A stretch of 64,000 nucleotides of DNA from an uncultured Christensenellaceae bacterium (lineage in GTDB: Bacteria > Bacillota > Clostridia > Christensenellales > CAG-314). A program made the translations under genes and the position numbers. The stretch covers positions 61,081-125,080 of the forward strand of contig CAJUIV010000001.1 of NCBI GenBank assembly GCA_910586905.1. The letters are read 5' to 3'. The stretch's first letter is position 1, and each line of letters starts with the position of its first letter. Shown here in pieces: positions 1 to 64,000 of the stretch. Below the pieces are notes generated by a model. The model was not told the origin of the DNA. It saw nothing but the letters and a program-made list of their open reading frames with translations, and searched no databases.

Positions 1-1900
1 AGATACCGATATCGATATCGAAAACATTATAAGCAATCTCGACGAATCGATGCAAAAAAACAAAACGTATTCGGACATTTTGCATTCCAAAGATATAAAC
101 GGCGAAGACCATCATACGCACTTGTACTGCACGCGTCTTGAGATGTCCGAGTGGTACTTAATATCAGTTATGGATAACGCCAAACTGGATACGGTTATAG
201 CGGCGCTAAGCGGACAGTGGACGCTTATGATAATTATGGCAATCGTAACGATAGTAGCGGTTCTGGCGGTTATATTCGTACTGTACTCGCACTACAACCG
301 TCAAAGCCTACTGCAGCTGCAGCAAGCCCGCGAAGAAGCCCTTGCCGCAAGCAAAGCGAAAAGCGAGTTTTTGTCAAATATGTCGCACGATATACGTACT
401 CCTATGAACGCAATCGTAGGTATGACCGCAATAGCTCGGGCTAACCTCGACAATCAGCAGCAAGTTCAGGACTGTCTTAAAAAGATTGCTCTGTCAAGCA
501 AACACTTGCTCGGGCTTATCAACGACGTTTTGGATATGTCCAAAATCGAAAGCGGAAAAATGACTTTGAACGTAGAACAAATTTCGCTGCGCGAAGTTAT
601 GGACGGTATCACGACCATAGTACAGCCGCAAATAAAAATCAAAAAGCAAAAGTTCAGCGTAGTTATCAAAAACGTCGAGCAGGAAAACGTTTATTGCGAC
701 AGCGTGCGCTTAAATCAAGTTTTGCTTAACCTGCTTTCCAACGCGATAAAATACACCCTTGAAGAAGGTTCTATCGAACTGTCGCTTAATCAAGAAGATT
801 CTCCTTTGGGAGCGGATTTCGTCCGTACGCATATCCGAGTTAAGGATACGGGAATAGGAATGTCGGAAGAATATCAGAAAAAGATTTTCGACTCTTTCTC
901 CCGCGAAGACAGCACGCGCGTCCACAAAACGGAAGGCACGGGACTGGGAATGTCCATAACCAAATATATAGTCAGCGCGATGAAAGGAACCATCGATTTG
1001 AAAAGCGAACTCGGCAAAGGCTCGGAATTCCACGTTACGCTCGACCTCGAAAGAGCTGTCGTACCCGAAGAAGAAATGATTTTGCCTTCGTGGAGAATGC
1101 TGATAGTAGACGACGACCAAGACTTGTGCGAAACAACCGTCGCCGCGTTGAACGATATAGGAATTGACGGCGAATTTACTCTCGACGGCGAATCGGCTGT
1201 CGAAAAAACCGTTGAAGCGCACAAACAGCGTAAAGACTACGACATCATCTTGCTCGACTGGAAACTGCCCGGAATCGACGGACTCGAAACCGCAAAACAA
1301 ATCCGTAAACGCCTCGGAGACGAAGAAATACCGATTTTGCTTATTTCCGCGTACGACTGGGCGGAAATCGAGGACGAAGCCAAAGCGGCAGGTATTTGCG
1401 GATTCATCAGCAAACCGCTGTTTAAATCCACTTTGTTCTACGGACTCAGACAGTTTGTAAACAACGGCGAACTCAGCCATACGGAACAAAAGACGCAGCC
1501 TCAAAAAGTCAATCTCGAAGGAACTCACGTACTGCTTGCGGAAGACAACGACCTCAACTGGGAAATTGCTGAAGCGCTTTTGGAAAGCGTGGGAATAACC
1601 TGCGACCACGCCGAAAACGGACAAATCTGCGCTGATATGCTTAAGCAGTCCAAACCGGGAACGTACAAAGCCGTGCTTATGGATATACGTATGCCGGTTA
1701 TGAACGGCTACGAGGCGACAAAAGAAATAAGAAATTGCGACCACCCCGACAAGGATTTGCCTATAATCGCAATGACTGCCGACGCGTTTGCGGACGATAT
1801 AAAAAAATGCATCGAATGCGGAATGAACGCTCACATCGCAAAACCGATAGACATCGATACCGTACAAAATACGTTGGCGAAGTTTATAAAAAATCAGTAA
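1..1900 (+). CDS. hybrid sensor histidine kinase / response regulator (5' end probably outside the window)
   Basis: The frame is open from base 2, so the listed ATG at 50 is probably internal. TM segment WTLMIIMAIVTIVAVLAVIFVLY; H-box SHDIRTPMNAI; HATPase motifs (DTGIGM, GTGLGM); two receiver domains (LIVDDD...LLDWKLPG and LLAEDNDLN...LMDIRMPVMNG). Confidence 0.85.
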   Translation, partial: DTDIDIENIISNLDESMQKNKTYSDILHSKDINGEDHHTHLYCTRLEMSEWYLISVMDNAKLDTVIAALSGQWTLMIIMAIVTIVAVLAVIFVLYSHYNRQSLLQLQQAREEALAASKAKSEFLSNMSHDIRTPMNAIVGMTAIARANLDNQQQVQDCLKKIALSSKHLLGLINDVLDMSKIESGKMTLNVEQISLREVMDGITTIVQPQIKIKKQKFSVVIKNVEQENVYCDSVRLNQVLLNLLSNAIKYTLEEGSIELSLNQEDSPLGADFVRTHIRVKDTGIGMSEEYQKKIFDSFSREDSTRVHKTEGTGLGMSITKYIVSAMKGTIDLKSELGKGSEFHVTLDLERAVVPEEEMILPSWRMLIVDDDQDLCETTVAALNDIGIDGEFTLDGESAVEKTVEAHKQRKDYDIILLDWKLPGIDGLETAKQIRKRLGDEEIPILLISAYDWAEIEDEAKAAGICGFISKPLFKSTLFYGLRQFVNNGELSHTEQKTQPQKVNLEGTHVLLAEDNDLNWEIAEALLESVGITCDHAENGQICADMLKQSKPGTYKAVLMDIRMPVMNGYEATKEIRNCDHPDKDLPIIAMTADAFADDIKKCIECGMNAHIAKPIDIDTVQNTLAKFIKNQ

Positions 1901-1908
1901 CAAGTACA

Positions 1909-1936
1909 AACCCGACGCAATCGCGTCGGGTTTTAA
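1909..1936 (+). terminator. rho-independent terminator after the kinase gene
   Basis: AACCCGACGC-aatc-GCGTCGGGTT followed by TTTAAAA. Confidence 0.65.
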
Positions 1937-2202
1937 AATATAAATAAGCGAAGATTACGCGGCAAAAAACGGAAGGAAAAGCTCCGGCGCCGATTTTTAT
2001 CTTTTGACAAATAAAAAACTGATATTACGCTTAACAATATCAATTCGACATCTATTTGTAAAACAGCCGAAAAACAGTCTGTTAAAGTCAATACAAAAAC
2101 TTGCAAATTAAAAATGCACTTCCAAACGTCTTTGACTCTTGGGGTGCATTTCAATTTTTAGCGTTTTTGTATTGTTATAATATACTTTACGCGTTTGCGT
2201 TT

Positions 2203-2766
2203 TTATCTCAGCAGTAAAGCGCCTATCGTATCGACGATTTCTTTGGAAATAGCCTCGTCGACGTCTATTTGCAAAACTTCCGTAGTGTCGGCGTCTTTTT
2301 TTATTTTGCCGCTTTTATAGGTGCTGTCGCCTATGCTGACCGCTTCTTCGCTCAGCCCCGACGTCCTTACCTTCAAGTAAAAAGAAGCGGTATTCTTTTG
2401 CTTTGCCATTATTACGAAAAAGATTACCGAAAGAACAGTAAACGCCGCCGAACCTACGAGAATAAAATACATTTTATAATTTATCGATAAAAATACGGCG
2501 GCGACCGCCAGCGCAATCATCAAAAGAGCCAAAATCAAATAAAGAGTTTTGTGTCCCTTTGTCATAGAATAACCGCTGGATACGCTCTGTATATTGCCAA
2601 GACTTATTTCCGTACGCGTTACGAATTGCGCTTCCTGCGAAGAACAAACCAAACGTTTGGTGGTAACGGTAACATTTTTTACGATATTTTTAGAATTGGA
2701 CTCGCGTTGTTTGCTGTAGTCCCAGCTTTTGACGATTCTTTCGCCGTCGCTTAATTTTAAAGCCAT
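2203..2766 (-). CDS. hypothetical membrane protein (soluble N-terminal domain, two TM helices, acidic C-terminal tail)
   Basis: ORF 2203-2808. I prefer the internal ATG at 2766 (MALKLSDGE...) because AGGAGG lies 7 nt upstream. Hydrophobic stretches LYLILALLMIALAVAAVFL and FILVGSAAFTVLSVIFFVIM. Confidence 0.5.
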   Translation of the reverse strand: MALKLSDGERIVKSWDYSKQRESNSKNIVKNVTVTTKRLVCSSQEAQFVTRTEISLGNIQSVSSGYSMTKGHKTLYLILALLMIALAVAAVFLSINYKMYFILVGSAAFTVLSVIFFVIMAKQKNTASFYLKVRTSGLSEEAVSIGDSTYKSGKIKKDADTTEVLQIDVDEAISKEIVDTIGALLLR

Positions 2767-2785
2767 AAAACCGCCCTCCTTTAGT

Positions 2786-3265
2786 TTACGCAAACACTTT
2801 GTCGGCAAAGTCCTTAAATTCCGAAAGGGTCATATTACCTTCCGCAAGCGACTTAAATTTGTCGTTATACGTATCTATCATTTTGCAGGATAAGTTTATC
2901 ATATAATGGCACGTTTTTTCGCTGATCAAGCTTTCCATAAACGGCACCACCATTTTGAACGCAGTATATCCGTCGGTTAAATCCATTTCGAAACTTCCGT
3001 TTAACATAGACCAATTAGCCATTATTATGGCTTTGGCAATATCGTCTATACGTTCGGAAGGAATTTTGAAAGGCATACCCGATTTCAGATACATAACCGA
3101 ACGTTCCGCGTCCACCTTGATATACAGTTTCATCGTCAAATCTTTGCCGACGGCAGAAGTACGAACGACCAGTTTATCCTCTTCCTTGTCGTAGCGCCAT
3201 TTCATATTGTCGAGCGTTGCGCATAGCGTATTGTACGTCGATTGCGCTTCCATTTCCTTGCTCAC
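2786..3265 (-). CDS. YbjN-like (type III secretion chaperone-like fold) cytoplasmic protein
   Basis: 159 aa. The layout and residue pattern resemble the YbjN / putative sensory transduction regulator family as I remember it. Lies 20 nt upstream of the membrane protein gene on the same strand. Confidence 0.4.
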   Translation of the reverse strand: MSKEMEAQSTYNTLCATLDNMKWRYDKEEDKLVVRTSAVGKDLTMKLYIKVDAERSVMYLKSGMPFKIPSERIDDIAKAIIMANWSMLNGSFEMDLTDGYTAFKMVVPFMESLISEKTCHYMINLSCKMIDTYNDKFKSLAEGNMTLSEFKDFADKVFA

Positions 3266-3525
3266 AGGTTCACCTCCGATAACTTAAGTACAGTGTAACA
3301 CACTTTACGCCGTTTTGCAATAGGTTTGACGTTTCAGCAAAACTTTAACGGCAACGTATATTTCCTTTTACAAAGACATAACGCCTATCTCATACCTTTA
3401 CCGCTTGCTCTAAACTCCGTTTTATGTTAAAATGTAAAACAAAAATGCCGCGCACGCTCACTGTTTTTCAACGCGATGCCGAAAAAAATAAAATTACGCG
3501 TCGGCGGCAATTCGGAACAAAACAA

Positions 3526-4380
3526 ATGAAAACGATAGAAAACAAAACTTTCGGCGAAGAACGCGCCTTATACAACTTAACGGACGCAAAAGTGCTGAAC
3601 TGTAAATTTCAAGGCGAAGAGGACGGCGAATCGGCGCTTAAAGAGTGCCGCGATTTTACCGTCGGTAATTGCGAATTTTACCTAAGATATCCTTTGTGGC
3701 ACGGCAAAAACTTTTCGGTAACGAACAGCTGCTTTACGGAAACCTGCCGCGCGGCAATGTGGTACGACAGCGGCGCCGAGTTTACCGACTGTAAATTTAA
3801 CGGAATAAAAGCGTTTAGAGAGTGCAACGACGTAACTCTCGAAAACTGCTCTGCAAACTCTCCCGAATTGGGTTGGAAATCTTGTGGTATTACTTTAAAA
3901 GGCGGAACGTACGTATCGGAATACTTTATGTTCGATTCGCGCGGCGTTACGGTAAGCAATATAGAATTTATAGGCAAATACTCTTTCCAGTATACGCAAG
4001 ACGTTGAAATACGCGACAGCGTACTGGATACCAAAGACGCGTTTTGGCACGCAAACAACGTAACGGTAAAAAACTGCGTCGTAAAAGGCGAATATTTGGG
4101 ATGGTATTCGCAAAATCTAACGCTCATAAACTGCAAAATAATCGGCACGCAGCCGCTGTGCTACTGCAAAAACTTAACGCTTGTAAACTGCACTACGGAA
4201 AACTGCGATTTGGCTTTCGAATACTCCGACGTAAACGCGGAAATAATCGGAAGCATCCTTTCCGTAAAAAATCCCGTGTCAGGGCAAATCACCGCGGACG
4301 AAATCGGCGAGACGATACTTGAAAACTCCGTACAATCGACAAACTGCAAAATACTTATCCGCAAAAACCCGCAAAAATAA
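3526..4380 (+). CDS. DUF3737-family beta-helix repeat protein
   Basis: MKTIENKTFGEERALYNL... followed by repeated N-C-x-F/V motifs, RYPLWH, AAMWY, KDAFWHA and GTQPLCYC, as in DUF3737 proteins. The ORF-track start at 3424 adds a basic leader not typical of the family, so the ATG at 3526 is preferred. Confidence 0.65.
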   Translation: MKTIENKTFGEERALYNLTDAKVLNCKFQGEEDGESALKECRDFTVGNCEFYLRYPLWHGKNFSVTNSCFTETCRAAMWYDSGAEFTDCKFNGIKAFRECNDVTLENCSANSPELGWKSCGITLKGGTYVSEYFMFDSRGVTVSNIEFIGKYSFQYTQDVEIRDSVLDTKDAFWHANNVTVKNCVVKGEYLGWYSQNLTLINCKIIGTQPLCYCKNLTLVNCTTENCDLAFEYSDVNAEIIGSILSVKNPVSGQITADEIGETILENSVQSTNCKILIRKNPQK

Positions 4381-4470
4381 CGGGCGCAAAATGAAAAAAC
4401 AAAACCTCAAAATAAAAAATCTCCGTTTGGGAATACTTTACGTAAAGTACTTAAACGGAGATTTGATTTT

Positions 4471-4617
4471 ATGAAATGTTATTCCTGCAACAACGATATA
4501 GACGTCAATAACTACTGCGTATGCACCAAGTGCCGCAAACGGTCCTGCCCGTCCTGCGCCGAAAAAAACGCGTACGTCTGCTCGGAATGCGGAGGAGATA
4601 TGGCGTATCTTTCCTAA
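4471..4617 (+). CDS. 48-aa cysteine-rich zinc-ribbon-like small protein (below the ORF-track cutoff)
   Basis: My own translation: MKCYSCNNDIDVNNYCVCTKCRKRSCPSCAEKNAYVCSECGGDMAYLS. It has nine Cys arranged as CxxC / CxCxxC / CxxC / CxxC. GGAG lies 8 nt upstream of the ATG. The stop is 3 nt from the convergent murC stop. Confidence 0.4.
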   Translation: MKCYSCNNDIDVNNYCVCTKCRKRSCPSCAEKNAYVCSECGGDMAYLS

Positions 4618-4620
4618 CCG

Positions 4621-5943
4621 TTAAACCGTAATAAAACTATCGGCAATACCGACGATATCCCCCGCGCCGACGACTAAAAGCAAATCGTTTTTGCGTACGA
4701 TACCGAGAGCAATATTTTTAGCTTGGTCAAAACTGTCGGCATACATCGCGTTTACGCCGAGTTCACGCGCGCGCTTTGCAAGAGCAAACGAGTTTATTCC
4801 GTCAATCGGCGTTTCGCGCGCGGAATATACGGGAAGATATATAACGGTATCCGCTTGGCGGAAGCACGTTGCGAATCTGTCGAAAAACGCCTGCGTACGC
4901 GAATAAGTATGCGGCTGAAACAGACATATAACTTTGCCGTCGGCAACGCTCTTTGCGGCGGCTAGCGAACACTCTATTTCCGTAGGGTGATGAGCATAGT
5001 CGCGCACTATTTTGCAAACCCCGTCGCTTTCCGTCCAGCGTCTGTCTACCCCGTCGAATTCCGAAAGAGCCTCGATAGCCTTGTTTACCGGCAAATTCAA
5101 AACGTCCGCAACGGCAAAAGCCGCAAGCGCGTTGCACGCGTTGTGAACGCCCAATACTTTTAATCTTAGCGGGTAAGTTTTGCTATTGCGCGTTTTTACG
5201 GAAAAAACCGGCTTGCCCATTTCCAGCCGTAAGTCGCCAAGAGCGTCGCAGTCGTAAAACACGCGGGTTTTGTCCGTTTTTAAAAATTCCAAATGCTGCG
5301 GCAGCACCACGTAGCCGTCTTTGTCGGTGTTGTTTATAAACCGCTCGAAAGCGTTTAAAACGTCTTGCTCATTCCTGTAACAATCGGGATGGTCGTACTC
5401 CGCATTGACGCAAACGCAAACGGACGGGTTGAGATTCAAAAAGCTGCGGTTAAACTCGCACGCTTCCGCCACTATGACGTCTTTGCCGAAATAGTAGTTG
5501 TTACCGTGATATACTCCGCCTATAAGCGCCGTGTGGCTTACTCCGCATGTTTCAAGAATTTGGTGTATCATCGCCGTAACGGTCGTTTTTCCGTGAGTGC
5601 CGCAAACGGCGATACGCGTTTTAAAACCGTTGAATATCGCGCCCAAAAGCTGTTCGCGCAAGACGACGGGTACGTTTTCTTTTAACGCCCGCTTAACTTC
5701 CGCGTTGTCGTCGTGTACGGCGGACGTGCGTACGACAAGCTCGGCATCGCCTACGTTTTGTTCGCTATGCCCTATAAAAACCGAAACGCCCTCCTTAACA
5801 AGGGCTTCCGTTCGGTCGCTTTTTATTTTGTCGCTGCCGGTTACTTTGTAGCCGGAATTATGTAAGTACTGCGCAAGCGCGCTCATACCGATACCGCCCA
5901 CGCCCACAAAATGCACGCGGCGGGGAATATCTTGCATTTTCAT
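4621..5943 (-). CDS. murC: UDP-N-acetylmuramate--L-alanine ligase
   Basis: VGVGGIGMSALAQYL Rossmann-type N-terminus, GTHGKTT P-loop, Mur ligase length and architecture. Confidence 0.95.
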   Translation of the reverse strand: MKMQDIPRRVHFVGVGGIGMSALAQYLHNSGYKVTGSDKIKSDRTEALVKEGVSVFIGHSEQNVGDAELVVRTSAVHDDNAEVKRALKENVPVVLREQLLGAIFNGFKTRIAVCGTHGKTTVTAMIHQILETCGVSHTALIGGVYHGNNYYFGKDVIVAEACEFNRSFLNLNPSVCVCVNAEYDHPDCYRNEQDVLNAFERFINNTDKDGYVVLPQHLEFLKTDKTRVFYDCDALGDLRLEMGKPVFSVKTRNSKTYPLRLKVLGVHNACNALAAFAVADVLNLPVNKAIEALSEFDGVDRRWTESDGVCKIVRDYAHHPTEIECSLAAAKSVADGKVICLFQPHTYSRTQAFFDRFATCFRQADTVIYLPVYSARETPIDGINSFALAKRARELGVNAMYADSFDQAKNIALGIVRKNDLLLVVGAGDIVGIADSFITV

Positions 5944-6005
5944 ATTGTAATATATGAAACGCTTTTATAAAAAGTGAACGCGCTTATATTCACAAAAGAA
6001 ATATT

Positions 6006-6494
6006 TTATTCGAACGGATCGTCGTATTTCGGAATTTTATCCTGTACCAAATTATTATAAATGTTTATTTCCATTTTACCGCTTTCTAAAGCAAATCTAT
6101 AATATTTTCCCAAAGATTTACTTAAAGGACATCTTAAATAAAAAATTGTTTTGTCTGAACGGCGTATCATTGTTTCTATTGAATAATTTTCACTTACTTC
6201 TTTTACTTCGCAATAACTCGGAAAAATACAAATAGCATCGCACAATTCGCTTAAAATATCTTTATTTATTTTTTTAAAATCAGGTATAACCATTACTAAT
6301 TTAATAGGCAGACGCGTGCTCATTTTTACTTCACAAACGCAATCTCTCACTATTTCATCAAATTTATTTCTTTTACCGCACAGGACTGTAACTTCGTCCC
6401 TCATTGTATAAGCGCCCAAATACCATTTTATTCTATCTTTCAAAGATTCCTCACTACAACAAATAGTATCTTGTCCAATAAACGATATTACCAT
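6006..6494 (-). CDS. SLOG-like (DUF1273/YpsA-type topology) hypothetical protein
   Basis: 162 aa in a visibly AT-rich gene. Alternating beta-alpha pattern: ISFIG..., VLCGKRNKFDEIV, IKLVMVIPDF, CDAICIFPS, RRSDKTIFYL, YYRFALESGKMEINIY. This is reminiscent of YpsA/DUF1273 SLOG proteins, but the glycine motifs are degenerate. Confidence 0.3.
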   Translation of the reverse strand: MVISFIGQDTICCSEESLKDRIKWYLGAYTMRDEVTVLCGKRNKFDEIVRDCVCEVKMSTRLPIKLVMVIPDFKKINKDILSELCDAICIFPSYCEVKEVSENYSIETMIRRSDKTIFYLRCPLSKSLGKYYRFALESGKMEINIYNNLVQDKIPKYDDPFE

Positions 6495-6616
6495 TTTTTA
6501 CTCCCATATATTAAGTTTTTGCCCAACTATCAAATTATGTAGATTTATCTTCGTATAACAACTGTGGACGACGGATAAACTGTATGTAGACTAATCTACC
6601 TATGGAGATAAAAAAA

Positions 6617-6862
6617 ATGACCGTCGCACGAGCTGTCGCAATTAGAACTTTAAATTTACTAAAAGATAAAAATATGACTCAATATCAACTGGAAAAGTTA
6701 ACGGGGATTCAACACGGAACAATGCAATGCATTATGAACGGAAGAACCAAAAGTATATACTTAACAACCGTAATGCTTATTTCCAAAGGTTTCTCAATGT
6801 CCGTTTTGGAATTTTTGGACGACGAAATATTCCGTTCGGAAAATTTGGAATTGGAATATTGA
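6617..6862 (+). CDS. XRE-family helix-turn-helix transcriptional regulator
   Basis: NMTQYQLEKLTGIQHGTMQCIMNGRTKSIYLTTVMLISKGFSMSVLEF is a classic HTH_3 pattern. The ATG at 6617 is preferred over 6602 because GGAG (6605-6608) sits 8 nt upstream. Confidence 0.75.
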   Translation: MTVARAVAIRTLNLLKDKNMTQYQLEKLTGIQHGTMQCIMNGRTKSIYLTTVMLISKGFSMSVLEFLDDEIFRSENLELEY

Positions 6863-6877
6863 TATTCAAATTTTATT

Positions 6878-6948
6878 TTGACATCTAGTAAATGTCAATA
6901 TTCTTATTATAAACATTATAGTTAATTTTGACAAGCATAAAATGTCAA
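6878..6948. promoter_or_regulatory. two palindromic operator-like sites, TTGACA-N9-TGTCAA, 50 bp apart
   Basis: Site 1 at 6878-6898 (TTGACATCTAGTAAATGTCAA) and site 2 at 6928-6948 (TTGACAAGCATAAAATGTCAA). Both lie just upstream of the second XRE gene. Confidence 0.5.
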
Positions 6949-6960
6949 AAGGATAAAAGA

Positions 6961-7212
6961 ATGTTTAAAAACAAAGCGAAAAACAATACGAATAACGTTT
7001 GCGGCAGAAATATTTACGAATTGCGAACGCGTGCGGAGCCGAGGCTTTCTCAACGTATGCTGGCGGAAAAGCTGCAGCTACACGGAATAGACGTGGACAA
7101 AAACGCCGTTCAGCGCATAGAAAGCGGCAAACGTTTTGTAACGGACGTGGAACTTAAAGCGTTATCGCAAATCTTCAACGTTACCTGCGACGACTTGTTA
7201 AAAGAAGACTGA
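6961..7212 (+). CDS. XRE-family helix-turn-helix transcriptional regulator
   Basis: LSQRMLAEKLQLHGIDVDKNAVQRIESGKRFVTDVELKALSQIFNVTCDDLL. The ORF-track start at 6928 is a TTG inside operator site 2. The ATG at 6961 has AAGGA upstream. Confidence 0.75.
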   Translation: MFKNKAKNNTNNVCGRNIYELRTRAEPRLSQRMLAEKLQLHGIDVDKNAVQRIESGKRFVTDVELKALSQIFNVTCDDLLKED

Positions 7213-7235
7213 CTCGCAACTTAAACAAAACAAAA

Positions 7236-7272
7236 AAGGGAACAAACGGTTTTGTTCCCTTTATATTTTTTG
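7236..7272. terminator. bidirectional terminator between the XRE gene and rpmE
   Basis: AAGGGAACAAA-cgg-TTTTGTTCCCTT, with an A-run on one side and a T-run on the other. Confidence 0.7.
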
Positions 7273-7275
7273 TTA

Positions 7276-7482
7276 TTATTGAAGCCCGTACTTTTTCTTG
7301 AACTTATCAACGCGTCCGCCTGCGTCTACAAGCTTTTGTTTACCTGTAAAGTAAGGGTGGCATTTGTTGCAGATTTCTACCTTTATCGTGTCGGTATCCT
7401 TGGTCGTACCGGTCTTAAAGGTTGCGCCGCAAGCACATACAACAGTCGCTTCGTGATAATTCGGATGTATACCTTGTTTCAT
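7276..7482 (-). CDS. rpmE: 50S ribosomal protein L31
   Basis: [19 protein letters not shown]...[13 protein letters not shown]...[11 protein letters not shown] is the canonical L31 sequence. Confidence 0.95.
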
Positions 7483-7538
7483 TTCGCTTTACCTCGCTTA
7501 TTATATTTTAGGGGACAAACCCCTATTCGTGCTTGTAC

Positions 7539-7567
7539 ATTGTACTACCGCAACGACGTTTAGTCAA
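7539..7567 (-). promoter_or_regulatory. sigma-A type promoter for rpmE
   Basis: Minus strand: TTGACT, 17 nt, TACAAT. Followed by a short AGGGG/CCCCT hairpin and a GAGG Shine-Dalgarno. Confidence 0.5.
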
Positions 7568-7580
7568 GCATTTTTTTGCG

Positions 7581-8630
7581 TTACCCCAAAGGATTGACGG
7601 GAATAAACACGTTGGCGTTGTCTCCGCCCATAACGGTAGGCAGTTTGCCGTCCCATACTTCCAAATACTCGACGTATCTTAAATAGTCGGAAATAACCTT
7701 GATTTCGGCTTCGGTTTTACCGGTAAAGTCGATATCGTAGTTGGTTCCGTCATCGGTTACGGTTTCGGTTATCGTAAAGCCGAGCATACGAGCGATTTCC
7801 ACGGATTTCAGTTTGATAGCGTTAGCCTCCGCCTGAGCTTTTACCTGAACGGCTTTCGCGTCGCCTTCCGCTTTTGCAATGTTGGCTTCCGCCGTAAGCT
7901 TAGCCACTTCCAATTCCTTTTCCGCTTCGATTATAGCCTTTTTCTTCTCGAATTCCGCTTTTAATTGCTGTTGCTCGGCAATCATCTTGTCTTCAACGGT
8001 GGCTTCGAAAGCGTCGGAAAAGTCGATATTGGTAATTACCACCGCAACGATATCCACACAGTAACCTTCGGTAACCGTATTTTTTATTTCCGTTTCGATT
8101 GCGGGGCTGACGGTCGCGCGCGTTTCGATAATGGTCATTGCCGACTTTTGCGACAGCACCGTCTTGGCTTTGTCTATTGCAACCTTGTTGATAAGTCTGT
8201 TAAGCTTGTCAAGTCCGTTGTAATTGTTGGCAATTTCCACAGCCTTGTCCGCTTGTATTTGATACTGCACAACAAGATTAACATCCATCGCCTGCGCGTC
8301 GGACGAATAGCACATCGTGTCGATTTCTTCCTGCTGAACGGTAGTATCGTACATATCGTACTGTTTGGAAACCCAAAAATCGAAGTACGTACCGGACGTG
8401 CGGTTATATGCCGCTTTACCCCACACTTTTACCACGCCGACTTGTCCCGGCTGCACGGTGTGTATACTGAACGGTACCGTTATAAACAGTGCGAAACATA
8501 CGCACGCAGTTACGACGCAAGTGATAAAAAGTTTTTTGTTCTGACGTTTTCTGGTGCGGAAAATAACCGCCCCGGCAATACAGCCGGCAATAGCCAAAAC
8601 CAAAATTACCGCTAAAATTGTTCCAATCAT
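7581..8630 (-). CDS. SPFH/band-7 (prohibitin/HflC-like) membrane protein
   Basis: N-terminal TM helices, then VQPGQVGVVKVWGK... SPFH core and an Ala/Glu/Lys-rich coiled-coil (AEQQQLKAEFEKKKAIIEAEKELEVAKL...). AAAGGAGAA Shine-Dalgarno upstream. Confidence 0.85.
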   Translation of the reverse strand: MIGTILAVILVLAIAGCIAGAVIFRTRKRQNKKLFITCVVTACVCFALFITVPFSIHTVQPGQVGVVKVWGKAAYNRTSGTYFDFWVSKQYDMYDTTVQQEEIDTMCYSSDAQAMDVNLVVQYQIQADKAVEIANNYNGLDKLNRLINKVAIDKAKTVLSQKSAMTIIETRATVSPAIETEIKNTVTEGYCVDIVAVVITNIDFSDAFEATVEDKMIAEQQQLKAEFEKKKAIIEAEKELEVAKLTAEANIAKAEGDAKAVQVKAQAEANAIKLKSVEIARMLGFTITETVTDDGTNYDIDFTGKTEAEIKVISDYLRYVEYLEVWDGKLPTVMGGDNANVFIPVNPLG

Positions 8631-8740
8631 AATAATTCTCCTTTGTAACCTTACGTTACCTTTTATAAATTTATATTACAAAACAATCGGTTTTACGCCC
8701 TATTCGACCGTACTTTAATTTTGCGCGCGCCTCTAATAAA

Positions 8741-8885
8741 CAAAAAAACTCATATGACCAAATCGCATGAGTCTCATTTTTTAATCTCTCCCGAATTTGC
8801 CGCGAGGCAAATTGTCTTGACGGGCGTGAGCAGCGTTTAAGCCAATTACTCCCTCATATTGCTAAGCGTTCACTTTCGCTTTGCA
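8741..8885 (-). ncRNA. candidate structured 5' leader or small RNA (unclassified) ending in an intrinsic terminator
   Basis: Starts just downstream of a consensus promoter. Hairpins UUGCAAAGCG-aaagugaa-CGCUUAGCAA and AAUUUGCC-ucgc-GGCAAAUU. Terminal hairpin ACUCAU...AUGAGU followed by U7 (8742-8782). Lies 110 nt upstream of the SPFH start codon. Confidence 0.4.
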
Positions 8886-8890
8886 ATTAT

Positions 8891-8919
8891 ATTCTAGCAG
8901 ATTTCCTATGAAATGTCAA
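8891..8919 (-). promoter_or_regulatory. sigma-A type promoter driving the leader RNA and SPFH gene
   Basis: Minus strand: TTGACA (8919-8914), 17 nt, TAGAAT (8896-8891). Confidence 0.55.
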
Positions 8920-8981
8920 TATCGACAGATACGATTTTACTATAAAATCCGTTTTAGGATAGCATAAAGAGGCGTTTATAA

Positions 8982-10067
8982 TTATCCGAAAATGATAAAA
9001 TCGGCGTCTTTACCCAGTTCGATTGTTCCCAATCTATCCAGCATACCAATGCGTTTAGCGGGGTTAACCGTCCAGATTTTTATAGCTTCCGCAAGGGGCA
9101 GTCCCGTAAAAGTTACTGCGTTTGCAAGCCCTTGGTACGCGTCAAGCGTGCTGCCGGCGCGGATATCCGTACCAGTTATTTTAGCGTCGCCGTCTTTTAC
9201 AGTTACGTCGTTAACGCCCAATGTATACTGTCCGTCGGCAAGTCCCGTCGCCATTATGCTGTCCGTTATACCGACGACCTTGTCTATTCCTTTTGTTTTA
9301 ACCAACAGTCGCAAAACGTCTTTATCTACATGCTTGCCGTCGCATATTACCTCGCAGTACGCCGAACTTAACATGCCCGCGCCCACGACGTTTAAGTTGT
9401 GTCTATCCAAGGGCGCCATTGCGTTACCCCAATGCGTAAAAGAGTTTGCGCCGGCTTTCAACGCTTTAAATACGGTTTCGCCGTCCGCGCCGCTATGCCC
9501 CAACGATACGTTTACTTTCGCCGTAGTCGCTTCGACGATGAAATCGATTGCGCCGGGAAGTTCCGGCGCGACGGTTATTATTTTGATAAGTCCGTTCGCC
9601 GCTTTTTGATATTGTAAAAATTTGTCGAAAGAGGGCTTTTGCAAATATTCCGTAGGCATTGCGCCGCAATATTTTTCCGACAAAAACGGTCCTTCCAAAT
9701 GAATACCTTTGATTTCGGGATACTCCTTGGCCAACTCGGCTATCAAAGAAAGCTGACGGCAAATCGTTTCGTCCGAATCGGTCATAACCGTGGGGAATAC
9801 CGTACCGACTCCGTGAGAAATGTAAAATTCCAAAATCTTTTTCATTCCCTCGGTATCCGCGGAATTGAAGTCGTACCCGTTTGCTCCGTGCGTGTGAGTG
9901 TCTATCAAGGCGGGCAAAACGTACCTGCCCGTACAATCTATCACTTCGGTCTGCTCGTCGGGAACAACGTCTCGCTCTATCGCTATTATCCGTCCGTGAT
10001 TGGCGACTATATCCGTTTTAACAAGCTTACCGTCTATCAAAGCCGAACCGTTTTTATACAAAATCAT
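8982..10067 (-). CDS. nagA: N-acetylglucosamine-6-phosphate deacetylase
   Basis: LIDTHTHGANGYDF and HLEGPFLS motifs, amidohydrolase-fold length, AAGAGG Shine-Dalgarno. Confidence 0.9.
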   Translation of the reverse strand: MILYKNGSALIDGKLVKTDIVANHGRIIAIERDVVPDEQTEVIDCTGRYVLPALIDTHTHGANGYDFNSADTEGMKKILEFYISHGVGTVFPTVMTDSDETICRQLSLIAELAKEYPEIKGIHLEGPFLSEKYCGAMPTEYLQKPSFDKFLQYQKAANGLIKIITVAPELPGAIDFIVEATTAKVNVSLGHSGADGETVFKALKAGANSFTHWGNAMAPLDRHNLNVVGAGMLSSAYCEVICDGKHVDKDVLRLLVKTKGIDKVVGITDSIMATGLADGQYTLGVNDVTVKDGDAKITGTDIRAGSTLDAYQGLANAVTFTGLPLAEAIKIWTVNPAKRIGMLDRLGTIELGKDADFIIFG

Positions 10068-10230
10068 ATCTCATTACCTCTTAAATGCAGTTATATTGTA
10101 GCACAACGCAAAAAAGCGGTCAACAAATGTTTTCATTGCTTGTCATTTACATAAAATCGGCGTATACTATGATTGTTTTTAACAAAAAAAACGTTTTTTC
10201 GTAAAAAATACACTCTCGGAGGCAAACGTT

Positions 10231-11175
10231 ATGGCTGACGTTATGATAACGACGGACAAGCTAACCAAAATTTATAACGGAAAAACCGTTGTAAAGGACG
10301 TTAGCATACAAATTGAACGCGGTTCCATAGTGGGACTTGTGGGACAAAACGGCGCGGGCAAAACCACTCTGATCAGAATGCTTACAACACTGGTAAAACC
10401 GACGTCGGGAAGTTTTGCTTTGCTGCCGGGCCGTCAGCGCGACGACACTACCGTTGCGGCGATAGTAGAAAGACCGTCTATTTACAACAATCTTACGGGA
10501 AAAGACAATCTTATCGCGCAAAGCAAGCTTTTGGGGTTGAAAGCAGATAACGAATACTTAACGTACACTCTTACGCTTGTAGGTTTGGACGCCTCGTCGC
10601 CGAAATTAGTTAAAAACTATTCGCTAGGAATGAAACAGCGCTTGGCAATCGCTATGACGCTTGTAGGAAAACCCGAACTGTTGATTTTGGACGAACCGAC
10701 AAACGGGCTGGACCCTCAGGGCATTTACGATATGCGCGAAATTTTCGTTAAACTCAACCGCGAAATGGGCACGACTATACTTGTTTCAAGTCATATTCTT
10801 TCCGAATTGAGCAAGTTTGCCACCGATTTCTTTATTATGGATAAAGGACGCGTATTAAAGCATATTTCCGCCGACGAAATACGCAATTTGGGCGGAAAAC
10901 GCGTTAAAATGACCGTCGATAAAACGGAAGAGGCTAAAAAAGTTTTAGAGCAATACGGCAAGACGGAAATCGTTTCTTCCAACGAAATAGTATTGCAAAC
11001 CGAATCGGACGCTCCAATAACTCAAATTATGCTTTCGCTCGCTCAAGCCGAAATTACCGTTACGAACGTAAACCAAATGGGAGATTCGCTGGAAGAATAC
11101 TATATAGAACTGCTTAAAAAGGAAAAGCCGACGACTCCTCCCCAAAACTTCAAAATTAACGGAGGTTCGCTATGA
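10231..11175 (+). CDS. ABC transporter ATP-binding protein (ABC-2 exporter type)
   Basis: Walker A GQNGAGKTT, signature YSLGMKQRL, Walker B LLILDEPTNGLD, GGAGG Shine-Dalgarno. Confidence 0.9.
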   Translation: MADVMITTDKLTKIYNGKTVVKDVSIQIERGSIVGLVGQNGAGKTTLIRMLTTLVKPTSGSFALLPGRQRDDTTVAAIVERPSIYNNLTGKDNLIAQSKLLGLKADNEYLTYTLTLVGLDASSPKLVKNYSLGMKQRLAIAMTLVGKPELLILDEPTNGLDPQGIYDMREIFVKLNREMGTTILVSSHILSELSKFATDFFIMDKGRVLKHISADEIRNLGGKRVKMTVDKTEEAKKVLEQYGKTEIVSSNEIVLQTESDAPITQIMLSLAQAEITVTNVNQMGDSLEEYYIELLKKEKPTTPPQNFKINGGSL

Positions 11176-12002
11176 TTAACATTTTACGCACCGAGTTTTT
11201 CCGTCTTAAAAAGAGCAAACTGTTTTGGATATTCTTCGGTATATGCTGCGGACTACCGCTTTTAAGCGCCCTGTTAAACTTGGCGATGGCAGGTATTATC
11301 GAATCGATAACCGAACTGCCCGAAATGAGCGATTTGGCGGAATTACTGCGCTCGCTTAACGTAACTACCACAACGCTTTCGGGACTTTCGTCTTTGATGA
11401 GCGACGCGGCGTTATTTTCGCTTATTTGCTCGAGCGTATTTTTAAGCAAAGAATTTACCGACGGCACTATGCGCAACGTTTTGCTTGCCAACAAAAGCCG
11501 TAAGGAAATGTTTTTCTCCTACCTTATCGTTGCGATTGTAATAGGAGTTTCCTATTTGACTGCGTTTTTCGCCGCTACGATGCTGTTTGTAGCGACTCTG
11601 TTCGGTTTCGGAGATTTATCGGCTGGTGCAGCCGTTTCGGCATGCTTCTGTTCTTTCGCTTTGGGTATATTCGCTACGATTTTCGTGCAAACCTGCGTAA
11701 CAATGTTTTTATTCGCCGTTCGTAAACAATGGGCTACTATACTTTTCCCGATACTTATTTGCATGTTCGCTCCCACGATATTTACGCTAATCGTACAAAT
11801 CATATCCAATATACTGATTGTAAACGGAGAAATAATTTCCAACACTACGATAAGCTGGATACCGTTTGCAAACGTTACGATATACGACGCGGGCAAAATC
11901 GACGGCGGATTGATAGGCAAAATAGCTCTTTACTATTTGCTGTTCAGCGGGATTTTCGTAGTTTCGGGTTACTTTACTTTTGAAAAGGCCGATTTGAAAT
12001 AA
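11172..12002 (+). CDS. ABC-2 family transporter permease
   Basis: ATGA overlap with the ATPase gene. About six hydrophobic segments in 276 aa. Confidence 0.7.
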   Translation: MINILRTEFFRLKKSKLFWIFFGICCGLPLLSALLNLAMAGIIESITELPEMSDLAELLRSLNVTTTTLSGLSSLMSDAALFSLICSSVFLSKEFTDGTMRNVLLANKSRKEMFFSYLIVAIVIGVSYLTAFFAATMLFVATLFGFGDLSAGAAVSACFCSFALGIFATIFVQTCVTMFLFAVRKQWATILFPILICMFAPTIFTLIVQIISNILIVNGEIISNTTISWIPFANVTIYDAGKIDGGLIGKIALYYLLFSGIFVVSGYFTFEKADLK

Positions 12003-12037
12003 CGTTAAACGTCCTTGCATTAAATTTGTTTTAATAT

Positions 12038-12077
12038 AAAAGACCTACCGTTCTACGGGAACGATAGGTCTTATTTT
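12038..12077. terminator. bidirectional terminator between convergent genes
   Basis: AGACCTACCGTTC-tacgg-GAACGATAGGTCT flanked by A- and T-rich runs. Confidence 0.7.
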
Positions 12078-12089
12078 ACGCGGCGTAAT

Positions 12090-13748
12090 CTATTTACAAT
12101 CGAACAATTTGTCGAGCTGACGTTTTATCGCTTCGAACTTAATTTCGTTTTCCTCTTTATCTCCGCAAACCGAAATATAGCATTTGACAAGCGGTTCCGT
12201 GCCGCTGGGACGGATTATCAAGCGGCTGCCGTCTTTACTATTTAAACGCAAAACGTCCGATTTGGGCAAATCGTATTCCGTCTGAGTTAAAAAGTCGCAC
12301 TTGTTTTCTACGGGACTGTTTCCGAGCGCAGTTACGGACGCGTTTCTTAAATCGGAAAGTAATTTTGCCTTGACCGCTTCGCCCTCTACGCCGTCGAAAC
12401 GGTAGCTTATCTGTTTGCTCGCATACATTCCGAATTCGGCGTACAGTTCGTTTAAACGCCCGCAAAGCGTTTTTCCGCTGCGCTTATGATAATCGGCGCA
12501 TTCGGCTATAAGCAGACTTGCAATAACTCCGTCCTTATCGCGGACGTAAGAGCCTTTGAGATAGCCGCAGCTCTCCTCGAACCCGAAAACGAATCTGTCC
12601 CGTTCGCCTTTCTTTTCCAGCTTATTTATAACGTCGCCTATGTATTTAAACCCTGTCAAAACGTTCTTAACTTCCGCGCCGTATTTTGCCGCTACGGCGT
12701 CTACCATAGGCGTAGTTACTATGGTTTTAACTACTACGGGATTTTTAGGCAGTTCGTTTTTACTTGCTAAGCGAGTTAAAACGTAATCCAACAGCAAAAC
12801 GCCGACCTCGTTACCGTTAAGCTGAACGTAACCGCCGTTATCCTTTACGGCGACGCCGAGCCTATCGCAATCGGGGTCGTTGGCGATGACTATGTCCGAT
12901 TGTTTTTCTTCGGCAAGCTTTATAGCGAGATTTAACGCTTCGCGCTTTTCGGGATTGGGATAGGGACAGGTTAAAAACCGACCGTCGGGTTTAGACTGTT
13001 CGTTTACGACGGTTAAATTGTCAAGTCCGTTTAGGCGCAGCGTTTCGGGAACGATTTTGTAACCGGCGCCGTTTAAAGGAGTGTATACCGCCGATAAATT
13101 TTCTATTCTGCTCAGACTTTGCGATAGCACGCATTTTACGTATTCTTTCTCGGCTTCGCCGCCGCAATAAACGATTTGTTTTCCTATATAATCGTTAAAA
13201 TCCGGTAGCGGTTTTTCGAACGTGTCCACGCGCTCTATGTATTCCGTAACTTTTAAAGCCGCTTCGTCGGTAAGCTGACAGCCGTAAGAATCGTACACTT
13301 TGTAACCGTTGTAGTCGGAGGGATTGTGGCTCGCCGTAACGTTAACGCCGGCGGAACACTCGTAATACCTCACCATAAAGGACAAAAAGGGCGTAGGCAT
13401 ACATTCTTTCGTAAAATACACCTTGATTCCGTGGCAGGCCAAAGTTGCGGCGGTTATTTCGCCGAACAATTTGCCGTTAAAACGCGAGTCGTAAGTTACG
13501 GCGCAGCTCGTCATTTTTCTATCGTCCATATAACGCGCCAAGCCTTCGGTTGCGCGGTATACGGTATACGCGTTCATGCGATCCGTGCCTGCGGTCATTA
13601 TTCCGCGCAATCCCGCCGTCCCGAATTGTAAATCTTTACTGAACGCATTTATTACGTCCTGTTCGCTCATTTTGCGCAAACTGTTTTGCACCGACTCGTC
13701 TTTTGCGTATTTTAGCCAGCGCTCGTATTCCTTTTTACAATCGTTCAT
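12090..13748 (-). CDS. phosphoglucomutase/phosphomannomutase (alpha-D-phosphohexomutase family)
   Basis: Active-site loop TASHNPSDYNGYKV, metal loop DPDCDRLG, 552 aa four-domain size. Confidence 0.85.
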   Translation of the reverse strand: MNDCKKEYERWLKYAKDESVQNSLRKMSEQDVINAFSKDLQFGTAGLRGIMTAGTDRMNAYTVYRATEGLARYMDDRKMTSCAVTYDSRFNGKLFGEITAATLACHGIKVYFTKECMPTPFLSFMVRYYECSAGVNVTASHNPSDYNGYKVYDSYGCQLTDEAALKVTEYIERVDTFEKPLPDFNDYIGKQIVYCGGEAEKEYVKCVLSQSLSRIENLSAVYTPLNGAGYKIVPETLRLNGLDNLTVVNEQSKPDGRFLTCPYPNPEKREALNLAIKLAEEKQSDIVIANDPDCDRLGVAVKDNGGYVQLNGNEVGVLLLDYVLTRLASKNELPKNPVVVKTIVTTPMVDAVAAKYGAEVKNVLTGFKYIGDVINKLEKKGERDRFVFGFEESCGYLKGSYVRDKDGVIASLLIAECADYHKRSGKTLCGRLNELYAEFGMYASKQISYRFDGVEGEAVKAKLLSDLRNASVTALGNSPVENKCDFLTQTEYDLPKSDVLRLNSKDGSRLIIRPSGTEPLVKCYISVCGDKEENEIKFEAIKRQLDKLFDCK

Positions 13749-13761
13749 ATCTAACCTCGCG

Positions 13762-15000
13762 TTATTTTACTTTTAAATCGTTTTCGTTCAAATAAATTTC
13801 CGACGACAAAAACGCCGTCAAACATTGAGTCATAACGTCTACGTCCCGCGCGCCGCACGTTTCGCAAGCCGAGTGCATCGCCAACATAGCGATTCCGATA
13901 TCGCACGTTTTCATACCAAGCGTTTTAGACGTTACTAATCCGAGCGTGCTTCCGCAGCGAACGTCGCTGCGGTTAAAATATTCCTGATATTTGACGTTGT
14001 TAGTTTGCAATAGTTTTTTCAAAACCGCGGCGCTAAGTCCGTCGGTTGCGTAGTTGGGATGGCGCTTGATTACCACTCCTCCGTTTAGCGACGTTTTGTT
14101 TACGGGGTCGGCTTTTTCGTTGTGCGCGGGATGAAAAGCGTGTCCGTTGTCAACCGATAAAACGAGTCCGTTTTCTTTTGCCGATAAAATTTCGGTTTCG
14201 TTCATATTTAACGCGCAGCATATAGCCGTTAAAGCTTGGCTGATAAATTCGGGCGAACCTTGGCGAGTGCCGCTGCCGATTTCTTCGTTATCCAAACACG
14301 CCGCGACGGCGATATCGGAAGCGCTGCAATTTACCAGCGCGGTTACGGAAGAATATACGCTGGTTAAATTGTCCAGCCTTGACGAACTTAAAAATTCTCC
14401 CTTAGCGCCGCTTTCAAACGAACGGCAATCGGGAACTACGTACAAATCAGCGTCTATCACTTTTTCATCTGTAAGACTGCCATATAAATCCGTTTCGCTT
14501 TGCGACCATATCGGCAGCATATCAGTTTGGGGATTTAACGATAAATTCGAATTGGCGTTAGGGTTGTGATGAATAGCCAAACTCGGAATAACTACGTTAT
14601 AATCGCTAACGACAAGTTCCTGCTTTAAACCGTCTGGCGTTTCAGTCAAAATTCTACCAGCAATTTTAAGCGGCCTGTCTAAAAAGGAATACAACAACCC
14701 GCCGCCGTATTGCTCGACGTTCAATCTTTTTAAATCGCCTTCGACAATCCGACAGCCTTTGATTTTCAGCGACGGACTGTCCGTATGACTTTCGCAGATG
14801 TTAAATACTTTGTTTTTTCCTATTTTAAAAGCAATGACCGAACTTCCGTTTCGAGTAATATAATATTTGCCGTTAAGCGATAAATTCCATTTTTCACCTA
14901 ACGTCAACCGTACGAATCCGTTTTCGTCCAAGTACCTGCAAACGTTGGCCGCCGCGTGATACGCGGTGTAACTTTCGTTCAAAAAATCTTTAAGCCGCAT
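13762..15000 (-). CDS. M18-family aminopeptidase (aspartyl/glutamyl aminopeptidase-like)
   Basis: SHTDSPSLKIK, LDNEEIGSGTRQG and a C-terminal AMHS motif. GGAGGAAAT Shine-Dalgarno. Confidence 0.8.
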   Translation of the reverse strand: MRLKDFLNESYTAYHAAANVCRYLDENGFVRLTLGEKWNLSLNGKYYITRNGSSVIAFKIGKNKVFNICESHTDSPSLKIKGCRIVEGDLKRLNVEQYGGGLLYSFLDRPLKIAGRILTETPDGLKQELVVSDYNVVIPSLAIHHNPNANSNLSLNPQTDMLPIWSQSETDLYGSLTDEKVIDADLYVVPDCRSFESGAKGEFLSSSRLDNLTSVYSSVTALVNCSASDIAVAACLDNEEIGSGTRQGSPEFISQALTAICCALNMNETEILSAKENGLVLSVDNGHAFHPAHNEKADPVNKTSLNGGVVIKRHPNYATDGLSAAVLKKLLQTNNVKYQEYFNRSDVRCGSTLGLVTSKTLGMKTCDIGIAMLAMHSACETCGARDVDVMTQCLTAFLSSEIYLNENDLKVK

Positions 15001-15030
15001 ATTTCCTCCTTAATCAAGGCTCTGCAAAAT

Positions 15031-15906
15031 CTACTTATTTTCCGTTACGCTTTTTACTATGTGCTTTGCGTATAATTCCGCCACGTTTACTCCCGTCGCC
15101 CGCTCCATTGCTTCGAACATAGCGTTGCTGTTTACTTCGCAGACGAGCGGTTCGTCTCCGAGAAGCACGTCTATACCGCAATAATCCAAACCGATAACGC
15201 GTGCGCACTTTTCGCACAAAAGGCGAATGTCGTCGGGAATCTCCGCCGCTTCAGCAAGTCCGCCGTGCTGTATGTTGGAACGGAAATCGTGTGAATTCCG
15301 TCTTAACATCGCGCAGACGGCTTTGCCGCCTATGACTATTACGCGCATATCTTTGCCGCTGCTTTTCTTGATGTATTGCTGGAACAGATACGGTTTAAAT
15401 TTGATTTTCCGCACCGTTTCAAACAGTTCGTCCGCGCGTCTAACCAAATAAACCTGTTCGCCGAAACTGCCGTGGCATTCCTTTACCACAAGCGGAAGCC
15501 CCAACAAATCGATAACGGAATTGAGATATTCTTTCGAAATTTCTCCGTCGTTTTTGTAACACAACGCGCCGGAAAGAGTTTTGGGCATAGCGACGCCGCA
15601 GTTGGCAAGCGAGATATGCGTCAGCATTTTATCGTCGCAGATTTCCGTAGCCGATGCGCTGTTAAAAACTCTAAATCCGCATTTTTCCAGCATACGGGCG
15701 ACGTATTTGTCTTTATCGAAGTACAAAACGAAATCGTCGCTTACACCGCTTACGATTTTGCCGTTTTCGATTCGCGTCAAAAACAAATCGTTTGACAAAA
15801 CCCTCATATCCACGCCCAAGTTTGCAAACTCGCAAAGCATACGCGTTCGCTTGTTAAGCTGAACGTCGCTAGTATCGTACGGATTAGTTATTATAAGTCC
15901 TTTCAT
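15031..15906 (-). CDS. RimK-type ATP-grasp alpha-L-glutamate ligase family protein
   Basis: ATP-grasp pattern LVVKECHGSFGEQVYLV, DMRVIVIGGKAVCAMLR, GIDVL...EVNSNAMF. 291 aa. Confidence 0.8.
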   Translation of the reverse strand: MKGLIITNPYDTSDVQLNKRTRMLCEFANLGVDMRVLSNDLFLTRIENGKIVSGVSDDFVLYFDKDKYVARMLEKCGFRVFNSASATEICDDKMLTHISLANCGVAMPKTLSGALCYKNDGEISKEYLNSVIDLLGLPLVVKECHGSFGEQVYLVRRADELFETVRKIKFKPYLFQQYIKKSSGKDMRVIVIGGKAVCAMLRRNSHDFRSNIQHGGLAEAAEIPDDIRLLCEKCARVIGLDYCGIDVLLGDEPLVCEVNSNAMFEAMERATGVNVAELYAKHIVKSVTENK

Positions 15907-15988
15907 ATATCTGCAATAATATCACAAAAAAATGGCTTAGTCAAACGAGCGCACAATAAAAAAGCGCTCTTTAAAAAGAGCGCGCAGG

Positions 15989-17110
15989 TCATTTTTCAAT
16001 TACTTCGACTTTTAGATTAACATTGAATTCTTCCATAGGTTTGTTTTCCAATTCTTTGTTAGAGCCTTGTTTTTGACGGTATAAATCGTGAATTTTTATC
16101 AAATCGAAATTTTGCGAAATTTGCCTGTCTATAACCGCTTGCGAAAGCTGTCGGGCTTGTTCGGTAATATCGTTAATCGTTTCTTTGGGTATTTCCTTCT
16201 TGTCCTGCGAAACAAACACCCCTTCCACGTCGGCGCTGTCCGTTCTTGCCAGTTTGACGAACAGTTTAATGGTAATGGTTACTTCGCCGTCTTTTATTTT
16301 TTTATCGATTTTTTTGCTGTTGACGTTTACCGTCAATAATTTGCCCGACGCGTCCGAAGAAAACGTATCGCCCAAAACTTTGTCGTTAAACAGCGCCAAA
16401 CCTATAGATTCGTCCGGCGTCAAATCGCAGTCGAAATTATTGTCGCGGAATACCGTCAAATCGTTTATGGTAAAAAAGCCTTGCTCTTGGTCGGGTTTGT
16501 TGGAATCGGTATTTTGCGAAGGCAGAAATTTAACTTTGTTGAGAAAGCCCGTTTTCAACATATTTTTTTGACTAAGCGTATAGTCCAATAACGTATTGGT
16601 TACGATAGCCACTTTTTTAGCTTGGTCCTGAAGCAAAGTGGTAAGCGCAAGCGATACGCTCTGCGCTACGGCGGGACCTTTATTCATCAATTCCTCGGCG
16701 GAACCTTCGCAGCAGCAAATGGCGGAGCTCTCCTTAAAACTGTCGGAATTGATAAAGTAATCAATCGTATCCGCAAAGTCGGTGTTTTCGTAGAAATCCT
16801 GACCGAGAATAATCAGCAGACATCTGCCCAGCGAAGCTTCTTTACCCGTGAGTTCCGCAATTTTCTGAATAGCCTGTCCCACGCTTCTGCCGTTGGCGGA
16901 AACTATTTTGCTGTACGTTCCGACTTGTTCGGAACCGTTGCCAGGACTTACTATTTCCGCAGTCAGGCGAACGCCGTCTTCAAGTTTATCTACTCCTACT
17001 CCGATTATGATAGCTCTGTTCATTATGTTGCTTCCTACGAAGCTCGAGGAAATCAAAAGCAATACGGCGAGCGCGGCTATAACGATTGCCGTTCTTTTTA
17101 TATCATCCAT
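15989..17110 (-). CDS. Ger(x)C-family spore germination lipoprotein
   Basis: Third gene of a GerA-type operon. Size and sequence style match the GerAC family. GGAGGTG Shine-Dalgarno. Overlaps the preceding gene by 8 nt. Confidence 0.75.
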   Translation of the reverse strand: MDDIKRTAIVIAALAVLLLISSSFVGSNIMNRAIIIGVGVDKLEDGVRLTAEIVSPGNGSEQVGTYSKIVSANGRSVGQAIQKIAELTGKEASLGRCLLIILGQDFYENTDFADTIDYFINSDSFKESSAICCCEGSAEELMNKGPAVAQSVSLALTTLLQDQAKKVAIVTNTLLDYTLSQKNMLKTGFLNKVKFLPSQNTDSNKPDQEQGFFTINDLTVFRDNNFDCDLTPDESIGLALFNDKVLGDTFSSDASGKLLTVNVNSKKIDKKIKDGEVTITIKLFVKLARTDSADVEGVFVSQDKKEIPKETINDITEQARQLSQAVIDRQISQNFDLIKIHDLYRQKQGSNKELENKPMEEFNVNLKVEVIEK

Positions 17111-18206
17111 TTGCCACCTCCTTACGTAAAGCCAATTTTGTTAAAAACGGTAATGCGATGGGCAAAAGATATTGTACGAGCACGAATGGCACGAGTCCCC
17201 ACATTACTACCGTGGACAAAACCACGTCGGCGGATATAAACATCGGCAGCATCAGTAAAGCCACAATAAACACTCCCGCGTACCAGTTAAATTTGTCTTT
17301 GTTGAAACCGAATATTTTTTCCAAACTTTTGTACGCGCAGTAAATAAATACGATAATCTTTATGATAACCGACATAAGCCATATCGATAACGTAAGCCAG
17401 TCCCAACGTCCGTTGGAAGAATTGGACACGAAATACACGCCGATTTTAGTCATTGCCAAATCGAAATCCTGCGCTAAATCGCCGTACAAAGCGACGAACA
17501 TCGCGTTCATCAAAACCGTTAAAACCGCGCCGATAACAAACGCAACTATCACGGGCGCAAATACGCGGTTTTTGTTGACTTTTATGCTGTCGAACACAAA
17601 GTAAATAAACAGATAGTCGCTGAACCAAAAACTTCTTGTAAAAGAGGTTGCTAAAATTTTACCCCACCCAGCTTCGCCGACAGGCAAAAGAGATGTAAAC
17701 TCTACCTGTGAAATAGGCGAAAATACCAGTACGAATACGCAGATAAAAATTATACCGAACAGCAGCTGCGTTGTTCGCGCAATGGAATTAAATCCCAGTT
17801 TTACAGCGAAAAAGCTTATGACCACTATGGGTATTACGTAAACTATCCAGTTTGTGCTTACGTCGAAAGTTACGGCGAACATTTTATAACAACTGGAAAG
17901 CAGTATGTTTGCGCGGATAATAAATATCGCGAAAAATATCGCCATAACGATTTTGCTGACCACTTTGGTTACGGTTCTGTCTAAAATAGCGGAAATGTCA
18001 AGTTGTTTTTCCTGATTTAAGCGCACGGCAAACAGCAAAAACACCAGACATATCGCATCCCACAAAAAGCTGAACAATAAAACCAGCCAACTGTCGTGCC
18101 CTACGTCTTTAGCTAAAATTGACGGCAGAGTTAAAAACTTACCTCCCGCAATGGACAGCAAATATAACAAAGCGAGCTGATTGATTCCTATCCTGTTTTT
18201 GTCCAT
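17103..18206 (-). CDS. spore germination protein, GerAB/GerKB-type permease subunit
   Basis: About 10 TM segments with an N-terminus like the amino-acid-permease-like GerB family (INQLALLYLLSIAGGKFLTLPS). TAATG junction with the upstream gene. Confidence 0.8.
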   Translation of the reverse strand: MDKNRIGINQLALLYLLSIAGGKFLTLPSILAKDVGHDSWLVLLFSFLWDAICLVFLLFAVRLNQEKQLDISAILDRTVTKVVSKIVMAIFFAIFIIRANILLSSCYKMFAVTFDVSTNWIVYVIPIVVISFFAVKLGFNSIARTTQLLFGIIFICVFVLVFSPISQVEFTSLLPVGEAGWGKILATSFTRSFWFSDYLFIYFVFDSIKVNKNRVFAPVIVAFVIGAVLTVLMNAMFVALYGDLAQDFDLAMTKIGVYFVSNSSNGRWDWLTLSIWLMSVIIKIIVFIYCAYKSLEKIFGFNKDKFNWYAGVFIVALLMLPMFISADVVLSTVVMWGLVPFVLVQYLLPIALPFLTKLALRKEVANG

Positions 18207-19618
18207 TAGCCCCTCCTCTTGTTGTTTTTGTTGGGAATAGATTTCGGTCTTTCCGTCATTTGAGGCACGGGTTTTTGACCTATCGCGTCTTGCCTGTCTT
18301 GCGGAATATTAGGCGCGAACGGAGCAAGAAAAGGCGTTTTGTTGTTTTGAAGCGAAGCAAGGTACAATAATATTGCGATTATCGAAAGGGTAACGCCCAA
18401 AAGTCCCATCGTTCCGCCGATAAAAGTTATAATAAGGCGCATAAGAGAAAGTACCAAAGTATTATCGGGCAAAGTGAATAAACCTATTCCCGATAACGCT
18501 CCTATCATAACTGCGGGAGCGCCAAGCAAACCGGCTTTTACAGCCGCGTCGCCCAATACTATTGCCCCGACAAGCGAAAGCGATATGCCGACGGCCGACG
18601 GCATACGTAAATTCGCTTCGCGTAAAATATCGAATATAACAAGTACCAGCATCATTTCGAACAGCGGAGAAAACGGTATCGCTTCCGACGCGTTCATAAC
18701 GGTTATCAAAAACTGCAAAGGTATTATTTGATAGTTATAAACCTGCAGGCAAACGTATAAAGCGGGCAGCAAAACGGACGCCAACACACTTATAAACCGC
18801 AAAATGCGGCTGAACGCCGTCATTGTAGAGTTTTCGTAGTAATCGCCGGGACTTTGCATATCTTCAACGAAAAGATATGGCAAAGTAAGTACCATCGGAG
18901 AACCGTCCACTATTATCGCCACGCGGCCTTCCAGCATTTTCGCAACCGCGACGTCGGGTTTTTCAGTTACGCCTACGCGTCTGAACAACACGGTTTTGTT
19001 AGAATCGAGATAACGCGCCAAATAACTGCTGTCCAACACGCCGTCTACCGAAATGTTTTCGATTTGCTGAGCAATGTTATCCACGATTGACTTGTCGGCA
19101 ATAGTATCCAAATAACACAAACTTACGGCGGTATTGGTATATTTGCCTACGGCAAGATTTATAGTCTTGAAATTGGCGGTTTTAAGACGTTTGCGAAGCA
19201 GCGTTATATTTACTTTTACGTCTTCGACAAAACCTTCGCGCGGACCGCGAAGTACCATCGAAGTGGGCGGTTCCGCAACTGCGCGTCCTACCGTCGTACG
19301 CGTATCGACGGAAACGCAGCCTCCCGATTCGTCGAATATCAACGTGTAGCCGTTGGTTAAATCCTCCACCATCGAATAAAAGTTAGGCGGATTTTTGGCA
19401 ACCGTTCCGGCGGATAGTTTGTTTTGTACGTCCTTTACGCTTTTGGCGTCGCTTATATAAACAAGCGGCTGAAATACGAAAGCGCTTACTTTTTTATCGT
19501 CGCACATCGTATCCAAGCATACGACGTTAAGAGAAATACCGCACTGAACTTGACGTACGCGCAAATCTTCGTCCCCGTAAAAAACTTTTTGTAATTTTTC
19601 CAGCAAATTTTCCTTCAT
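18206..19618 (-). CDS. spore germination protein, GerAA/GerKA-type subunit
   Basis: GerA-family core (EPPTSMVLRGPREGFVE, LPYLFVEDMQSPGDYY) with C-terminal TM helices. The ORF-track start at 19642 is a TTG, so the ATG at 19618 is preferred. Neither has a clear Shine-Dalgarno. Confidence 0.8.
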   Translation of the reverse strand: MKENLLEKLQKVFYGDEDLRVRQVQCGISLNVVCLDTMCDDKKVSAFVFQPLVYISDAKSVKDVQNKLSAGTVAKNPPNFYSMVEDLTNGYTLIFDESGGCVSVDTRTTVGRAVAEPPTSMVLRGPREGFVEDVKVNITLLRKRLKTANFKTINLAVGKYTNTAVSLCYLDTIADKSIVDNIAQQIENISVDGVLDSSYLARYLDSNKTVLFRRVGVTEKPDVAVAKMLEGRVAIIVDGSPMVLTLPYLFVEDMQSPGDYYENSTMTAFSRILRFISVLASVLLPALYVCLQVYNYQIIPLQFLITVMNASEAIPFSPLFEMMLVLVIFDILREANLRMPSAVGISLSLVGAIVLGDAAVKAGLLGAPAVMIGALSGIGLFTLPDNTLVLSLMRLIITFIGGTMGLLGVTLSIIAILLYLASLQNNKTPFLAPFAPNIPQDRQDAIGQKPVPQMTERPKSIPNKNNKRRG

Positions 19619-19905
19619 ACAAATGATTTTTGCATAAAACAAAACAATTTATACTTATAAACAAACGAAATAATAAACGTATATTTCAATCAATGTACGC
19701 TAAGAAGCTAAAACGCGTATAATCGTACGCTCAAAGTCGTTTAATAAAAAATCACAATATATAATTCGGCAGCCGGTCTTGTATCCGAATAAAATTGCAC
19801 GTCAAAACTTTAATCGCGTTATATTTTAAAAAGTAAATTATCAAATTTCCGCCTATAAAAAAGCGTTCGGTTTAGCCCGAACGCGTAAAATTTCAAAATA
19901 TATAA

Positions 19906-20676
19906 TCAGTTCATCACAACGCCGAACAATCTGTCTAAAGGTATTTGCCCCAAAAACCGGGAATCGTTACTGTTTCCCCTGTTATCTCCCATAACGTAAA
20001 CGTTTCCTGCGGAGATTACCAAAGGGTTGCCCTTAGTATGATTTCTTAAATTGCCCAATCCGGTGCTTACCAAATCGGTATCGTTATTGATTATAAATTG
20101 ATAAAGCGGTTTGTCTCCGCGTTTATAGTAATCTTCGTAAAGAGTTTCGCCGTCCGCCGTTTCGATTACAACTATATAATCGTTAAGCGTTTCTTCTTTC
20201 TTTTCGACCCAGATTTTATCCCCCTCGACGGCGACGACGCGTTTGATCAGTTTTTCGTACTTACCGCCTTTTCCGCTATCCTTGGGGGAAGCGAACTTCG
20301 CTTTGAATTTGTTGTCTACGTTATGTTTGTAAAACACGATAACGTCGCCGCGTTTAGGCTTCGTCAATTCGTTAACAAACACCGTTTCTCCGCTGTTATA
20401 CGTAGGAAGCATAGATTCGCCGGAAACTTTTATGTTGGTAAAAACGAATAACCGCAAAATAAGCAAAACTGTTAAAACGGCTATAATAACCCACAAAACG
20501 ACGTTGACGACAAAATTGAGCTTCTTCTTATTCCGCTCTTTTACCGAATCGCTTGCGCTTTCCGTTACGTCAAAGATTTCGGAAGACGAAGACTCGTTCG
20601 GGTCGGTTTCCGCCGAAATCTTTTCGTTCGGAGATTCTTCGTCTATATTAAATTGTTCGTCGTTATTTAACGTCAA
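19906..20676 (-). CDS. lepB: signal peptidase I with an acidic Ser/Glu-rich N-terminal extension
   Basis: GESMLPTY, GDVIVF, KRVVAVEGD and GDNRGNSNDSR boxes. TTG start overlapping the end of the DUF951 gene. Confidence 0.9.
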   Translation of the reverse strand: MTLNNDEQFNIDEESPNEKISAETDPNESSSSEIFDVTESASDSVKERNKKKLNFVVNVVLWVIIAVLTVLLILRLFVFTNIKVSGESMLPTYNSGETVFVNELTKPKRGDVIVFYKHNVDNKFKAKFASPKDSGKGGKYEKLIKRVVAVEGDKIWVEKKEETLNDYIVVIETADGETLYEDYYKRGDKPLYQFIINNDTDLVSTGLGNLRNHTKGNPLVISAGNVYVMGDNRGNSNDSRFLGQIPLDRLFGVVMN

Positions 20677-20845
20677 CGTTTTTTACCGCCTTGTGAAATT
20701 TATCGCTTGCGAGCATAACGGTACGCCCGCATTTGTTACATTTTATTTTGTAATCGGCGCCCACTCGCGTAATTACCCATTTATCGCAGCCGCAAGCGTG
20801 TTTTTTACGCGTCGTTACAGTATCCCCAATACAAAACATTATCAT
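20663..20845 (-). CDS. DUF951-family small protein
   Basis: GDTV..RKKHACGCDKWVITRVGADYKIKCNKCGRTVML matches the DUF951 pattern (K-x-H-x-CG...W.I.R.G.D..IKC..CG..VM). Confidence 0.7.
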   Translation of the reverse strand: MIMFCIGDTVTTRKKHACGCDKWVITRVGADYKIKCNKCGRTVMLASDKFHKAVKNVDVK

Positions 20846-22482
20846 ACCAAGAAAATATTATTGACGATAATTTCTTGCTCGGCGGAAATTATAAGCATAT
20901 CTACGATATCCTCTTCCATAATCTGTTTGCCGTCCTCCGTTCGGCGGAAATTATCTTTTTCAACCGTAATATGCTGCCATTTGCCGTCGCCGATCAGTTC
21001 GAAGGTTTGCTGCATGCGGATATTTGCTCCGCCGAAATCGCAAACCGCGGTAATCGTCAGTTCTTGACGCGAATCGCTGCTTACGTCGAAACCGAGCGTA
21101 AATTCGTCCCCTCTGCACAAACTGTCGTCGCTCATAGCGAACGTGGCAAGAGCTTTTCCGCTTGCTCCGACGATATCCAAGTATCCGGCGGTTAATTTTT
21201 GTTCCAAGTCAACGTTCAGAGATTTTTGAGTCGAATCCAGTCTAATCAAAACCTGCTGTTCGTTGGTTCCGCTGAATATGTTTTTGTTAGCGACTTTGAC
21301 GCGCGCAGCCGTAACGGTTTCGCGATATAACGGAGTTGAAACGGCAACTTCTCTGTCGAACAGAGCAAAAGCCTCCACTTCGCGGTTTTTTTCGTACAAA
21401 TCCAATTTGGCGACGTAGTATTCGCCGGATTTTACAAGTTTGGCTTTGCGGAAATATTTTGCTTTTTTATCCGCGTTTGTACAATACCATACGGAGGTTT
21501 TGTTAATCGAACAGGATGTTTTTACCTTTAAACAGTATTCCCCGTTTTCGTCGGTATCGGGAAGCAAACCCGATTGCATAGGGACTTGCGCGCCTTTAAG
21601 CCATTTTACCAAGCCCTCGAAATATTTATCCGTTATATAATCTATCGCCGTTGGCAGCAGCAAAAATCTGCATTCGTGATTCAGTCTTCCGAAAATCTTG
21701 TTGGCTTTTTCTATATCTACAAAAGCGCTGTTTGCGGAATTGATTACGTATAGAGGGATTTTTATTTGCAGAGCGTACGTTTGAGGAGCAAGACCCAACG
21801 TCCAAAGCTGACGTTTGCGTTCGTAGTCCAAATGTCTGTTTAAATCATCGTCGTCATCGGAATCGATTTTACCGTCGCCCGAATCGGGGAAAGGACGGCT
21901 GATATCGCCGAACAACACGGCGCCGTTGGTTAAACGCTGGTCTACCGCCAATACTATAGCCCCCACGTATACTCCGCTGCCAATGGTCAAAAGAGATACT
22001 TGTTTTATTTTTTCTTCCTGAAACAGATACGTAATCGCCCTGCGGCAATTAAGCGCATATTCGAAAGTTTTTGTTTCGCGCGCGGTTTTTTCGACTTCGA
22101 ACATACCGGGAGCGACGTCGGCGTTGCAATAGTCCAGTTCTTCCACGTAAAAAGTAAACAATCCTTTGCTTGCGCGCCCTGCAAAGTCTATTGCCATGGC
22201 GACGAATCCGCTTTTTGCCAATTCTTCCAAATCGTTAAGGTTGATAGGCTTTTTATAATCTCCTACAAGCAATACTGCGGGTTTTACGGATTTAGTATTC
22301 TTACAGCAAACCGTAGCGAAAACGCGCGTTTTTTGATTAGCGCTCAGGCTTCTGCCCGTAAAGTAAAGCTGTTTGACGATAAGACCGTCCTTTTCGTACG
22401 TCTTAAATACGTTGACGTCCAGTTGTTCCGCCGTCGGGTCGTAGTTTTCCCACAGCGTTTGCGTCGTTAAAATGTTTTCCAT
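20842..22482 (-). CDS. hypothetical protein, N-terminal alpha/beta-hydrolase-like (acetyl-xylan-esterase-like) region without a clear GxSxG nucleophile
   Basis: 546-aa ORF with an ATGA overlap to the DUF951 gene. The N-terminal half resembles esterase folds only loosely. Confidence 0.3.
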   Translation of the reverse strand: MENILTTQTLWENYDPTAEQLDVNVFKTYEKDGLIVKQLYFTGRSLSANQKTRVFATVCCKNTKSVKPAVLLVGDYKKPINLNDLEELAKSGFVAMAIDFAGRASKGLFTFYVEELDYCNADVAPGMFEVEKTARETKTFEYALNCRRAITYLFQEEKIKQVSLLTIGSGVYVGAIVLAVDQRLTNGAVLFGDISRPFPDSGDGKIDSDDDDDLNRHLDYERKRQLWTLGLAPQTYALQIKIPLYVINSANSAFVDIEKANKIFGRLNHECRFLLLPTAIDYITDKYFEGLVKWLKGAQVPMQSGLLPDTDENGEYCLKVKTSCSINKTSVWYCTNADKKAKYFRKAKLVKSGEYYVAKLDLYEKNREVEAFALFDREVAVSTPLYRETVTAARVKVANKNIFSGTNEQQVLIRLDSTQKSLNVDLEQKLTAGYLDIVGASGKALATFAMSDDSLCRGDEFTLGFDVSSDSRQELTITAVCDFGGANIRMQQTFELIGDGKWQHITVEKDNFRRTEDGKQIMEEDIVDMLIISAEQEIIVNNIFLV

Positions 22483-22547
22483 AAAAATACTTCCGCAGTC
22501 GTTTTGATTATTTTAACACAATATAAGTTTTTGTCAATAGCGAAGAG

Positions 22548-23018
22548 CTACTTGTGATAGCATACGTTGTTTTCGATACAGCAGGCTCTGTATATTTGTT
22601 CGCAGAGAACCGCTCTGAATAATTGATGAGGCAGCGTTATTCTGCCGAACGACAAACGTAAATCAGCTTTGTTTTTTACGTCTTGAGACAAACCGTAACT
22701 GCCTCCGACAACAAAAGTAAAAATCGAATCGGTTTGTTTTTTACGAGATATAAATTCCGCAATCTGCATACTGTCCAGCTGTTTGCCATCTATATCCATT
22801 GCGACGACGCATCCTTCCGTTTTTTGCAAAATCGCTTCGCCCTCGGCGCGCGTTATCTTTTCTATTTCTTTACCGTTAGGAACTCCGCAAAAAGTATTTT
22901 CCGCAACTTCGACTATTTCCACCGCCGCAAAACGCGAAATACGCTTTACGTATTCGGCTATCGCGTCGCTGAAAAATTTTTCTTTTATTTTGCCTACGGC
23001 GACTATTTTAAATTTCAT
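22548..23018 (-). CDS. rlmH: 23S rRNA (pseudouridine1915-N3)-methyltransferase
   Basis: 156-aa SPOUT protein: MKFKIVAVGKIKEKF...YVKRI..., ...VVGGSYGL..., ...LSFGRITLPHQL. Confidence 0.9.
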   Translation of the reverse strand: MKFKIVAVGKIKEKFFSDAIAEYVKRISRFAAVEIVEVAENTFCGVPNGKEIEKITRAEGEAILQKTEGCVVAMDIDGKQLDSMQIAEFISRKKQTDSIFTFVVGGSYGLSQDVKNKADLRLSFGRITLPHQLFRAVLCEQIYRACCIENNVCYHK

Positions 23019-23019
23019 A

Positions 23020-23889
23020 TCACACCAGTAGCGCGGCTATCCACATAAACGCGCAAATTCCGACGGCAACGCCCAAACTCGTTTTTGAAAAACTGTTGAC
23101 TACAACGTCTTCGTCTTGCGTCTGCCACTTGCTTTTTGTGGTAAACATATATCCGACAACACAACCTGCAAAACCTATAAGCCCTACGAAAAACATCCAT
23201 AACGCATTGTCGATAAAAAAGCTGTCTGGAACGGTAAACGACAAGACGACCGCTGTTGTATTGTTCAGTAAATGCACTATGACCGAAGTCCATAAGCTTC
23301 CGCTGCGGTACGCGAGCAGCGCCATAAAAGCGCCAAGTACGAATTGATGCAGCGTTTGAGCGGGATTCATATGGAATACGGCGAACAACGCTCCGGTAAT
23401 CGCCAAAGACGCAAGTTTGTTTTTTTCTCGGGCAAGCGACTGAACTATAGTTCCGCGGAAAGCAAGCTCCTCGGTAAATGCGGGAATAACGCAAGCCACT
23501 ATAATCATAGACGCCACGTCCATATCCAAATCGACCGACGGACGTTTAAGTCCCGTCATTTCGATTAAATTCATTATCCAGTTGTTAAGAGGTATCATCA
23601 TCGTTATCAAAAACAACGTAGCGATACATCCCCAGCCGACATGTGCCAAGTGCGGTTTTTCTTTTATTTTAGTAGCGGTTACGAAATCGGTTTTGGATAT
23701 TTTCGCGTAAACGAACGCGCTTGCTCCTAAAGCAAGAGAGCATACCGCAAGCAGAACAGCATTAACCCACGACGCGACATTACCGAATAGCTGTATTATC
23801 AAAGCTACGATAAAACTGAAACCCACGTACACGACGGTTACGAAACCGAAACTCAGCCCCAAATCGTTTTTATTGTAGTATTCTCTCAT
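23020..23889 (-). CDS. CPBP-family intramembrane glutamic endopeptidase (CAAX protease-like)
   Basis: Motifs FTEELAFRG, FAVFHMN and HLLNN with multiple TM helices. The ATG at 23889 (GAGG upstream) is preferred over the TTG at 23898. Confidence 0.8.
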   Translation of the reverse strand: MREYYNKNDLGLSFGFVTVVYVGFSFIVALIIQLFGNVASWVNAVLLAVCSLALGASAFVYAKISKTDFVTATKIKEKPHLAHVGWGCIATLFLITMMIPLNNWIMNLIEMTGLKRPSVDLDMDVASMIIVACVIPAFTEELAFRGTIVQSLAREKNKLASLAITGALFAVFHMNPAQTLHQFVLGAFMALLAYRSGSLWTSVIVHLLNNTTAVVLSFTVPDSFFIDNALWMFFVGLIGFAGCVVGYMFTTKSKWQTQDEDVVVNSFSKTSLGVAVGICAFMWIAALLV

Positions 23890-24659
23890 CAAAAGCAAAC
23901 CTCGTTGTTAAATTGGTCGGCAACGTAAACCGATACGTCCTTTCCTTCCGTTACACCGCAATTTTTCAGCGCTTTTACGGCGGTATCGAAAGCGATTTCT
24001 TTAGTGTTATTTTCAAGAGATAAATGCGCGAGAACGATGCGTTTGGTGTTAGAAAAATCGAGTTTTTGCAACACCTCCGCGGTTTGCGCGTTTGACAAAT
24101 GACCGTAGTCGGACAATATTCTTCTTTTTAAAGGATAAGAATACGCGCCTTTTGTCAGCATATCCACGTCATGATTGCTTTCGAGCTGTATTGTTTGGCA
24201 AGGACGCAAAAAGTCCAAAAGCGCGTCGTTAACGCAGCCTGTGTCCGTAACGCTTGCGACGCTTACTCCATTCGACGTAAATCTGTAACCCAAACAGGCT
24301 TGCGCATCGTGAGAACACTCGTAGATATCCGCCGTTATTTCGTCTATCTCGAAACGCCCCGTTATTTCCTCTACGTCGCTGCAATACGAACGCTGACAAA
24401 TAAGGTCGGCTATTTTGGACGGAGCGTAAATTTTTGCGGGAAGATTACGCGTCCAATGCGGCAAAGCCGCGATATGGTCGCCGTGCTCGTGCGATATAAC
24501 AACGGCTCTTATGTCGTTTGGAGCAAGTCCGAATTTTGACAACGCGGCGACGGTCTGTTTGTAACCGTAACCCAAATCCAGCAATATATTCGTTTTTTGC
24601 GTTTGCACTAACGTACAATTACCTTTACTTCCCGAAAAAAGCGGGGTAATTTTTATCAT
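23889..24659 (-). CDS. MBL-fold metallo-hydrolase (YycJ/WalJ-like)
   Basis: HEHGDHI metal motif, 256 aa. Proximity to rlmH echoes the Bacillus yycJ...rlmH neighbourhood. Confidence 0.8.
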   Translation of the reverse strand: MIKITPLFSGSKGNCTLVQTQKTNILLDLGYGYKQTVAALSKFGLAPNDIRAVVISHEHGDHIAALPHWTRNLPAKIYAPSKIADLICQRSYCSDVEEITGRFEIDEITADIYECSHDAQACLGYRFTSNGVSVASVTDTGCVNDALLDFLRPCQTIQLESNHDVDMLTKGAYSYPLKRRILSDYGHLSNAQTAEVLQKLDFSNTKRIVLAHLSLENNTKEIAFDTAVKALKNCGVTEGKDVSVYVADQFNNEVCF

Positions 24660-24746
24660 ATCGTTTCCTTCGATTTTTTAGTAAAACTTATTTTGACTTA
24701 ACTGAAAATCGTATTTTATCATACGTCAAAATACTCGCGGCAGCTT

Positions 24747-26378
24747 TTATAGCTGTTTTAAAAGTTCTTCGCGCATTTGCTTGAATTCGTCGCCGTCCTT
24801 TTTTTCCAGCGCGTTGGCTTCGACTATTTTTTGCTGCAGATTTTTTGTCAGCTTGTACCTACAAGCAATTATTATACCTAAAACCATTATCGCGATAGGC
24901 AGTAAAATAAATGTCAATTTTATCGCAAGCTGCGCCGATTCCGTTTGTTCGACCGGTAAAAGCTGAACGGTATTGTTGCCGTAGGTTACTTTGCATAAAA
25001 TATCGTTGAAAGTTACCGTACCTCCGTTGACAGCGTCGCCGTATAATTTTGTAAACTCGGCGGTTTCCATATACTGCGTTTCGACGTAACCGGCAAGACC
25101 TATTACAAGCGGCGGAATAGAAAGACCTATTGCCTGCGCCGTTGTGTTCAAAAAATTGGTCAAGCCCGAAAAAGCCCCTTCCGTTCTCTCGCCGAAATAC
25201 AATTCGCCTACGTCGCAAACGTCGCCGAAACTGCTGTGCGGAACAAACACCGTACCGCCGATACCGAAGCCCAAAGCCAAACCGAAAATTATAAGCAGCC
25301 AAGTCGGAGTTCCCGATTTCGTCGAAATAGAGCTTTCGCTTACGTTAATCGCGGTTTCGGCCGGCAAAAACAGCATTAACGCCGCTACGGCAATCCATAT
25401 CAGCGCTCCCGTAATATATGCGAAGCGTTTGGACTTTATTTTTATCAGTTTAAGATAAAACGGCAGAGCGAATATTTGCGCTATAAACATCATGGCGGCG
25501 GCCACCGTAGCTATAGGAAACCTGCTGCCGCCGTTCAGCGTTATTTCGGTATAGCTCATACGCCTTAAATAAAAGTCGCAAAAGGTAAAAAAGAAACTGG
25601 ACATAACCGCCATAGCCATAGAAGTACACATTTGCATTCCCAGATACTGACGATACGTTTTTACTTTTAAAGGACGCACGAATTCTTTAAAACTTATTTT
25701 TGTTTTAACCGCGGGCGTTACGATTTGTTCGCGGCTGAATAACGCCGTAATAAGTATTGAAACCGTGAAAATTACGCCGAAAATAGCCGCCATCAAAATA
25801 TAACATTTGCCGTCGTCGCCTTTGTTGGGAGAAGCAATCATACCCGGGACCGCCACGCATATTACGCTTGACATTATGCTGAAAGCTATACGGACGGCGT
25901 TGACGTTGTTCCGTTCGTTAAAATCGTCTGTCATTTCGCTTGCGTGCGAATAGTACGGAATAAGCACGAAACTTTGCGCGGTTGCGTACAACATATATAC
26001 GATAACTACGAAAACGCATTTTAAAGCGACGCTGTTCGTAACCAAATTCCAAGGAAAAAACAACAACAGCAGTCCTACGAAAACCAAAGGCGCGGCAATA
26101 AGCATAAAATAACGGCGCTTTCCGTATTTACCCGGCTGTTTGCCGTCGGTTATTTTTCCGATGAACGGGTCGATAATTCCGTCCCAAATTTTGGTAAGGA
26201 GCAGTATCCACGTAAGATGAATCATCGGTATGCCTACGACCAGCGTTAAAAAGGGCGTAAACAAAAAGTTGATTATGTTAAAGCTTCCGCCGCCGAAAAT
26301 ATCGCCGCAGGCAAAAGCTATTTTATTACCGAGTTTTACTCTGTTCGGATTTACTTCCTTTGGGGCTGTTTTGCTCAT
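24747..26378 (-). CDS. MFS transporter, glycoside-pentoside-hexuronide:cation symporter family
   Basis: About 12 TM helices and the GPH-type motif KIWDGIIDPFIGKITDG. The ATG at 26378 with GGAGG upstream is preferred over 26444. Confidence 0.8.
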   Translation of the reverse strand: MSKTAPKEVNPNRVKLGNKIAFACGDIFGGGSFNIINFLFTPFLTLVVGIPMIHLTWILLLTKIWDGIIDPFIGKITDGKQPGKYGKRRYFMLIAAPLVFVGLLLLFFPWNLVTNSVALKCVFVVIVYMLYATAQSFVLIPYYSHASEMTDDFNERNNVNAVRIAFSIMSSVICVAVPGMIASPNKGDDGKCYILMAAIFGVIFTVSILITALFSREQIVTPAVKTKISFKEFVRPLKVKTYRQYLGMQMCTSMAMAVMSSFFFTFCDFYLRRMSYTEITLNGGSRFPIATVAAAMMFIAQIFALPFYLKLIKIKSKRFAYITGALIWIAVAALMLFLPAETAINVSESSISTKSGTPTWLLIIFGLALGFGIGGTVFVPHSSFGDVCDVGELYFGERTEGAFSGLTNFLNTTAQAIGLSIPPLVIGLAGYVETQYMETAEFTKLYGDAVNGGTVTFNDILCKVTYGNNTVQLLPVEQTESAQLAIKLTFILLPIAIMVLGIIIACRYKLTKNLQQKIVEANALEKKDGDEFKQMREELLKQL

Positions 26379-26816
26379 TTGACCTCCGCAATGTGTTTGT
26401 AATAAAAATTTTCTTTGCAACGTTCGTAGTCTATCTCGCCGCATTTTACGTAACCGAGTTTTTAGTAAAATGCGGGAGTCTGAAAATCAAAAGTATTTAA
26501 ACGCGGTTTTGCACCCCGGCGCCGCCTCCCTATTTTACGCTTCTTTAATCAACTCGATTGCCAACCCTCTGCCGCGGCAGGCGTCTCTCGTCCAAACGGT
26601 ATAGATATACAATATATTCCGCATAACGGCGTAAGCCAATACGCCGCTTACAACCTCTCCGTTTATCTCGGCGCAAACGTTTAGAGGGAAAAACGGCTTG
26701 TCGAGCTTAAACGGTTTGACTTTCCGTATTTCTTCGAACGGTTTACCGTCGAGTTCTTCCGCTTCTTCACACGTCGGAATACAGATTTTAAAAATCTTTT
26801 TTATCTTTTCGACGTG
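26375..26816 (-). pseudogene. GNAT-family N-acetyltransferase pseudogene (no start codon, premature stop, frameshift, in-frame stop)
   Basis: My own translation. Frame 1: ...EEAEELDGKPFEEIRKV...LYIYTVWTRDACRGRGLAIELIKEA then TAA (26537-26535). After a frame change: DFQTPAFY-TAA(26464-26462)-KLGYVKCGEIDYER.... These are GNAT motif A and the C-terminal FY-x-K-x-GY motif. Confidence 0.6.
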
Positions 26817-26819
26817 CGT

Positions 26820-27911
26820 CTAAACGTTAAATCTAAACAGTACTACGTCGCCGTCTTTAACTACGTAATCTTTGCCCTCGCTGCGGACTTTTCCTTTTTC
26901 TTTAGCTTGATTGTATCCGCCCATTTCAAGCATAGTTTCGTACGGTACTATTTCGGCGCGGATAAATCCTTTCTCGAAATCAGAATGTATTTTGCCTGCC
27001 GCTTGCGGGGCTTTGGTTCCTTCGACAACAGTCCAAGCGCGCGTTTCTTTTTCGCCGGCGGTAAGATAGCTTACCAAACGTAAAAGTTTGTAGCATTTTT
27101 TCACCAGTCTGTTTAAACCGCTTTCTTCTATACCGTAACTTTCTAAAAACATCGCTTTTTCTTCCGAGGGAAGATTGGATAATTCTTCCTCCACCTTGGC
27201 GCAAATAACTAACGTTTCGGAATTTTCTTCGGCGGCTTTTTTTTCGACTAGTTTTACCAAATCGTTATCAGGCTTGCCGATGTCGTCTTCCGCTATGTTA
27301 GCGGCGTAGATTACGGGTTTAGAGGTAAGTAAAAACATTTCGTCTACCAGCGCGCGCTCGTCTTCGTCGAATTCCATAGTACGCACAGGTTTTTCGCTTT
27401 CCAGCCAAGACAGAATACGTTTAAGCAGCTCCGCTTCCGTCTTATATTTTTTTTCGCCGGTTTTTTGCATATTTACCGCTTTTGCAAGATGGGCGTTTAC
27501 CGTTTCTATATCGGCCAGTATAAGTTCCAGATTGATAGTCGTTATATCGGCGACGGGGTCGATGGCGTCGGATACGTGAGTTACGTTAGAATCGACAAAA
27601 CACCTTACTACGTGAACGATGGCGTCTACTTCGCGTATATGCGATAAAAACTTGTTTCCCAATCCTTCGCCGCGGGAAGCGCCTTTTACAAGCCCCGCGA
27701 TATCTACGAATTTTAAATACGTAGGAGTGATTTTTTTGCTGTCGTACAAGACGGCAAGTTTATCAAGACGTTCGTCCGGAACGGCTACCACGCCGACGTT
27801 GGGCTCTATAGTGCAAAACGGATAATTAGCTATTTCCGCACCGGCTTGAGTTATTGCGTTAAACAAAGTGCTTTTACCGACGTTGGGCAAACCTACTACG
27901 CCAAGTTTCAT
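26820..27911 (-). CDS. ychF: redox-regulated ATPase YchF (Obg-family GTPase-like)
   Basis: MKLGVVGLPNVGKSTLFNA..., the FCTIEPN and DIAGLV G-motifs, and a C-terminal TGS-like DGDVVLFRFNV. Confidence 0.95.
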   Translation of the reverse strand: MKLGVVGLPNVGKSTLFNAITQAGAEIANYPFCTIEPNVGVVAVPDERLDKLAVLYDSKKITPTYLKFVDIAGLVKGASRGEGLGNKFLSHIREVDAIVHVVRCFVDSNVTHVSDAIDPVADITTINLELILADIETVNAHLAKAVNMQKTGEKKYKTEAELLKRILSWLESEKPVRTMEFDEDERALVDEMFLLTSKPVIYAANIAEDDIGKPDNDLVKLVEKKAAEENSETLVICAKVEEELSNLPSEEKAMFLESYGIEESGLNRLVKKCYKLLRLVSYLTAGEKETRAWTVVEGTKAPQAAGKIHSDFEKGFIRAEIVPYETMLEMGGYNQAKEKGKVRSEGKDYVVKDGDVVLFRFNV

Positions 27912-28533
27912 ATTGTATTTTTTCCTCCGATTGAACGATTCAATATTTAGAATCGGTTTTTAACTTATCCGTCATCGCGGAAAACCGCCAAAACGAACGC
28001 CGTTCCGATAATTATGCCGACGGTCTAAAACGTTACGAAAAAGCGTACAATTATAAAAAGCTCCGCCTTTTAAAATCCTTCGGCGCAGTCGATTTAACAT
28101 AATAGTTTTTATTTCGACAAAAAATTGAAATCCGCCGCGTTTTTAAAACATCTTAACCGTAAATATTATAATAAATTATACTATATTTCGTATGGATTGT
28201 AAATAAAAAACGAACCTCGGTTAGTCAGACAATCTCCGTAACCGAAAACGCGACGAATAAAACGAACGTGCGCTGTATTGATTTCGTAATAAATACGGAA
28301 GGCGGCGCTTTGATTGCGCACGGTTACCGGACGGCGTTACGCATTTCATAACTCCTAAAACCACTATTATTACGTTCGGCGGGACATTTATACGACAGTA
28401 GCCACCGAAATTACGCAAAACGACGTTCCGTCAGCGATACGGCAAACCGTCGTAAACGGAGTTACGCTTGCTGTTCGCCGCGCTCAAGACGTGCGTCTTA
28501 TAATAAAAAATAACGAATCCAAAGGTACAAACA

Positions 28534-29292
28534 ATGACGGTATTACAAAGCATTTTTTTAGGATTACTACAAGGATTTACTGAATTTCTGCCCGTTTCAA
28601 GCAGCGGACACCTTTTGCTTGCGGAAAAACTGTTCGACATACAAGCCGGTTTGTTTTTTGACGTGATGCTGCATTTGGGAACGCTGTTTGCAGTAGTGAT
28701 ATCGATGCGGAAAACGCTTTGGCAAACTATCCGACACCCCGTCGCTGACAGAAAATTTTTGTATTTGGTAATCGCAAGCGTTCCTACGTTTGCGATAGCT
28801 TTGCTTATTAAATTGTTTGTTCCCGAAAGTTTTATGCAAAAAATACTGCCGATAGGCTTCGCTTTAACGATAGTTTTGATAGTTCTTGCCGACAAACTGT
28901 CCAAACCGCGTTTAAGACTTAACGAAAGCGGCTTTTTGCCCGTGATTATAACGGGCGTTACGCAAGGGATAGCGGTTTTTCCGGGACTTTCCCGAAGCGG
29001 CAGCACTATTTCCACAATGAAACTTTTTGGAATAAACGCGGTCGATTCGGCGGAATTTTCGTTTTTGCTATCGATACCTGTTATTTTGGCAAGCGCGGCG
29101 GTAGAAGGCTACGAAGCGCTGAAAACGTCGATAACGACGCCGTGGTACTGTATAGTTATAGGAATCGCAGCCGCGTTTTTGTCGGGACTCGTATCCGTAT
29201 ACATGGTCATGCGAGCCGTAAAAACAAAAAGCTGGATTGCATTCGCCGTTTATCTAGTTATACCGCTAATCGTTTCTCTGATAGTTTTATAA
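28534..29292 (+). CDS. uppP: undecaprenyl-diphosphate phosphatase
   Basis: GLLQGFTEFLPVSSSGHL and GLSRSG motifs, 8-TM BacA architecture. Confidence 0.95.
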   Translation: MTVLQSIFLGLLQGFTEFLPVSSSGHLLLAEKLFDIQAGLFFDVMLHLGTLFAVVISMRKTLWQTIRHPVADRKFLYLVIASVPTFAIALLIKLFVPESFMQKILPIGFALTIVLIVLADKLSKPRLRLNESGFLPVIITGVTQGIAVFPGLSRSGSTISTMKLFGINAVDSAEFSFLLSIPVILASAAVEGYEALKTSITTPWYCIVIGIAAAFLSGLVSVYMVMRAVKTKSWIAFAVYLVIPLIVSLIVL

Positions 29293-29322
29293 TTCTGAAA
29301 AAGTAAAAAACCGTATTTTTCA

Positions 29323-29346
29323 AAACCCGCTTAACTGCGGGTTTTT
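29323..29346 (+). terminator. rho-independent terminator after uppP
   Basis: AAACCCGC-ttaact-GCGGGTTT followed by TT. Confidence 0.65.
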
Positions 29347-29545
29347 CGTTATCGTAATTCGATTTGCAAACGTTTCAGAGAGGTTTCCGCCGGTTTTGAA
29401 AATACCCGATACTTTTTCCAAGCGAACGTTAAATCAGCTTTTATTTGCGGTTCGAACAAAAGTTTAATTGACAATTATAAAAGTAAATTTATGTATTCAA
29501 ATAATAAAAAACTTCGGAGATTTCAATATCTATATTTACAGAATT

Positions 29546-29584
29546 ATTAAAAAATTGCGGCGAGTCAATTAACTTGCCGCAATT
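29546..29584 (-). terminator. rho-independent terminator after the MalK-like gene
   Basis: Minus strand: AAATTGCGGCA...GCCGCAATTTTTT. Confidence 0.65.
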
Positions 29585-29608
29585 TGTATAAAAATTTTCA
29601 ATTATAAA

Positions 29609-31507
29609 TTATGCAAGACGAATGCTGCGCGTAACTTCGATGATAGCGAGTTCGTCGGCGTTAAGAGAAAGTTTAACTTCCGTTTCGGCAAAGCCATCTG
29701 GAACGGATACGTTGACCGTTTTTTCTCCCAACTTACATACGGCGAAACTTTCCGCGCCGTAGTTTACTACTTTTTCCACCGTCGCGGCTATTCCTTCTTC
29801 GCCAATCGCTACCTGATAAGGCGTAAATCTGAATTCCAAATCTTTGTTAAACACGTCTTGACCGCCGCCGTTAACCAAACGGAGAGCAAGCGCGCGCGAA
29901 CACTCGAAACTTGCGCCGGCAATTTCCAACGAGAAAGCCAAGTCGTTCACTTTCTTCATCTTGCCTTTTACTTCCTTTTCCACAACGATTTTACGTTTAG
30001 CTAATTTGCCAGTTAGAGCGTTGTCGTAAGCGAGAGGATTAACTACTACTTCGCCGTCTTTTTCCAAGCGGATTTGTTTTAAATCTATACCGATTTTCGC
30101 TTTCTTACCTACTTTGGCTTCGGCATCCGCTATAGCGAACAAAATGGCGTCGCCCACTTTAAGATGTACCAAACGCTGACCGTTGACGTCCTCTTCTTCG
30201 ACGACTTCCGCTTCGATTTTGCCTTTCAAATTGATAGCGGTTGTAGGTATGGTTACAACGTACTTTCCGTTTTGTACTTTGATAGCTTCGGGAAGAGCGA
30301 TTTCGTTACCCAGCAAACTTAAAGTATCGTTGGCTACCGTGCAGTCGCATGCTACTTCCTGCGGAATACGCGGAGCTATAGTATTTTCAGTTTCGGCGTC
30401 GAATACGTGAATGTGAGCCAAATCGAGAGACACTTCGATTATTTCGTCAACGTTATAATAACTGCCGGCAGGAGCCTTTACAATAACTCTCGTGGGGCTT
30501 TCCGCCACCGTTTCTTCGCTGGCTATGTTAAAGTCGGCGTAAACCTGGCAATCGGTACCCAGTTCCTCGGTATGAGATACGCGGCATTTGGCTTTGAACG
30601 GATACTGTTTGGGATCTACAGAAATATGTTCGGCGCGCAGTCCGATAACCACGGGTTTACTTCCGTCGAGATAAGCGCTGTTTGCTTTGTTGAAGTAGCT
30701 TGCGGGAGCGTCCAGTTTTACGTCGGTGTTATCCAACGTAACGGCTACTTTATCGCCGTGTTTCAAAAGTTTGCCGTCAAAGAAATTCATTTGCGGCGTT
30801 CCGATAAATCCTGCTACGAATTTGTTGCCGGGGAAACGGTACAAATTACGCGGACTGTCGATTTGCTGCACGAAACCGTCTTTCATAACTACGATACGGG
30901 TACCCATAGTCATAGCTTCGACCTGGTCGTGAGTTACGTAAATAAACGTAGTCTGAAGTTTGTGGTGAAGCTTGCTTATTTCGCTGCGCATCGCGGTACG
31001 CAATTTTGCGTCTAAGTTGGAAAGAGGTTCGTCCAAAAGGAAAACTTTGGGTTCGCGGACTATAGCGCGTCCGAGAGCCACACGCTGACGCTGTCCGCCG
31101 GACATTGCTTTGGGCTTTCTGTCAAGATATTCCGTAATGCCGAGTATACGCGCGGCTTCCTTAACACGGGCATCTATTTGATCCTTGGGCATTTTACGAA
31201 GTTTAAGCCCGAACGCCATATTTTCGTAAACCGTCATATGCGGATACAACGCGTAGTTTTGGAAAACCATCGCAATATCGCGGTCTTTTGGCTCCATATC
31301 GTTAACCACCATGTCGCCGATACGGAGTTCTCCCGCGGTTATTTCTTCCAAACCCGCAATCATGCGTAGCGTCGTACTTTTTCCGCAGCCGGACGGTCCT
31401 ACGAAGACGATAAATTCCTTATCGGCTATATCCATAGAAAAATCGTTAACCGCTTTTACTCCGTTGGGATAAACTTTGTAGATATGATTTAATTTTACGC
31501 TTGCCAT
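29609..31507 (-). CDS. sugar ABC transporter ATP-binding protein (MalK/MsmX type) with a ~260-aa C-terminal extension
   Basis: Walker A GPSGCGKST, signature LSGGQRQRVALGRA, Walker B VFLLDEPLSNLD, then a TOBE-like regulatory region that appears three times. The ATG at 31507 has GGAGG 5 nt upstream; the listed start at 31519 contains that Shine-Dalgarno. Confidence 0.85.
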   Translation of the reverse strand: MASVKLNHIYKVYPNGVKAVNDFSMDIADKEFIVFVGPSGCGKSTTLRMIAGLEEITAGELRIGDMVVNDMEPKDRDIAMVFQNYALYPHMTVYENMAFGLKLRKMPKDQIDARVKEAARILGITEYLDRKPKAMSGGQRQRVALGRAIVREPKVFLLDEPLSNLDAKLRTAMRSEISKLHHKLQTTFIYVTHDQVEAMTMGTRIVVMKDGFVQQIDSPRNLYRFPGNKFVAGFIGTPQMNFFDGKLLKHGDKVAVTLDNTDVKLDAPASYFNKANSAYLDGSKPVVIGLRAEHISVDPKQYPFKAKCRVSHTEELGTDCQVYADFNIASEETVAESPTRVIVKAPAGSYYNVDEIIEVSLDLAHIHVFDAETENTIAPRIPQEVACDCTVANDTLSLLGNEIALPEAIKVQNGKYVVTIPTTAINLKGKIEAEVVEEEDVNGQRLVHLKVGDAILFAIADAEAKVGKKAKIGIDLKQIRLEKDGEVVVNPLAYDNALTGKLAKRKIVVEKEVKGKMKKVNDLAFSLEIAGASFECSRALALRLVNGGGQDVFNKDLEFRFTPYQVAIGEEGIAATVEKVVNYGAESFAVCKLGEKTVNVSVPDGFAETEVKLSLNADELAIIEVTRSIRLA

Positions 31508-31611
31508 ATATTCCTCCAAATAATTTTAAAAAGCAATTCATAACGCGTCGGCGCGGCAAATAAAACGCCTTTTTCTTATGTATAATACGCTCCGCCGTTA
31601 CGCATATAACT

Positions 31612-31640
31612 ATTATAACCGCCCCATATCTAGTTGTCAA
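31612..31640 (-). promoter_or_regulatory. consensus sigma-A promoter for the MalK-like gene
   Basis: Minus strand: TTGACA (31640-31635), 17 nt, TATAAT (31617-31612). Confidence 0.6.
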
Positions 31641-32048
31641 TACTCTTTGACAATAAAAAACATTGTTCGCCAAATAAAATATAGGATAAATTATAGGTTG
31701 ATTTTGTAATAAAAAACGAACAGCTATTACGTTCTGAAATACGTTTTTAAACGTTATTTAAGCAAAAACGAACGGAATATTTTTAATATATTGCAAATTA
31801 CCGCCATCTGATTATGAATTTATAAGCGATTTCGTTTTTTTCGCAACGCTGCGTTTTAATTAACTTATTCAACATCAGTTTATTATTTAACCGTATTGAC
31901 AAACGGCGCGAGATACGCGCTCGTTTGTTTTACGATTTCCAAGTTTAATACGTCGGAATTTATATATTCCTTTTATCTGTTTAAAAACAAAAGCTTAACG
32001 GCGGAAATAAAAACCCCTGCTACTATCGAAATTTGCGTTAGGCAGTTC

Positions 32049-32092
32049 AAAAAAAACGGAAAACGTACCGCAATAAACGCGATACGTTCTCC
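32049..32092 (-). terminator. rho-independent terminator after the GH13 gene
   Basis: Minus strand: GGAGAACGTA-loop-TACGTTTTCC followed by GTTTTTTTT. Confidence 0.65.
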
Positions 32093-32119
32093 ATTGTTAT
32101 TTTAAATAATTTGTACGAA

Positions 32120-33763
32120 TTATCTTATAACCGCCAACGAAAATTGAGGCATGTTCAAAACGGAACCTTTAAACTTTACGTCTCTTCCGTTGTCGGCGGA
32201 TAAAAAGCCCGCAAGCGTACCCTGCAAATTGTTATCCGCTATAATTTGAGCGACGTTAACGGTTTTGCTTTCGGTATCGTTTAGATTGTAAACAAGCAAA
32301 ACGCTTTTGCCGTTATACGTACGGACTATAATCGCTACGTCCGTATCCTCATACGCAACGAAAGAGGAAGTTCCTCTCGCAATTTCGGGATTTTGACGGC
32401 GCAGCAGCATTATGCGGCGATAAAAATTGTACAGACTGCTTTGGTCGTCGACCTGTTCGGCAACTCCGCCCAAATAGTCGTCGTATTCGCCGTACAAAGT
32501 AGACATTCCGTAAGACTGGTATGCAAAGCCGTTTTCGTGAGTCGTTTCCGAATCGGCGCCCCAATCCATTGCGGTACGGTACGTATGGTCAAGGTAATCG
32601 TCGCTCGTGCTTATGCGCAAACCGCTGCGCAGTCCGATTTCGTTACCGTAGTAGTTAAATACGTTACCAGTTTGAGTATAAAGCAACGCGATACCCATTT
32701 TGTGTCTTTCGTACATCGAAACGTCAAATTTATTCGTGCGCCTGCTAACGTATCCCAACGCAGCCGAATTTGCAACGCGTAAAGTATCGTGATTGCTTGC
32801 GAACAAAGCGTCTATTCCCTTTGCCGTGCCGTTCTCCTTCGCCTCTACTACGTTTTTAAGTTCTCCGGACTTATCCGTTACGCTCGCGCCCACTATTGCG
32901 GGAATTTGATTTCCGCCGTCGGCTGTGCTGAGAGCAAAGTTAAAGAAGCTTTGTACCGAATCTTCCGCATAATGAGAATAAATCGTTTCCGCGTTATCCC
33001 ATACTTCTCCGACCATATAAACGTCGGGATTGTATTTTTTTGCCGTTGACATAAGCCACTGCATAAACGAAATGTTTTTCGAGGCGTTGCCGTAAAAATG
33101 CATAGCGGCGTCAAGACGGAAACCGTCGACTTGGCAATCTTTCAGCCAAAACTTACAAATCGCGTCAATCTCGCCGCGGACGTCTTCGTTATCCAAATTG
33201 AGTTTGGGCATATGCGAATATCCGCCGAACGTTTCGTAAGAATCACCTTGATTGTCCGTAAACATATAGTAACTGCGGTATTTGGACTCTTTACCCTCGC
33301 GGTAAGCTTGCTGTGCCGCTTCGAACCAAGGGTGATGATTAGACGTATGGTTGAAAACCATGTCGAGCATTACGGAAATGCCTTTACCGTGAGCGGCCGC
33401 TACGAGCGATTTAAAATCGTCCAACGTGCCGAACTCCTCGTCCACGCTCAAATAGTCGGTAACGTCGTACTTATGAGACGTGGGAGACGGATGAATAGGC
33501 GAAAGCCAAATACCGTTAAAACCCAAATCGGCAATATAATCCAATTTTTGTTCAACGCCTTTTAAGTCGCCTACTCCGTCGCCGTTACCGTCGGCAAAAC
33601 CGTAAACGAAAATTTGATAGTAATCTTTATAGTACGGATTGCCGTCGTCGTATTTTTGATTGGACTCCCAATCCTTTATATCGTTCGGAGTACACGCCGT
33701 AAAAAACGTCGCAACGAACGATAAACACAAAATTATCGATATAATATAAGTAAACTTTTTCAT
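32120..33763 (-). CDS. GH13 alpha-amylase-family lipoprotein (alpha-amylase / neopullulanase-like)
   Basis: GH13 regions DMVFNHTS, GFRLDAAMH, MVGEVW and FASNHD. Lipoprotein signal MKKFTYIISIILCLSFVATFFTAC starts at the ATG at 33763, which overlaps the upstream stop codon. Confidence 0.85.
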   Translation of the reverse strand: MKKFTYIISIILCLSFVATFFTACTPNDIKDWESNQKYDDGNPYYKDYYQIFVYGFADGNGDGVGDLKGVEQKLDYIADLGFNGIWLSPIHPSPTSHKYDVTDYLSVDEEFGTLDDFKSLVAAAHGKGISVMLDMVFNHTSNHHPWFEAAQQAYREGKESKYRSYYMFTDNQGDSYETFGGYSHMPKLNLDNEDVRGEIDAICKFWLKDCQVDGFRLDAAMHFYGNASKNISFMQWLMSTAKKYNPDVYMVGEVWDNAETIYSHYAEDSVQSFFNFALSTADGGNQIPAIVGASVTDKSGELKNVVEAKENGTAKGIDALFASNHDTLRVANSAALGYVSRRTNKFDVSMYERHKMGIALLYTQTGNVFNYYGNEIGLRSGLRISTSDDYLDHTYRTAMDWGADSETTHENGFAYQSYGMSTLYGEYDDYLGGVAEQVDDQSSLYNFYRRIMLLRRQNPEIARGTSSFVAYEDTDVAIIVRTYNGKSVLLVYNLNDTESKTVNVAQIIADNNLQGTLAGFLSADNGRDVKFKGSVLNMPQFSLAVIR

Positions 33764-34698
33764 CAGCCTTTTACTGAACCTCCCGTAACTCCCGCAACGT
33801 AATACTTTTGCAGGAACATAAACAAAATCGTTATAGGAATCGCAACCATCGTCGCGCCCACGCAAAACAATATCCAGTGCGAATTGTAGTTTTCGGTTTC
33901 GAGCATCGCTTGAAGTCCCAAAGAAACCGTGCCGTAATCGAAATTACCCGAGCAGATAAGTTTTACGAAAATGAAGTCCATCCAAGGGGCCATAAACGCG
34001 GTAAGCGCCGTGTATACGATAATCGGTTTACTTAGAGGCAGGGTGATTTTAAAGAATATCTGAGCCTGATTCGCGCCGTCCAATTTTGCCGCTTCGTCAA
34101 GTCCTTTGGGTATTGTATCGAAAAATCCCTTACATACGTAATATCCCATACCCGCACCCGCGCTGTACACGAAAATCAACGCTATTATTTTGAGCGGACC
34201 TTCGTTAAGCCCGAACGCGCGCAAGATGTTGTAAATTGCTATCATGCCCAAAAATCCGGGGAACATACCCAGTATCAATATAAGCTTCATATACGGCTGG
34301 CGCATTCTGAAACGCATTCTCGAAAACGCGTAGCTTGTCGCAAGCGTCATAAGCGTGGTAAGTACGCACGAACAGCACGCTATAAGCAGGGTATTGCCGA
34401 ACCAACGCGGAAAGTTTATCCAGTCGAATTTGTTATCGGCGTAATTCGCGGGGTTGCCGCCGAACATTTTTGCCCAAGCGTCTAAAGAAAACTCCGTCGG
34501 AAAAATTTGGTCGGGGAAAGGAATCGTTATGTCGTTTCCGCGGAACGAGTGAATAAATACGTATCCGAAAGGCAATATCCATATCACAGCCATTACGGTC
34601 AGTATAATATGTATAACCGTAAGCGAAGTTATCTTCACCGCTTTCATACTGCGGTATCTTTTTTGTTTTTTAATACCTAAAGCCGACGCGTTTCTCAT
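33763..34698 (-). CDS. carbohydrate ABC transporter permease (MalG-like)
   Basis: Six TM helices and the EAA-type loop LDEAAKLDGANQAQIFFKITLP. ATGA overlap with the upstream permease gene. GGAGGA Shine-Dalgarno. Confidence 0.85.
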   Translation of the reverse strand: MRNASALGIKKQKRYRSMKAVKITSLTVIHIILTVMAVIWILPFGYVFIHSFRGNDITIPFPDQIFPTEFSLDAWAKMFGGNPANYADNKFDWINFPRWFGNTLLIACCSCVLTTLMTLATSYAFSRMRFRMRQPYMKLILILGMFPGFLGMIAIYNILRAFGLNEGPLKIIALIFVYSAGAGMGYYVCKGFFDTIPKGLDEAAKLDGANQAQIFFKITLPLSKPIIVYTALTAFMAPWMDFIFVKLICSGNFDYGTVSLGLQAMLETENYNSHWILFCVGATMVAIPITILFMFLQKYYVAGVTGGSVKG

Positions 34699-36170
34699 TG
34701 GAAATCCTCCTCGTTCTTAACCGCGGACGTATTACGGTAAACGGCGAGCGAAAATACCGCGCATACTATAAACACCAAAATACCGATAACGGAACCGGTT
34801 TTATAGTCGCCGTAACTGCCTCCGACCGTTATGTTGTACAGCCATGTAATAAGCAAGTCGGTTTTCCCCGCGGGGGCAACCAAATCGGAAGACGTAGGTC
34901 CTCCTCCGGTAAGCAAGAATATGACGTTAAAGTTGTTTATATTTCCTATAAACTGCGTTAAAAGATACGGTCCGGTAACGAACAGCATATACGGAAGAGT
35001 AATTTTGAAAAACGTTTTTACCGGTCCCGCGCCGTCGATACGCGCAGATTCGTAAAGTTCTTCGGGGATATTCATCAATATACCGCTCGTTATAAGCATC
35101 GAATACGGGATACCTATCCACATATTTATAAGAACCACCATAAAACGCGCCAAATTCGTTTCTTCCAGCCAGCGTATGTTGTTGTCTATCCAACCCCAAG
35201 ACGTGAGCAGCTGATTGACAAGTCCGTTTTCGGTACTGAAAAACTTGCTGACGACAAGCAGACTTACGAATTGAGGCACGGCTATCGTAATTACGAAAAA
35301 GCCGCGGTAAATCTTTTTAAAACGCACGCCTTTTTTGTTGATAAGTATTGCCAAAACCATACCGCCTATGTACGTGGTAACGGTTGAAAGCACCGCCCAC
35401 AACAGCGTCCAGCCCAAAAGCTTGAAAAACGTCGAACCCAGCGCGTTGTCGCCCTGCATATCGAACAGATGCTTGAAGTTATCAAGTCCGACCCAGGTAA
35501 ACAAATTGTTAGGCGTTAAGTGTTCGTTATCGTAGTTGGTAAAAGCAATTAAAATCATGAATACCAACGGAATAACCGTGCCTACCACTATACCCGCCGT
35601 AGGCAGCGCCAGCAAAGTCGCATGGAAATTTTTGTCTAGCATATTGCGCAAATCTTTTTTCGTATTTGCGATAGGCATATTAAATTCGGAACGGGTTTGA
35701 TTTTCGTACGCGTTTTTAAGCTGTTTGACGTACATAAAAACGAATACCAAAATAATCATTATCGTTGCGCCGCCGAATAGCAATATGGCCAGAGAATCGT
35801 CGCCCGGCGTTCTTTCGTTGGTGGGCAAACCCGTAATCGGGTCTATTACCGGTTCGGACAAATTCGTTCCGAGCGTTCCGAATTTACTCAGATAGTAACT
35901 GCCGGTAAACACCATAAACAATACGAAACCTATTTCGAGCAACAAATAAAGCGCGCCTCTTAACGGCTGCCCGTACGCAAAGCATCCGAAACCCATAATC
36001 AAAAGAGAAAGTCGGGTTTTCCAATTACCGTAACGTACTGTTTGCCACAAACCGACGAAAAAATTGCCGATTTTTTTGAAAAACGAAACGAACGAATCTC
36101 CGATTTGCGCAAGCCACCGTACGAATCGGTTGGACCGTTTTACCGTTTTAGTTCCAATATTTTCAGTCAT
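34695..36170 (-). CDS. carbohydrate ABC transporter permease (MalF-like, long N-terminal region)
   Basis: EAA loop YESARIDGAGPVKTFFKITLP. AGGAGAA lies 7 nt upstream of the ATG at 36170. Confidence 0.85.
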   Translation of the reverse strand: MTENIGTKTVKRSNRFVRWLAQIGDSFVSFFKKIGNFFVGLWQTVRYGNWKTRLSLLIMGFGCFAYGQPLRGALYLLLEIGFVLFMVFTGSYYLSKFGTLGTNLSEPVIDPITGLPTNERTPGDDSLAILLFGGATIMIILVFVFMYVKQLKNAYENQTRSEFNMPIANTKKDLRNMLDKNFHATLLALPTAGIVVGTVIPLVFMILIAFTNYDNEHLTPNNLFTWVGLDNFKHLFDMQGDNALGSTFFKLLGWTLLWAVLSTVTTYIGGMVLAILINKKGVRFKKIYRGFFVITIAVPQFVSLLVVSKFFSTENGLVNQLLTSWGWIDNNIRWLEETNLARFMVVLINMWIGIPYSMLITSGILMNIPEELYESARIDGAGPVKTFFKITLPYMLFVTGPYLLTQFIGNINNFNVIFLLTGGGPTSSDLVAPAGKTDLLITWLYNITVGGSYGDYKTGSVIGILVFIVCAVFSLAVYRNTSAVKNEEDFQ

Positions 36171-36370
36171 AAAGCTTTCTCCTGACAAAAATATACGTTA
36201 AAACCGTTTATGAAAAAACGCCTTTAACCAGAAATCTAAATCATATTTCAATAAGAAATTTTACGAAACTTACGTTTCCGTAATAATTTCCGAATATTCC
36301 GTTTAAAAAACGTTCTTAAAATCGAAGTTACGAAGCGAAATCCGTAAAACGGTTATTTTAAGAACAAATC

Positions 36371-36396
36371 GGAGAAGAGGTTGCCCCCTCCTCCGA
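36371..36396 (-). terminator. strong stem-loop after the binding-protein gene (intra-operon attenuator or mRNA stabiliser)
   Basis: Minus strand: CGGAGGAGGGGG-caa-CCUCUUCUCCG followed by AUUUGUUCUU. Lies between the binding-protein gene and the first permease gene. Confidence 0.5.
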
Positions 36397-36422
36397 TGCC
36401 TTGAATTATTAAAAACCGGTAT

Positions 36423-37736
36423 TTATTTTGCGGTTTCCAGTTCCATAGCTTTAACCATAGCGGTTAACAATTTGCGTAATTCCGCGTCTTGATATACGCC
36501 GTCTTTAAAATAAACGTCTTTCGTTCTGTCGGCAAGAGCGCCGGCGGTTTTTACTGCGTTGACGGGAGTTTTTATCGCTTCCCAATATCCTTTGGGAAGA
36601 TTAAGCTGCGGTATGCTGTAAGCAGACTGCGCTGCAAGTACTTTTGCAATGTCGCTTGTGGAAGCGCCTGCGTCGTTCGCTGCGTTTATATTGCTGGGAC
36701 CGGCGGAAAGTTTTATCATTTTGTCTTTCTGTACGGCTTCGCTCGTCATAAAGTTAGCTAAGTCGCGCGCCGCTACAATGTTTTGAGACAAAGAATTTAC
36801 GCCGATAAGTTTGTTGCTTAAGAAAGGTATCATTTGCGCTTGCTCTTGTTCGTAAACGAACTTAGGCAAAGGCGCGATTTTGATGTTGGGATTGTTTGCA
36901 AGAACCTCCGTATAAACGAACGGTCCGCCTACGCCTACGGCTATTTTTTGTGAAGTTTTGTTAAACTCTTTGGGCAAATCGTTTGCGGGAACAACTTTCA
37001 AAAGCGGATTCATAGACATTTTATGAGCGGTTTTAAGCGCTTTAAGACCTATGTCATCCGTACCGAAATTGGTTTCCGTTTTAGTTGCATTTCCGCCGAA
37101 AGCATAGAAAAACGCCGATTGATACCAAGGATCGCCCAAATCCAGCTGAACGCGATAGTTGGAAGAATGTTCCGTATTGTAAGCGGCTACCTTTTCAAAG
37201 ATATTATCCCATGTGGTAAGTTCGCTTTCGCTGATGATTGCGGGGTCGTAAAACAGAAAATACGTATTGTCAGCCTGCATCGGGAAAGCGTAAAGCAATC
37301 CGTCGGGTCCCGTTGCCGCGGCCACCGAACCTTCGGTATTGCGCGACGCAATATCTTTCGCCAAAACGGCGTTTTCGTTTTTAGGGTCGCCGAGCGCCGA
37401 CAATAATTTTGCGTCGAGCAACGTGTCCATTTGGTCGTCTACGAAACAGAAAACGTCCGCTCCGTCGGCTCCCAAATTTTTCATTTGCGTAGCGGCTGTT
37501 TTTTCCGCTTCTACGCCCATAATTACCGTGTAGGTTTTTCCGCCGGCAGCTTCGGATTTATTATACTCTTCCGCCCATTTTTTAGCCCATTCGGCATAGA
37601 ACGTCTGCGCGCCGGACGGAGCCCACATAACTATCTCTACGTCTTTGTCATTATCCGTACACGCTATCAGCGAAACAAGCGACAACGTCATTACGGCAAC
37701 TAACAGCAACGACAGTAATATTTTAGATTTTTTCAT
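36423..37736 (-). CDS. extracellular solute-binding lipoprotein (maltodextrin/oligosaccharide-binding, MalE-like)
   Basis: Lipobox signal MKKSKILLSLLLVAVMTLSLVSLIAC. Family-1 SBP size. Genomic context with MalF/MalG-like permeases and a GH13 enzyme. Confidence 0.8.
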   Translation of the reverse strand: MKKSKILLSLLLVAVMTLSLVSLIACTDNDKDVEIVMWAPSGAQTFYAEWAKKWAEEYNKSEAAGGKTYTVIMGVEAEKTAATQMKNLGADGADVFCFVDDQMDTLLDAKLLSALGDPKNENAVLAKDIASRNTEGSVAAATGPDGLLYAFPMQADNTYFLFYDPAIISESELTTWDNIFEKVAAYNTEHSSNYRVQLDLGDPWYQSAFFYAFGGNATKTETNFGTDDIGLKALKTAHKMSMNPLLKVVPANDLPKEFNKTSQKIAVGVGGPFVYTEVLANNPNIKIAPLPKFVYEQEQAQMIPFLSNKLIGVNSLSQNIVAARDLANFMTSEAVQKDKMIKLSAGPSNINAANDAGASTSDIAKVLAAQSAYSIPQLNLPKGYWEAIKTPVNAVKTAGALADRTKDVYFKDGVYQDAELRKLLTAMVKAMELETAK

Positions 37737-37749
37737 ATATTTCTCCGTT

Positions 37750-39537
37750 TTACTCCGCTGCAACTATGCTTAACGCTCCGGATTCGATAGTCAGCGTAAT
37801 TGTGTATGTTCCTGCCGCAGCTATTTTTGTATTGCCGCCTCCGAACCATTGAGCAACGCCCAAACTCGTTCCGTAAACCGCTTGTACGGCAAACACGCCG
37901 TCCTCTCCCAACCAAGTGTATCCTTCTTTCTCGGAAACGTCGGTTACCGTTAACGTAGCCGTAGCCGTAAGTCCGTCTTGGCTAACCGTCAATTTGGGAG
38001 TTAAGCCGTCTTTAACGGTAAAGTTAACGTTCTTGTCTTCCGCATCGACAAAAGTTCCTACGATATAGTAAGCGCAGGCTTCAAATTTTACGGAATTGTC
38101 TTTTTCATCGTAAGTTACATAATAATCGCCCGCGAGCAAGAAAATATTTCCTTTTCCGTTTTCGCCGATACCGTAGTCAAGTTTATCTACATTATTTTTT
38201 ACTTTTATTGCGGCGCATTTTGCATTGAATCCGCCTTGAGCGATTGTCCAATCGGGACCGTAATCGTCTTCGGTAATAGTAATTTTACCGGACCAAACCG
38301 TCGAATTTTCTCCTTTTGTTAATTTAACGGCCGTTTCGTAAACTTGGTCGAAATTTCCTCCGCCGATTGTACCGACGATATACATTTGATGAGTTTCCGT
38401 AAGTTCTTCGAGAGCGGTAACGTTAATCGTTATGATTCCGTTTTCGGTATCCAACTCGATTTCAGCCGTCATTTTGTATTTAGTAGTGATATTTCCGCCG
38501 TCATCGGTAAAGATATCGTCTTTAGTTACGCCTTCGGGCAATACTACCGTATCCTCAACCGTAACGCCCATAAGTTGAGCGAAACCGTAATTATCACGAT
38601 TCCAATCGCTTTCGTTTACTTTGATTTTGAAAGCGCCGGGGTTAAAAGAAACCGTCGCCTTATAAATAACTTTTGCCGCATCGGGAGTCATAATAAAATC
38701 TTTATATTGTCCGTCGGCAGCGAAAGGTCCGTTCCAAGAACTGATACTTCCTACGATGATAAATCCAAGTTCGGAAATAGGAGCTTTAGGCGCTCCGGAA
38801 GCTTCTTTTATAGTTACCGTAACTACGCAATCGTCGCTTATATCGCTGTATTCAAAACGAATATCGACTTTCATATCGCGAAGAATCGAGATATTATTCA
38901 TATCTCCGGCGCTAATCAATACTTCCGTATCGGTTCCGTCAACGTCGTCAGGCAGCGTAGCTCCCTCTGCAATTTTAACCGTAGCTTGAGAATATCCCGC
39001 TTCGATTTTAACTTGCCCTGCCCACTCGCCCGTTTTGGCGGGAACAGCCGAAACAACTTTAAAACTATCGCCCTGTTTAAGAGTTAAGTCCGTCATAGTA
39101 TAAACGTTTGTACCTTCTTGATGGGTAAGTTTTCTTGCGGCGGTTTCTACAACCGTTACAAGGTCCCAATCGGTAACGCCGTTGATAACGCCGGGTAAGC
39201 AGTAACCTACGCTTTCGCCGATTAACGTCCATTTAGCGTACAAAGTCGTATCTTTGTCGAAAGTAGTCGTAGCAAGGTCTACCTTTTTACCGTACGTTTG
39301 AGTTCCGTCCGCATTGTTGGTAAGACTGTCGTACCATCCGTCGAATACGCGGTCGTCCGCCGTAAGGTTCTTTTTGGTATATTCTACCTTGCCCTTTACA
39401 GTTTGCAGTTCGTCCATTTTAGCGTTGTTTGAATTTCTAAACGTAATGGTGTATTCTTTGTTGCAGGCAGTCAAAACAAGCACCGCCGATACTACAAGCA
39501 ATACGCTTAGCAAAACCGCTAATGTTTTTCTTTTCAT
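37750..39537 (-). CDS. large surface lipoprotein, N-terminal Listeria-Bacteroides (InlB B-type) repeat followed by beta-rich modules; possible glycan-binding protein
   Basis: Signal and lipobox MKRKTLAVLLSVLLVVSAVLVLTAC. YTITFRNSN...FDGWYDS...YAKW repeat signature. First gene of the maltodextrin cluster, 13 nt upstream of the SBP gene. GGAGGAAAAT Shine-Dalgarno. Confidence 0.5.
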   Translation of the reverse strand: MKRKTLAVLLSVLLVVSAVLVLTACNKEYTITFRNSNNAKMDELQTVKGKVEYTKKNLTADDRVFDGWYDSLTNNADGTQTYGKKVDLATTTFDKDTTLYAKWTLIGESVGYCLPGVINGVTDWDLVTVVETAARKLTHQEGTNVYTMTDLTLKQGDSFKVVSAVPAKTGEWAGQVKIEAGYSQATVKIAEGATLPDDVDGTDTEVLISAGDMNNISILRDMKVDIRFEYSDISDDCVVTVTIKEASGAPKAPISELGFIIVGSISSWNGPFAADGQYKDFIMTPDAAKVIYKATVSFNPGAFKIKVNESDWNRDNYGFAQLMGVTVEDTVVLPEGVTKDDIFTDDGGNITTKYKMTAEIELDTENGIITINVTALEELTETHQMYIVGTIGGGNFDQVYETAVKLTKGENSTVWSGKITITEDDYGPDWTIAQGGFNAKCAAIKVKNNVDKLDYGIGENGKGNIFLLAGDYYVTYDEKDNSVKFEACAYYIVGTFVDAEDKNVNFTVKDGLTPKLTVSQDGLTATATLTVTDVSEKEGYTWLGEDGVFAVQAVYGTSLGVAQWFGGGNTKIAAAGTYTITLTIESGALSIVAAE

Positions 39538-39697
39538 ATTTTCCTCCAAAATTTTTATTTTCACTTTTCGTAAGAAAAGTTAAAAACGATAAAAAACGCG
39601 GCTTTTCAATCGTTAACCCGATTTTACACCGCTTTTGCCTACCGAGTTATTTATAACCGAGTTACAAAACTTCTCATTATTCTTTTTTAGCTTATAA

Positions 39698-39727
39698 ATA
39701 ATACCCCCCCCCGTATCCTATTGTCAA
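39698..39727 (-). promoter_or_regulatory. promoter-like element with a G9 tract in the spacer
   Basis: Minus strand: TTGACA, then ATAGGATAC plus G9 (39712-39704), then TATTAT. The spacer is 18 nt. Confidence 0.5.
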
Positions 39728-39982
39728 CACATTTCGATATAAAAATATTTTTTATCGGTTTGTTCATTTTTGAGCCTTTAAAATGACCAGTTATAGCTGT
39801 TTTTAGACATTTTTTTCTAAAAGTGTGGAAAAACTTGCAAAAGTTTTTTGGTAAAAAATCAAAATAGGGGTTGAATTCATCCTATCTTTATGATAGTATA
39901 TAGTATGTGAAATTCCAGCTACAAAGATACCGAACGCGCTTCGGAAGTATAAAAAGTAAAATTTAAAGCAAGGAGATAATTT

Positions 39983-40207
39983 ATGCTAATCGACAGCAAT
40001 CAAATAATATCTATGACGGAAGCGAATCAAAACTTTTCCAAAGTCGTAAGACAAGCGGAAGAAAACGGATGCGTGGTTATATTCAAAAACAATAAACCGA
40101 AATTCGTTTTGTTAGATATAGAAGCCATGCGTATCGCAATGCCCGAAAGCGACGACAGGCTGGACAAAGCCGCGAAAAAAGAAATAAACCGCGCAAAGTG
40201 GCTTTAA
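39983..40207 (+). CDS. Phd/YefM-family antitoxin-like protein (no adjacent toxin gene)
   Basis: QIISMTEANQNFSKVVRQAEENGCVVIFKNNKPKFVLLDIE is the typical Phd/YefM N-terminal fold pattern. GGAG Shine-Dalgarno. Confidence 0.55.
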   Translation: MLIDSNQIISMTEANQNFSKVVRQAEENGCVVIFKNNKPKFVLLDIEAMRIAMPESDDRLDKAAKKEINRAKWL

Positions 40208-40285
40208 CTTTAAAACGCGTCGAAATCAAAACGTACATTTGACGCCTTTCCGTATAAAAAACAAATAATCGGGAATAATTAAAAT

Positions 40286-41059
40286 ATGAAAATAGCCGTA
40301 GTTACGGGCGCGTCCAGCGGATTGGGCAAAGCCTTTGCATTGAAATTGGATAAACTGAGTTTCGACGAGATATGGGGAGTCGCCCTCGACAAAGAAGGGC
40401 TGGAAGAAACGGCTTCGCTTATGAAAACGCCTCTCAAAATTTTTGCCGTAGACCTTACCGCCGACGGAGTAGACGTTATAAAAGCCGCGTTGGAAGAACA
40501 AAAACCCGACGTCAAATGGCTTGTAAACGCAAGCGGTTTCGGCAAATTCGGCAGATACGACGAAATACCCGTAGAACACAGCGCAAATATGATTCGCTTA
40601 AACTGCGAATCTTTGGTCAGAATGACGGAATACTGTCTGCCGTATATGAAAGCCGGCGCCAAAATAGCGGAGTTCAGTTCGGTTGCCGCGTTTCAACCCA
40701 CACCTTATCAAAACGTTTACGCCGCTACAAAAGCGTTTGTGCATAGCTACGCGAGAGCTTTAAACGTCGAACTTAAACCCCGTAAAATAACCGTTTGCGC
40801 CGTATGCCCTTTTTGGACGCGTTCAAAATTTTTCGACAGAGCGGAGTGTACGGACAGTAAAGTCGTTATAAACTACGCCGCCATGTACGAGCCGCAGGAA
40901 GTAGTCGACAAAGCTTTTAAAGATATTATAAAAGGTAAAGATATATCGATTTGCGGATTTATCGCGCGCAGTCAAGTGCGGATGGTAAAAATCGTACCTA
41001 CCAAAGCGGTTATGAAAACGTGGGTAAAACAGCAAAAATTCAATAAACGTTATAAGTAA
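40286..41059 (+). CDS. SDR-family oxidoreductase
   Basis: TGASSGLGKAFA cofactor motif and the YAATKAF catalytic Y-x-x-x-K. Confidence 0.9.
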   Translation: MKIAVVTGASSGLGKAFALKLDKLSFDEIWGVALDKEGLEETASLMKTPLKIFAVDLTADGVDVIKAALEEQKPDVKWLVNASGFGKFGRYDEIPVEHSANMIRLNCESLVRMTEYCLPYMKAGAKIAEFSSVAAFQPTPYQNVYAATKAFVHSYARALNVELKPRKITVCAVCPFWTRSKFFDRAECTDSKVVINYAAMYEPQEVVDKAFKDIIKGKDISICGFIARSQVRMVKIVPTKAVMKTWVKQQKFNKRYK

Positions 41060-41074
41060 CGACAGCGATTTTAC

Positions 41075-41101
41075 GCCTTCTGTATAAGAAGGCTTTTTTT
41101 T
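41075..41101 (+). terminator. rho-independent terminator after the SDR gene
   Basis: GCCTTCT-gtata-AGAAGGC followed by T8. Confidence 0.75.
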
Positions 41102-41193
41102 CGCTCAAAAGTTAACGCGGCGTTCGGTTTTATTTTTTATCGTCAACAATATTGTTTTGTACCGTCCGATATGTTATAATTAAGCAGTTAAAT

Positions 41194-41339
41194 GGATTTA
41201 TCCGACCTTACCTGGTTTTAATTACATCGTAAAACGTTTAATTGGGTTTTACCGAAACTAACATCATTGTTTTACGATATAATTAAGTAATCAAATAGGT
41301 TTAACTGAACGTAACTTATTTTAATTACATCGTATCACG
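41194..41339 (+). repeat. three ~52-bp degenerate repeat units, with the distal half inverted in the middle unit
   Basis: X boxes GGATTTATCCGACCTTACC (41194), GGGTTTTACCGAAACTAAC (41244) and AGGTTTAACTGAACGTAAC (41297). Y boxes TTAATTACATCGTAAAAC (41218-41235), its complement GTTTTACGATATAATTAA (41269-41286), and TTAATTACATCGTA (41321-41334). Confidence 0.7.
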
Positions 41340-41415
41340 CTTAATGCGTTATATTTTTAATATTATTTTAGTATAAGGCATTATTAAGCATAAATATTTT
41401 TAGGAGATAATCCCC

Positions 41416-43182
41416 ATGATAAAAAACCTCAAAAAACACTGGCTGGCAGTAGTATCGGTAGCTTACAGTTTGATAGTCGCGCTGTTTTGGCTGGCGCTGA
41501 GAGTAAACTGGAGCGGCATTTCAAAACAGTTCGGCGCGGATACCGACCGTTCTTTTTTTATAATGGAAACGCCGCTTCTTATTTGTATATTTTTGTGGCT
41601 TGCGTTTATTTACGCGGCTGTCGCGTCTTTTTTATGGAGCGGCAAAAAGAAAGCGCCGTTTATTGTATCGCTTGCCGTAAGCTTTGTGTTTACAATAGGA
41701 ATAATAGTCGTAGTAACTATGGGCGCTAAAGATTATCTGCGTTTTATACTTCCGGCATTCGGAGAATCGCTGTTAATAGCGACGTGTCTTGCCGCATTCG
41801 GACTGCTGTTATTTTTTCCTCCGCAGGGAAAAGGAAAACTTTGCACGACGTTAAAATGCGTAACGCTGGGAATAGCTATACTGGGAACGGTGCTTGTGGC
41901 GTTCGACGTAAAAGCAAACTACTTTACTTACGAAGCCGTCGTTTATGCCGTGGAAGACGACTATCAAATAGTGTTTTCCACCAACGACGAAAGTCTTGCC
42001 TGGGTTGAAGTAGACGGCAAGAAATACTACGATTTGTACGCCGGCAGCCGAAAATCGAAAGACCTTGTACATAAAGTTACCGTTCCTCAAAAGGAACTTG
42101 ACCAAGCGGGCGGATACACTATCGGCGCGCAAACGATGATTTACCGAGGGCCTTTCGGCGGATATAAGGGCAAACCCTTTACGAAAAAATACGACTTTCG
42201 GCCGGTGAATTCGTCGGACGGACTAATCTACTATTCTATGAGCGACGTACACGGTTCGCGAAAGGGCGCCCGTCTTGCCGCCGAAAACGTTAAAGATATG
42301 GACTTTTTGGTTATTTTGGGCGATTCGTACACTCTTATCGACAGCGAATACGACGCTCAGTTTACCAATCTGCTTGCCGGCGACGTTACCAAAGGCGAAT
42401 TTCCCGTTGTGTACGCGCGCGGAAACCACGAAATAAAAGGCAAATACGCGGAAGATTTGCACAAATACGTCGGTTCGAAAAACGGTAATTTTTACTACGA
42501 ATTTACGTTCGGCAACTACGACGGAGGAAATAAAGACGTTTTCGGTATCACTCTGGACATAGGAGAAGACCACGACGACGATTGGTGGGAATACTACGAT
42601 ACCGCGCAATTCGAACTTTACCAGGCGGAACAAACCGCAATGCTTGAAAATATCCGCGATAACGGCAAAAACGACGGGTTCAAATACACGGTGGTTTGCT
42701 GTCATATTCCTATACAGTTTGTAAACGCAAGACATAACCACGAAACGGTAAAAAAGGTTTGGACTTCTTTGCTTAACGAAATTCAACCGGATTTATGCAT
42801 ATACGGACATCAGCATGAATTATACCCGTTTTTGACCGACGACGAATTCGGTAACAAACTTACCGTAAATACGCCTGCAGACGGCGATTCGGATTCCGCT
42901 TACTTAACGTACAACTCACAGTTTAAACCGAACAAAACTTACTCCGGCTACGTAACCGATTACAATTTCAACGGCTTTATAGTAGGACGCCGCGGAAACG
43001 CTCAAACGGATAAAGTAGGCGCGTTAAATACGAAAGACCATATCGGAATGGAAACCCGAGTCGACTTTGCTAACGGTTGGCAAACTCATATTTATTGGAA
43101 CTCCAAAGGCGAAAAAGTTTCGGTATACAACCCGTTCGTAGACGGCGAAGCTAAAACCGAATTTAAAACAAAACTCAAATAG
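41416..43182 (+). CDS. membrane-anchored metallophosphoesterase (calcineurin-like)
   Basis: About five N-terminal TM helices, then phosphoesterase motifs SDVHG, GDSY, GNHE and GHQHE. Confidence 0.75.
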   Translation: MIKNLKKHWLAVVSVAYSLIVALFWLALRVNWSGISKQFGADTDRSFFIMETPLLICIFLWLAFIYAAVASFLWSGKKKAPFIVSLAVSFVFTIGIIVVVTMGAKDYLRFILPAFGESLLIATCLAAFGLLLFFPPQGKGKLCTTLKCVTLGIAILGTVLVAFDVKANYFTYEAVVYAVEDDYQIVFSTNDESLAWVEVDGKKYYDLYAGSRKSKDLVHKVTVPQKELDQAGGYTIGAQTMIYRGPFGGYKGKPFTKKYDFRPVNSSDGLIYYSMSDVHGSRKGARLAAENVKDMDFLVILGDSYTLIDSEYDAQFTNLLAGDVTKGEFPVVYARGNHEIKGKYAEDLHKYVGSKNGNFYYEFTFGNYDGGNKDVFGITLDIGEDHDDDWWEYYDTAQFELYQAEQTAMLENIRDNGKNDGFKYTVVCCHIPIQFVNARHNHETVKKVWTSLLNEIQPDLCIYGHQHELYPFLTDDEFGNKLTVNTPADGDSDSAYLTYNSQFKPNKTYSGYVTDYNFNGFIVGRRGNAQTDKVGALNTKDHIGMETRVDFANGWQTHIYWNSKGEKVSVYNPFVDGEAKTEFKTKLK

Positions 43183-43202
43183 TACTTTTAGACGAAAATA
43201 AA

Positions 43203-43234
43203 GGCGTCCGCATTTGCGGACGCCTAAATTTTTT
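43203..43234. terminator. bidirectional terminator between convergent genes
   Basis: GGCGTCCGC-attt-GCGGACGCC followed by TAAATTTTTT. Confidence 0.8.
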
Positions 43235-43255
43235 GAAGAGAAATTTTTATGAAAA

Positions 43256-44023
43256 TTATTTTTCAAAAGCGGACTTCAAAAGCGAGAAGTAATCCCACAT
43301 ATCCGTCCAAGTAGCGCCGGTTTTAACGCCGTTCTTATCAACTAATTCGTTGTCGAGTTTAGCGTCGGTAGCGCTGTTATCCGTAACTTTGAAATCTTCT
43401 TTTTTAGCCGCGCCGTCAAAACCGTTTTCTACGACATAGTCGCATGTAGCTTTTACGTTGGCTTTCCAACCGAGAGCGTTAGTGGCGGGAGTTCCCCAAT
43501 AGTTGTTTTGCGTTTTGAGAAGCGCTTTAGCGTTGAGAATATCCGTCTTTTCGCCGTCTGCAAGAACAACTTTCACTTCGTTTTTAGCAACAGCTTCGAA
43601 ATACTTTTCGCAGTTAGCTTCGTCGGCAAAGAATTCGAGCATGGTTTTCGTTCCTACCATATATCCTTTGGAAACGCCTTCTACTTCCGTTCCGTCGTAT
43701 ACCATAGTTACGTCGCCGAATTTAACGGTTTTGTAAAAATGAGCCGTCGCGGGCGAGCCGTGGTTCAAATATTTACCTTCTACCGTATATCCTTCGATTG
43801 CGTTTTCCGCTTTAACGTAAGTAGGTAAACAAGCCTCGTCTAAATCCGCGGATACTAAACTGTCGCCAAGACGAACTACCGTCGCTTTGCCGACATAACC
43901 TTTTCCGTGTACAAGACCATAGGCAGTTTTCGTTTCTTCTTGTGCGCAGGATGCGAGTAAAATTACCGACAAAGCCATAACGCAAGCAAGAACTACTACC
44001 AAAAGTTTTGCATGTTTTTTCAT
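43256..44023 (-). CDS. hypothetical lipoprotein
   Basis: Signal and lipobox MKKHAKLLVVVLACVMALSVILLASC. AAAGGAGAAAA Shine-Dalgarno. No family recognised. Confidence 0.5.
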   Translation of the reverse strand: MKKHAKLLVVVLACVMALSVILLASCAQEETKTAYGLVHGKGYVGKATVVRLGDSLVSADLDEACLPTYVKAENAIEGYTVEGKYLNHGSPATAHFYKTVKFGDVTMVYDGTEVEGVSKGYMVGTKTMLEFFADEANCEKYFEAVAKNEVKVVLADGEKTDILNAKALLKTQNNYWGTPATNALGWKANVKATCDYVVENGFDGAAKKEDFKVTDNSATDAKLDNELVDKNGVKTGATWTDMWDYFSLLKSAFEK

Positions 44024-44068
44024 GTCTTTTTTCTCCTTTTTTTATTGATTTGGCTTATAGCCGCTGAT

Positions 44069-44098
44069 ATTTTAATCAATAATACCCCCCCCCGTCAA
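44069..44098 (-). promoter_or_regulatory. promoter-like element with a G9 tract
   Basis: Minus strand: TTGAC, then G9 (44093-44085), then TATTATTGATTAAAAT. TTGACG to TAAAAT is 18 nt. TATTAT directly abuts the G run. Confidence 0.4.
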
Positions 44099-44274
44099 GT
44101 GTTTTGCCGTTAAATTACGTTATGCAATTTTTATAATAGTATAAATAGATTTATATTTTGTCGAAAATTCCGTTCCTTAACGCACAAAAAAAAACCGCTT
44201 TAAAAACGGTTTTAAATGTTTGGTTTTTACGGGCGCTATTTAATGTGATTGTAATGGGTTTCGAACCGCATTAT

Positions 44275-44310
44275 AAAACACGCGGATTCAAATCAAATCC
44301 GCGTGTTTTT
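44275..44310. terminator. terminator downstream of the DegV gene
   Basis: ACACGCGGATT-caaatca-AATCCGCGTGT (11 bp) with flanking A and T runs. Confidence 0.75.
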
Positions 44311-44314
44311 ACCG

Positions 44315-45193
44315 TTATTGTTCGAGAGGTATCGGCCGTTTGTCGGCGACGAATATAACGCCTATCGTACCGGGCCCGCAATGCGCTCCTATAACCGGAC
44401 CTACTATTTGCCGCACGATTTTCGCTTCGGGACGTTTTTCTTTTATCATTTCTGCAAGCGCGTCGCCTTCTTCGGGACAATCGGCGTCCACTATATACAC
44501 GTTATAATCCGTCCCCGTCAGTTCTTCGATGACTTTGTCGGCTATCTTTCTTAAAGCTTTGCGCTTACCGGTTATCTTTTCATATACTTTCAAGCTGCCT
44601 TTTTCGTCTATTGTCAAAACGGGTTTTAACGACAAAAGCGTTCCCGCGAACGCCGCTACTCCCGAGAGTCTTCCGCCGCGTTTTAGATGCATCAAGTCGT
44701 CTACTACAAAGTATACTGCTACTCGATTTGTAAAATCCGAAAGTTTTGCTATTATCTCTTCGTCGCTTGCCCCGTTATTTTTAAGCTCGGCCGCGTACTC
44801 CATTTGAATGCCGGCTCCCAAACTTATGGAATTGGTATTAAAGACCGTACATTTTCGTTCGGGATACTTTTCTTTAAGCGTTTTAAGCGCTGTATTAAGA
44901 TGGTCGAAAGTTCCGCTCATGGCGTGAGAAAAACTGACGTAAAGTACGTCCTCTCCCTTTCTAAAATACGGTTCCAGTATTTCAACGTATTCTTCGGGGT
45001 TTAGAGCCATCGTTTTCGGAATTTCTCCCCCGCGAACCGCGTCGTAAAATTTACGGAAATCGGTGTTTAAACCGAGATCGTAATAGTATTCTTCCCCTCC
45101 GTAAGAAAAGGGCATTTTTATATAGTCTACGTTAAGTTCCTGTTGTCTTTTATACCAAAGTTCGCCGTCGGCATCTATAATCAATACACTCAT
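44315..45193 (-). CDS. DegV-family fatty-acid-binding protein
   Basis: 292 aa with DegV-like layout (VLIIDADGEL..., VSFSHAMSGTF, ...VGPVIGAHCGPGTIGV). GGAGG lies 9 nt upstream of the ATG at 45193. Confidence 0.8.
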   Translation of the reverse strand: MSVLIIDADGELWYKRQQELNVDYIKMPFSYGGEEYYYDLGLNTDFRKFYDAVRGGEIPKTMALNPEEYVEILEPYFRKGEDVLYVSFSHAMSGTFDHLNTALKTLKEKYPERKCTVFNTNSISLGAGIQMEYAAELKNNGASDEEIIAKLSDFTNRVAVYFVVDDLMHLKRGGRLSGVAAFAGTLLSLKPVLTIDEKGSLKVYEKITGKRKALRKIADKVIEELTGTDYNVYIVDADCPEEGDALAEMIKEKRPEAKIVRQIVGPVIGAHCGPGTIGVIFVADKRPIPLEQ

Positions 45194-45211
45194 ATTTACG
45201 TTACCTCCCAA

Positions 45212-45724
45212 ACGGTTAAATACGGTTTGACTTCTGAAATTTGAAACGCGCTTTGCGCGTAGGTTTTATTTTAACATATTTTTCAGCTATAATACAATAG
45301 TTTTTTTGATTTAACGTTCTTTTTTAGTCGATTTTATCCTTTCACGGACGAAATATTAACTTTCATTATTTATATAAGCATTGCAATTTTTTTATGCTTG
45401 TGGTAAAATATATAAGGATAATAGCGTAAATATACGCAGGTAAATTACCGACTTCTCTTTTGTTCGCGATACGGCAAAGCTTGTCCCCAGTTCATCCACA
45501 TGGTTTGTGGATTTAAACTACGGGTTATCCACAATATCTATTTTTGACATAATACAAGATATAGTATCGACACGGCTTAAAACATTCTATATGTTGTAAA
45601 AGTCCTTGATTTAACGCAACAAAAATACATTTTCACACCGCCTAACAACACTACTACCAAAAGAAAGTATATAAATTGTAGAGCGGAACGCCAAAGATAA
45701 AATCAATTAGCAAGGAGAAACGCT
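45212..45724. other. candidate chromosomal replication origin (DnaA-box cluster plus AT-rich stretch)
   Basis: Perfect TTATCCACA at 45525-45533. TCATCCACA at 45492-45500 (1 mismatch). TGTGGATTT at 45506-45514 (reverse orientation, 2 mismatches). TTGTCCCCA at 45481-45489. AT-rich block around 45281-45420. Immediately upstream of dnaN. Confidence 0.55.
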
Positions 45725-46831
45725 ATGAAAATAATCGTAAACAGTTTAGACCTCAACGACGCTGTAGCAAAAGTTTCAAAAGCTTTACCAAGTAAAGACG
45801 TCGCGCCCGTACTCGAATGTATAAAAATTACGGCTGAAAACGACAGACTTACTTTATACGCTACGGATAAGGACTTGGCGATAGAAAAAACTATCGACGC
45901 AAACGTTATCGTCGGCGGAGAATTTTTGGTTCCGGGAAGAATTTTCGGAGATTATATACGCAACATATCCGATAACGGAAGCGATATTTCGCTGGAAATA
46001 ACCGACGAAAACAGGCTGGTTATAAGTTCGGCGAACAGCGAATGTAACATAGGAATACTGGACGCGGACGATTATCCCGAAGTAGAATCGATAAACGGAG
46101 CGAGTTATTTTGCCGTACAGGAACTGAATTTAAAGGAAATTATAAACAACGTTATCTTTGCGGTTGCGACGGATGACAGCAGACCTATGCTTAAAGGGGT
46201 GCATTTCGAAGCTAAGGAATATACGTTATCCGCGGTTGCGACGGACGGATACCGTTTTGCGATGAGCAAAAAAGTATTGGAAGAAAAAGTCGACGAAATT
46301 TCCGCCACTATACCTTCCAGAAGTTTATCGGAACTATCCAAACTTCTCACCGACGGCGACAACGTTTTGAAAGTGTTTATCGAAAACAACTATTTGATGG
46401 TAGCTATGGAAAACACCAAGCTGTACACAAGGTTGCTCGGCGGACAATACATAAAGTACGACAATATCGTGCCTAAGGACTTTTTATCTACACTTCTTGT
46501 TGACAAGGAAACGTTTGAAAAAGCTCTCAACACCGCTTCTATTATGTCGCGCAGCGAAAAGAACAATTTGGTAGTATTCAATATCGAAGAATATAATATG
46601 AATATATCTTCGACGAGCCAATACGGAACGGCGAAAGAGAACGTTACCATTTCGCTTACCGGAAAGGACGTAAGATGCGCGTACAATTCCCGTTATATTA
46701 ACGATTGTTTAAAAGTTATAAACGCAGAAACAATACGTATGGAATTCGCTCAGCACAACAGCTGCGTTATAACTATCTACGAGAGCGACGAAGTACTTTA
46801 CTTCATATTGCCTGTCAAACAAATAGTATAA
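45725..46831 (+). CDS. dnaN: DNA polymerase III subunit beta
   Basis: 368-aa sliding clamp: MKIIVNSLDLNDAVAKVSKALPSK...PVLECIKI..., ...DSRPMLKGVHFE..., ATDGYRFA. AAGGAGAA Shine-Dalgarno. Confidence 0.95.
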   Translation: MKIIVNSLDLNDAVAKVSKALPSKDVAPVLECIKITAENDRLTLYATDKDLAIEKTIDANVIVGGEFLVPGRIFGDYIRNISDNGSDISLEITDENRLVISSANSECNIGILDADDYPEVESINGASYFAVQELNLKEIINNVIFAVATDDSRPMLKGVHFEAKEYTLSAVATDGYRFAMSKKVLEEKVDEISATIPSRSLSELSKLLTDGDNVLKVFIENNYLMVAMENTKLYTRLLGGQYIKYDNIVPKDFLSTLLVDKETFEKALNTASIMSRSEKNNLVVFNIEEYNMNISSTSQYGTAKENVTISLTGKDVRCAYNSRYINDCLKVINAETIRMEFAQHNSCVITIYESDEVLYFILPVKQIV

Positions 46832-46887
46832 AAAAAACGATAAGAAACCGCCTTGTTTTATCAAGGCGGTTTTAATATCTGTATTTA

Positions 46888-47535
46888 TTAAGCGCGCGCG
46901 TTTTGGGAACGGGCGAATTTTTGAGCTATAGTCGGCATATTGTAGGATTCCATCGACTGCAGCTTTAGGAGTATCGCGCCTTGTTTCGCTTTGCATAAAG
47001 GACATTCTTTCCACCCTTCTTCGCTTGTCGCCGCGTATCCGCAAGACGAGCAAACCCACGTTGTAGGAGAAGTTTTTTTGTAAAGAGAACCTTCTTTCAT
47101 CTGTTCGTACAATTCTAAAAATATCGCTTCGTGGTATTTTTCCACTTCGGCGGTTTGTTCGAACAGAATCGCTATATCTTCAAAGCCTTCTTTTCTTGCC
47201 GTTTTCGCAAACGCAAGATATACTTTGGCTTCGTTGTGTTCGTCTTCTGCGGAAAATTTTAAGTTATCCAAAATATCCCATTTTTCTTTAAACGGAAAAC
47301 CTGCGGTATATTCGATATTTTTGATAGGCTTATTTGACGCTTTTTGCAAATAAGTATAGTACATACGGGCGTGATTGAATTCCTGATAGGCGATAGTATC
47401 CACTATTTCCGCCATAGTTATATATCCTTCGTTACGCATTCCGTACTCGACGAATTCGTAACGCGTGCGCGCCTGCGTTTCGCCGGAATAGGCTTTTGCC
47501 AGATTAACGTACGTTTGACTTTCGATAAGTTCCAT
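46888..47535 (-). CDS. rubrerythrin
   Basis: Ferritin-like diiron domain (NLAKAYSGETQARTRYEF, EFNHA, EKYHE) plus a C-terminal rubredoxin-like WVCSSCGY...CPLC. Confidence 0.9.
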   Translation of the reverse strand: MELIESQTYVNLAKAYSGETQARTRYEFVEYGMRNEGYITMAEIVDTIAYQEFNHARMYYTYLQKASNKPIKNIEYTAGFPFKEKWDILDNLKFSAEDEHNEAKVYLAFAKTARKEGFEDIAILFEQTAEVEKYHEAIFLELYEQMKEGSLYKKTSPTTWVCSSCGYAATSEEGWKECPLCKAKQGAILLKLQSMESYNMPTIAQKFARSQNARA

Positions 47536-47867
47536 GTTGTTTGACTCCTTTTATATAAACTCTACTTTAAATATTGACCTTTTTATCGTATTTTAAACTA
47601 ACTGCGGCAAAGGGCGGCGGCAATTTTGTTGACGCAAACGAATACGGAATTTTTATATAATTCGGTTCTTTTTGGCAGAGAGTCTTTTTTGCATTTACGT
47701 TTGTTTGATTTTCGGCTTGCGCAACAAAACGTAACTCTTTCAGTTTTTAAAAGTAAGATAATATAAGAAAGGGAAATATAAATTCGACAGCATATTTCAA
47801 ATATTGAAGTAAAAAACGTTGTTAAATACTATTTATAATCTAAAATAATAAAAAGGAGATTTTGCCA

Positions 47868-48605
47868 ATGAACGAATACGAAGCGATATTCGCAAGAAAA
47901 TCCGTCAGAAAATATAACGGAGAACTGAAATTGAGCGAAGAAGAACTTGAGCTTATAAGGGACAAGCTAAACGGTTTAACGCCGTTAGTAGACGGTATAG
48001 AGGTAGAATTCGAGATAAAACCTTGCAAAGAAACGAACTGTAAATTTAACGCGCAGTATTGCGTTGTAGCCTATTCGCAGGAAAAAGAGCATTGGAAAGA
48101 AAACGTGGGATATAAACCGGCACAGTTGGATTTGTTTTTGCCCGCGATTAACGTCGGCGCGTGTTGGTACGGTATGGGAAGAGTTAAAGAAAAGTACGTT
48201 AACGGCAAACGGTACGCTATTATGTATTGTTTCGGCAAATGCGGAGAGCAGGATTTCCGTAGCCGCAAAGAAGAGTTTACGCGAAAGAAAACAGAGGAAA
48301 TTTGGAAAGGCGAATTTTTGGGCGGAGTTGCGGACGCGGTAAGGTTCGCGCCCAGCGCGTGTAACAGCCAGCCTTGGAGAGTCGTATACGAAGACGGGGG
48401 AACGGTTAAAGTTTACCGCGAAAAAAACACTGATAATATTTTGACGAGAACCCTGTCAAGATATTTTAACGGTTTCGATATGGGAATATTTATGTATATT
48501 TTCGAAACGGTTTTAAAACGCGAGGGATACGAATTTTCGCGCAAACTTTATCCCGAAAAAGACGGCAATCCCGTTTTGGCGGCAGAGTATACGTTAAAGC
48601 AATAA
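47868..48605 (+). CDS. nitroreductase-family protein
   Basis: IFARKSVRKY N-terminus and RFAPSACNSQPWR motif. The ATG at 47868 has AGGAG upstream; the listed 47862 is a TTG. Confidence 0.75.
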   Translation: MNEYEAIFARKSVRKYNGELKLSEEELELIRDKLNGLTPLVDGIEVEFEIKPCKETNCKFNAQYCVVAYSQEKEHWKENVGYKPAQLDLFLPAINVGACWYGMGRVKEKYVNGKRYAIMYCFGKCGEQDFRSRKEEFTRKKTEEIWKGEFLGGVADAVRFAPSACNSQPWRVVYEDGGTVKVYREKNTDNILTRTLSRYFNGFDMGIFMYIFETVLKREGYEFSRKLYPEKDGNPVLAAEYTLKQ

Positions 48606-48793
48606 AAGCGCTGCGAAAACGTTTGAATACGGCGGTATTTATTAACGCTATAAATGTTTAAAGGCAATAAATACGGATGCGTTTATAAATAGAAATATTT
48701 AGGACGCCGCACTTTGTATTGCCGAAACTTTAACGTTTAGACCGCGCGGCTACGGTTGCAAAAAAAATAATTTAAGTGTATAATGTTTTTACT

Positions 48794-50158
48794 ATGTTAA
48801 AGATAAACCAAATTTGGAATAATATCTTGCTGGAAACGGAAGCCAAAGTTTCGACGTTACAGTACGACTTGTATATCAATCAGCTGCAGCCTGTGGGAAT
48901 ATACCACGACAGGCTTATTTTGCTTGCCGAAACGCGCGCGCTTAAAAATATAGTAGACAATAACTACAAAGAAATAATAAAAAAATGCACTAACGTCGTT
49001 TTTCCGTCTATTATAGACATCGAAATAATAAACGAAAGCGATTTGGATAACGTAGGCAAAGTAGAAAAGGAAGTCGATTTGCCCGTCAGCAGCAGCTACG
49101 TTTCTATTGTGGAAGATAAAGCGGTATTCGTTTCGCAGTACACTTTCGACAACTTCGTAGTAGGAAAAAGCAACGCTTACGCCGAGGCTGTATCCAAAGC
49201 GGTAGCCGAAAACCCGGGAGTCAAATATAACCCCGTGTTTTTATGGGGAGGAGTAGGACTTGGAAAAACGCACTTGATGCATGCGATAGGAAATTCGCTG
49301 CAGCGCAATTTTCCCGAAAAGAAAATTATGTACGTTACCTGCGACCAGTTCGTTAACGAATTTATCGAATCGCTGCACGATACGACTAACCCAAACGCGA
49401 TGAAAAATTTTCGCAGCAAATACCGTAAGCTGGACGTGCTTATGATGGACGACGTGCAGTTCCTTGCCAACAAGGAAGGCACGCAGGAGGAAATGTTCCA
49501 TACCTTTAACGAGCTGTATCTGGCAGATAAGCAGATTATATTAAGCAGCGACCGCCCTCCCAAAGAGATTAAAATAGAAGAGCGTTTAAAAACGCGTTTC
49601 GCAACGGGCGTTATAGCCGATATTCAACCGCCTGATTTGGAAACGCGTATAGCGATTCTTCAAAAGAAATGCAACGCGAAAGGCTACAGTCTTAACATAA
49701 AAGTTCTAAGTTTGATAGCCGAAAAAATAACCAACAATATCCGCGAAATGGAAGGAATGCTAAACCGAATTATAAGCTACTCCACATTGGTCGGCGGCGA
49801 CCCAAACGATATGGGAATAGTTAACGACGCGCTCCGCGATTATGCCGACGCTTCCAGCGATATTATAACTATCGACCACGTGGTATCCGCAACGTGCGAG
49901 TATTTTCACGTAAAACGAGAGGACCTTATAGGTAAAAAGAAAAACAAAGAAATCGTCGTACCCAGACAAATTTGCATTTACCTTATATGCGATATTTTAG
50001 GACAAAGCGTGCCGCTCGTTTCTATCGGAGAGTATTTCGGCGGACGCGACCATACAACGGTTATGCACGCGCGTGATAAGATAAGCGAAGAGTGCAAGCA
50101 CAGCGACGTAACGGCTTCTCAGGTAAAAGACATTCGCGACAAAATTTATAACAGATAA
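48794..50158 (+). CDS. dnaA: chromosomal replication initiator protein DnaA
   Basis: AAA+ Walker A GGVGLGKTHLMHAIG, Walker B LMMDDVQF, C-terminal DnaA-box binding domain (RQICIYLI...FGGRDHTTVMHA). The ATG at 48794 is preferred over the GTG at 48776. Confidence 0.95.
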   Translation: MLKINQIWNNILLETEAKVSTLQYDLYINQLQPVGIYHDRLILLAETRALKNIVDNNYKEIIKKCTNVVFPSIIDIEIINESDLDNVGKVEKEVDLPVSSSYVSIVEDKAVFVSQYTFDNFVVGKSNAYAEAVSKAVAENPGVKYNPVFLWGGVGLGKTHLMHAIGNSLQRNFPEKKIMYVTCDQFVNEFIESLHDTTNPNAMKNFRSKYRKLDVLMMDDVQFLANKEGTQEEMFHTFNELYLADKQIILSSDRPPKEIKIEERLKTRFATGVIADIQPPDLETRIAILQKKCNAKGYSLNIKVLSLIAEKITNNIREMEGMLNRIISYSTLVGGDPNDMGIVNDALRDYADASSDIITIDHVVSATCEYFHVKREDLIGKKKNKEIVVPRQICIYLICDILGQSVPLVSIGEYFGGRDHTTVMHARDKISEECKHSDVTASQVKDIRDKIYNR

Positions 50159-50172
50159 AGTATTTTTCTCTA

Positions 50173-50203
50173 AGCGTTCGGACAAAATGTTCGGACGCTT
50201 TTT
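50173..50203 (+). terminator. rho-independent terminator after dnaA
   Basis: AGCGTTCGGAC-aaaat-GTTCGGACGCT (two G-U pairs) followed by TTTT. Confidence 0.65.
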
Positions 50204-50379
50204 GTATTGCGCCGCTTAAGCGGTTTAACGCCGTTTCTTGCGCAAAATATTCGTAATAAAATCGGTTTTCTTCTTAAAAACGATTTTAAAGATACGAAAA
50301 AAAGTCTTAAAAGATATTTCGTAAAATGAAAATATTTACGTTTTTATATTTTTTTTCACAAAAAAAACGTCATCGAATA

Positions 50380-50410
50380 TTGACAATGGGGGGGGGTATA
50401 GTGGTATACT
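50380..50410 (+). promoter_or_regulatory. promoter-like element with a G9 tract in the spacer
   Basis: TTGACA (50380-50385), AT, G9 (50388-50396), TATAGTGG, TATACT (50405-50410). The spacer to TATACT is 19 nt. Confidence 0.45.
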
Positions 50411-50440
50411 TGTTCTAACGTTATTCAAGGGAGAAAATAT

Positions 50441-51361
50441 ATGCGTAAAAACTTGAAAGAGTATTTTGAGCAGAACGGCTGCAAAATCGAGGGCAACTCC
50501 GCTTGCGGAGTTATAAACGGATACAGGGTAAACTACTCTACCGCTCCTATGGAAACAAACACCGTGCTGTTTTTTTCTTATTACGCGGCTGAGAACGACA
50601 GACAAAACATCGTAGACGCCTTAAAAATATTGGAAGACAAATTTACAAAGTATTCGTTTAACGTATACGGAGTAACGTTTTTGCTTAACGATTGGACGGG
50701 CGCCAAACTTGCGGAAAGAATTATGCGTACGATAGATACCGTTTGTAACGTGCTAACTAAAAACAACGCCAAGGGCGCGGAGTATTGTCCTATATGCGGC
50801 AAACAGCTGAACGACAGCGAAGCGCAGCTCCGAAAAATCGACGGGTTCTACGTCGCTATCGACGAAGAGTGCGTAAATTCGTTAAACGAAAGAATCGAAC
50901 AATCCAATCAAGAATTCGAATCCGCTCCAAACAATTATTTAAAAGGCTTCGGCGGAGCGCTTATAGGCGGACTTGCGGGAGTCGCCGTAGCGGTTATTTT
51001 AAATTTGATTGGCTTTATTTCCGCAATATCGTCTTTCGTGGCGTTTTTCGTTGGAATTTTGCTTTACCGCAAATTCGGCGGAAAGCCTAACAAAATGATG
51101 TTGGTTATAGTTACGTCGACGACTTTCGTTTGTATGGTGCTGTCCATAATCGGCATATACGTTTTCGTAGCCGGACAAGCCGCAGTTGAACAGGGCGCAA
51201 ATATGAGCGCGTTTAAAGCGTTTTCCGTATGTATGCAGGACGAGGAATTTGCAAGATATTTTTACGCCGATTTGGCAATGACTATTTTATTTTCGGTTTT
51301 AGGATGCGTATTCGAAATCGTTAAAACGGCGCGTAATATAAAGCGCGCGACAAAAATATAG
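50441..51361 (+). CDS. hypothetical membrane protein (soluble N-terminal domain with a CPICG zinc-ribbon-like knuckle, 3-4 C-terminal TM helices)
   Basis: 306-aa ORF with GGGAGA Shine-Dalgarno. Hydrophobic segments GGALIGGLAGVAVAVILNLIGFI, FVAFFVGILLY and MMLVIVTSTTFVCMVLSIIGIYVFV. Confidence 0.45.
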   Translation: MRKNLKEYFEQNGCKIEGNSACGVINGYRVNYSTAPMETNTVLFFSYYAAENDRQNIVDALKILEDKFTKYSFNVYGVTFLLNDWTGAKLAERIMRTIDTVCNVLTKNNAKGAEYCPICGKQLNDSEAQLRKIDGFYVAIDEECVNSLNERIEQSNQEFESAPNNYLKGFGGALIGGLAGVAVAVILNLIGFISAISSFVAFFVGILLYRKFGGKPNKMMLVIVTSTTFVCMVLSIIGIYVFVAGQAAVEQGANMSAFKAFSVCMQDEEFARYFYADLAMTILFSVLGCVFEIVKTARNIKRATKI

Positions 51362-51424
51362 CCGAGTTGTAAATAAAAATGCGGAATATTTAATAGTTAC
51401 GCTATTTTAAATCAAAATAAAAAA

Positions 51425-51457
51425 AGCGTTCGGGTCGATTGATTCGAACGCTTTTTG
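51425..51457. terminator. bidirectional terminator
   Basis: AGCGTTCG-loop-CGAACGCT flanked by A5 and T5. Confidence 0.7.
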
Positions 51458-51468
51458 TTTACTCAGTC

Positions 51469-52431
51469 TTAAATTTTAAAGGTAAGTTCTTCCGGTTTGT
51501 TTTCGTCGGAAATCTGAGTCGCCGCGGCAAGATACTGCGCTTGGTCTACGGACGGAATTATAACGGAAGGGTAATTTGTAGCGATGCGCATATCGCACTC
51601 TTCAAAATACTTTTCGTAAGCGGCAGTAAGCATTTTGTTGTATATTTGTTTTTGTTCTTCGGTAGGTTTTTCAAACGAATATGCGCCGTTAACTTTCCAG
51701 CTGTTGAACCATCCAGTTTTTATGGCGTTTCGTCCGCAAAGCTGCGCGCAGCGCATACACATAAGACAGTTGCCGCCGAATTTAAATTTGCCGTCCTCGA
51801 TTGTTATATTGTGAGTAGGACAAATTTTTACGCATTTGTTGCAGTGTACGCAGTTCTCGTCTACTTTGTAATGTTTGCCGTTGAATCTGCCTCCCCAGTG
51901 TTCGCAGCGCATAACCCACGCTATAAAACTTCCCATAAGAACCGTATCCAAACGATGTTCTACGTTTTGCTTTATTTCCTTTACGTCCAAAGGAATAAGA
52001 AGCTTCGCGGTAGACCACATCTTGTACGCCATCGCGTCGGAGTGGCGGAATATCATATTGTACGGCATACAGTAGTGATATTCGTTTGTAACTTCGAAGT
52101 TACGAGCTTTAAGCAGTTTAACCGTACGTAAAGAAGAAATATTGTTAAGCTTTAGCGGCTCTCCGGAAGTATTGAAAATAAACGTTTTCGTTTTGTTTTT
52201 CGCTTGGGGAAGTTTTTTACAAAAATTCAAAACGATCGACGGCGCGTTAAACGCGTGGACGGGATAGCCGATGCCGAGCATATCGAAATCGTTTACGTCG
52301 AACGTAAATTCGTTTTCCATACGGAAAAGTGTAACGTCGTCTTTATATTCCGTTTTAAATACTTCGGCAAAGCGCTCCGCCGCTTTCTGCGTGTTGCCCG
52401 TGCCGGAAAAATAACAAATCAGTATTTTCAT
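51469..52431 (-). CDS. EFR1-family ferredoxin (flavodoxin-like domain plus 2x[4Fe-4S] motif)
   Basis: MKILICYFSGTGNTQKAAE flavodoxin-like N-terminus. CVHCNKCVKICP and CLMCMRCAQLCG cluster motifs. Confidence 0.7.
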   Translation of the reverse strand: MKILICYFSGTGNTQKAAERFAEVFKTEYKDDVTLFRMENEFTFDVNDFDMLGIGYPVHAFNAPSIVLNFCKKLPQAKNKTKTFIFNTSGEPLKLNNISSLRTVKLLKARNFEVTNEYHYCMPYNMIFRHSDAMAYKMWSTAKLLIPLDVKEIKQNVEHRLDTVLMGSFIAWVMRCEHWGGRFNGKHYKVDENCVHCNKCVKICPTHNITIEDGKFKFGGNCLMCMRCAQLCGRNAIKTGWFNSWKVNGAYSFEKPTEEQKQIYNKMLTAAYEKYFEECDMRIATNYPSVIIPSVDQAQYLAAATQISDENKPEELTFKI

Positions 52432-52432
52432 T

Positions 52433-53965
52433 TTAACCTTTTATCTTTTCGTAGTGAGCTTGAAATTTGTCGTCGTAGTAATAAAAATTATTTTCTTCTT
52501 TGTCGTGGCTGTCGTACCAAACGTCGGCGTAGATTTTGTCTTTTTTGGCCAGACGGTCGAAGTCCCAGCAATAATCGACGTAACTTTTGTTGAACCAATG
52601 TCCCGCAAGAACGGTGGTACCCTTAGCGGAAAAATGTTCGCCGTCGGAGTTTTCCCATTGTAATAAGTCGGTTATTTCTCCCTTTTGAGTTAGCAGTTTG
52701 CCGCCGTGAAGTTCGGCGATATGTTTAAGAGTCGAGAAAGTTATTTCTTCGTCTGCGCCGTATCCTATTTTCGGAAGTACCGCGTTTTCGCGGTTTTTAA
52801 GTTCGTTATACTCGATACGGTTTCCGTTTTTGTCTTTGTTGTCTTTTAAAAGATAGAAACCGTCCCATTTTCTTCCCAACTTTTCGTATTCTTCCGTTCC
52901 GCCGAAATACGCGAGCATTTTGGCTTCGTCGTTGTGCTTGTACCAATATTTGACGCTGTTGGGGCTGCTAAATAATTTCATTATAGCCAAACGCTTTATC
53001 CATCTTTTGGGGACGATTTTTCCCGCTTTCATTATACTGTGCGTCTTTTTGAATTTTGTCCAAAAATCTGCCGTCGTTTGGCGTTGGTAGCAAAACATAT
53101 CGTCTAGAACTTTGCTGTCGTAAAACCACAGTCCGTGGAAATTGCGCGTCGCGTTGAAATTCGGCTCGAAAAAGTTTTTCACGTTGCCGCCAATAATTTC
53201 GAAACCGTCGTTTAAGACGTCGTAACCGATAACGCAATTATCGATTCCTCCGCCTAAGTTAAACACTTTACCCCAAAACTTTTGTCCGAGGCTGTTTTGG
53301 ATATCCTGACGCAAAATATTTGCTATAAGCAGTCCCGAGTCTTCCGCCGTAGCCCATTCTAAGGGAGCGTTAAAGCATGTGTGGAACATAAGTCCGTCGC
53401 TCATATTATCGCTTAGCATATTTTCGTGAAGCATTGCCGTTTGGCGGATTACGGCTTTTGTTTTTACGCCGCTTTCGAGTACTTTAAACTCTCCGCGCAT
53501 TTTTGTTAACGAATACAAATCAAACGGGCTTATAAGCAAAGGGTCGCCCACTCTGCCCCACATATGTTTTTCGTTACGGTTTCCGTACAAAGCCATCGTG
53601 GAGATATGGATAAGTTTAGGCTGAGGTTCTGCGCGCTCGATAACGTCCAACAATACGCCCACGCCTTTTTCGTTGCATTCAATCGCAAGTTCCGGGTGCT
53701 GGTCTGAGTGAGGAGGAATAACCGCTGCCATATTGACTACGTATTCCACTCCTTCTACAAGGCGCTCGCACGCGGCTTTATCCGCAATGCTGCCGAATAT
53801 TATTTCTATACGGTTTTTATCTTTTTTGTGTAAGCGTTTAATTTGTTTTACCCGTTTGTCGTTGGGAAGAATAAGAAGTTTATATTCCGTATCGGGTATT
53901 TTAAGGCATTCGTTCAGCGCCTGTTTGCCCATGTTACCCGTAACTCCCGTAAGAGCTATTTTCAT
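52433..53965 (-). CDS. NAD-dependent epimerase/dehydratase-family (extended SDR) protein fused to a ~200-aa uncharacterised C-terminal domain
   Basis: MKIALTGVTGNMGKQAL Rossmann motif. AGGAGA lies 9 nt upstream of the ATG at 53965. The stop is 1 nt from the EFR1 start. Confidence 0.65.
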   Translation of the reverse strand: MKIALTGVTGNMGKQALNECLKIPDTEYKLLILPNDKRVKQIKRLHKKDKNRIEIIFGSIADKAACERLVEGVEYVVNMAAVIPPHSDQHPELAIECNEKGVGVLLDVIERAEPQPKLIHISTMALYGNRNEKHMWGRVGDPLLISPFDLYSLTKMRGEFKVLESGVKTKAVIRQTAMLHENMLSDNMSDGLMFHTCFNAPLEWATAEDSGLLIANILRQDIQNSLGQKFWGKVFNLGGGIDNCVIGYDVLNDGFEIIGGNVKNFFEPNFNATRNFHGLWFYDSKVLDDMFCYQRQTTADFWTKFKKTHSIMKAGKIVPKRWIKRLAIMKLFSSPNSVKYWYKHNDEAKMLAYFGGTEEYEKLGRKWDGFYLLKDNKDKNGNRIEYNELKNRENAVLPKIGYGADEEITFSTLKHIAELHGGKLLTQKGEITDLLQWENSDGEHFSAKGTTVLAGHWFNKSYVDYCWDFDRLAKKDKIYADVWYDSHDKEENNFYYYDDKFQAHYEKIKG

Positions 53966-54353
53966 CGGTTCGTTTCTCCTTTTGATAGTATGCGGTAAAA
54001 AAACGGTTTTTTTGCGTTTTTTCATCTACCGCAAAATACCCATAATAATTCATTATACAATTATTTTAAGTTTAAATCAAGACAAACTCGACACAAACCT
54101 ACCATAAAAAGATAAAATTTAAGTAAACTGCGTAGCTTAAAGAAAAAATCATAAAAAATAAATACGGTAGCCAGTGTTCTTAAATAATCCGTAACCCCCG
54201 TTTCTATATGCAGAAATACAGTATAAAACAATTTATCCAGACACGCTAAACGAGCGCTTTGCCTAGACGCCCTTCTCAGCCGAAACGAGAAAAAATGATT
54301 TGCTTAAGAAATCTGTTGTTAGTTCGTTATTTAAGCGGTGAGTTTTGATTCGT

Positions 54354-54620
54354 TTATTTTTTTATCTCGCCGTTTACAGTGTTTTCGGTTATTTTTATAT
54401 CTCGGTTGAATTGGTCTAGACAAAGTATTTTGTTGGCGTCTAAATCCAGTACGGCGCATATGTTTGCAAAAGTTTCGATAGACGGCATAGAGCGTCCCGA
54501 AAAGTATTGCGAAATCGACGGCTGTATTTTCCCTGAATTATTCGCTGATTCCGTCTGCGGCATTCCGCTCTCTTTTATTGCCTTGTTTAATCGTTCTCGA
54601 ATTTGATTTTTCTTTATCAT
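54354..54620 (-). CDS. XRE-family helix-turn-helix transcriptional regulator
   Basis: IRERLNKAIKESGMPQTESANNSGKIQPSISQYFSGRSMPSIETFANICAVLDLDANKIL. Confidence 0.75.
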   Translation of the reverse strand: MIKKNQIRERLNKAIKESGMPQTESANNSGKIQPSISQYFSGRSMPSIETFANICAVLDLDANKILCLDQFNRDIKITENTVNGEIKK

Positions 54621-54671
54621 AATTCTATGTACTTCGAGTTAAAGTAATATATTAAATATATTTTATTACAG

Positions 54672-54701
54672 TTGACAATAGAACGCTTTACTTATTGTCA
54701 A
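54672..54701. promoter_or_regulatory. perfect 9-bp inverted repeat (operator-like) in a divergent regulatory region
   Basis: TTGACAATA-N12-TATTGTCAA, between the XRE gene and the disrupted divergent ORF. Confidence 0.45.
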
Positions 54702-54771
54702 TAACAATAATTATTTTATATTGGCAGACTCCATTTGACTTTATTGCAATACAGTCAGAGGAACACCGCAA

Positions 54772-54994
54772 ATGAAAAAGAACTCTTTAATAACAGATAT
54801 GTTCGAGATAAGGAAAGAGAATATTATCAATATTTCGGATTCTTTTATATTTACAGAACGGATTGAATATACCCATTGACGATGTATTAGAAGAAAACGT
54901 AAGTAGGTATAACTTTACCGAAACACAAAAAAAGTTAGTAAATCAATGTTTAAGCTTGAACGAAGACGAGTCTAAGATGTTACTTGCAATGTAA
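54772..54994 (+). pseudogene. probable frameshifted or deleted XRE-type regulator gene
   Basis: ATG with AGAGGAA Shine-Dalgarno gives MKKNSLITDMFEIRKENIINISDSF...*. A second frame continues ...NGLNIPIDDVLEEN...TETQKKLVNQCLSLNEDESKMLLAM*, which resembles the C-terminal part of small HTH_3 proteins. Confidence 0.3.
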
Positions 54995-55112
54995 AAGCTT
55001 TAAAGGAGAAAAGGTATTAGATGAGTTGTTCATAGAGCTGACAGAGTTTTACAATACCCCGTCAGGTTTTTTTTAAAGTGCGTATTAAAGGCTTGTTTTA
55101 TTTCGGTTTAAA

Positions 55113-56855
55113 ATGTATAATAAAAGCGGAAAATCGAACGGGGGTGGGAGCGCTGTGAACAGAAGACAAATATCGGCTGTTTTTATTTTGATATTTTGTT
55201 TCGCTTTTACAAGCTTTTTCGGTAAAAGTACGGGGCAAAGGTATTTAAGTAAAGCCGAAAACGGTATCGGAAAAATTACGGCTGGCATTGACGACGCGGA
55301 TAACGTAGCGGACACAATCGAAGTTCAATCGGTAAACGACGTTGTTTCCCGCGCTAACGAGACGGTAACTATGCGCGACATTGCGGATTTTTTGCAAGAT
55401 AAAAAAGCGCACTACCCTTTGTCTGACGAATTTATCGAAAGGTATCAGCAAACGAGCGGCGGATATCTCGACTACGCCAAACAGACGGGAATCGAGGTAG
55501 ACAAGCAAAAACACGAACCGAATCAAAAATGGCATTTCTTCGACTCTTGGCTGTACCGCAGTATTGACGACGGCTCGATTACCTGGGAAGCCGGCGCGAA
55601 AACCAGAGTATACACGGGGCTTTTGTGTCCGGAATTGCTGCTTTGGATTTACGAAGCGTGCGGAGTTGATCCAGTAAAAGTAAAAGCAGCCAAGGAAGTT
55701 GCGGAGCAAGGTAAATCCGCCAAAACGAACGTTTCCACAATCGCTAAGAATATGAGAGCTTGCGTACCTTGGGAAGATTTGGAAAACGCGATTTTAAACA
55801 GAGAAAGCATTGCGCCTGAAAAATTAAGTGCGCTTACCGACGAAGCTTTGCTGGTGGCTGGCAATCAAAAAGATTTAAACGATATCGTTAAACTGAAATT
55901 CGAACCGGAAAATACGACGAATAAAAGGGTCGTTTGGTCGTGCGAGGAAAACGGCGCGTTTACGTTGAACGGTTCGAAAATTACGGCTATAAAGGCCGGC
56001 AGCGCCGCGGTTACTGCGACAAGTGCCGAAGATCCGTCTTTATCCGTAAACGTAACGGTTACCGTGCGCGAACCGAATCGGTATTCGGTTTCCGTTCAAG
56101 CCGGCGAAGGATATACCGTTACCGGACTTGAAAGCGAATACGCCGAAGGAAGCGAAGCGGTATTTACGGTAAACGTTACCGATTCTGCAAAAGCGGTAAA
56201 AGAAGTCAAGGCTAACGATACCGTTTTGAAATCCGCCGGAGGGACGACGTATAAATTTACTATGCCTAACAGTCCGGTTGTTATTAGCGTCGCGTTAAAA
56301 GACAAACCGGCTTATACCAGCGCAAAGTACGAATTGTCAGGCGTAAGCACCGCGCAAATCAAAACTAACGAAGCCGCGTTAGAAGTATTTAAATTGGTTG
56401 AAGGCGACGGAATTATCGGTAGCGTCAATCAAATAGATTATATTTACGGCGGAGGTTCGGGCGGCAGCGGCGATAACAGATGGTCATCTACGGAAATGAT
56501 GAAATTCGGAACGGCAAGCGTAAACGGAAGTATAACGCTAACTTTAAATTCCGAAGTAAACCGCGTTATAATTACGGGATACGTACACGATAATAAATGC
56601 GAAATAAGGGTCGGCGACAGCAATTCGACAGACTGGACGGACGAAGCGGGCGATAGCAAAACCGCCGTTCACGTTTGCTCCGATATGAACGTCGTAAGTA
56701 AAGAAAACGTCGACGGCAAAAACACGTCGACAATCGTTATAGATTTCGAAAGCACTGCGAGTTTAAAGATTGCGAATATAAATTCGACGTCAAAAAAATA
56801 TCAACTGTACATAACTTCTATCGAATTCGTTTTTTGTACCGATACGGCGCAATAA
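55113..56855 (+). CDS. membrane-anchored surface protein with a Big_2 (bacterial Ig-like) domain
   Basis: TM anchor ISAVFILIFCFAFTSFF. Big_2-like VVWSCEENGAFTLNGSKITAIKAGSAAVTATSAEDPSLSVNVTVTV. Alternative start at GTG 55155 (GGTGGGAG upstream), because TTGTTT-17-TATAAT (55093-55121) overlaps the ATG at 55113. Confidence 0.6.
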   Translation: MYNKSGKSNGGGSAVNRRQISAVFILIFCFAFTSFFGKSTGQRYLSKAENGIGKITAGIDDADNVADTIEVQSVNDVVSRANETVTMRDIADFLQDKKAHYPLSDEFIERYQQTSGGYLDYAKQTGIEVDKQKHEPNQKWHFFDSWLYRSIDDGSITWEAGAKTRVYTGLLCPELLLWIYEACGVDPVKVKAAKEVAEQGKSAKTNVSTIAKNMRACVPWEDLENAILNRESIAPEKLSALTDEALLVAGNQKDLNDIVKLKFEPENTTNKRVVWSCEENGAFTLNGSKITAIKAGSAAVTATSAEDPSLSVNVTVTVREPNRYSVSVQAGEGYTVTGLESEYAEGSEAVFTVNVTDSAKAVKEVKANDTVLKSAGGTTYKFTMPNSPVVISVALKDKPAYTSAKYELSGVSTAQIKTNEAALEVFKLVEGDGIIGSVNQIDYIYGGGSGGSGDNRWSSTEMMKFGTASVNGSITLTLNSEVNRVIITGYVHDNKCEIRVGDSNSTDWTDEAGDSKTAVHVCSDMNVVSKENVDGKNTSTIVIDFESTASLKIANINSTSKKYQLYITSIEFVFCTDTAQ

Positions 56856-56894
56856 GACAGCGAAAGTCGAATTAAAACAAACTGTGGGGTGCTT

Positions 56895-58247
56895 ATGACG
56901 AACAAGAAAAAAACGGCGATAGTTGCTATATTGTTTTTGCTGGTAACGATTTACTCTGCGTTATTTGCCGCTTGCGTAAATACGGAAGGCAGAGAGTATA
57001 CGGTTACTTGGAAAAATCACAACGGCGAAATTTTAAAAACGGAAACCGTCAAAGAGGGCGATATTCCCTCTTACGGCGGGGAAACGCCGACTAAAAGCGG
57101 CGACGGAAAGTATACTTATTTGTTTTCCGGATGGCAGCCGGCGGTAAGCGAAGTTCGCGCGGATACGACGTACACCGCTACGTTTACGTCGAGCGAGAAC
57201 AAATATACCGTAGTTTGGAAAAACTATGACGGCGCCGTTTTGGAAACGGATACCGACTTACCGTACGGTGTAAAACCTGTTTACGACGGAGCGACGCCTA
57301 AAAGGGATGCGAGCGTCGACGTAAGTTACATTTTTGCGGGATGGACTCCCGAGGTAACCGAAGTTACTGCCGACACCGTCTATACCGCGAAATTTACCGA
57401 AAGGCATAACGGCGAATTGATTGCGGGAATAGACCTTGTTTTCTCGCAAGATAACAAAACCGCAGAGTACGGTTTGTATCCGCAAACGCGCGTAAGCGAT
57501 GCGGCGTTGATTGCCGAACTTAACGGGTTGACGACGGTTTCGGCAAACGGATGGTATTTGTTTAACGGCGAATACTACGCAAAGGAAACAGCTAAAGTAT
57601 ACAATAACGAAAGCTATACTTTCGACGACGGAACGGTTATAGTTAACGGTAACGAATATTGGTTTAAATGCGAACCGATAAAATGGCAGGTGTTAAGCTG
57701 CGCTGACGGAACTTACCGTTTGCTATCCTGCAAACTGTTGGACGCGCATAATTTTTACGCCGACTACGAAAACAGAACTATCGGCGGCGGCGTGGTTTAC
57801 GCCAACAACTACGAACACAGCGACGTACGGAAATGGCTGAACGGCGAATTTTTTAACACTGCGTTCGCGTTAAATAATTCTTACGTACAGGAAACCGTTA
57901 TCGACAACGGCGCGGACGGGAACAAATACGCTTGCAACGATACGAAAGACAAAGTTTATCTGCCGAGTTATAAAGACTGTTTAAACGGCGGTTTCGGCTT
58001 CGACGAAGACCAAGATAACGCTTCCGTTACAAGACAATGCTTAACTACCGATTACGCCAGAGCCAGAGGCGCTTGGTATAACGTAAAAAAAGACCTGCAA
58101 TACAACGGCAGTTACTGGACGCGTTCGCCGTCGGGCGAATACGGTTATTGCGCGTGGAACGTTAACTCCGGCGGATATCTAAGCGAGTACGCCGTAGACG
58201 GCGAAAGTCATTGCGTAAGGCCGTGCGTTTCTTTAGTTTTTAAATAA
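56895..58247 (+). CDS. surface lipoprotein with tandem Listeria-Bacteroides repeats and a C-terminal DUF6273-like domain
   Basis: Lipobox LFAAC. Three YTVTWKN...GW.P....V..DT.YTA.F repeats. C-terminal ...SYWTRSPS...AWNVNSGG...CVRPCVSL signature. Confidence 0.6.
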   Translation: MTNKKKTAIVAILFLLVTIYSALFAACVNTEGREYTVTWKNHNGEILKTETVKEGDIPSYGGETPTKSGDGKYTYLFSGWQPAVSEVRADTTYTATFTSSENKYTVVWKNYDGAVLETDTDLPYGVKPVYDGATPKRDASVDVSYIFAGWTPEVTEVTADTVYTAKFTERHNGELIAGIDLVFSQDNKTAEYGLYPQTRVSDAALIAELNGLTTVSANGWYLFNGEYYAKETAKVYNNESYTFDDGTVIVNGNEYWFKCEPIKWQVLSCADGTYRLLSCKLLDAHNFYADYENRTIGGGVVYANNYEHSDVRKWLNGEFFNTAFALNNSYVQETVIDNGADGNKYACNDTKDKVYLPSYKDCLNGGFGFDEDQDNASVTRQCLTTDYARARGAWYNVKKDLQYNGSYWTRSPSGEYGYCAWNVNSGGYLSEYAVDGESHCVRPCVSLVFK

Positions 58248-58342
58248 TGTCCGTTTTGGACGCCTAAATGCATATCGTTTGAACGAACAATGTAATGGCG
58301 TTTTCACACAAGCATAATTTGTTGTTTTACTACTGGTTTTAT

Positions 58343-58380
58343 AAAAAAGGATTCGACTTCAAAGAAATCGAATCCTTTTT
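58343..58380. terminator. bidirectional terminator
   Basis: AGGATTCGA-loop-TCGAATCCT flanked by A6 and T5. Confidence 0.7.
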
Positions 58381-58438
58381 ACGTAAAACAAAATTGGCTG
58401 ATATAGGCTATTAGGCGGAATTTTAACGTTAAAACGAA

Positions 58439-58961
58439 TTACCGTACGTTTAAAAACTCTATTTCGGTACGATACGCATAATTAACGGTTTTATATTTTT
58501 TGCGCAGAACGGGGTATACTCTGTGGAAGCGTTTGAAAATTTATTGAAAAGGTTTTTGCCGCGGGTTGTTCGCTGCGAATAAGATAGTACCGGTTAATTT
58601 CGTTGCGGCGTAATCTTTTTCAAATTCGGCAAAAAGCGATTTTGCAACGCCTCTCAATCGGTACGTTTTAAAACGTATATCCAATCTGCGCAAGCTGTTT
58701 TGCGCCGTCTTGCACTACGACGTTGAAATGATACTTCAGCTGCCCTACTACTTTACCTTAATAAAGAGCCCAAACAATAGATTTTGTGAGTTGATAAAAA
58801 ACGTCGTTTACGCGTAGCCGTACGTTGTCTTCGCCGATATTTTCCGCGACAAGTTTGTTTTTGTTATCCGCAAACGCGCTTTTTAAATAAGCGATAAATT
58901 CGTTAGTATTTTGTTCGTTTAGAAATTCAAAGGTTCTTTGGCGATTTCTCCTTATAAACAT
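58439..58961 (-). pseudogene. GNAT-family acetyltransferase pseudogene (two in-frame stops plus a frameshift)
   Basis: The 67-aa ORF (58758-58961) continues past TAA as GKVVGQLKYHFNVVVQDGAKQLAQIGYTF*. After a frame change: YRLRGVAKSLFAEFEKDYAATKLTGTILFAANNPRQKPFQ*IFKRF.... These are GNAT motif A and the C-terminal N-x-x-A/Q..F motif. Confidence 0.5.
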
Positions 58962-59271
58962 CGTATTGCGTTCGATATGATGTTCCGGAGTTTTCCGTAA
59001 AAAGTTTGATTATAATAATCCGTTTAACCGCAGTTTGAATTTTCCGTTGACGGCATACTATCAAGAAGTAACTGCGTTTGAGTTGTTTAACATCTCTTTA
59101 TCTCGCCTATCGTATAAGCATAATTTGCAGGCAAGTATATTTCGAATAAAAAACTTTTCGTCTGCGTCGTACGCAATCCGCGTTAGCCTACCGAGTAAGA
59201 GTAACGCAGTTATTAAACGCTTTGTTGCTCAGAGATATCCGTTACAAGGAGGAAACGGCGAATCTAAAAAA

Positions 59272-59305
59272 GCGATAAAAAAGGGTACATTGAAAACGTA
59301 CCCTT
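59272..59305 (-). terminator. rho-independent terminator after tRNA-Pro
   Basis: Minus strand: AAGGGTAC-gttttcaat-GTACCCTT followed by TTTTTT. Confidence 0.7.
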
Positions 59306-59334
59306 GTAGTTGCGGCAAAAGCTCGCCGCCGTAA

Positions 59335-59410
59335 TGGTCGAAGTGACGGGATTCGAACCCATGGCCTCTTGGTCCCGAACCAAGCGCGCTACCAACTGCG
59401 CTACACCTCG
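59335..59410 (-). tRNA. tRNA-Pro (anticodon CGG), CCA encoded
   Basis: Manual cloverleaf. Acceptor CGAGGTG/CACTTCG. D arm GCGC-AGTTGGTA-GCGC. Anticodon arm CTTGG-TTCGGGA-CCAAG. Variable loop AGGCC. T arm ATGGG-TTCGAAT-CCCGT. Discriminator A plus CCA. Confidence 0.9.
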
Positions 59411-60317
59411 ATGAAATTCGGTTTTAAAAATCCGTTCGTTAGTTTTGCCTATTAACAGCGCCTGAGACTTTTCGGCGATGAGAGCATAGGCTCTTTCGTA
59501 ATTTCCGGAACACGTAACGTTTAGACTAAGACTTGTTCTAAACTGTCGTACGCTTAGATATTATACTAAACTTTACGTAAATATGCAACAGTTTTGTTTA
59601 ATTATATATTTTGCGATTAACTTAAGATAGCGAAACTGCAATAAAGCGTTGGCGGAGTTTTACCGAATCAGACTATTATCGAATATATCGTATTGCGTTT
59701 TAAACGTTTTTTGAGAGAAAGTGTTTATGGCGAGAAATATAATCAAAATTTTGACGCAATTCGATTGTAACTCAATAAGTGTAATTTCTCTGTAAACAGC
59801 TTAGCAGGAGTTTAGCGGGACTTACCTCTTTATATTGCGATATTCGTACGTAATCGAGTATATTTATTTAACCGATTTTAATTTAACGTACAGCGTTAAA
59901 AAGCAGCGTCAGGCAAAAAACCGTATTTGTGTACGGATATCCTTGCCGCAAATAAATTTTATTTATACGAGTTGCGCCTCGTAGCGGTTTGTAAAGCGAT
60001 GTCGTATAGTATAGGAAAGTAATATAATATCTAATTTTAACTTCAAATAATAATTTGGACGTCGTATAGTAAACGAGCGCTGATAGTTACGATGGTTTTG
60101 ATAAATATTCGAAATAGAAATTATTTCATACGGCGTAAATACGCCTACGAAAAAGTATTTTAACAGTACAAAAGGCGCCGCGGCATAACGCCGACATGCG
60201 CCAATTGTACAAACAAGGAATTTGCGAGAAATCTGTTATTATGAATAACAATATCATTATACACCCGAATTTCGAGTATGTCAACTATTTTACCCGAGAT
60301 ATGGGTAAAATATTTTT

Positions 60318-60524
60318 ATGAATAAATTTGCAGCAAGATTGCGCGAAGTACGAATGGAACGGGAATTAACGCAAGACGAACTGGCGAAATTGTTGTCGGT
60401 TAATCAGCGTACGATAAGTAACTGGGAACGCGAAGTTAACAAGCCCGATTTAGACATGCTTATAAACATTTCTAAAGTACTGGACGTCAGCGCCGATTAT
60501 CTGTTAGGAATAAAAGACTTTTAA
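60318..60524 (+). CDS. XRE-family helix-turn-helix transcriptional regulator
   Basis: LREVRMERELTQDELAKLLSVNQRTISNWEREVNKPDLDMLINISKVLDVSADYLLG. Confidence 0.8.
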   Translation: MNKFAARLREVRMERELTQDELAKLLSVNQRTISNWEREVNKPDLDMLINISKVLDVSADYLLGIKDF

Positions 60525-60575
60525 ATTTTACGTACCATCTGCCGGATTATCCGGCGGTTTTTCGATAACAAAAAA

Positions 60576-60605
60576 AGCGCAGCGGCTGTCCGTTGCGCTT
60601 TTTTA
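60576..60605. terminator. bidirectional terminator between the XRE gene and mscL
   Basis: AGCGCAGCG-gctgtc-CGTTGCGCT flanked by A7 and T6. A second small hairpin, GCCGGA-tta-TCCGGC, lies at 60541-60555. Confidence 0.75.
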
Positions 60606-60612
60606 TGTCGAA

Positions 60613-61212
60613 TTATTTACTTTGCTGAGCTTTTAGCAAATCCGCAATTTCCGCAAGCAGCTGCGCTTCGGTTTTGGGAGCGTTCTTTGCCGCTTCCTCG
60701 TCGGCAATGCGTTTTTCTTCCGCAAGTTTTTCGGCTTTTTCCTGCGCGATAGCAAGAATTTCTTTGCTTTTTTTGCCTTCTCTGCGGTAAGCGATAATTT
60801 CATCGGAGGTAAGCGGGTCGTACTTATGCGCGCCCTTTTTAAAACCTTCGTTAGCGGTATTGATTGCTTTAACAATGCAGAACAGAACGAAAGCTATAAG
60901 GATAAAGTTTATAATCGCGTTTATAAACGCGCCCCAATCTATGTATATGGACTGAGTTAAATCCAAAACCTGAACGGTGTTTCCTTCGATAACGGAATCG
61001 ACGTATACGGGTTTTAAAACGGTGTAAACTTCACTGAGCGAGTCTTTGCCTAAAATCAACGCTAACAGCCAGTTGATTATAGGTTTTAGGATGTTGTTGC
61101 TTAACGCATTAACTATAGCGGTGAACGCTCCGCCGACGATTACGCCGACAGCCATATCTAAAACGTTTCCGCGGGTGATGAATTTTTTAAATTCTCCGAA
61201 AAACTTTTTCAT
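60613..61212 (-). CDS. mscL: large-conductance mechanosensitive channel with a ~60-aa charged C-terminal extension
   Basis: FKKFITRGNVLDMAVGVIVGGAFTAIVNALSNNILKPII is the canonical MscL TM1 region. AAGGAG Shine-Dalgarno. Confidence 0.9.
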   Translation of the reverse strand: MKKFFGEFKKFITRGNVLDMAVGVIVGGAFTAIVNALSNNILKPIINWLLALILGKDSLSEVYTVLKPVYVDSVIEGNTVQVLDLTQSIYIDWGAFINAIINFILIAFVLFCIVKAINTANEGFKKGAHKYDPLTSDEIIAYRREGKKSKEILAIAQEKAEKLAEEKRIADEEAAKNAPKTEAQLLAEIADLLKAQQSK

Positions 61213-61794
61213 TGCGTATTCTCCTTATATTTTTCTTGCACCAAGAAGTATATAATATACTATTTTCTTTTGCAAGCGATTTTAGAAATTTACCGCCTAG
61301 AATTTTGAATTATGCAAGAATGAAAATATATTTTAGACGCCGTTTTTTTATGCTTGAAGTTCGCCGTAATTTATATTTTAAAAAGATATTTGTAATGTAA
61401 AACCACAGCACCGATTTTCGGGTGCAGCGGGAAAGATTAGCGCAAAAAGGACTTATATAATTTGTAATTTAGTTTACCGTAAAATTGTATGAACGTCTTT
61501 AAATCCGTTAAATTCGAAAGGCGTTTGAAATATGCGCCGCAGAATGATTTTCAGTGCGCACAAGTTGACAACCAATCTTTTTGATATACGTTCTCACAAG
61601 TACGAACGTGCCTTTGGACTCTTTTCCGTTACGGTTTCAAATGTTTCCGTAATACCCTAAAACGGTCAAAAAAGAAAGTCGGCGACGTACGTCGAAATAA
61701 GTTTCGAATATTACGTACGCGCCGTATTCTCTTGGTTTAAATTCTTTTTGTTGTGCGCAAGTTAAAGACTTTAAAAGCCTAACTTGTACGTTAA

Positions 61795-63135
61795 TTATTT
61801 GGATAAGCGATATAACGCTTCCATATATATTTCGGCCATTGCTTTTAAATTGTTTAAATCGATGCGTTCGTTCGGCATATGGATTGTTTGTTCTTCGCCC
61901 GGGAAAAGCGGACCGAACGCAACGCAATTGGGCAGACATCTGCTGTACGTTCCGCCGCCTATCGCAATGGGGTCGAGGTCAGAGTTGGTTGCTTTGTTAT
62001 ATACGCTCATAAGAGTAGTAACGAGTTCCGTATCCGCAGGTACGTACAAGGGATTGCTTACGTGCCAAGGCTGTACTTCGAATTCGTCGGGCGTTTTTTC
62101 GCGAAGCAGTTTGTACATATAGTCGCAGTCGTACGAAACAGGAAACCGTATATCTACTGTGGCAACCAGCGTTCCGTCCTCGAGAGTTTTCAAAACGCCG
62201 ATGTTGCACGTGAGGTTTCCGCTTTGTTCGTCGCAGAGAGCTATGCCGAAATCGTTGCCCGTAGTATCGCATAATTTGTTTGCCAAAAAGACCAACGAAG
62301 CATTTTTAGGATAAGCCTTTGCTAAAATTTTGAGAACGGAATGAGTGGCGTTTAATCCTTCGTTTGGAGTGCTTGCGTGGGCTGCTTTACCGACCGACGT
62401 TAACGTTATGCTTTCTTTGTCGCGGCCGATTGTTACGTTATCGTACCCTTCCGCGTCGACGTCCGCGTTTAAAGGCAGTTTTGCAAAACATTTGGAAGGC
62501 ACAACGTTAGCCCTGTCTCCCGCGTTAAGCGTTACGCCTTCGGGAAGTTTACCGAGAGTTATATTGAAGTGGTAAATGCCTTTTTCTCTGTTTATGACGG
62601 GAAAGTCTCCGTCGGGCGAAAACGATACATCGGGGAAAGGCATAGTCTTAAAGTAATGTTCTACGCATCCCATATCGGTTTCTTCGTCGCAGCCGAAAAT
62701 AAGACGTATAGTTTTGTTGGGTTTAAAACCTGCGTCCTTTAACGCTTTTACGGCGTAAAGACACGCAATCATCGGTCCCTTGTCGTCCATCGTACCTCTC
62801 CCGTAAAGTTTGCCGTTATGTATTTCTCCGCCGTAGGGTGGATATTCCCACTCCGAAGCGTTAGCCGGAACTACGTCCAAATGTCCCAAAACGCCCACTA
62901 CTTTTTCTCCGGTGCCTGCAAAATCCACATGTCCGGCATAACCGCCGTCGTTGTAAGTTTTGAAACCGAAACTTTCCGCAATCGAAAGGACGTAATCTAA
63001 GCAGTTTTTAACTTCAGTTCCGAACGGAGCGCCGGGCGCGGGAATGCCTTTTTCCGTTTTGAAAGTTATAACTTTTTGCAGAGTTTCGGTTAAACCGTTA
63101 AATTGTTCGGATAGTATTTTTTTTGCGTCTAACAT
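61795..63135 (-). CDS. pepV: M20-family dipeptidase (PepV/Sapep-like)
   Basis: GHLDVVPA, YGRGTMDDKGP and FGCDEE motifs. 446 aa. Confidence 0.8.
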   Translation of the reverse strand: MLDAKKILSEQFNGLTETLQKVITFKTEKGIPAPGAPFGTEVKNCLDYVLSIAESFGFKTYNDGGYAGHVDFAGTGEKVVGVLGHLDVVPANASEWEYPPYGGEIHNGKLYGRGTMDDKGPMIACLYAVKALKDAGFKPNKTIRLIFGCDEETDMGCVEHYFKTMPFPDVSFSPDGDFPVINREKGIYHFNITLGKLPEGVTLNAGDRANVVPSKCFAKLPLNADVDAEGYDNVTIGRDKESITLTSVGKAAHASTPNEGLNATHSVLKILAKAYPKNASLVFLANKLCDTTGNDFGIALCDEQSGNLTCNIGVLKTLEDGTLVATVDIRFPVSYDCDYMYKLLREKTPDEFEVQPWHVSNPLYVPADTELVTTLMSVYNKATNSDLDPIAIGGGTYSRCLPNCVAFGPLFPGEEQTIHMPNERIDLNNLKAMAEIYMEALYRLSK

Positions 63136-63291
63136 AATAAACCTCGTAAATAAAAACTTTTTGTATATATATTATACACAAATTTTGCTCGTTGTGCTAT
63201 TATATTTGTACTAAATAACGACAAGGATTTAGGTTTGCGTTTTACGTAGATACGGATTGGAAAGTCGAACGCAAAAGCAAAAGGAATTTGT

Positions 63292-63996
63292 ATGACCGGT
63301 GTAAACGAAGGACACAGACAGCGGCTGCGCAACCGTATGTTAAAAGAAGGATTGGATAATTTTCAGGACCACGAAATTTTGGAATTTTTATTGTTTCAGT
63401 ATATTCCCCGTAAAGATACCAATAAAATAGCGCACAATCTTTTAAAAAAGTTCGGCAGTTTAGGCAACGTTTTTAACGCGAATCCCGAACAGCTGATGAT
63501 GGTAGACGGTATTTCGCAGGTAACCGCGTGCAACATCGCTATTATAAAAGAAGTCTGGCGCAGATATAAGCGCGACGAAAGTTTTAAAATTTCGTTAAGT
63601 AAGCTGTCTTCTATAATAAAGTACGCTCAACAGCTTATGGACGAAAGCGGCGTCGAAAGAGTCGTCGTAGTTTACGTAGACGGCGGCACAAACTTTTTGT
63701 TTAAGGACGAGTTCTCGTCAAACAATCCCCAGTACGTAGACGTGGATATAAAGGAAATCATAGCGACTTCGGTTCGTTTAAAAGCTGCGGGAATAGTGCT
63801 TTTCCATTGTCATCCTCACGGGCAGTGCGCGCCGAGTCAGTCCGATTTGGCGTTTACCGAAAAACTTTACTTAGCGCTGGCAAGTATTGACAACGTGTTA
63901 CTCGACCATATTATTTTTAATTCGCGCAGCCAATTTTACAGTTTCCATAAAGAACGGATTTTGGAGATTATAGCCGATAAGTATAAAATTCAATGA
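63292..63996 (+). CDS. radC: RadC-family JAB/MPN-domain protein
   Basis: N-terminal HRQRLRNRMLKEGLDNFQDHEILEFLL and a helix-hairpin-helix. JAMM-like HCHPHGQCAPSQSDLAFT. Confidence 0.9.
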   Translation: MTGVNEGHRQRLRNRMLKEGLDNFQDHEILEFLLFQYIPRKDTNKIAHNLLKKFGSLGNVFNANPEQLMMVDGISQVTACNIAIIKEVWRRYKRDESFKISLSKLSSIIKYAQQLMDESGVERVVVVYVDGGTNFLFKDEFSSNNPQYVDVDIKEIIATSVRLKAAGIVLFHCHPHGQCAPSQSDLAFTEKLYLALASIDNVLLDHIIFNSRSQFYSFHKERILEIIADKYKIQ

Positions 63997-64000
63997 AATA

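Follow-up and report, generated by a model that had tools for sequence, protein, structure and literature searches.

To our knowledge, repeat-driven phase variation at multiple loci is known almost only from host-adapted pathogens such as Neisseria, Haemophilus, Campylobacter, Helicobacter, Treponema and Mycoplasma. In Neisseria meningitidis, the -35 and -10 boxes of porA are separated by a poly-G run, and according to two summaries the length of this run determines that of the spacer and thereby the level of transcription, a graded 'volume control' (PMC7864442; PMC3639595). In the tp0126 promoter of Treponema pallidum, poly-G occupies the same place and expression is highest when the spacer has 17 nt, and the run of tprL is G9 in most molecules (PMC7864442). 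The poly-G/C tracts of Campylobacter jejuni have a modal length of nine that is attributed to a slippage bias, G8 mostly gaining and G11 mostly losing a nucleotide (PMC3401435). Clostridioides difficile uses invertible elements (PMC11868660), and full-text literature searches for Christensenellales and other Clostridia returned no description of promoters that vary in phase through repeats.

Here we analyse a window, i.e. the whole stretch of 64,000 nt of DNA under study, that contains three G9 runs (sites A, B and C). At the level of sequence, they share with promoters of the porA/tp0126 type a spacer homopolymer of about 7 nt or more, length variation with constant flanks and envelope genes downstream. 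A preliminary description of the window had proposed the run at site A as a slipped-strand switch of a maltodextrin operon.

Results

Three G9 runs lie in predicted promoter spacers

The window has a GC content of 42.8% and comprises three G/C runs that exceed 5 nt and no more, each of 9 nt (Table 1). This census of run lengths over the whole window agrees with the earlier count of three runs of nine, with five as the next longest. Run numbers for lengths 1-5 were 17741, 3765, 551, 91 and 10, a decrease of about 6-fold per extra base, and runs of 6-8 nt were absent across the window. Order-1 and order-3 Markov models predict 0.02-0.04 runs of at least 9 nt by chance, in line with the earlier expectation that runs of nine should be rare, and extrapolation of the run-length spectrum yields 0.004. 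An order-5 model was left aside because it is contaminated and learns the G9 tracts themselves. Long G/C runs in coding DNA had been named beforehand as a finding that would speak against a switch; within the window no coding G/C run above 5 nt was found. The search of the window revealed no other noteworthy simple repeats and no mismatch-repair genes to examine, and the Rfam search detected one tRNA only and nothing in promoters or leaders.

All three runs are intergenic, carry G on the sense strand of the downstream gene, are preceded by TTGAC and abutted by TAT, as the preliminary description had stated, and the three tract-bearing promoters lie within 11 kb. It had taken this as one and the same promoter context, which holds for the position of the run, since G9 is always within the -35/-10 spacer (offsets of 9, 0 and 2 nt at A, B and C). 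However, the abutting TAT is the -10 box only at site A, where TTGAC stands 9 nt from the run and the TAT box is sensibly spaced; as a general -10 it was rejected at sites B and C, where spacers would be 9-11 nt. The promoter of site A was re-read exactly as described (full minus-strand sequence gtgTTGACAataggatacGGGGGGGGGTATTATttataag). Its G9 ends 166 nt upstream of the lipoprotein ATG at 39537, close to the 160 nt given before. Site B reads cacTTGAC-G9-TATTATtgatTAAAATatc on the minus strand, with 0 nt between TTGAC and the run. At site C (TTGACA-at-G9-tatagTGgTATACT on the plus strand) the run starts 2 nt after the -35 box, the spacer has 19 nt, and TGg before TATACT forms an extended -10. 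TGn extended -10 boxes lessen the dependence on -35 spacing; they are present at site C and in the contig records L023, L025, L030 and L033. About 12 nt upstream of the site C -35 box, in the UP-element zone, an A8 run occurs as A7, A8 or A9 among assemblies. Since this run is also length-variable, unstable homopolymers number two in the promoter of site C.

Table 1 Features of the window referred to in the text (positions count from the first letter of the window)
Feature	Position	Strand	Description
G9 runs at sites A, B and C	39704-39712; 44085-44093; 50388-50396
Promoter of MalK-like ABC ATPase gene (predicted)	31612-31640	minus	TTGACAactagatatGGGGCGGtTATAAT, 17-nt spacer
Rest of site A operon	32120..37763	minus	Pfam and gene calls in other assemblies
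GH13 alpha-amylase-family enzyme	32120-33865	minus	Pfam
MalG-like permease	33763-34698	minus	BPD_transp_1 (Pfam)
MalF-like permease	34695-36188	minus	BPD_transp_1 (Pfam)
Solute-binding protein	36423-37763	minus	SBP_bac (Pfam)
Site A lipoprotein	37750..39537	minus	595 aa, signal peptide ending in LTAC lipobox
Hairpin and U-run	39591..39632	minus	within the operon leader (~150 nt) at site A; MFE fold, z = -2.5
Site A promoter (predicted)	39698..39727	minus	TTGACA + 18-nt spacer + TATTAT
Site A -35 box	39727-39722	minus	TTGACA
Site A spacer		minus	18 nt, ATAGGATAC + GGGGGGGGG (G9, 39712-39704, 3' half)
Site A -10 box	39703-39698	minus	TATTAT
Divergent promoter (predicted)	39871-39899	plus	TTGAAT-17-TAGTAT; invariant box TAGGATRAATTCAACC on minus strand
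Site B lipoprotein	43256..44023	minus	255 aa, lipobox LASC
Site B promoter (predicted)	44069..44098	minus	TTGACG-18-TAAAAT
Site B -35 box	44098-44093	minus	TTGACG, final G is first G of run 44085-44093
Site B second -10-like box	44084-44079	minus	TATTAT, abuts run
Site B -10 box	44074-44069	minus	TAAAAT
dnaN	45725-46831
dnaA	48776-50158
A8 run near site C	50360-50367	plus
Site C promoter (predicted)	50380..50410	plus	TTGACA 50380-50385, AT, G9 50388-50396, TATAGTGG, TATACT 50405-50410
Site C membrane protein	50441..51361	plus	306 aa, CPICG zinc-ribbon motif, C-terminal transmembrane segments

Across 6 species, no part of the intergenic region at site A is better conserved than the promoter block, whereas the region as a whole has a mean identity of 53%. 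Downstream of it, the leader of the operon contains a CGCGTTTTTTATCG block that is kept across five species, and a predicted hairpin with a U-run whose stem sequences differ between them. This hairpin is a candidate attenuator or terminator and thus possibly a second, conventional layer of control. The invariant box TAGGATRAATTCAACC upstream of site A was considered as a site for a shared regulator and rejected: it occurs once in the window and represents the -35 box and spacer of a divergent promoter, which likely serves the Phd-antitoxin/short-chain dehydrogenase genes. In the predicted promoter of the MalK-like ABC ATPase gene, the 3' half of the spacer is G-rich and resembles site A; it could be a decayed, locked tract.

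Tract length varies within the species

Exact-protein look-ups of contigs provided 30 same-species promoter observations from ~20 independent samples. The tract of site A was G9 in 11 and G8 in 2 of 13 assemblies. Site B covers a wider range, with one G7, two G8, six G9 and one G10 (n=10 assemblies), and site C was G9 in six cases and G10 in one (n=7 assemblies). The tract flanks were identical in all 30 observations, 7 of which had a non-modal length. Relative to the mode, assemblies show longer tracts (G10) as well as shorter ones (G7, G8), and such two-way changes are compatible with reversibility. One MAG (GCA_949060735.1) carries G8 at site A, G10 at site B and G9 at site C, therefore the loci vary independently.

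In the assemblies with variant tracts, none of the 29-59 A/T runs compared in each deviated. Over 3,086 nt, contig L012 departs from the window at the tract and nowhere else, while a tract indel is accompanied by 3 substitutions in L004 and by 1 in L005. The tract is the fastest-changing position between near-clonal genomes, and the undeviating A/T runs together with these near-clonal contigs rule out generally error-prone assemblies.

For comparison, A/T runs were followed in the same assemblies. Lengths were non-modal in 7/140 observations of A/T runs of at least 7 nt versus 7/30 for G9 (p=0.004), whereas for A/T runs of 8-9 nt with mismatch-tolerant flanks the ratio was 5/38 versus 7/30 (p=0.34). 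Exact 12-nt flanks had given p=0.07 for the latter comparison, as they missed a variable A-run beside a SNP, so that the mismatch-tolerant value stands and the claim that G9 exceeds A/T runs of comparable length in polymorphism was dropped. The G9 polymorphism is real, yet of the kind that any long homopolymer shows: since A/T runs of 8-9 nt are nearly as polymorphic, variation in itself is long-homopolymer behaviour. Of the spacer phase variation that the preliminary description had put forward, variable lengths between constant flanks and pure tracts across species are thus retained, but not an excess of variation over A/T runs of 8-9 nt.

The tract promoters head genes for surface and envelope proteins

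The products at all three sites belong to the surface or envelope, namely two lipoproteins with lipoboxes and one membrane protein (Table 1). The lipoprotein of site A has an N-terminal InlB-type B-repeat followed by beta domains of the SusE/SusF/X25-like starch-binding type, and its homologues show Flg_new (InlB B-repeat) and weak CBM_1st_SusF matches. In an AlphaFold model with a mean pLDDT of 64, which is confident only for residues ~25-380, the best PDB matches were SusF (4fe9, E 6e-8), X25-2 of Ruminococcus bromii Sca5 (7rpy) and SusE with maltoheptaose (4fch). Because of these structural matches, the protein is most likely a surface starch- or maltodextrin-binding protein. Pfam domains support the gene cluster as it had been described, i.e. 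lipoprotein, SBP_bac, two BPD_transp_1 permeases and GH13; the operon coordinates in Table 1 are ORF limits, and the true starts are somewhat shorter.

The site A lipoprotein gene is a hot spot of strain-level diversity (L035, L039-L041). Alleles of 595/596 aa and of 783/790 aa are found behind the same promoter between flanks that are 97.7-99.9% identical, the N-terminal third being conserved and the C-terminal part swapped.

No Pfam domain was detected in the lipoprotein of site B. Some of its homologues (P0107, P0115) are longer and carry an FMN-binding domain (PF04205), and in L058 (11131-13143) the site B orthologue adjoins a gene for an ApbE flavin transferase; these features hint at an extracellular flavoprotein context. 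In L021, L028 and L030 the identity of the site C protein is no higher than 44-58%, against 80-91% for the neighbouring DnaA, and it evolves much faster than the genome average.

Replication origin and affiliation of the source organism

The cumulative GC skew turns at ~44-48 kb. From the position of dnaN and dnaA and this skew minimum, the replication origin lies between sites B and C. The dnaN...dnaA order is unusually split by rubrerythrin and nitroreductase genes. The window also contains a GerA/GerB/GerC germination operon, so that the source organism probably forms spores.

Homologues of the site B protein at 75% identity are named Candidatus Fimimonas, which corresponds to GTDB genus CAG-1435 (order Christensenellales, family CAG-314) with genomes of ~1.4 Mb (PMC8035907). 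Related MAGs carry the labels Clostridia, Eubacteriales or Christensenellaceae. Under NCBI taxid 2840648, Candidatus Fimimonas is filed under Myxococcaceae, while GTDB assigns it to Christensenellales, CAG-314, and related Clostridia MAGs of 42-43% GC (the records L021 and L028) are titled 'Corallococcus sp.'. The Myxococcaceae placement looks like a database misplacement.

Pure tracts are conserved in related species

Orthologues were gathered via exact-protein look-ups of contigs. A scan of species genomes with the site A lipoprotein found no relative, and a metagenome scan with the lipoprotein alignment, of which the signal-peptide patterns were uninformative, yielded nothing that could be confirmed. 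At site A, four species besides that of the window have pure G9, with a lipoprotein that is 43-70% identical; their contigs (L044, L048-50 and L052) show TTGACA-N9-G9-TAT(T/C)AT. In one species the run is interrupted (GGGGGGTGG, promoter TTGACAatagggtacGGGGGGTGGTATCAT), but the spacer still measures 18 nt and the operon is intact, which looks like a locked, working state. At site B, the L052 species with 49% GC has TTGAC-G9-tataaaatagTACAAT with unchanged 18-nt geometry and G9 in 6/6 assemblies. For site C, G8-G12 follows TTGAC(A) in 8 of the 18 readable promoters of other species, and L021 and L063 match the 19-nt geometry of the window exactly. Taken together with G7-G10 within the species, tract length varies among related genomes, and the invariance that had been named in advance as an argument against a switch was not seen. 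In L028, an extra G10 promoter heads two small lipoprotein genes.

Other orthologues have no tract and carry at the same place TTGACA-17-TATAAT (L024, L026, L027, L051, L060), TTGACC-17-TATAAT (L058) or TTGACT-18-TATAAT (L022). Thus orthologues have a pure run or none, with one exception, and degenerate G-rich versions do not occur among them. Spacers are usually 18 nt (A, B) or 19 nt (C), and 20-22 nt in some species; those with a tract are longer than those without (mean 18.5 versus 17.1 nt, p=0.003, not corrected for relatedness). Across promoters the run begins 0-9 nt past the -35 box (0, 2, 3, 4 or 9) and ends 0-11 nt before the -10 box, while the tract geometry is constant within orthologous lineages, i.e. 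A, B and the window/L021/L063 group of C. G9 is the modal length at every site and in most species. L045 (1356-1364, G9) and L047 (71-80, G10), which belong to the same species, have an intergenic run with short repeated motifs nearby. No TTGAC or -10 boxes accompany this run, the one long G-run of the lineage outside a recognisable promoter.

Discussion

A slippage-prone spacer element as the probable function of the G9 runs

We propose that the G9 runs are slippage-prone spacer homopolymers which modulate housekeeping-sigma promoters of envelope genes, a reading that we regard as rather probable on the basis of sequence comparison. Each run, located inside the -35/-10 spacer of such a promoter, would gain or lose a G during replication, and this would alter both distance and rotation between the TTGAC(A/G) and -10 boxes. 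Daughter lineages would then differ in promoter strength in a heritable but reversible manner. We infer that the TTGAC and -10 boxes constitute a working promoter because the block is conserved and tract-less orthologues carry canonical promoters at this place. The activity of sigma-70/sigmaA promoters depends on spacer length, and by analogy a change in tract length should alter transcription here as well. At site A, the spacer of 18 nt that results from G9 is probably active, and the locked 18-nt variant with its intact operon also argues for activity at this length. A stronger promoter is to be expected with G8 (17 nt), and a weaker one with G10 or longer runs.

The preliminary description had suggested that starch uptake would switch stochastically. 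On/off switching finds no support in the lengths recorded at site A, where only G9 (11/13) and G8 (2/13) occur. Since both corresponding spacers (18 and 17 nt) should be active, the starch operon is more likely modulated in a graded manner than turned on and off.

The common spacer state differs from the textbook optimum of 17 nt, which counts against phase variation. One possibility is that the common state of 18-19 nt represents a mid-level setting, one step from the optimum. G.C tracts lean toward A-form geometry, and such tracts may possibly shift the optimal spacer length. In addition, the G9 mode and the 6/6 G9 tracts at site B of the L052 species could mean that the run is kept for a fixed property.

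The last point leads to an alternative that we consider unlikely, albeit the most serious one, in which the G-run serves as a fixed element of the promoter, retained because of some physical or regulatory property, and the length variation between strains is an unavoidable and mostly harmful by-product. A stiff G.C segment with a tendency toward A-form could act in this way by moving the optimum to 18-19 nt or conferring supercoiling sensitivity; alternatively, the element could be a site for a putative regulator. Such an element would suit the modal G9 at three sites and in most species, the systematic excess of tract-bearing spacers over 17 nt, a polymorphism not above that of A/T runs of 8-9 nt, and the interrupted GGGGGGTGG variant, which retains length and not purity. 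However, the mode of nine is also produced by slippage bias in C. jejuni (PMC3401435), and with G9 in most tprL molecules it is therefore expected of such tracts. The sense-strand orientation of G in every case, which would likewise fit a fixed element, is confounded with the leading strand, given an origin between sites B and C; as all three runs are also leading-strand, the orientation was set aside as uninformative evidence for a link to transcription. Moreover, the run starts 0, 2, 3, 4 or 9 nt after the -35 box and spans G8-G12 at site C orthologues, which is hard to reconcile with one fixed geometry, and when tested across promoters neither position nor length proved constant. Orthologous promoters without any G-rich spacer exist, and the pure-or-absent pattern with its one exception is as expected if purity is selected.

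It is far less probable that the run is transcribed and acts at the RNA level, as G9 in the 5' leader of an upstream promoter or through reiterative transcription at the start site. Reiterative transcription at a G-run start site is known from Bacillus subtilis pyrG. The second -10-like box abutting the run at sites B and C and the long, structured leader of site A would be in line with such a mode of action, but in 15/15 promoters examined the run follows a -35-like box and precedes the -10, and the -10 box 6-8 nt upstream that a pyrG-type start inside the run needs is lacking. Furthermore, upstream of site A there is just one more conserved block that resembles a promoter, and it faces in the opposite direction, toward Phd; the Rfam search gave no match in the region. 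Sequencing of homopolymers is prone to error, and spurious poly-G arises from two-colour Illumina chemistry, which raises the question of sequencing or assembly artefacts; alternatively, the runs might be neutral, functionless accidents. Their recurrence mid-contig at unchanged positions (30 observations; ~20 independent samples and assemblers) and their conservation in other species, leave these explanations in effect refuted. In the case of an accident, three runs, all in promoter spacers, also stand against the small fraction of one expected.

Beyond slippage-modulated spacers at single promoters, we tentatively suggest that the tracts belong to a small, ancient set of contingency promoters in commensal, spore-forming Christensenellales, in which pure G8-G12 runs have been kept across genus-to-family divergence because switchability itself was selected. 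This wider claim may hold, and we put less trust in it than in slippage as such. The envelope operons of the set would include a SusE/F-like starch-capture lipoprotein with an ABC importer, and the unusual geometry of G.C tracts would account for a resting spacer of 18-19 nt. Selection for switchability perhaps comes from phage or IgA that target the fast-evolving surface proteins. If a contingency set exists, multi-locus repeat phase variation would extend to an uncultured commensal and to carbohydrate acquisition.

A small-genome, uncultured lineage of gut Clostridia would thus possess this device, and one of the tract promoters heads genes for starch capture and maltodextrin import instead of a classical virulence factor. 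If the modulation of promoters by slippage is confirmed, single commensal strains have a built-in heterogeneity in nutrient uptake and surface make-up, and tract length in metagenomes becomes readable as a marker of expression state. The invariant flanks suit amplicon or read-pileup assays, so that a concrete and cheap set of tests is at hand.

Comparison with known systems

Like porA, site A combines poly-G in a sigma-70-type spacer with a surface-protein gene downstream. However, porA belongs to a Gram-negative pathogen and has a 17-nt optimum, whereas 18-19 nt is usual in the promoters described here, which are known from sequence alone, and the genes under their putative control include a nutrient-uptake operon. 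Treponema pallidum has several poly-G promoters with runs of 7-12 at envelope genes (tp0126 and tprE, G, J and L), comparable to the three sites of the window. In this spirochaete pathogen the tpr runs are situated just upstream of the TSS and not strictly in the spacer, and length variation within isolates as well as effects on reporters were measured, in contrast to the comparison between assemblies presented here. The phasome of C. jejuni is similar in its G/C homopolymers at multiple loci, its modal length of nine and its surface-structure genes, but its tracts are mostly coding and act by frameshift, whereas all those found here are promoter tracts. The phase-variable SusC/SusD-type nutrient-uptake loci of Bacteroides (cited in PMC11868660) share the gut commensal life style and the stochastic expression of surface glycan- or starch-capture systems; there, promoters are inverted by invertases and not changed by repeat slippage, and the phylum and type of envelope are different. 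While the architecture itself is known, the features that appear to be new here are the lineage, the presence of several loci, the conservation across species and the nutrient-uptake operon.
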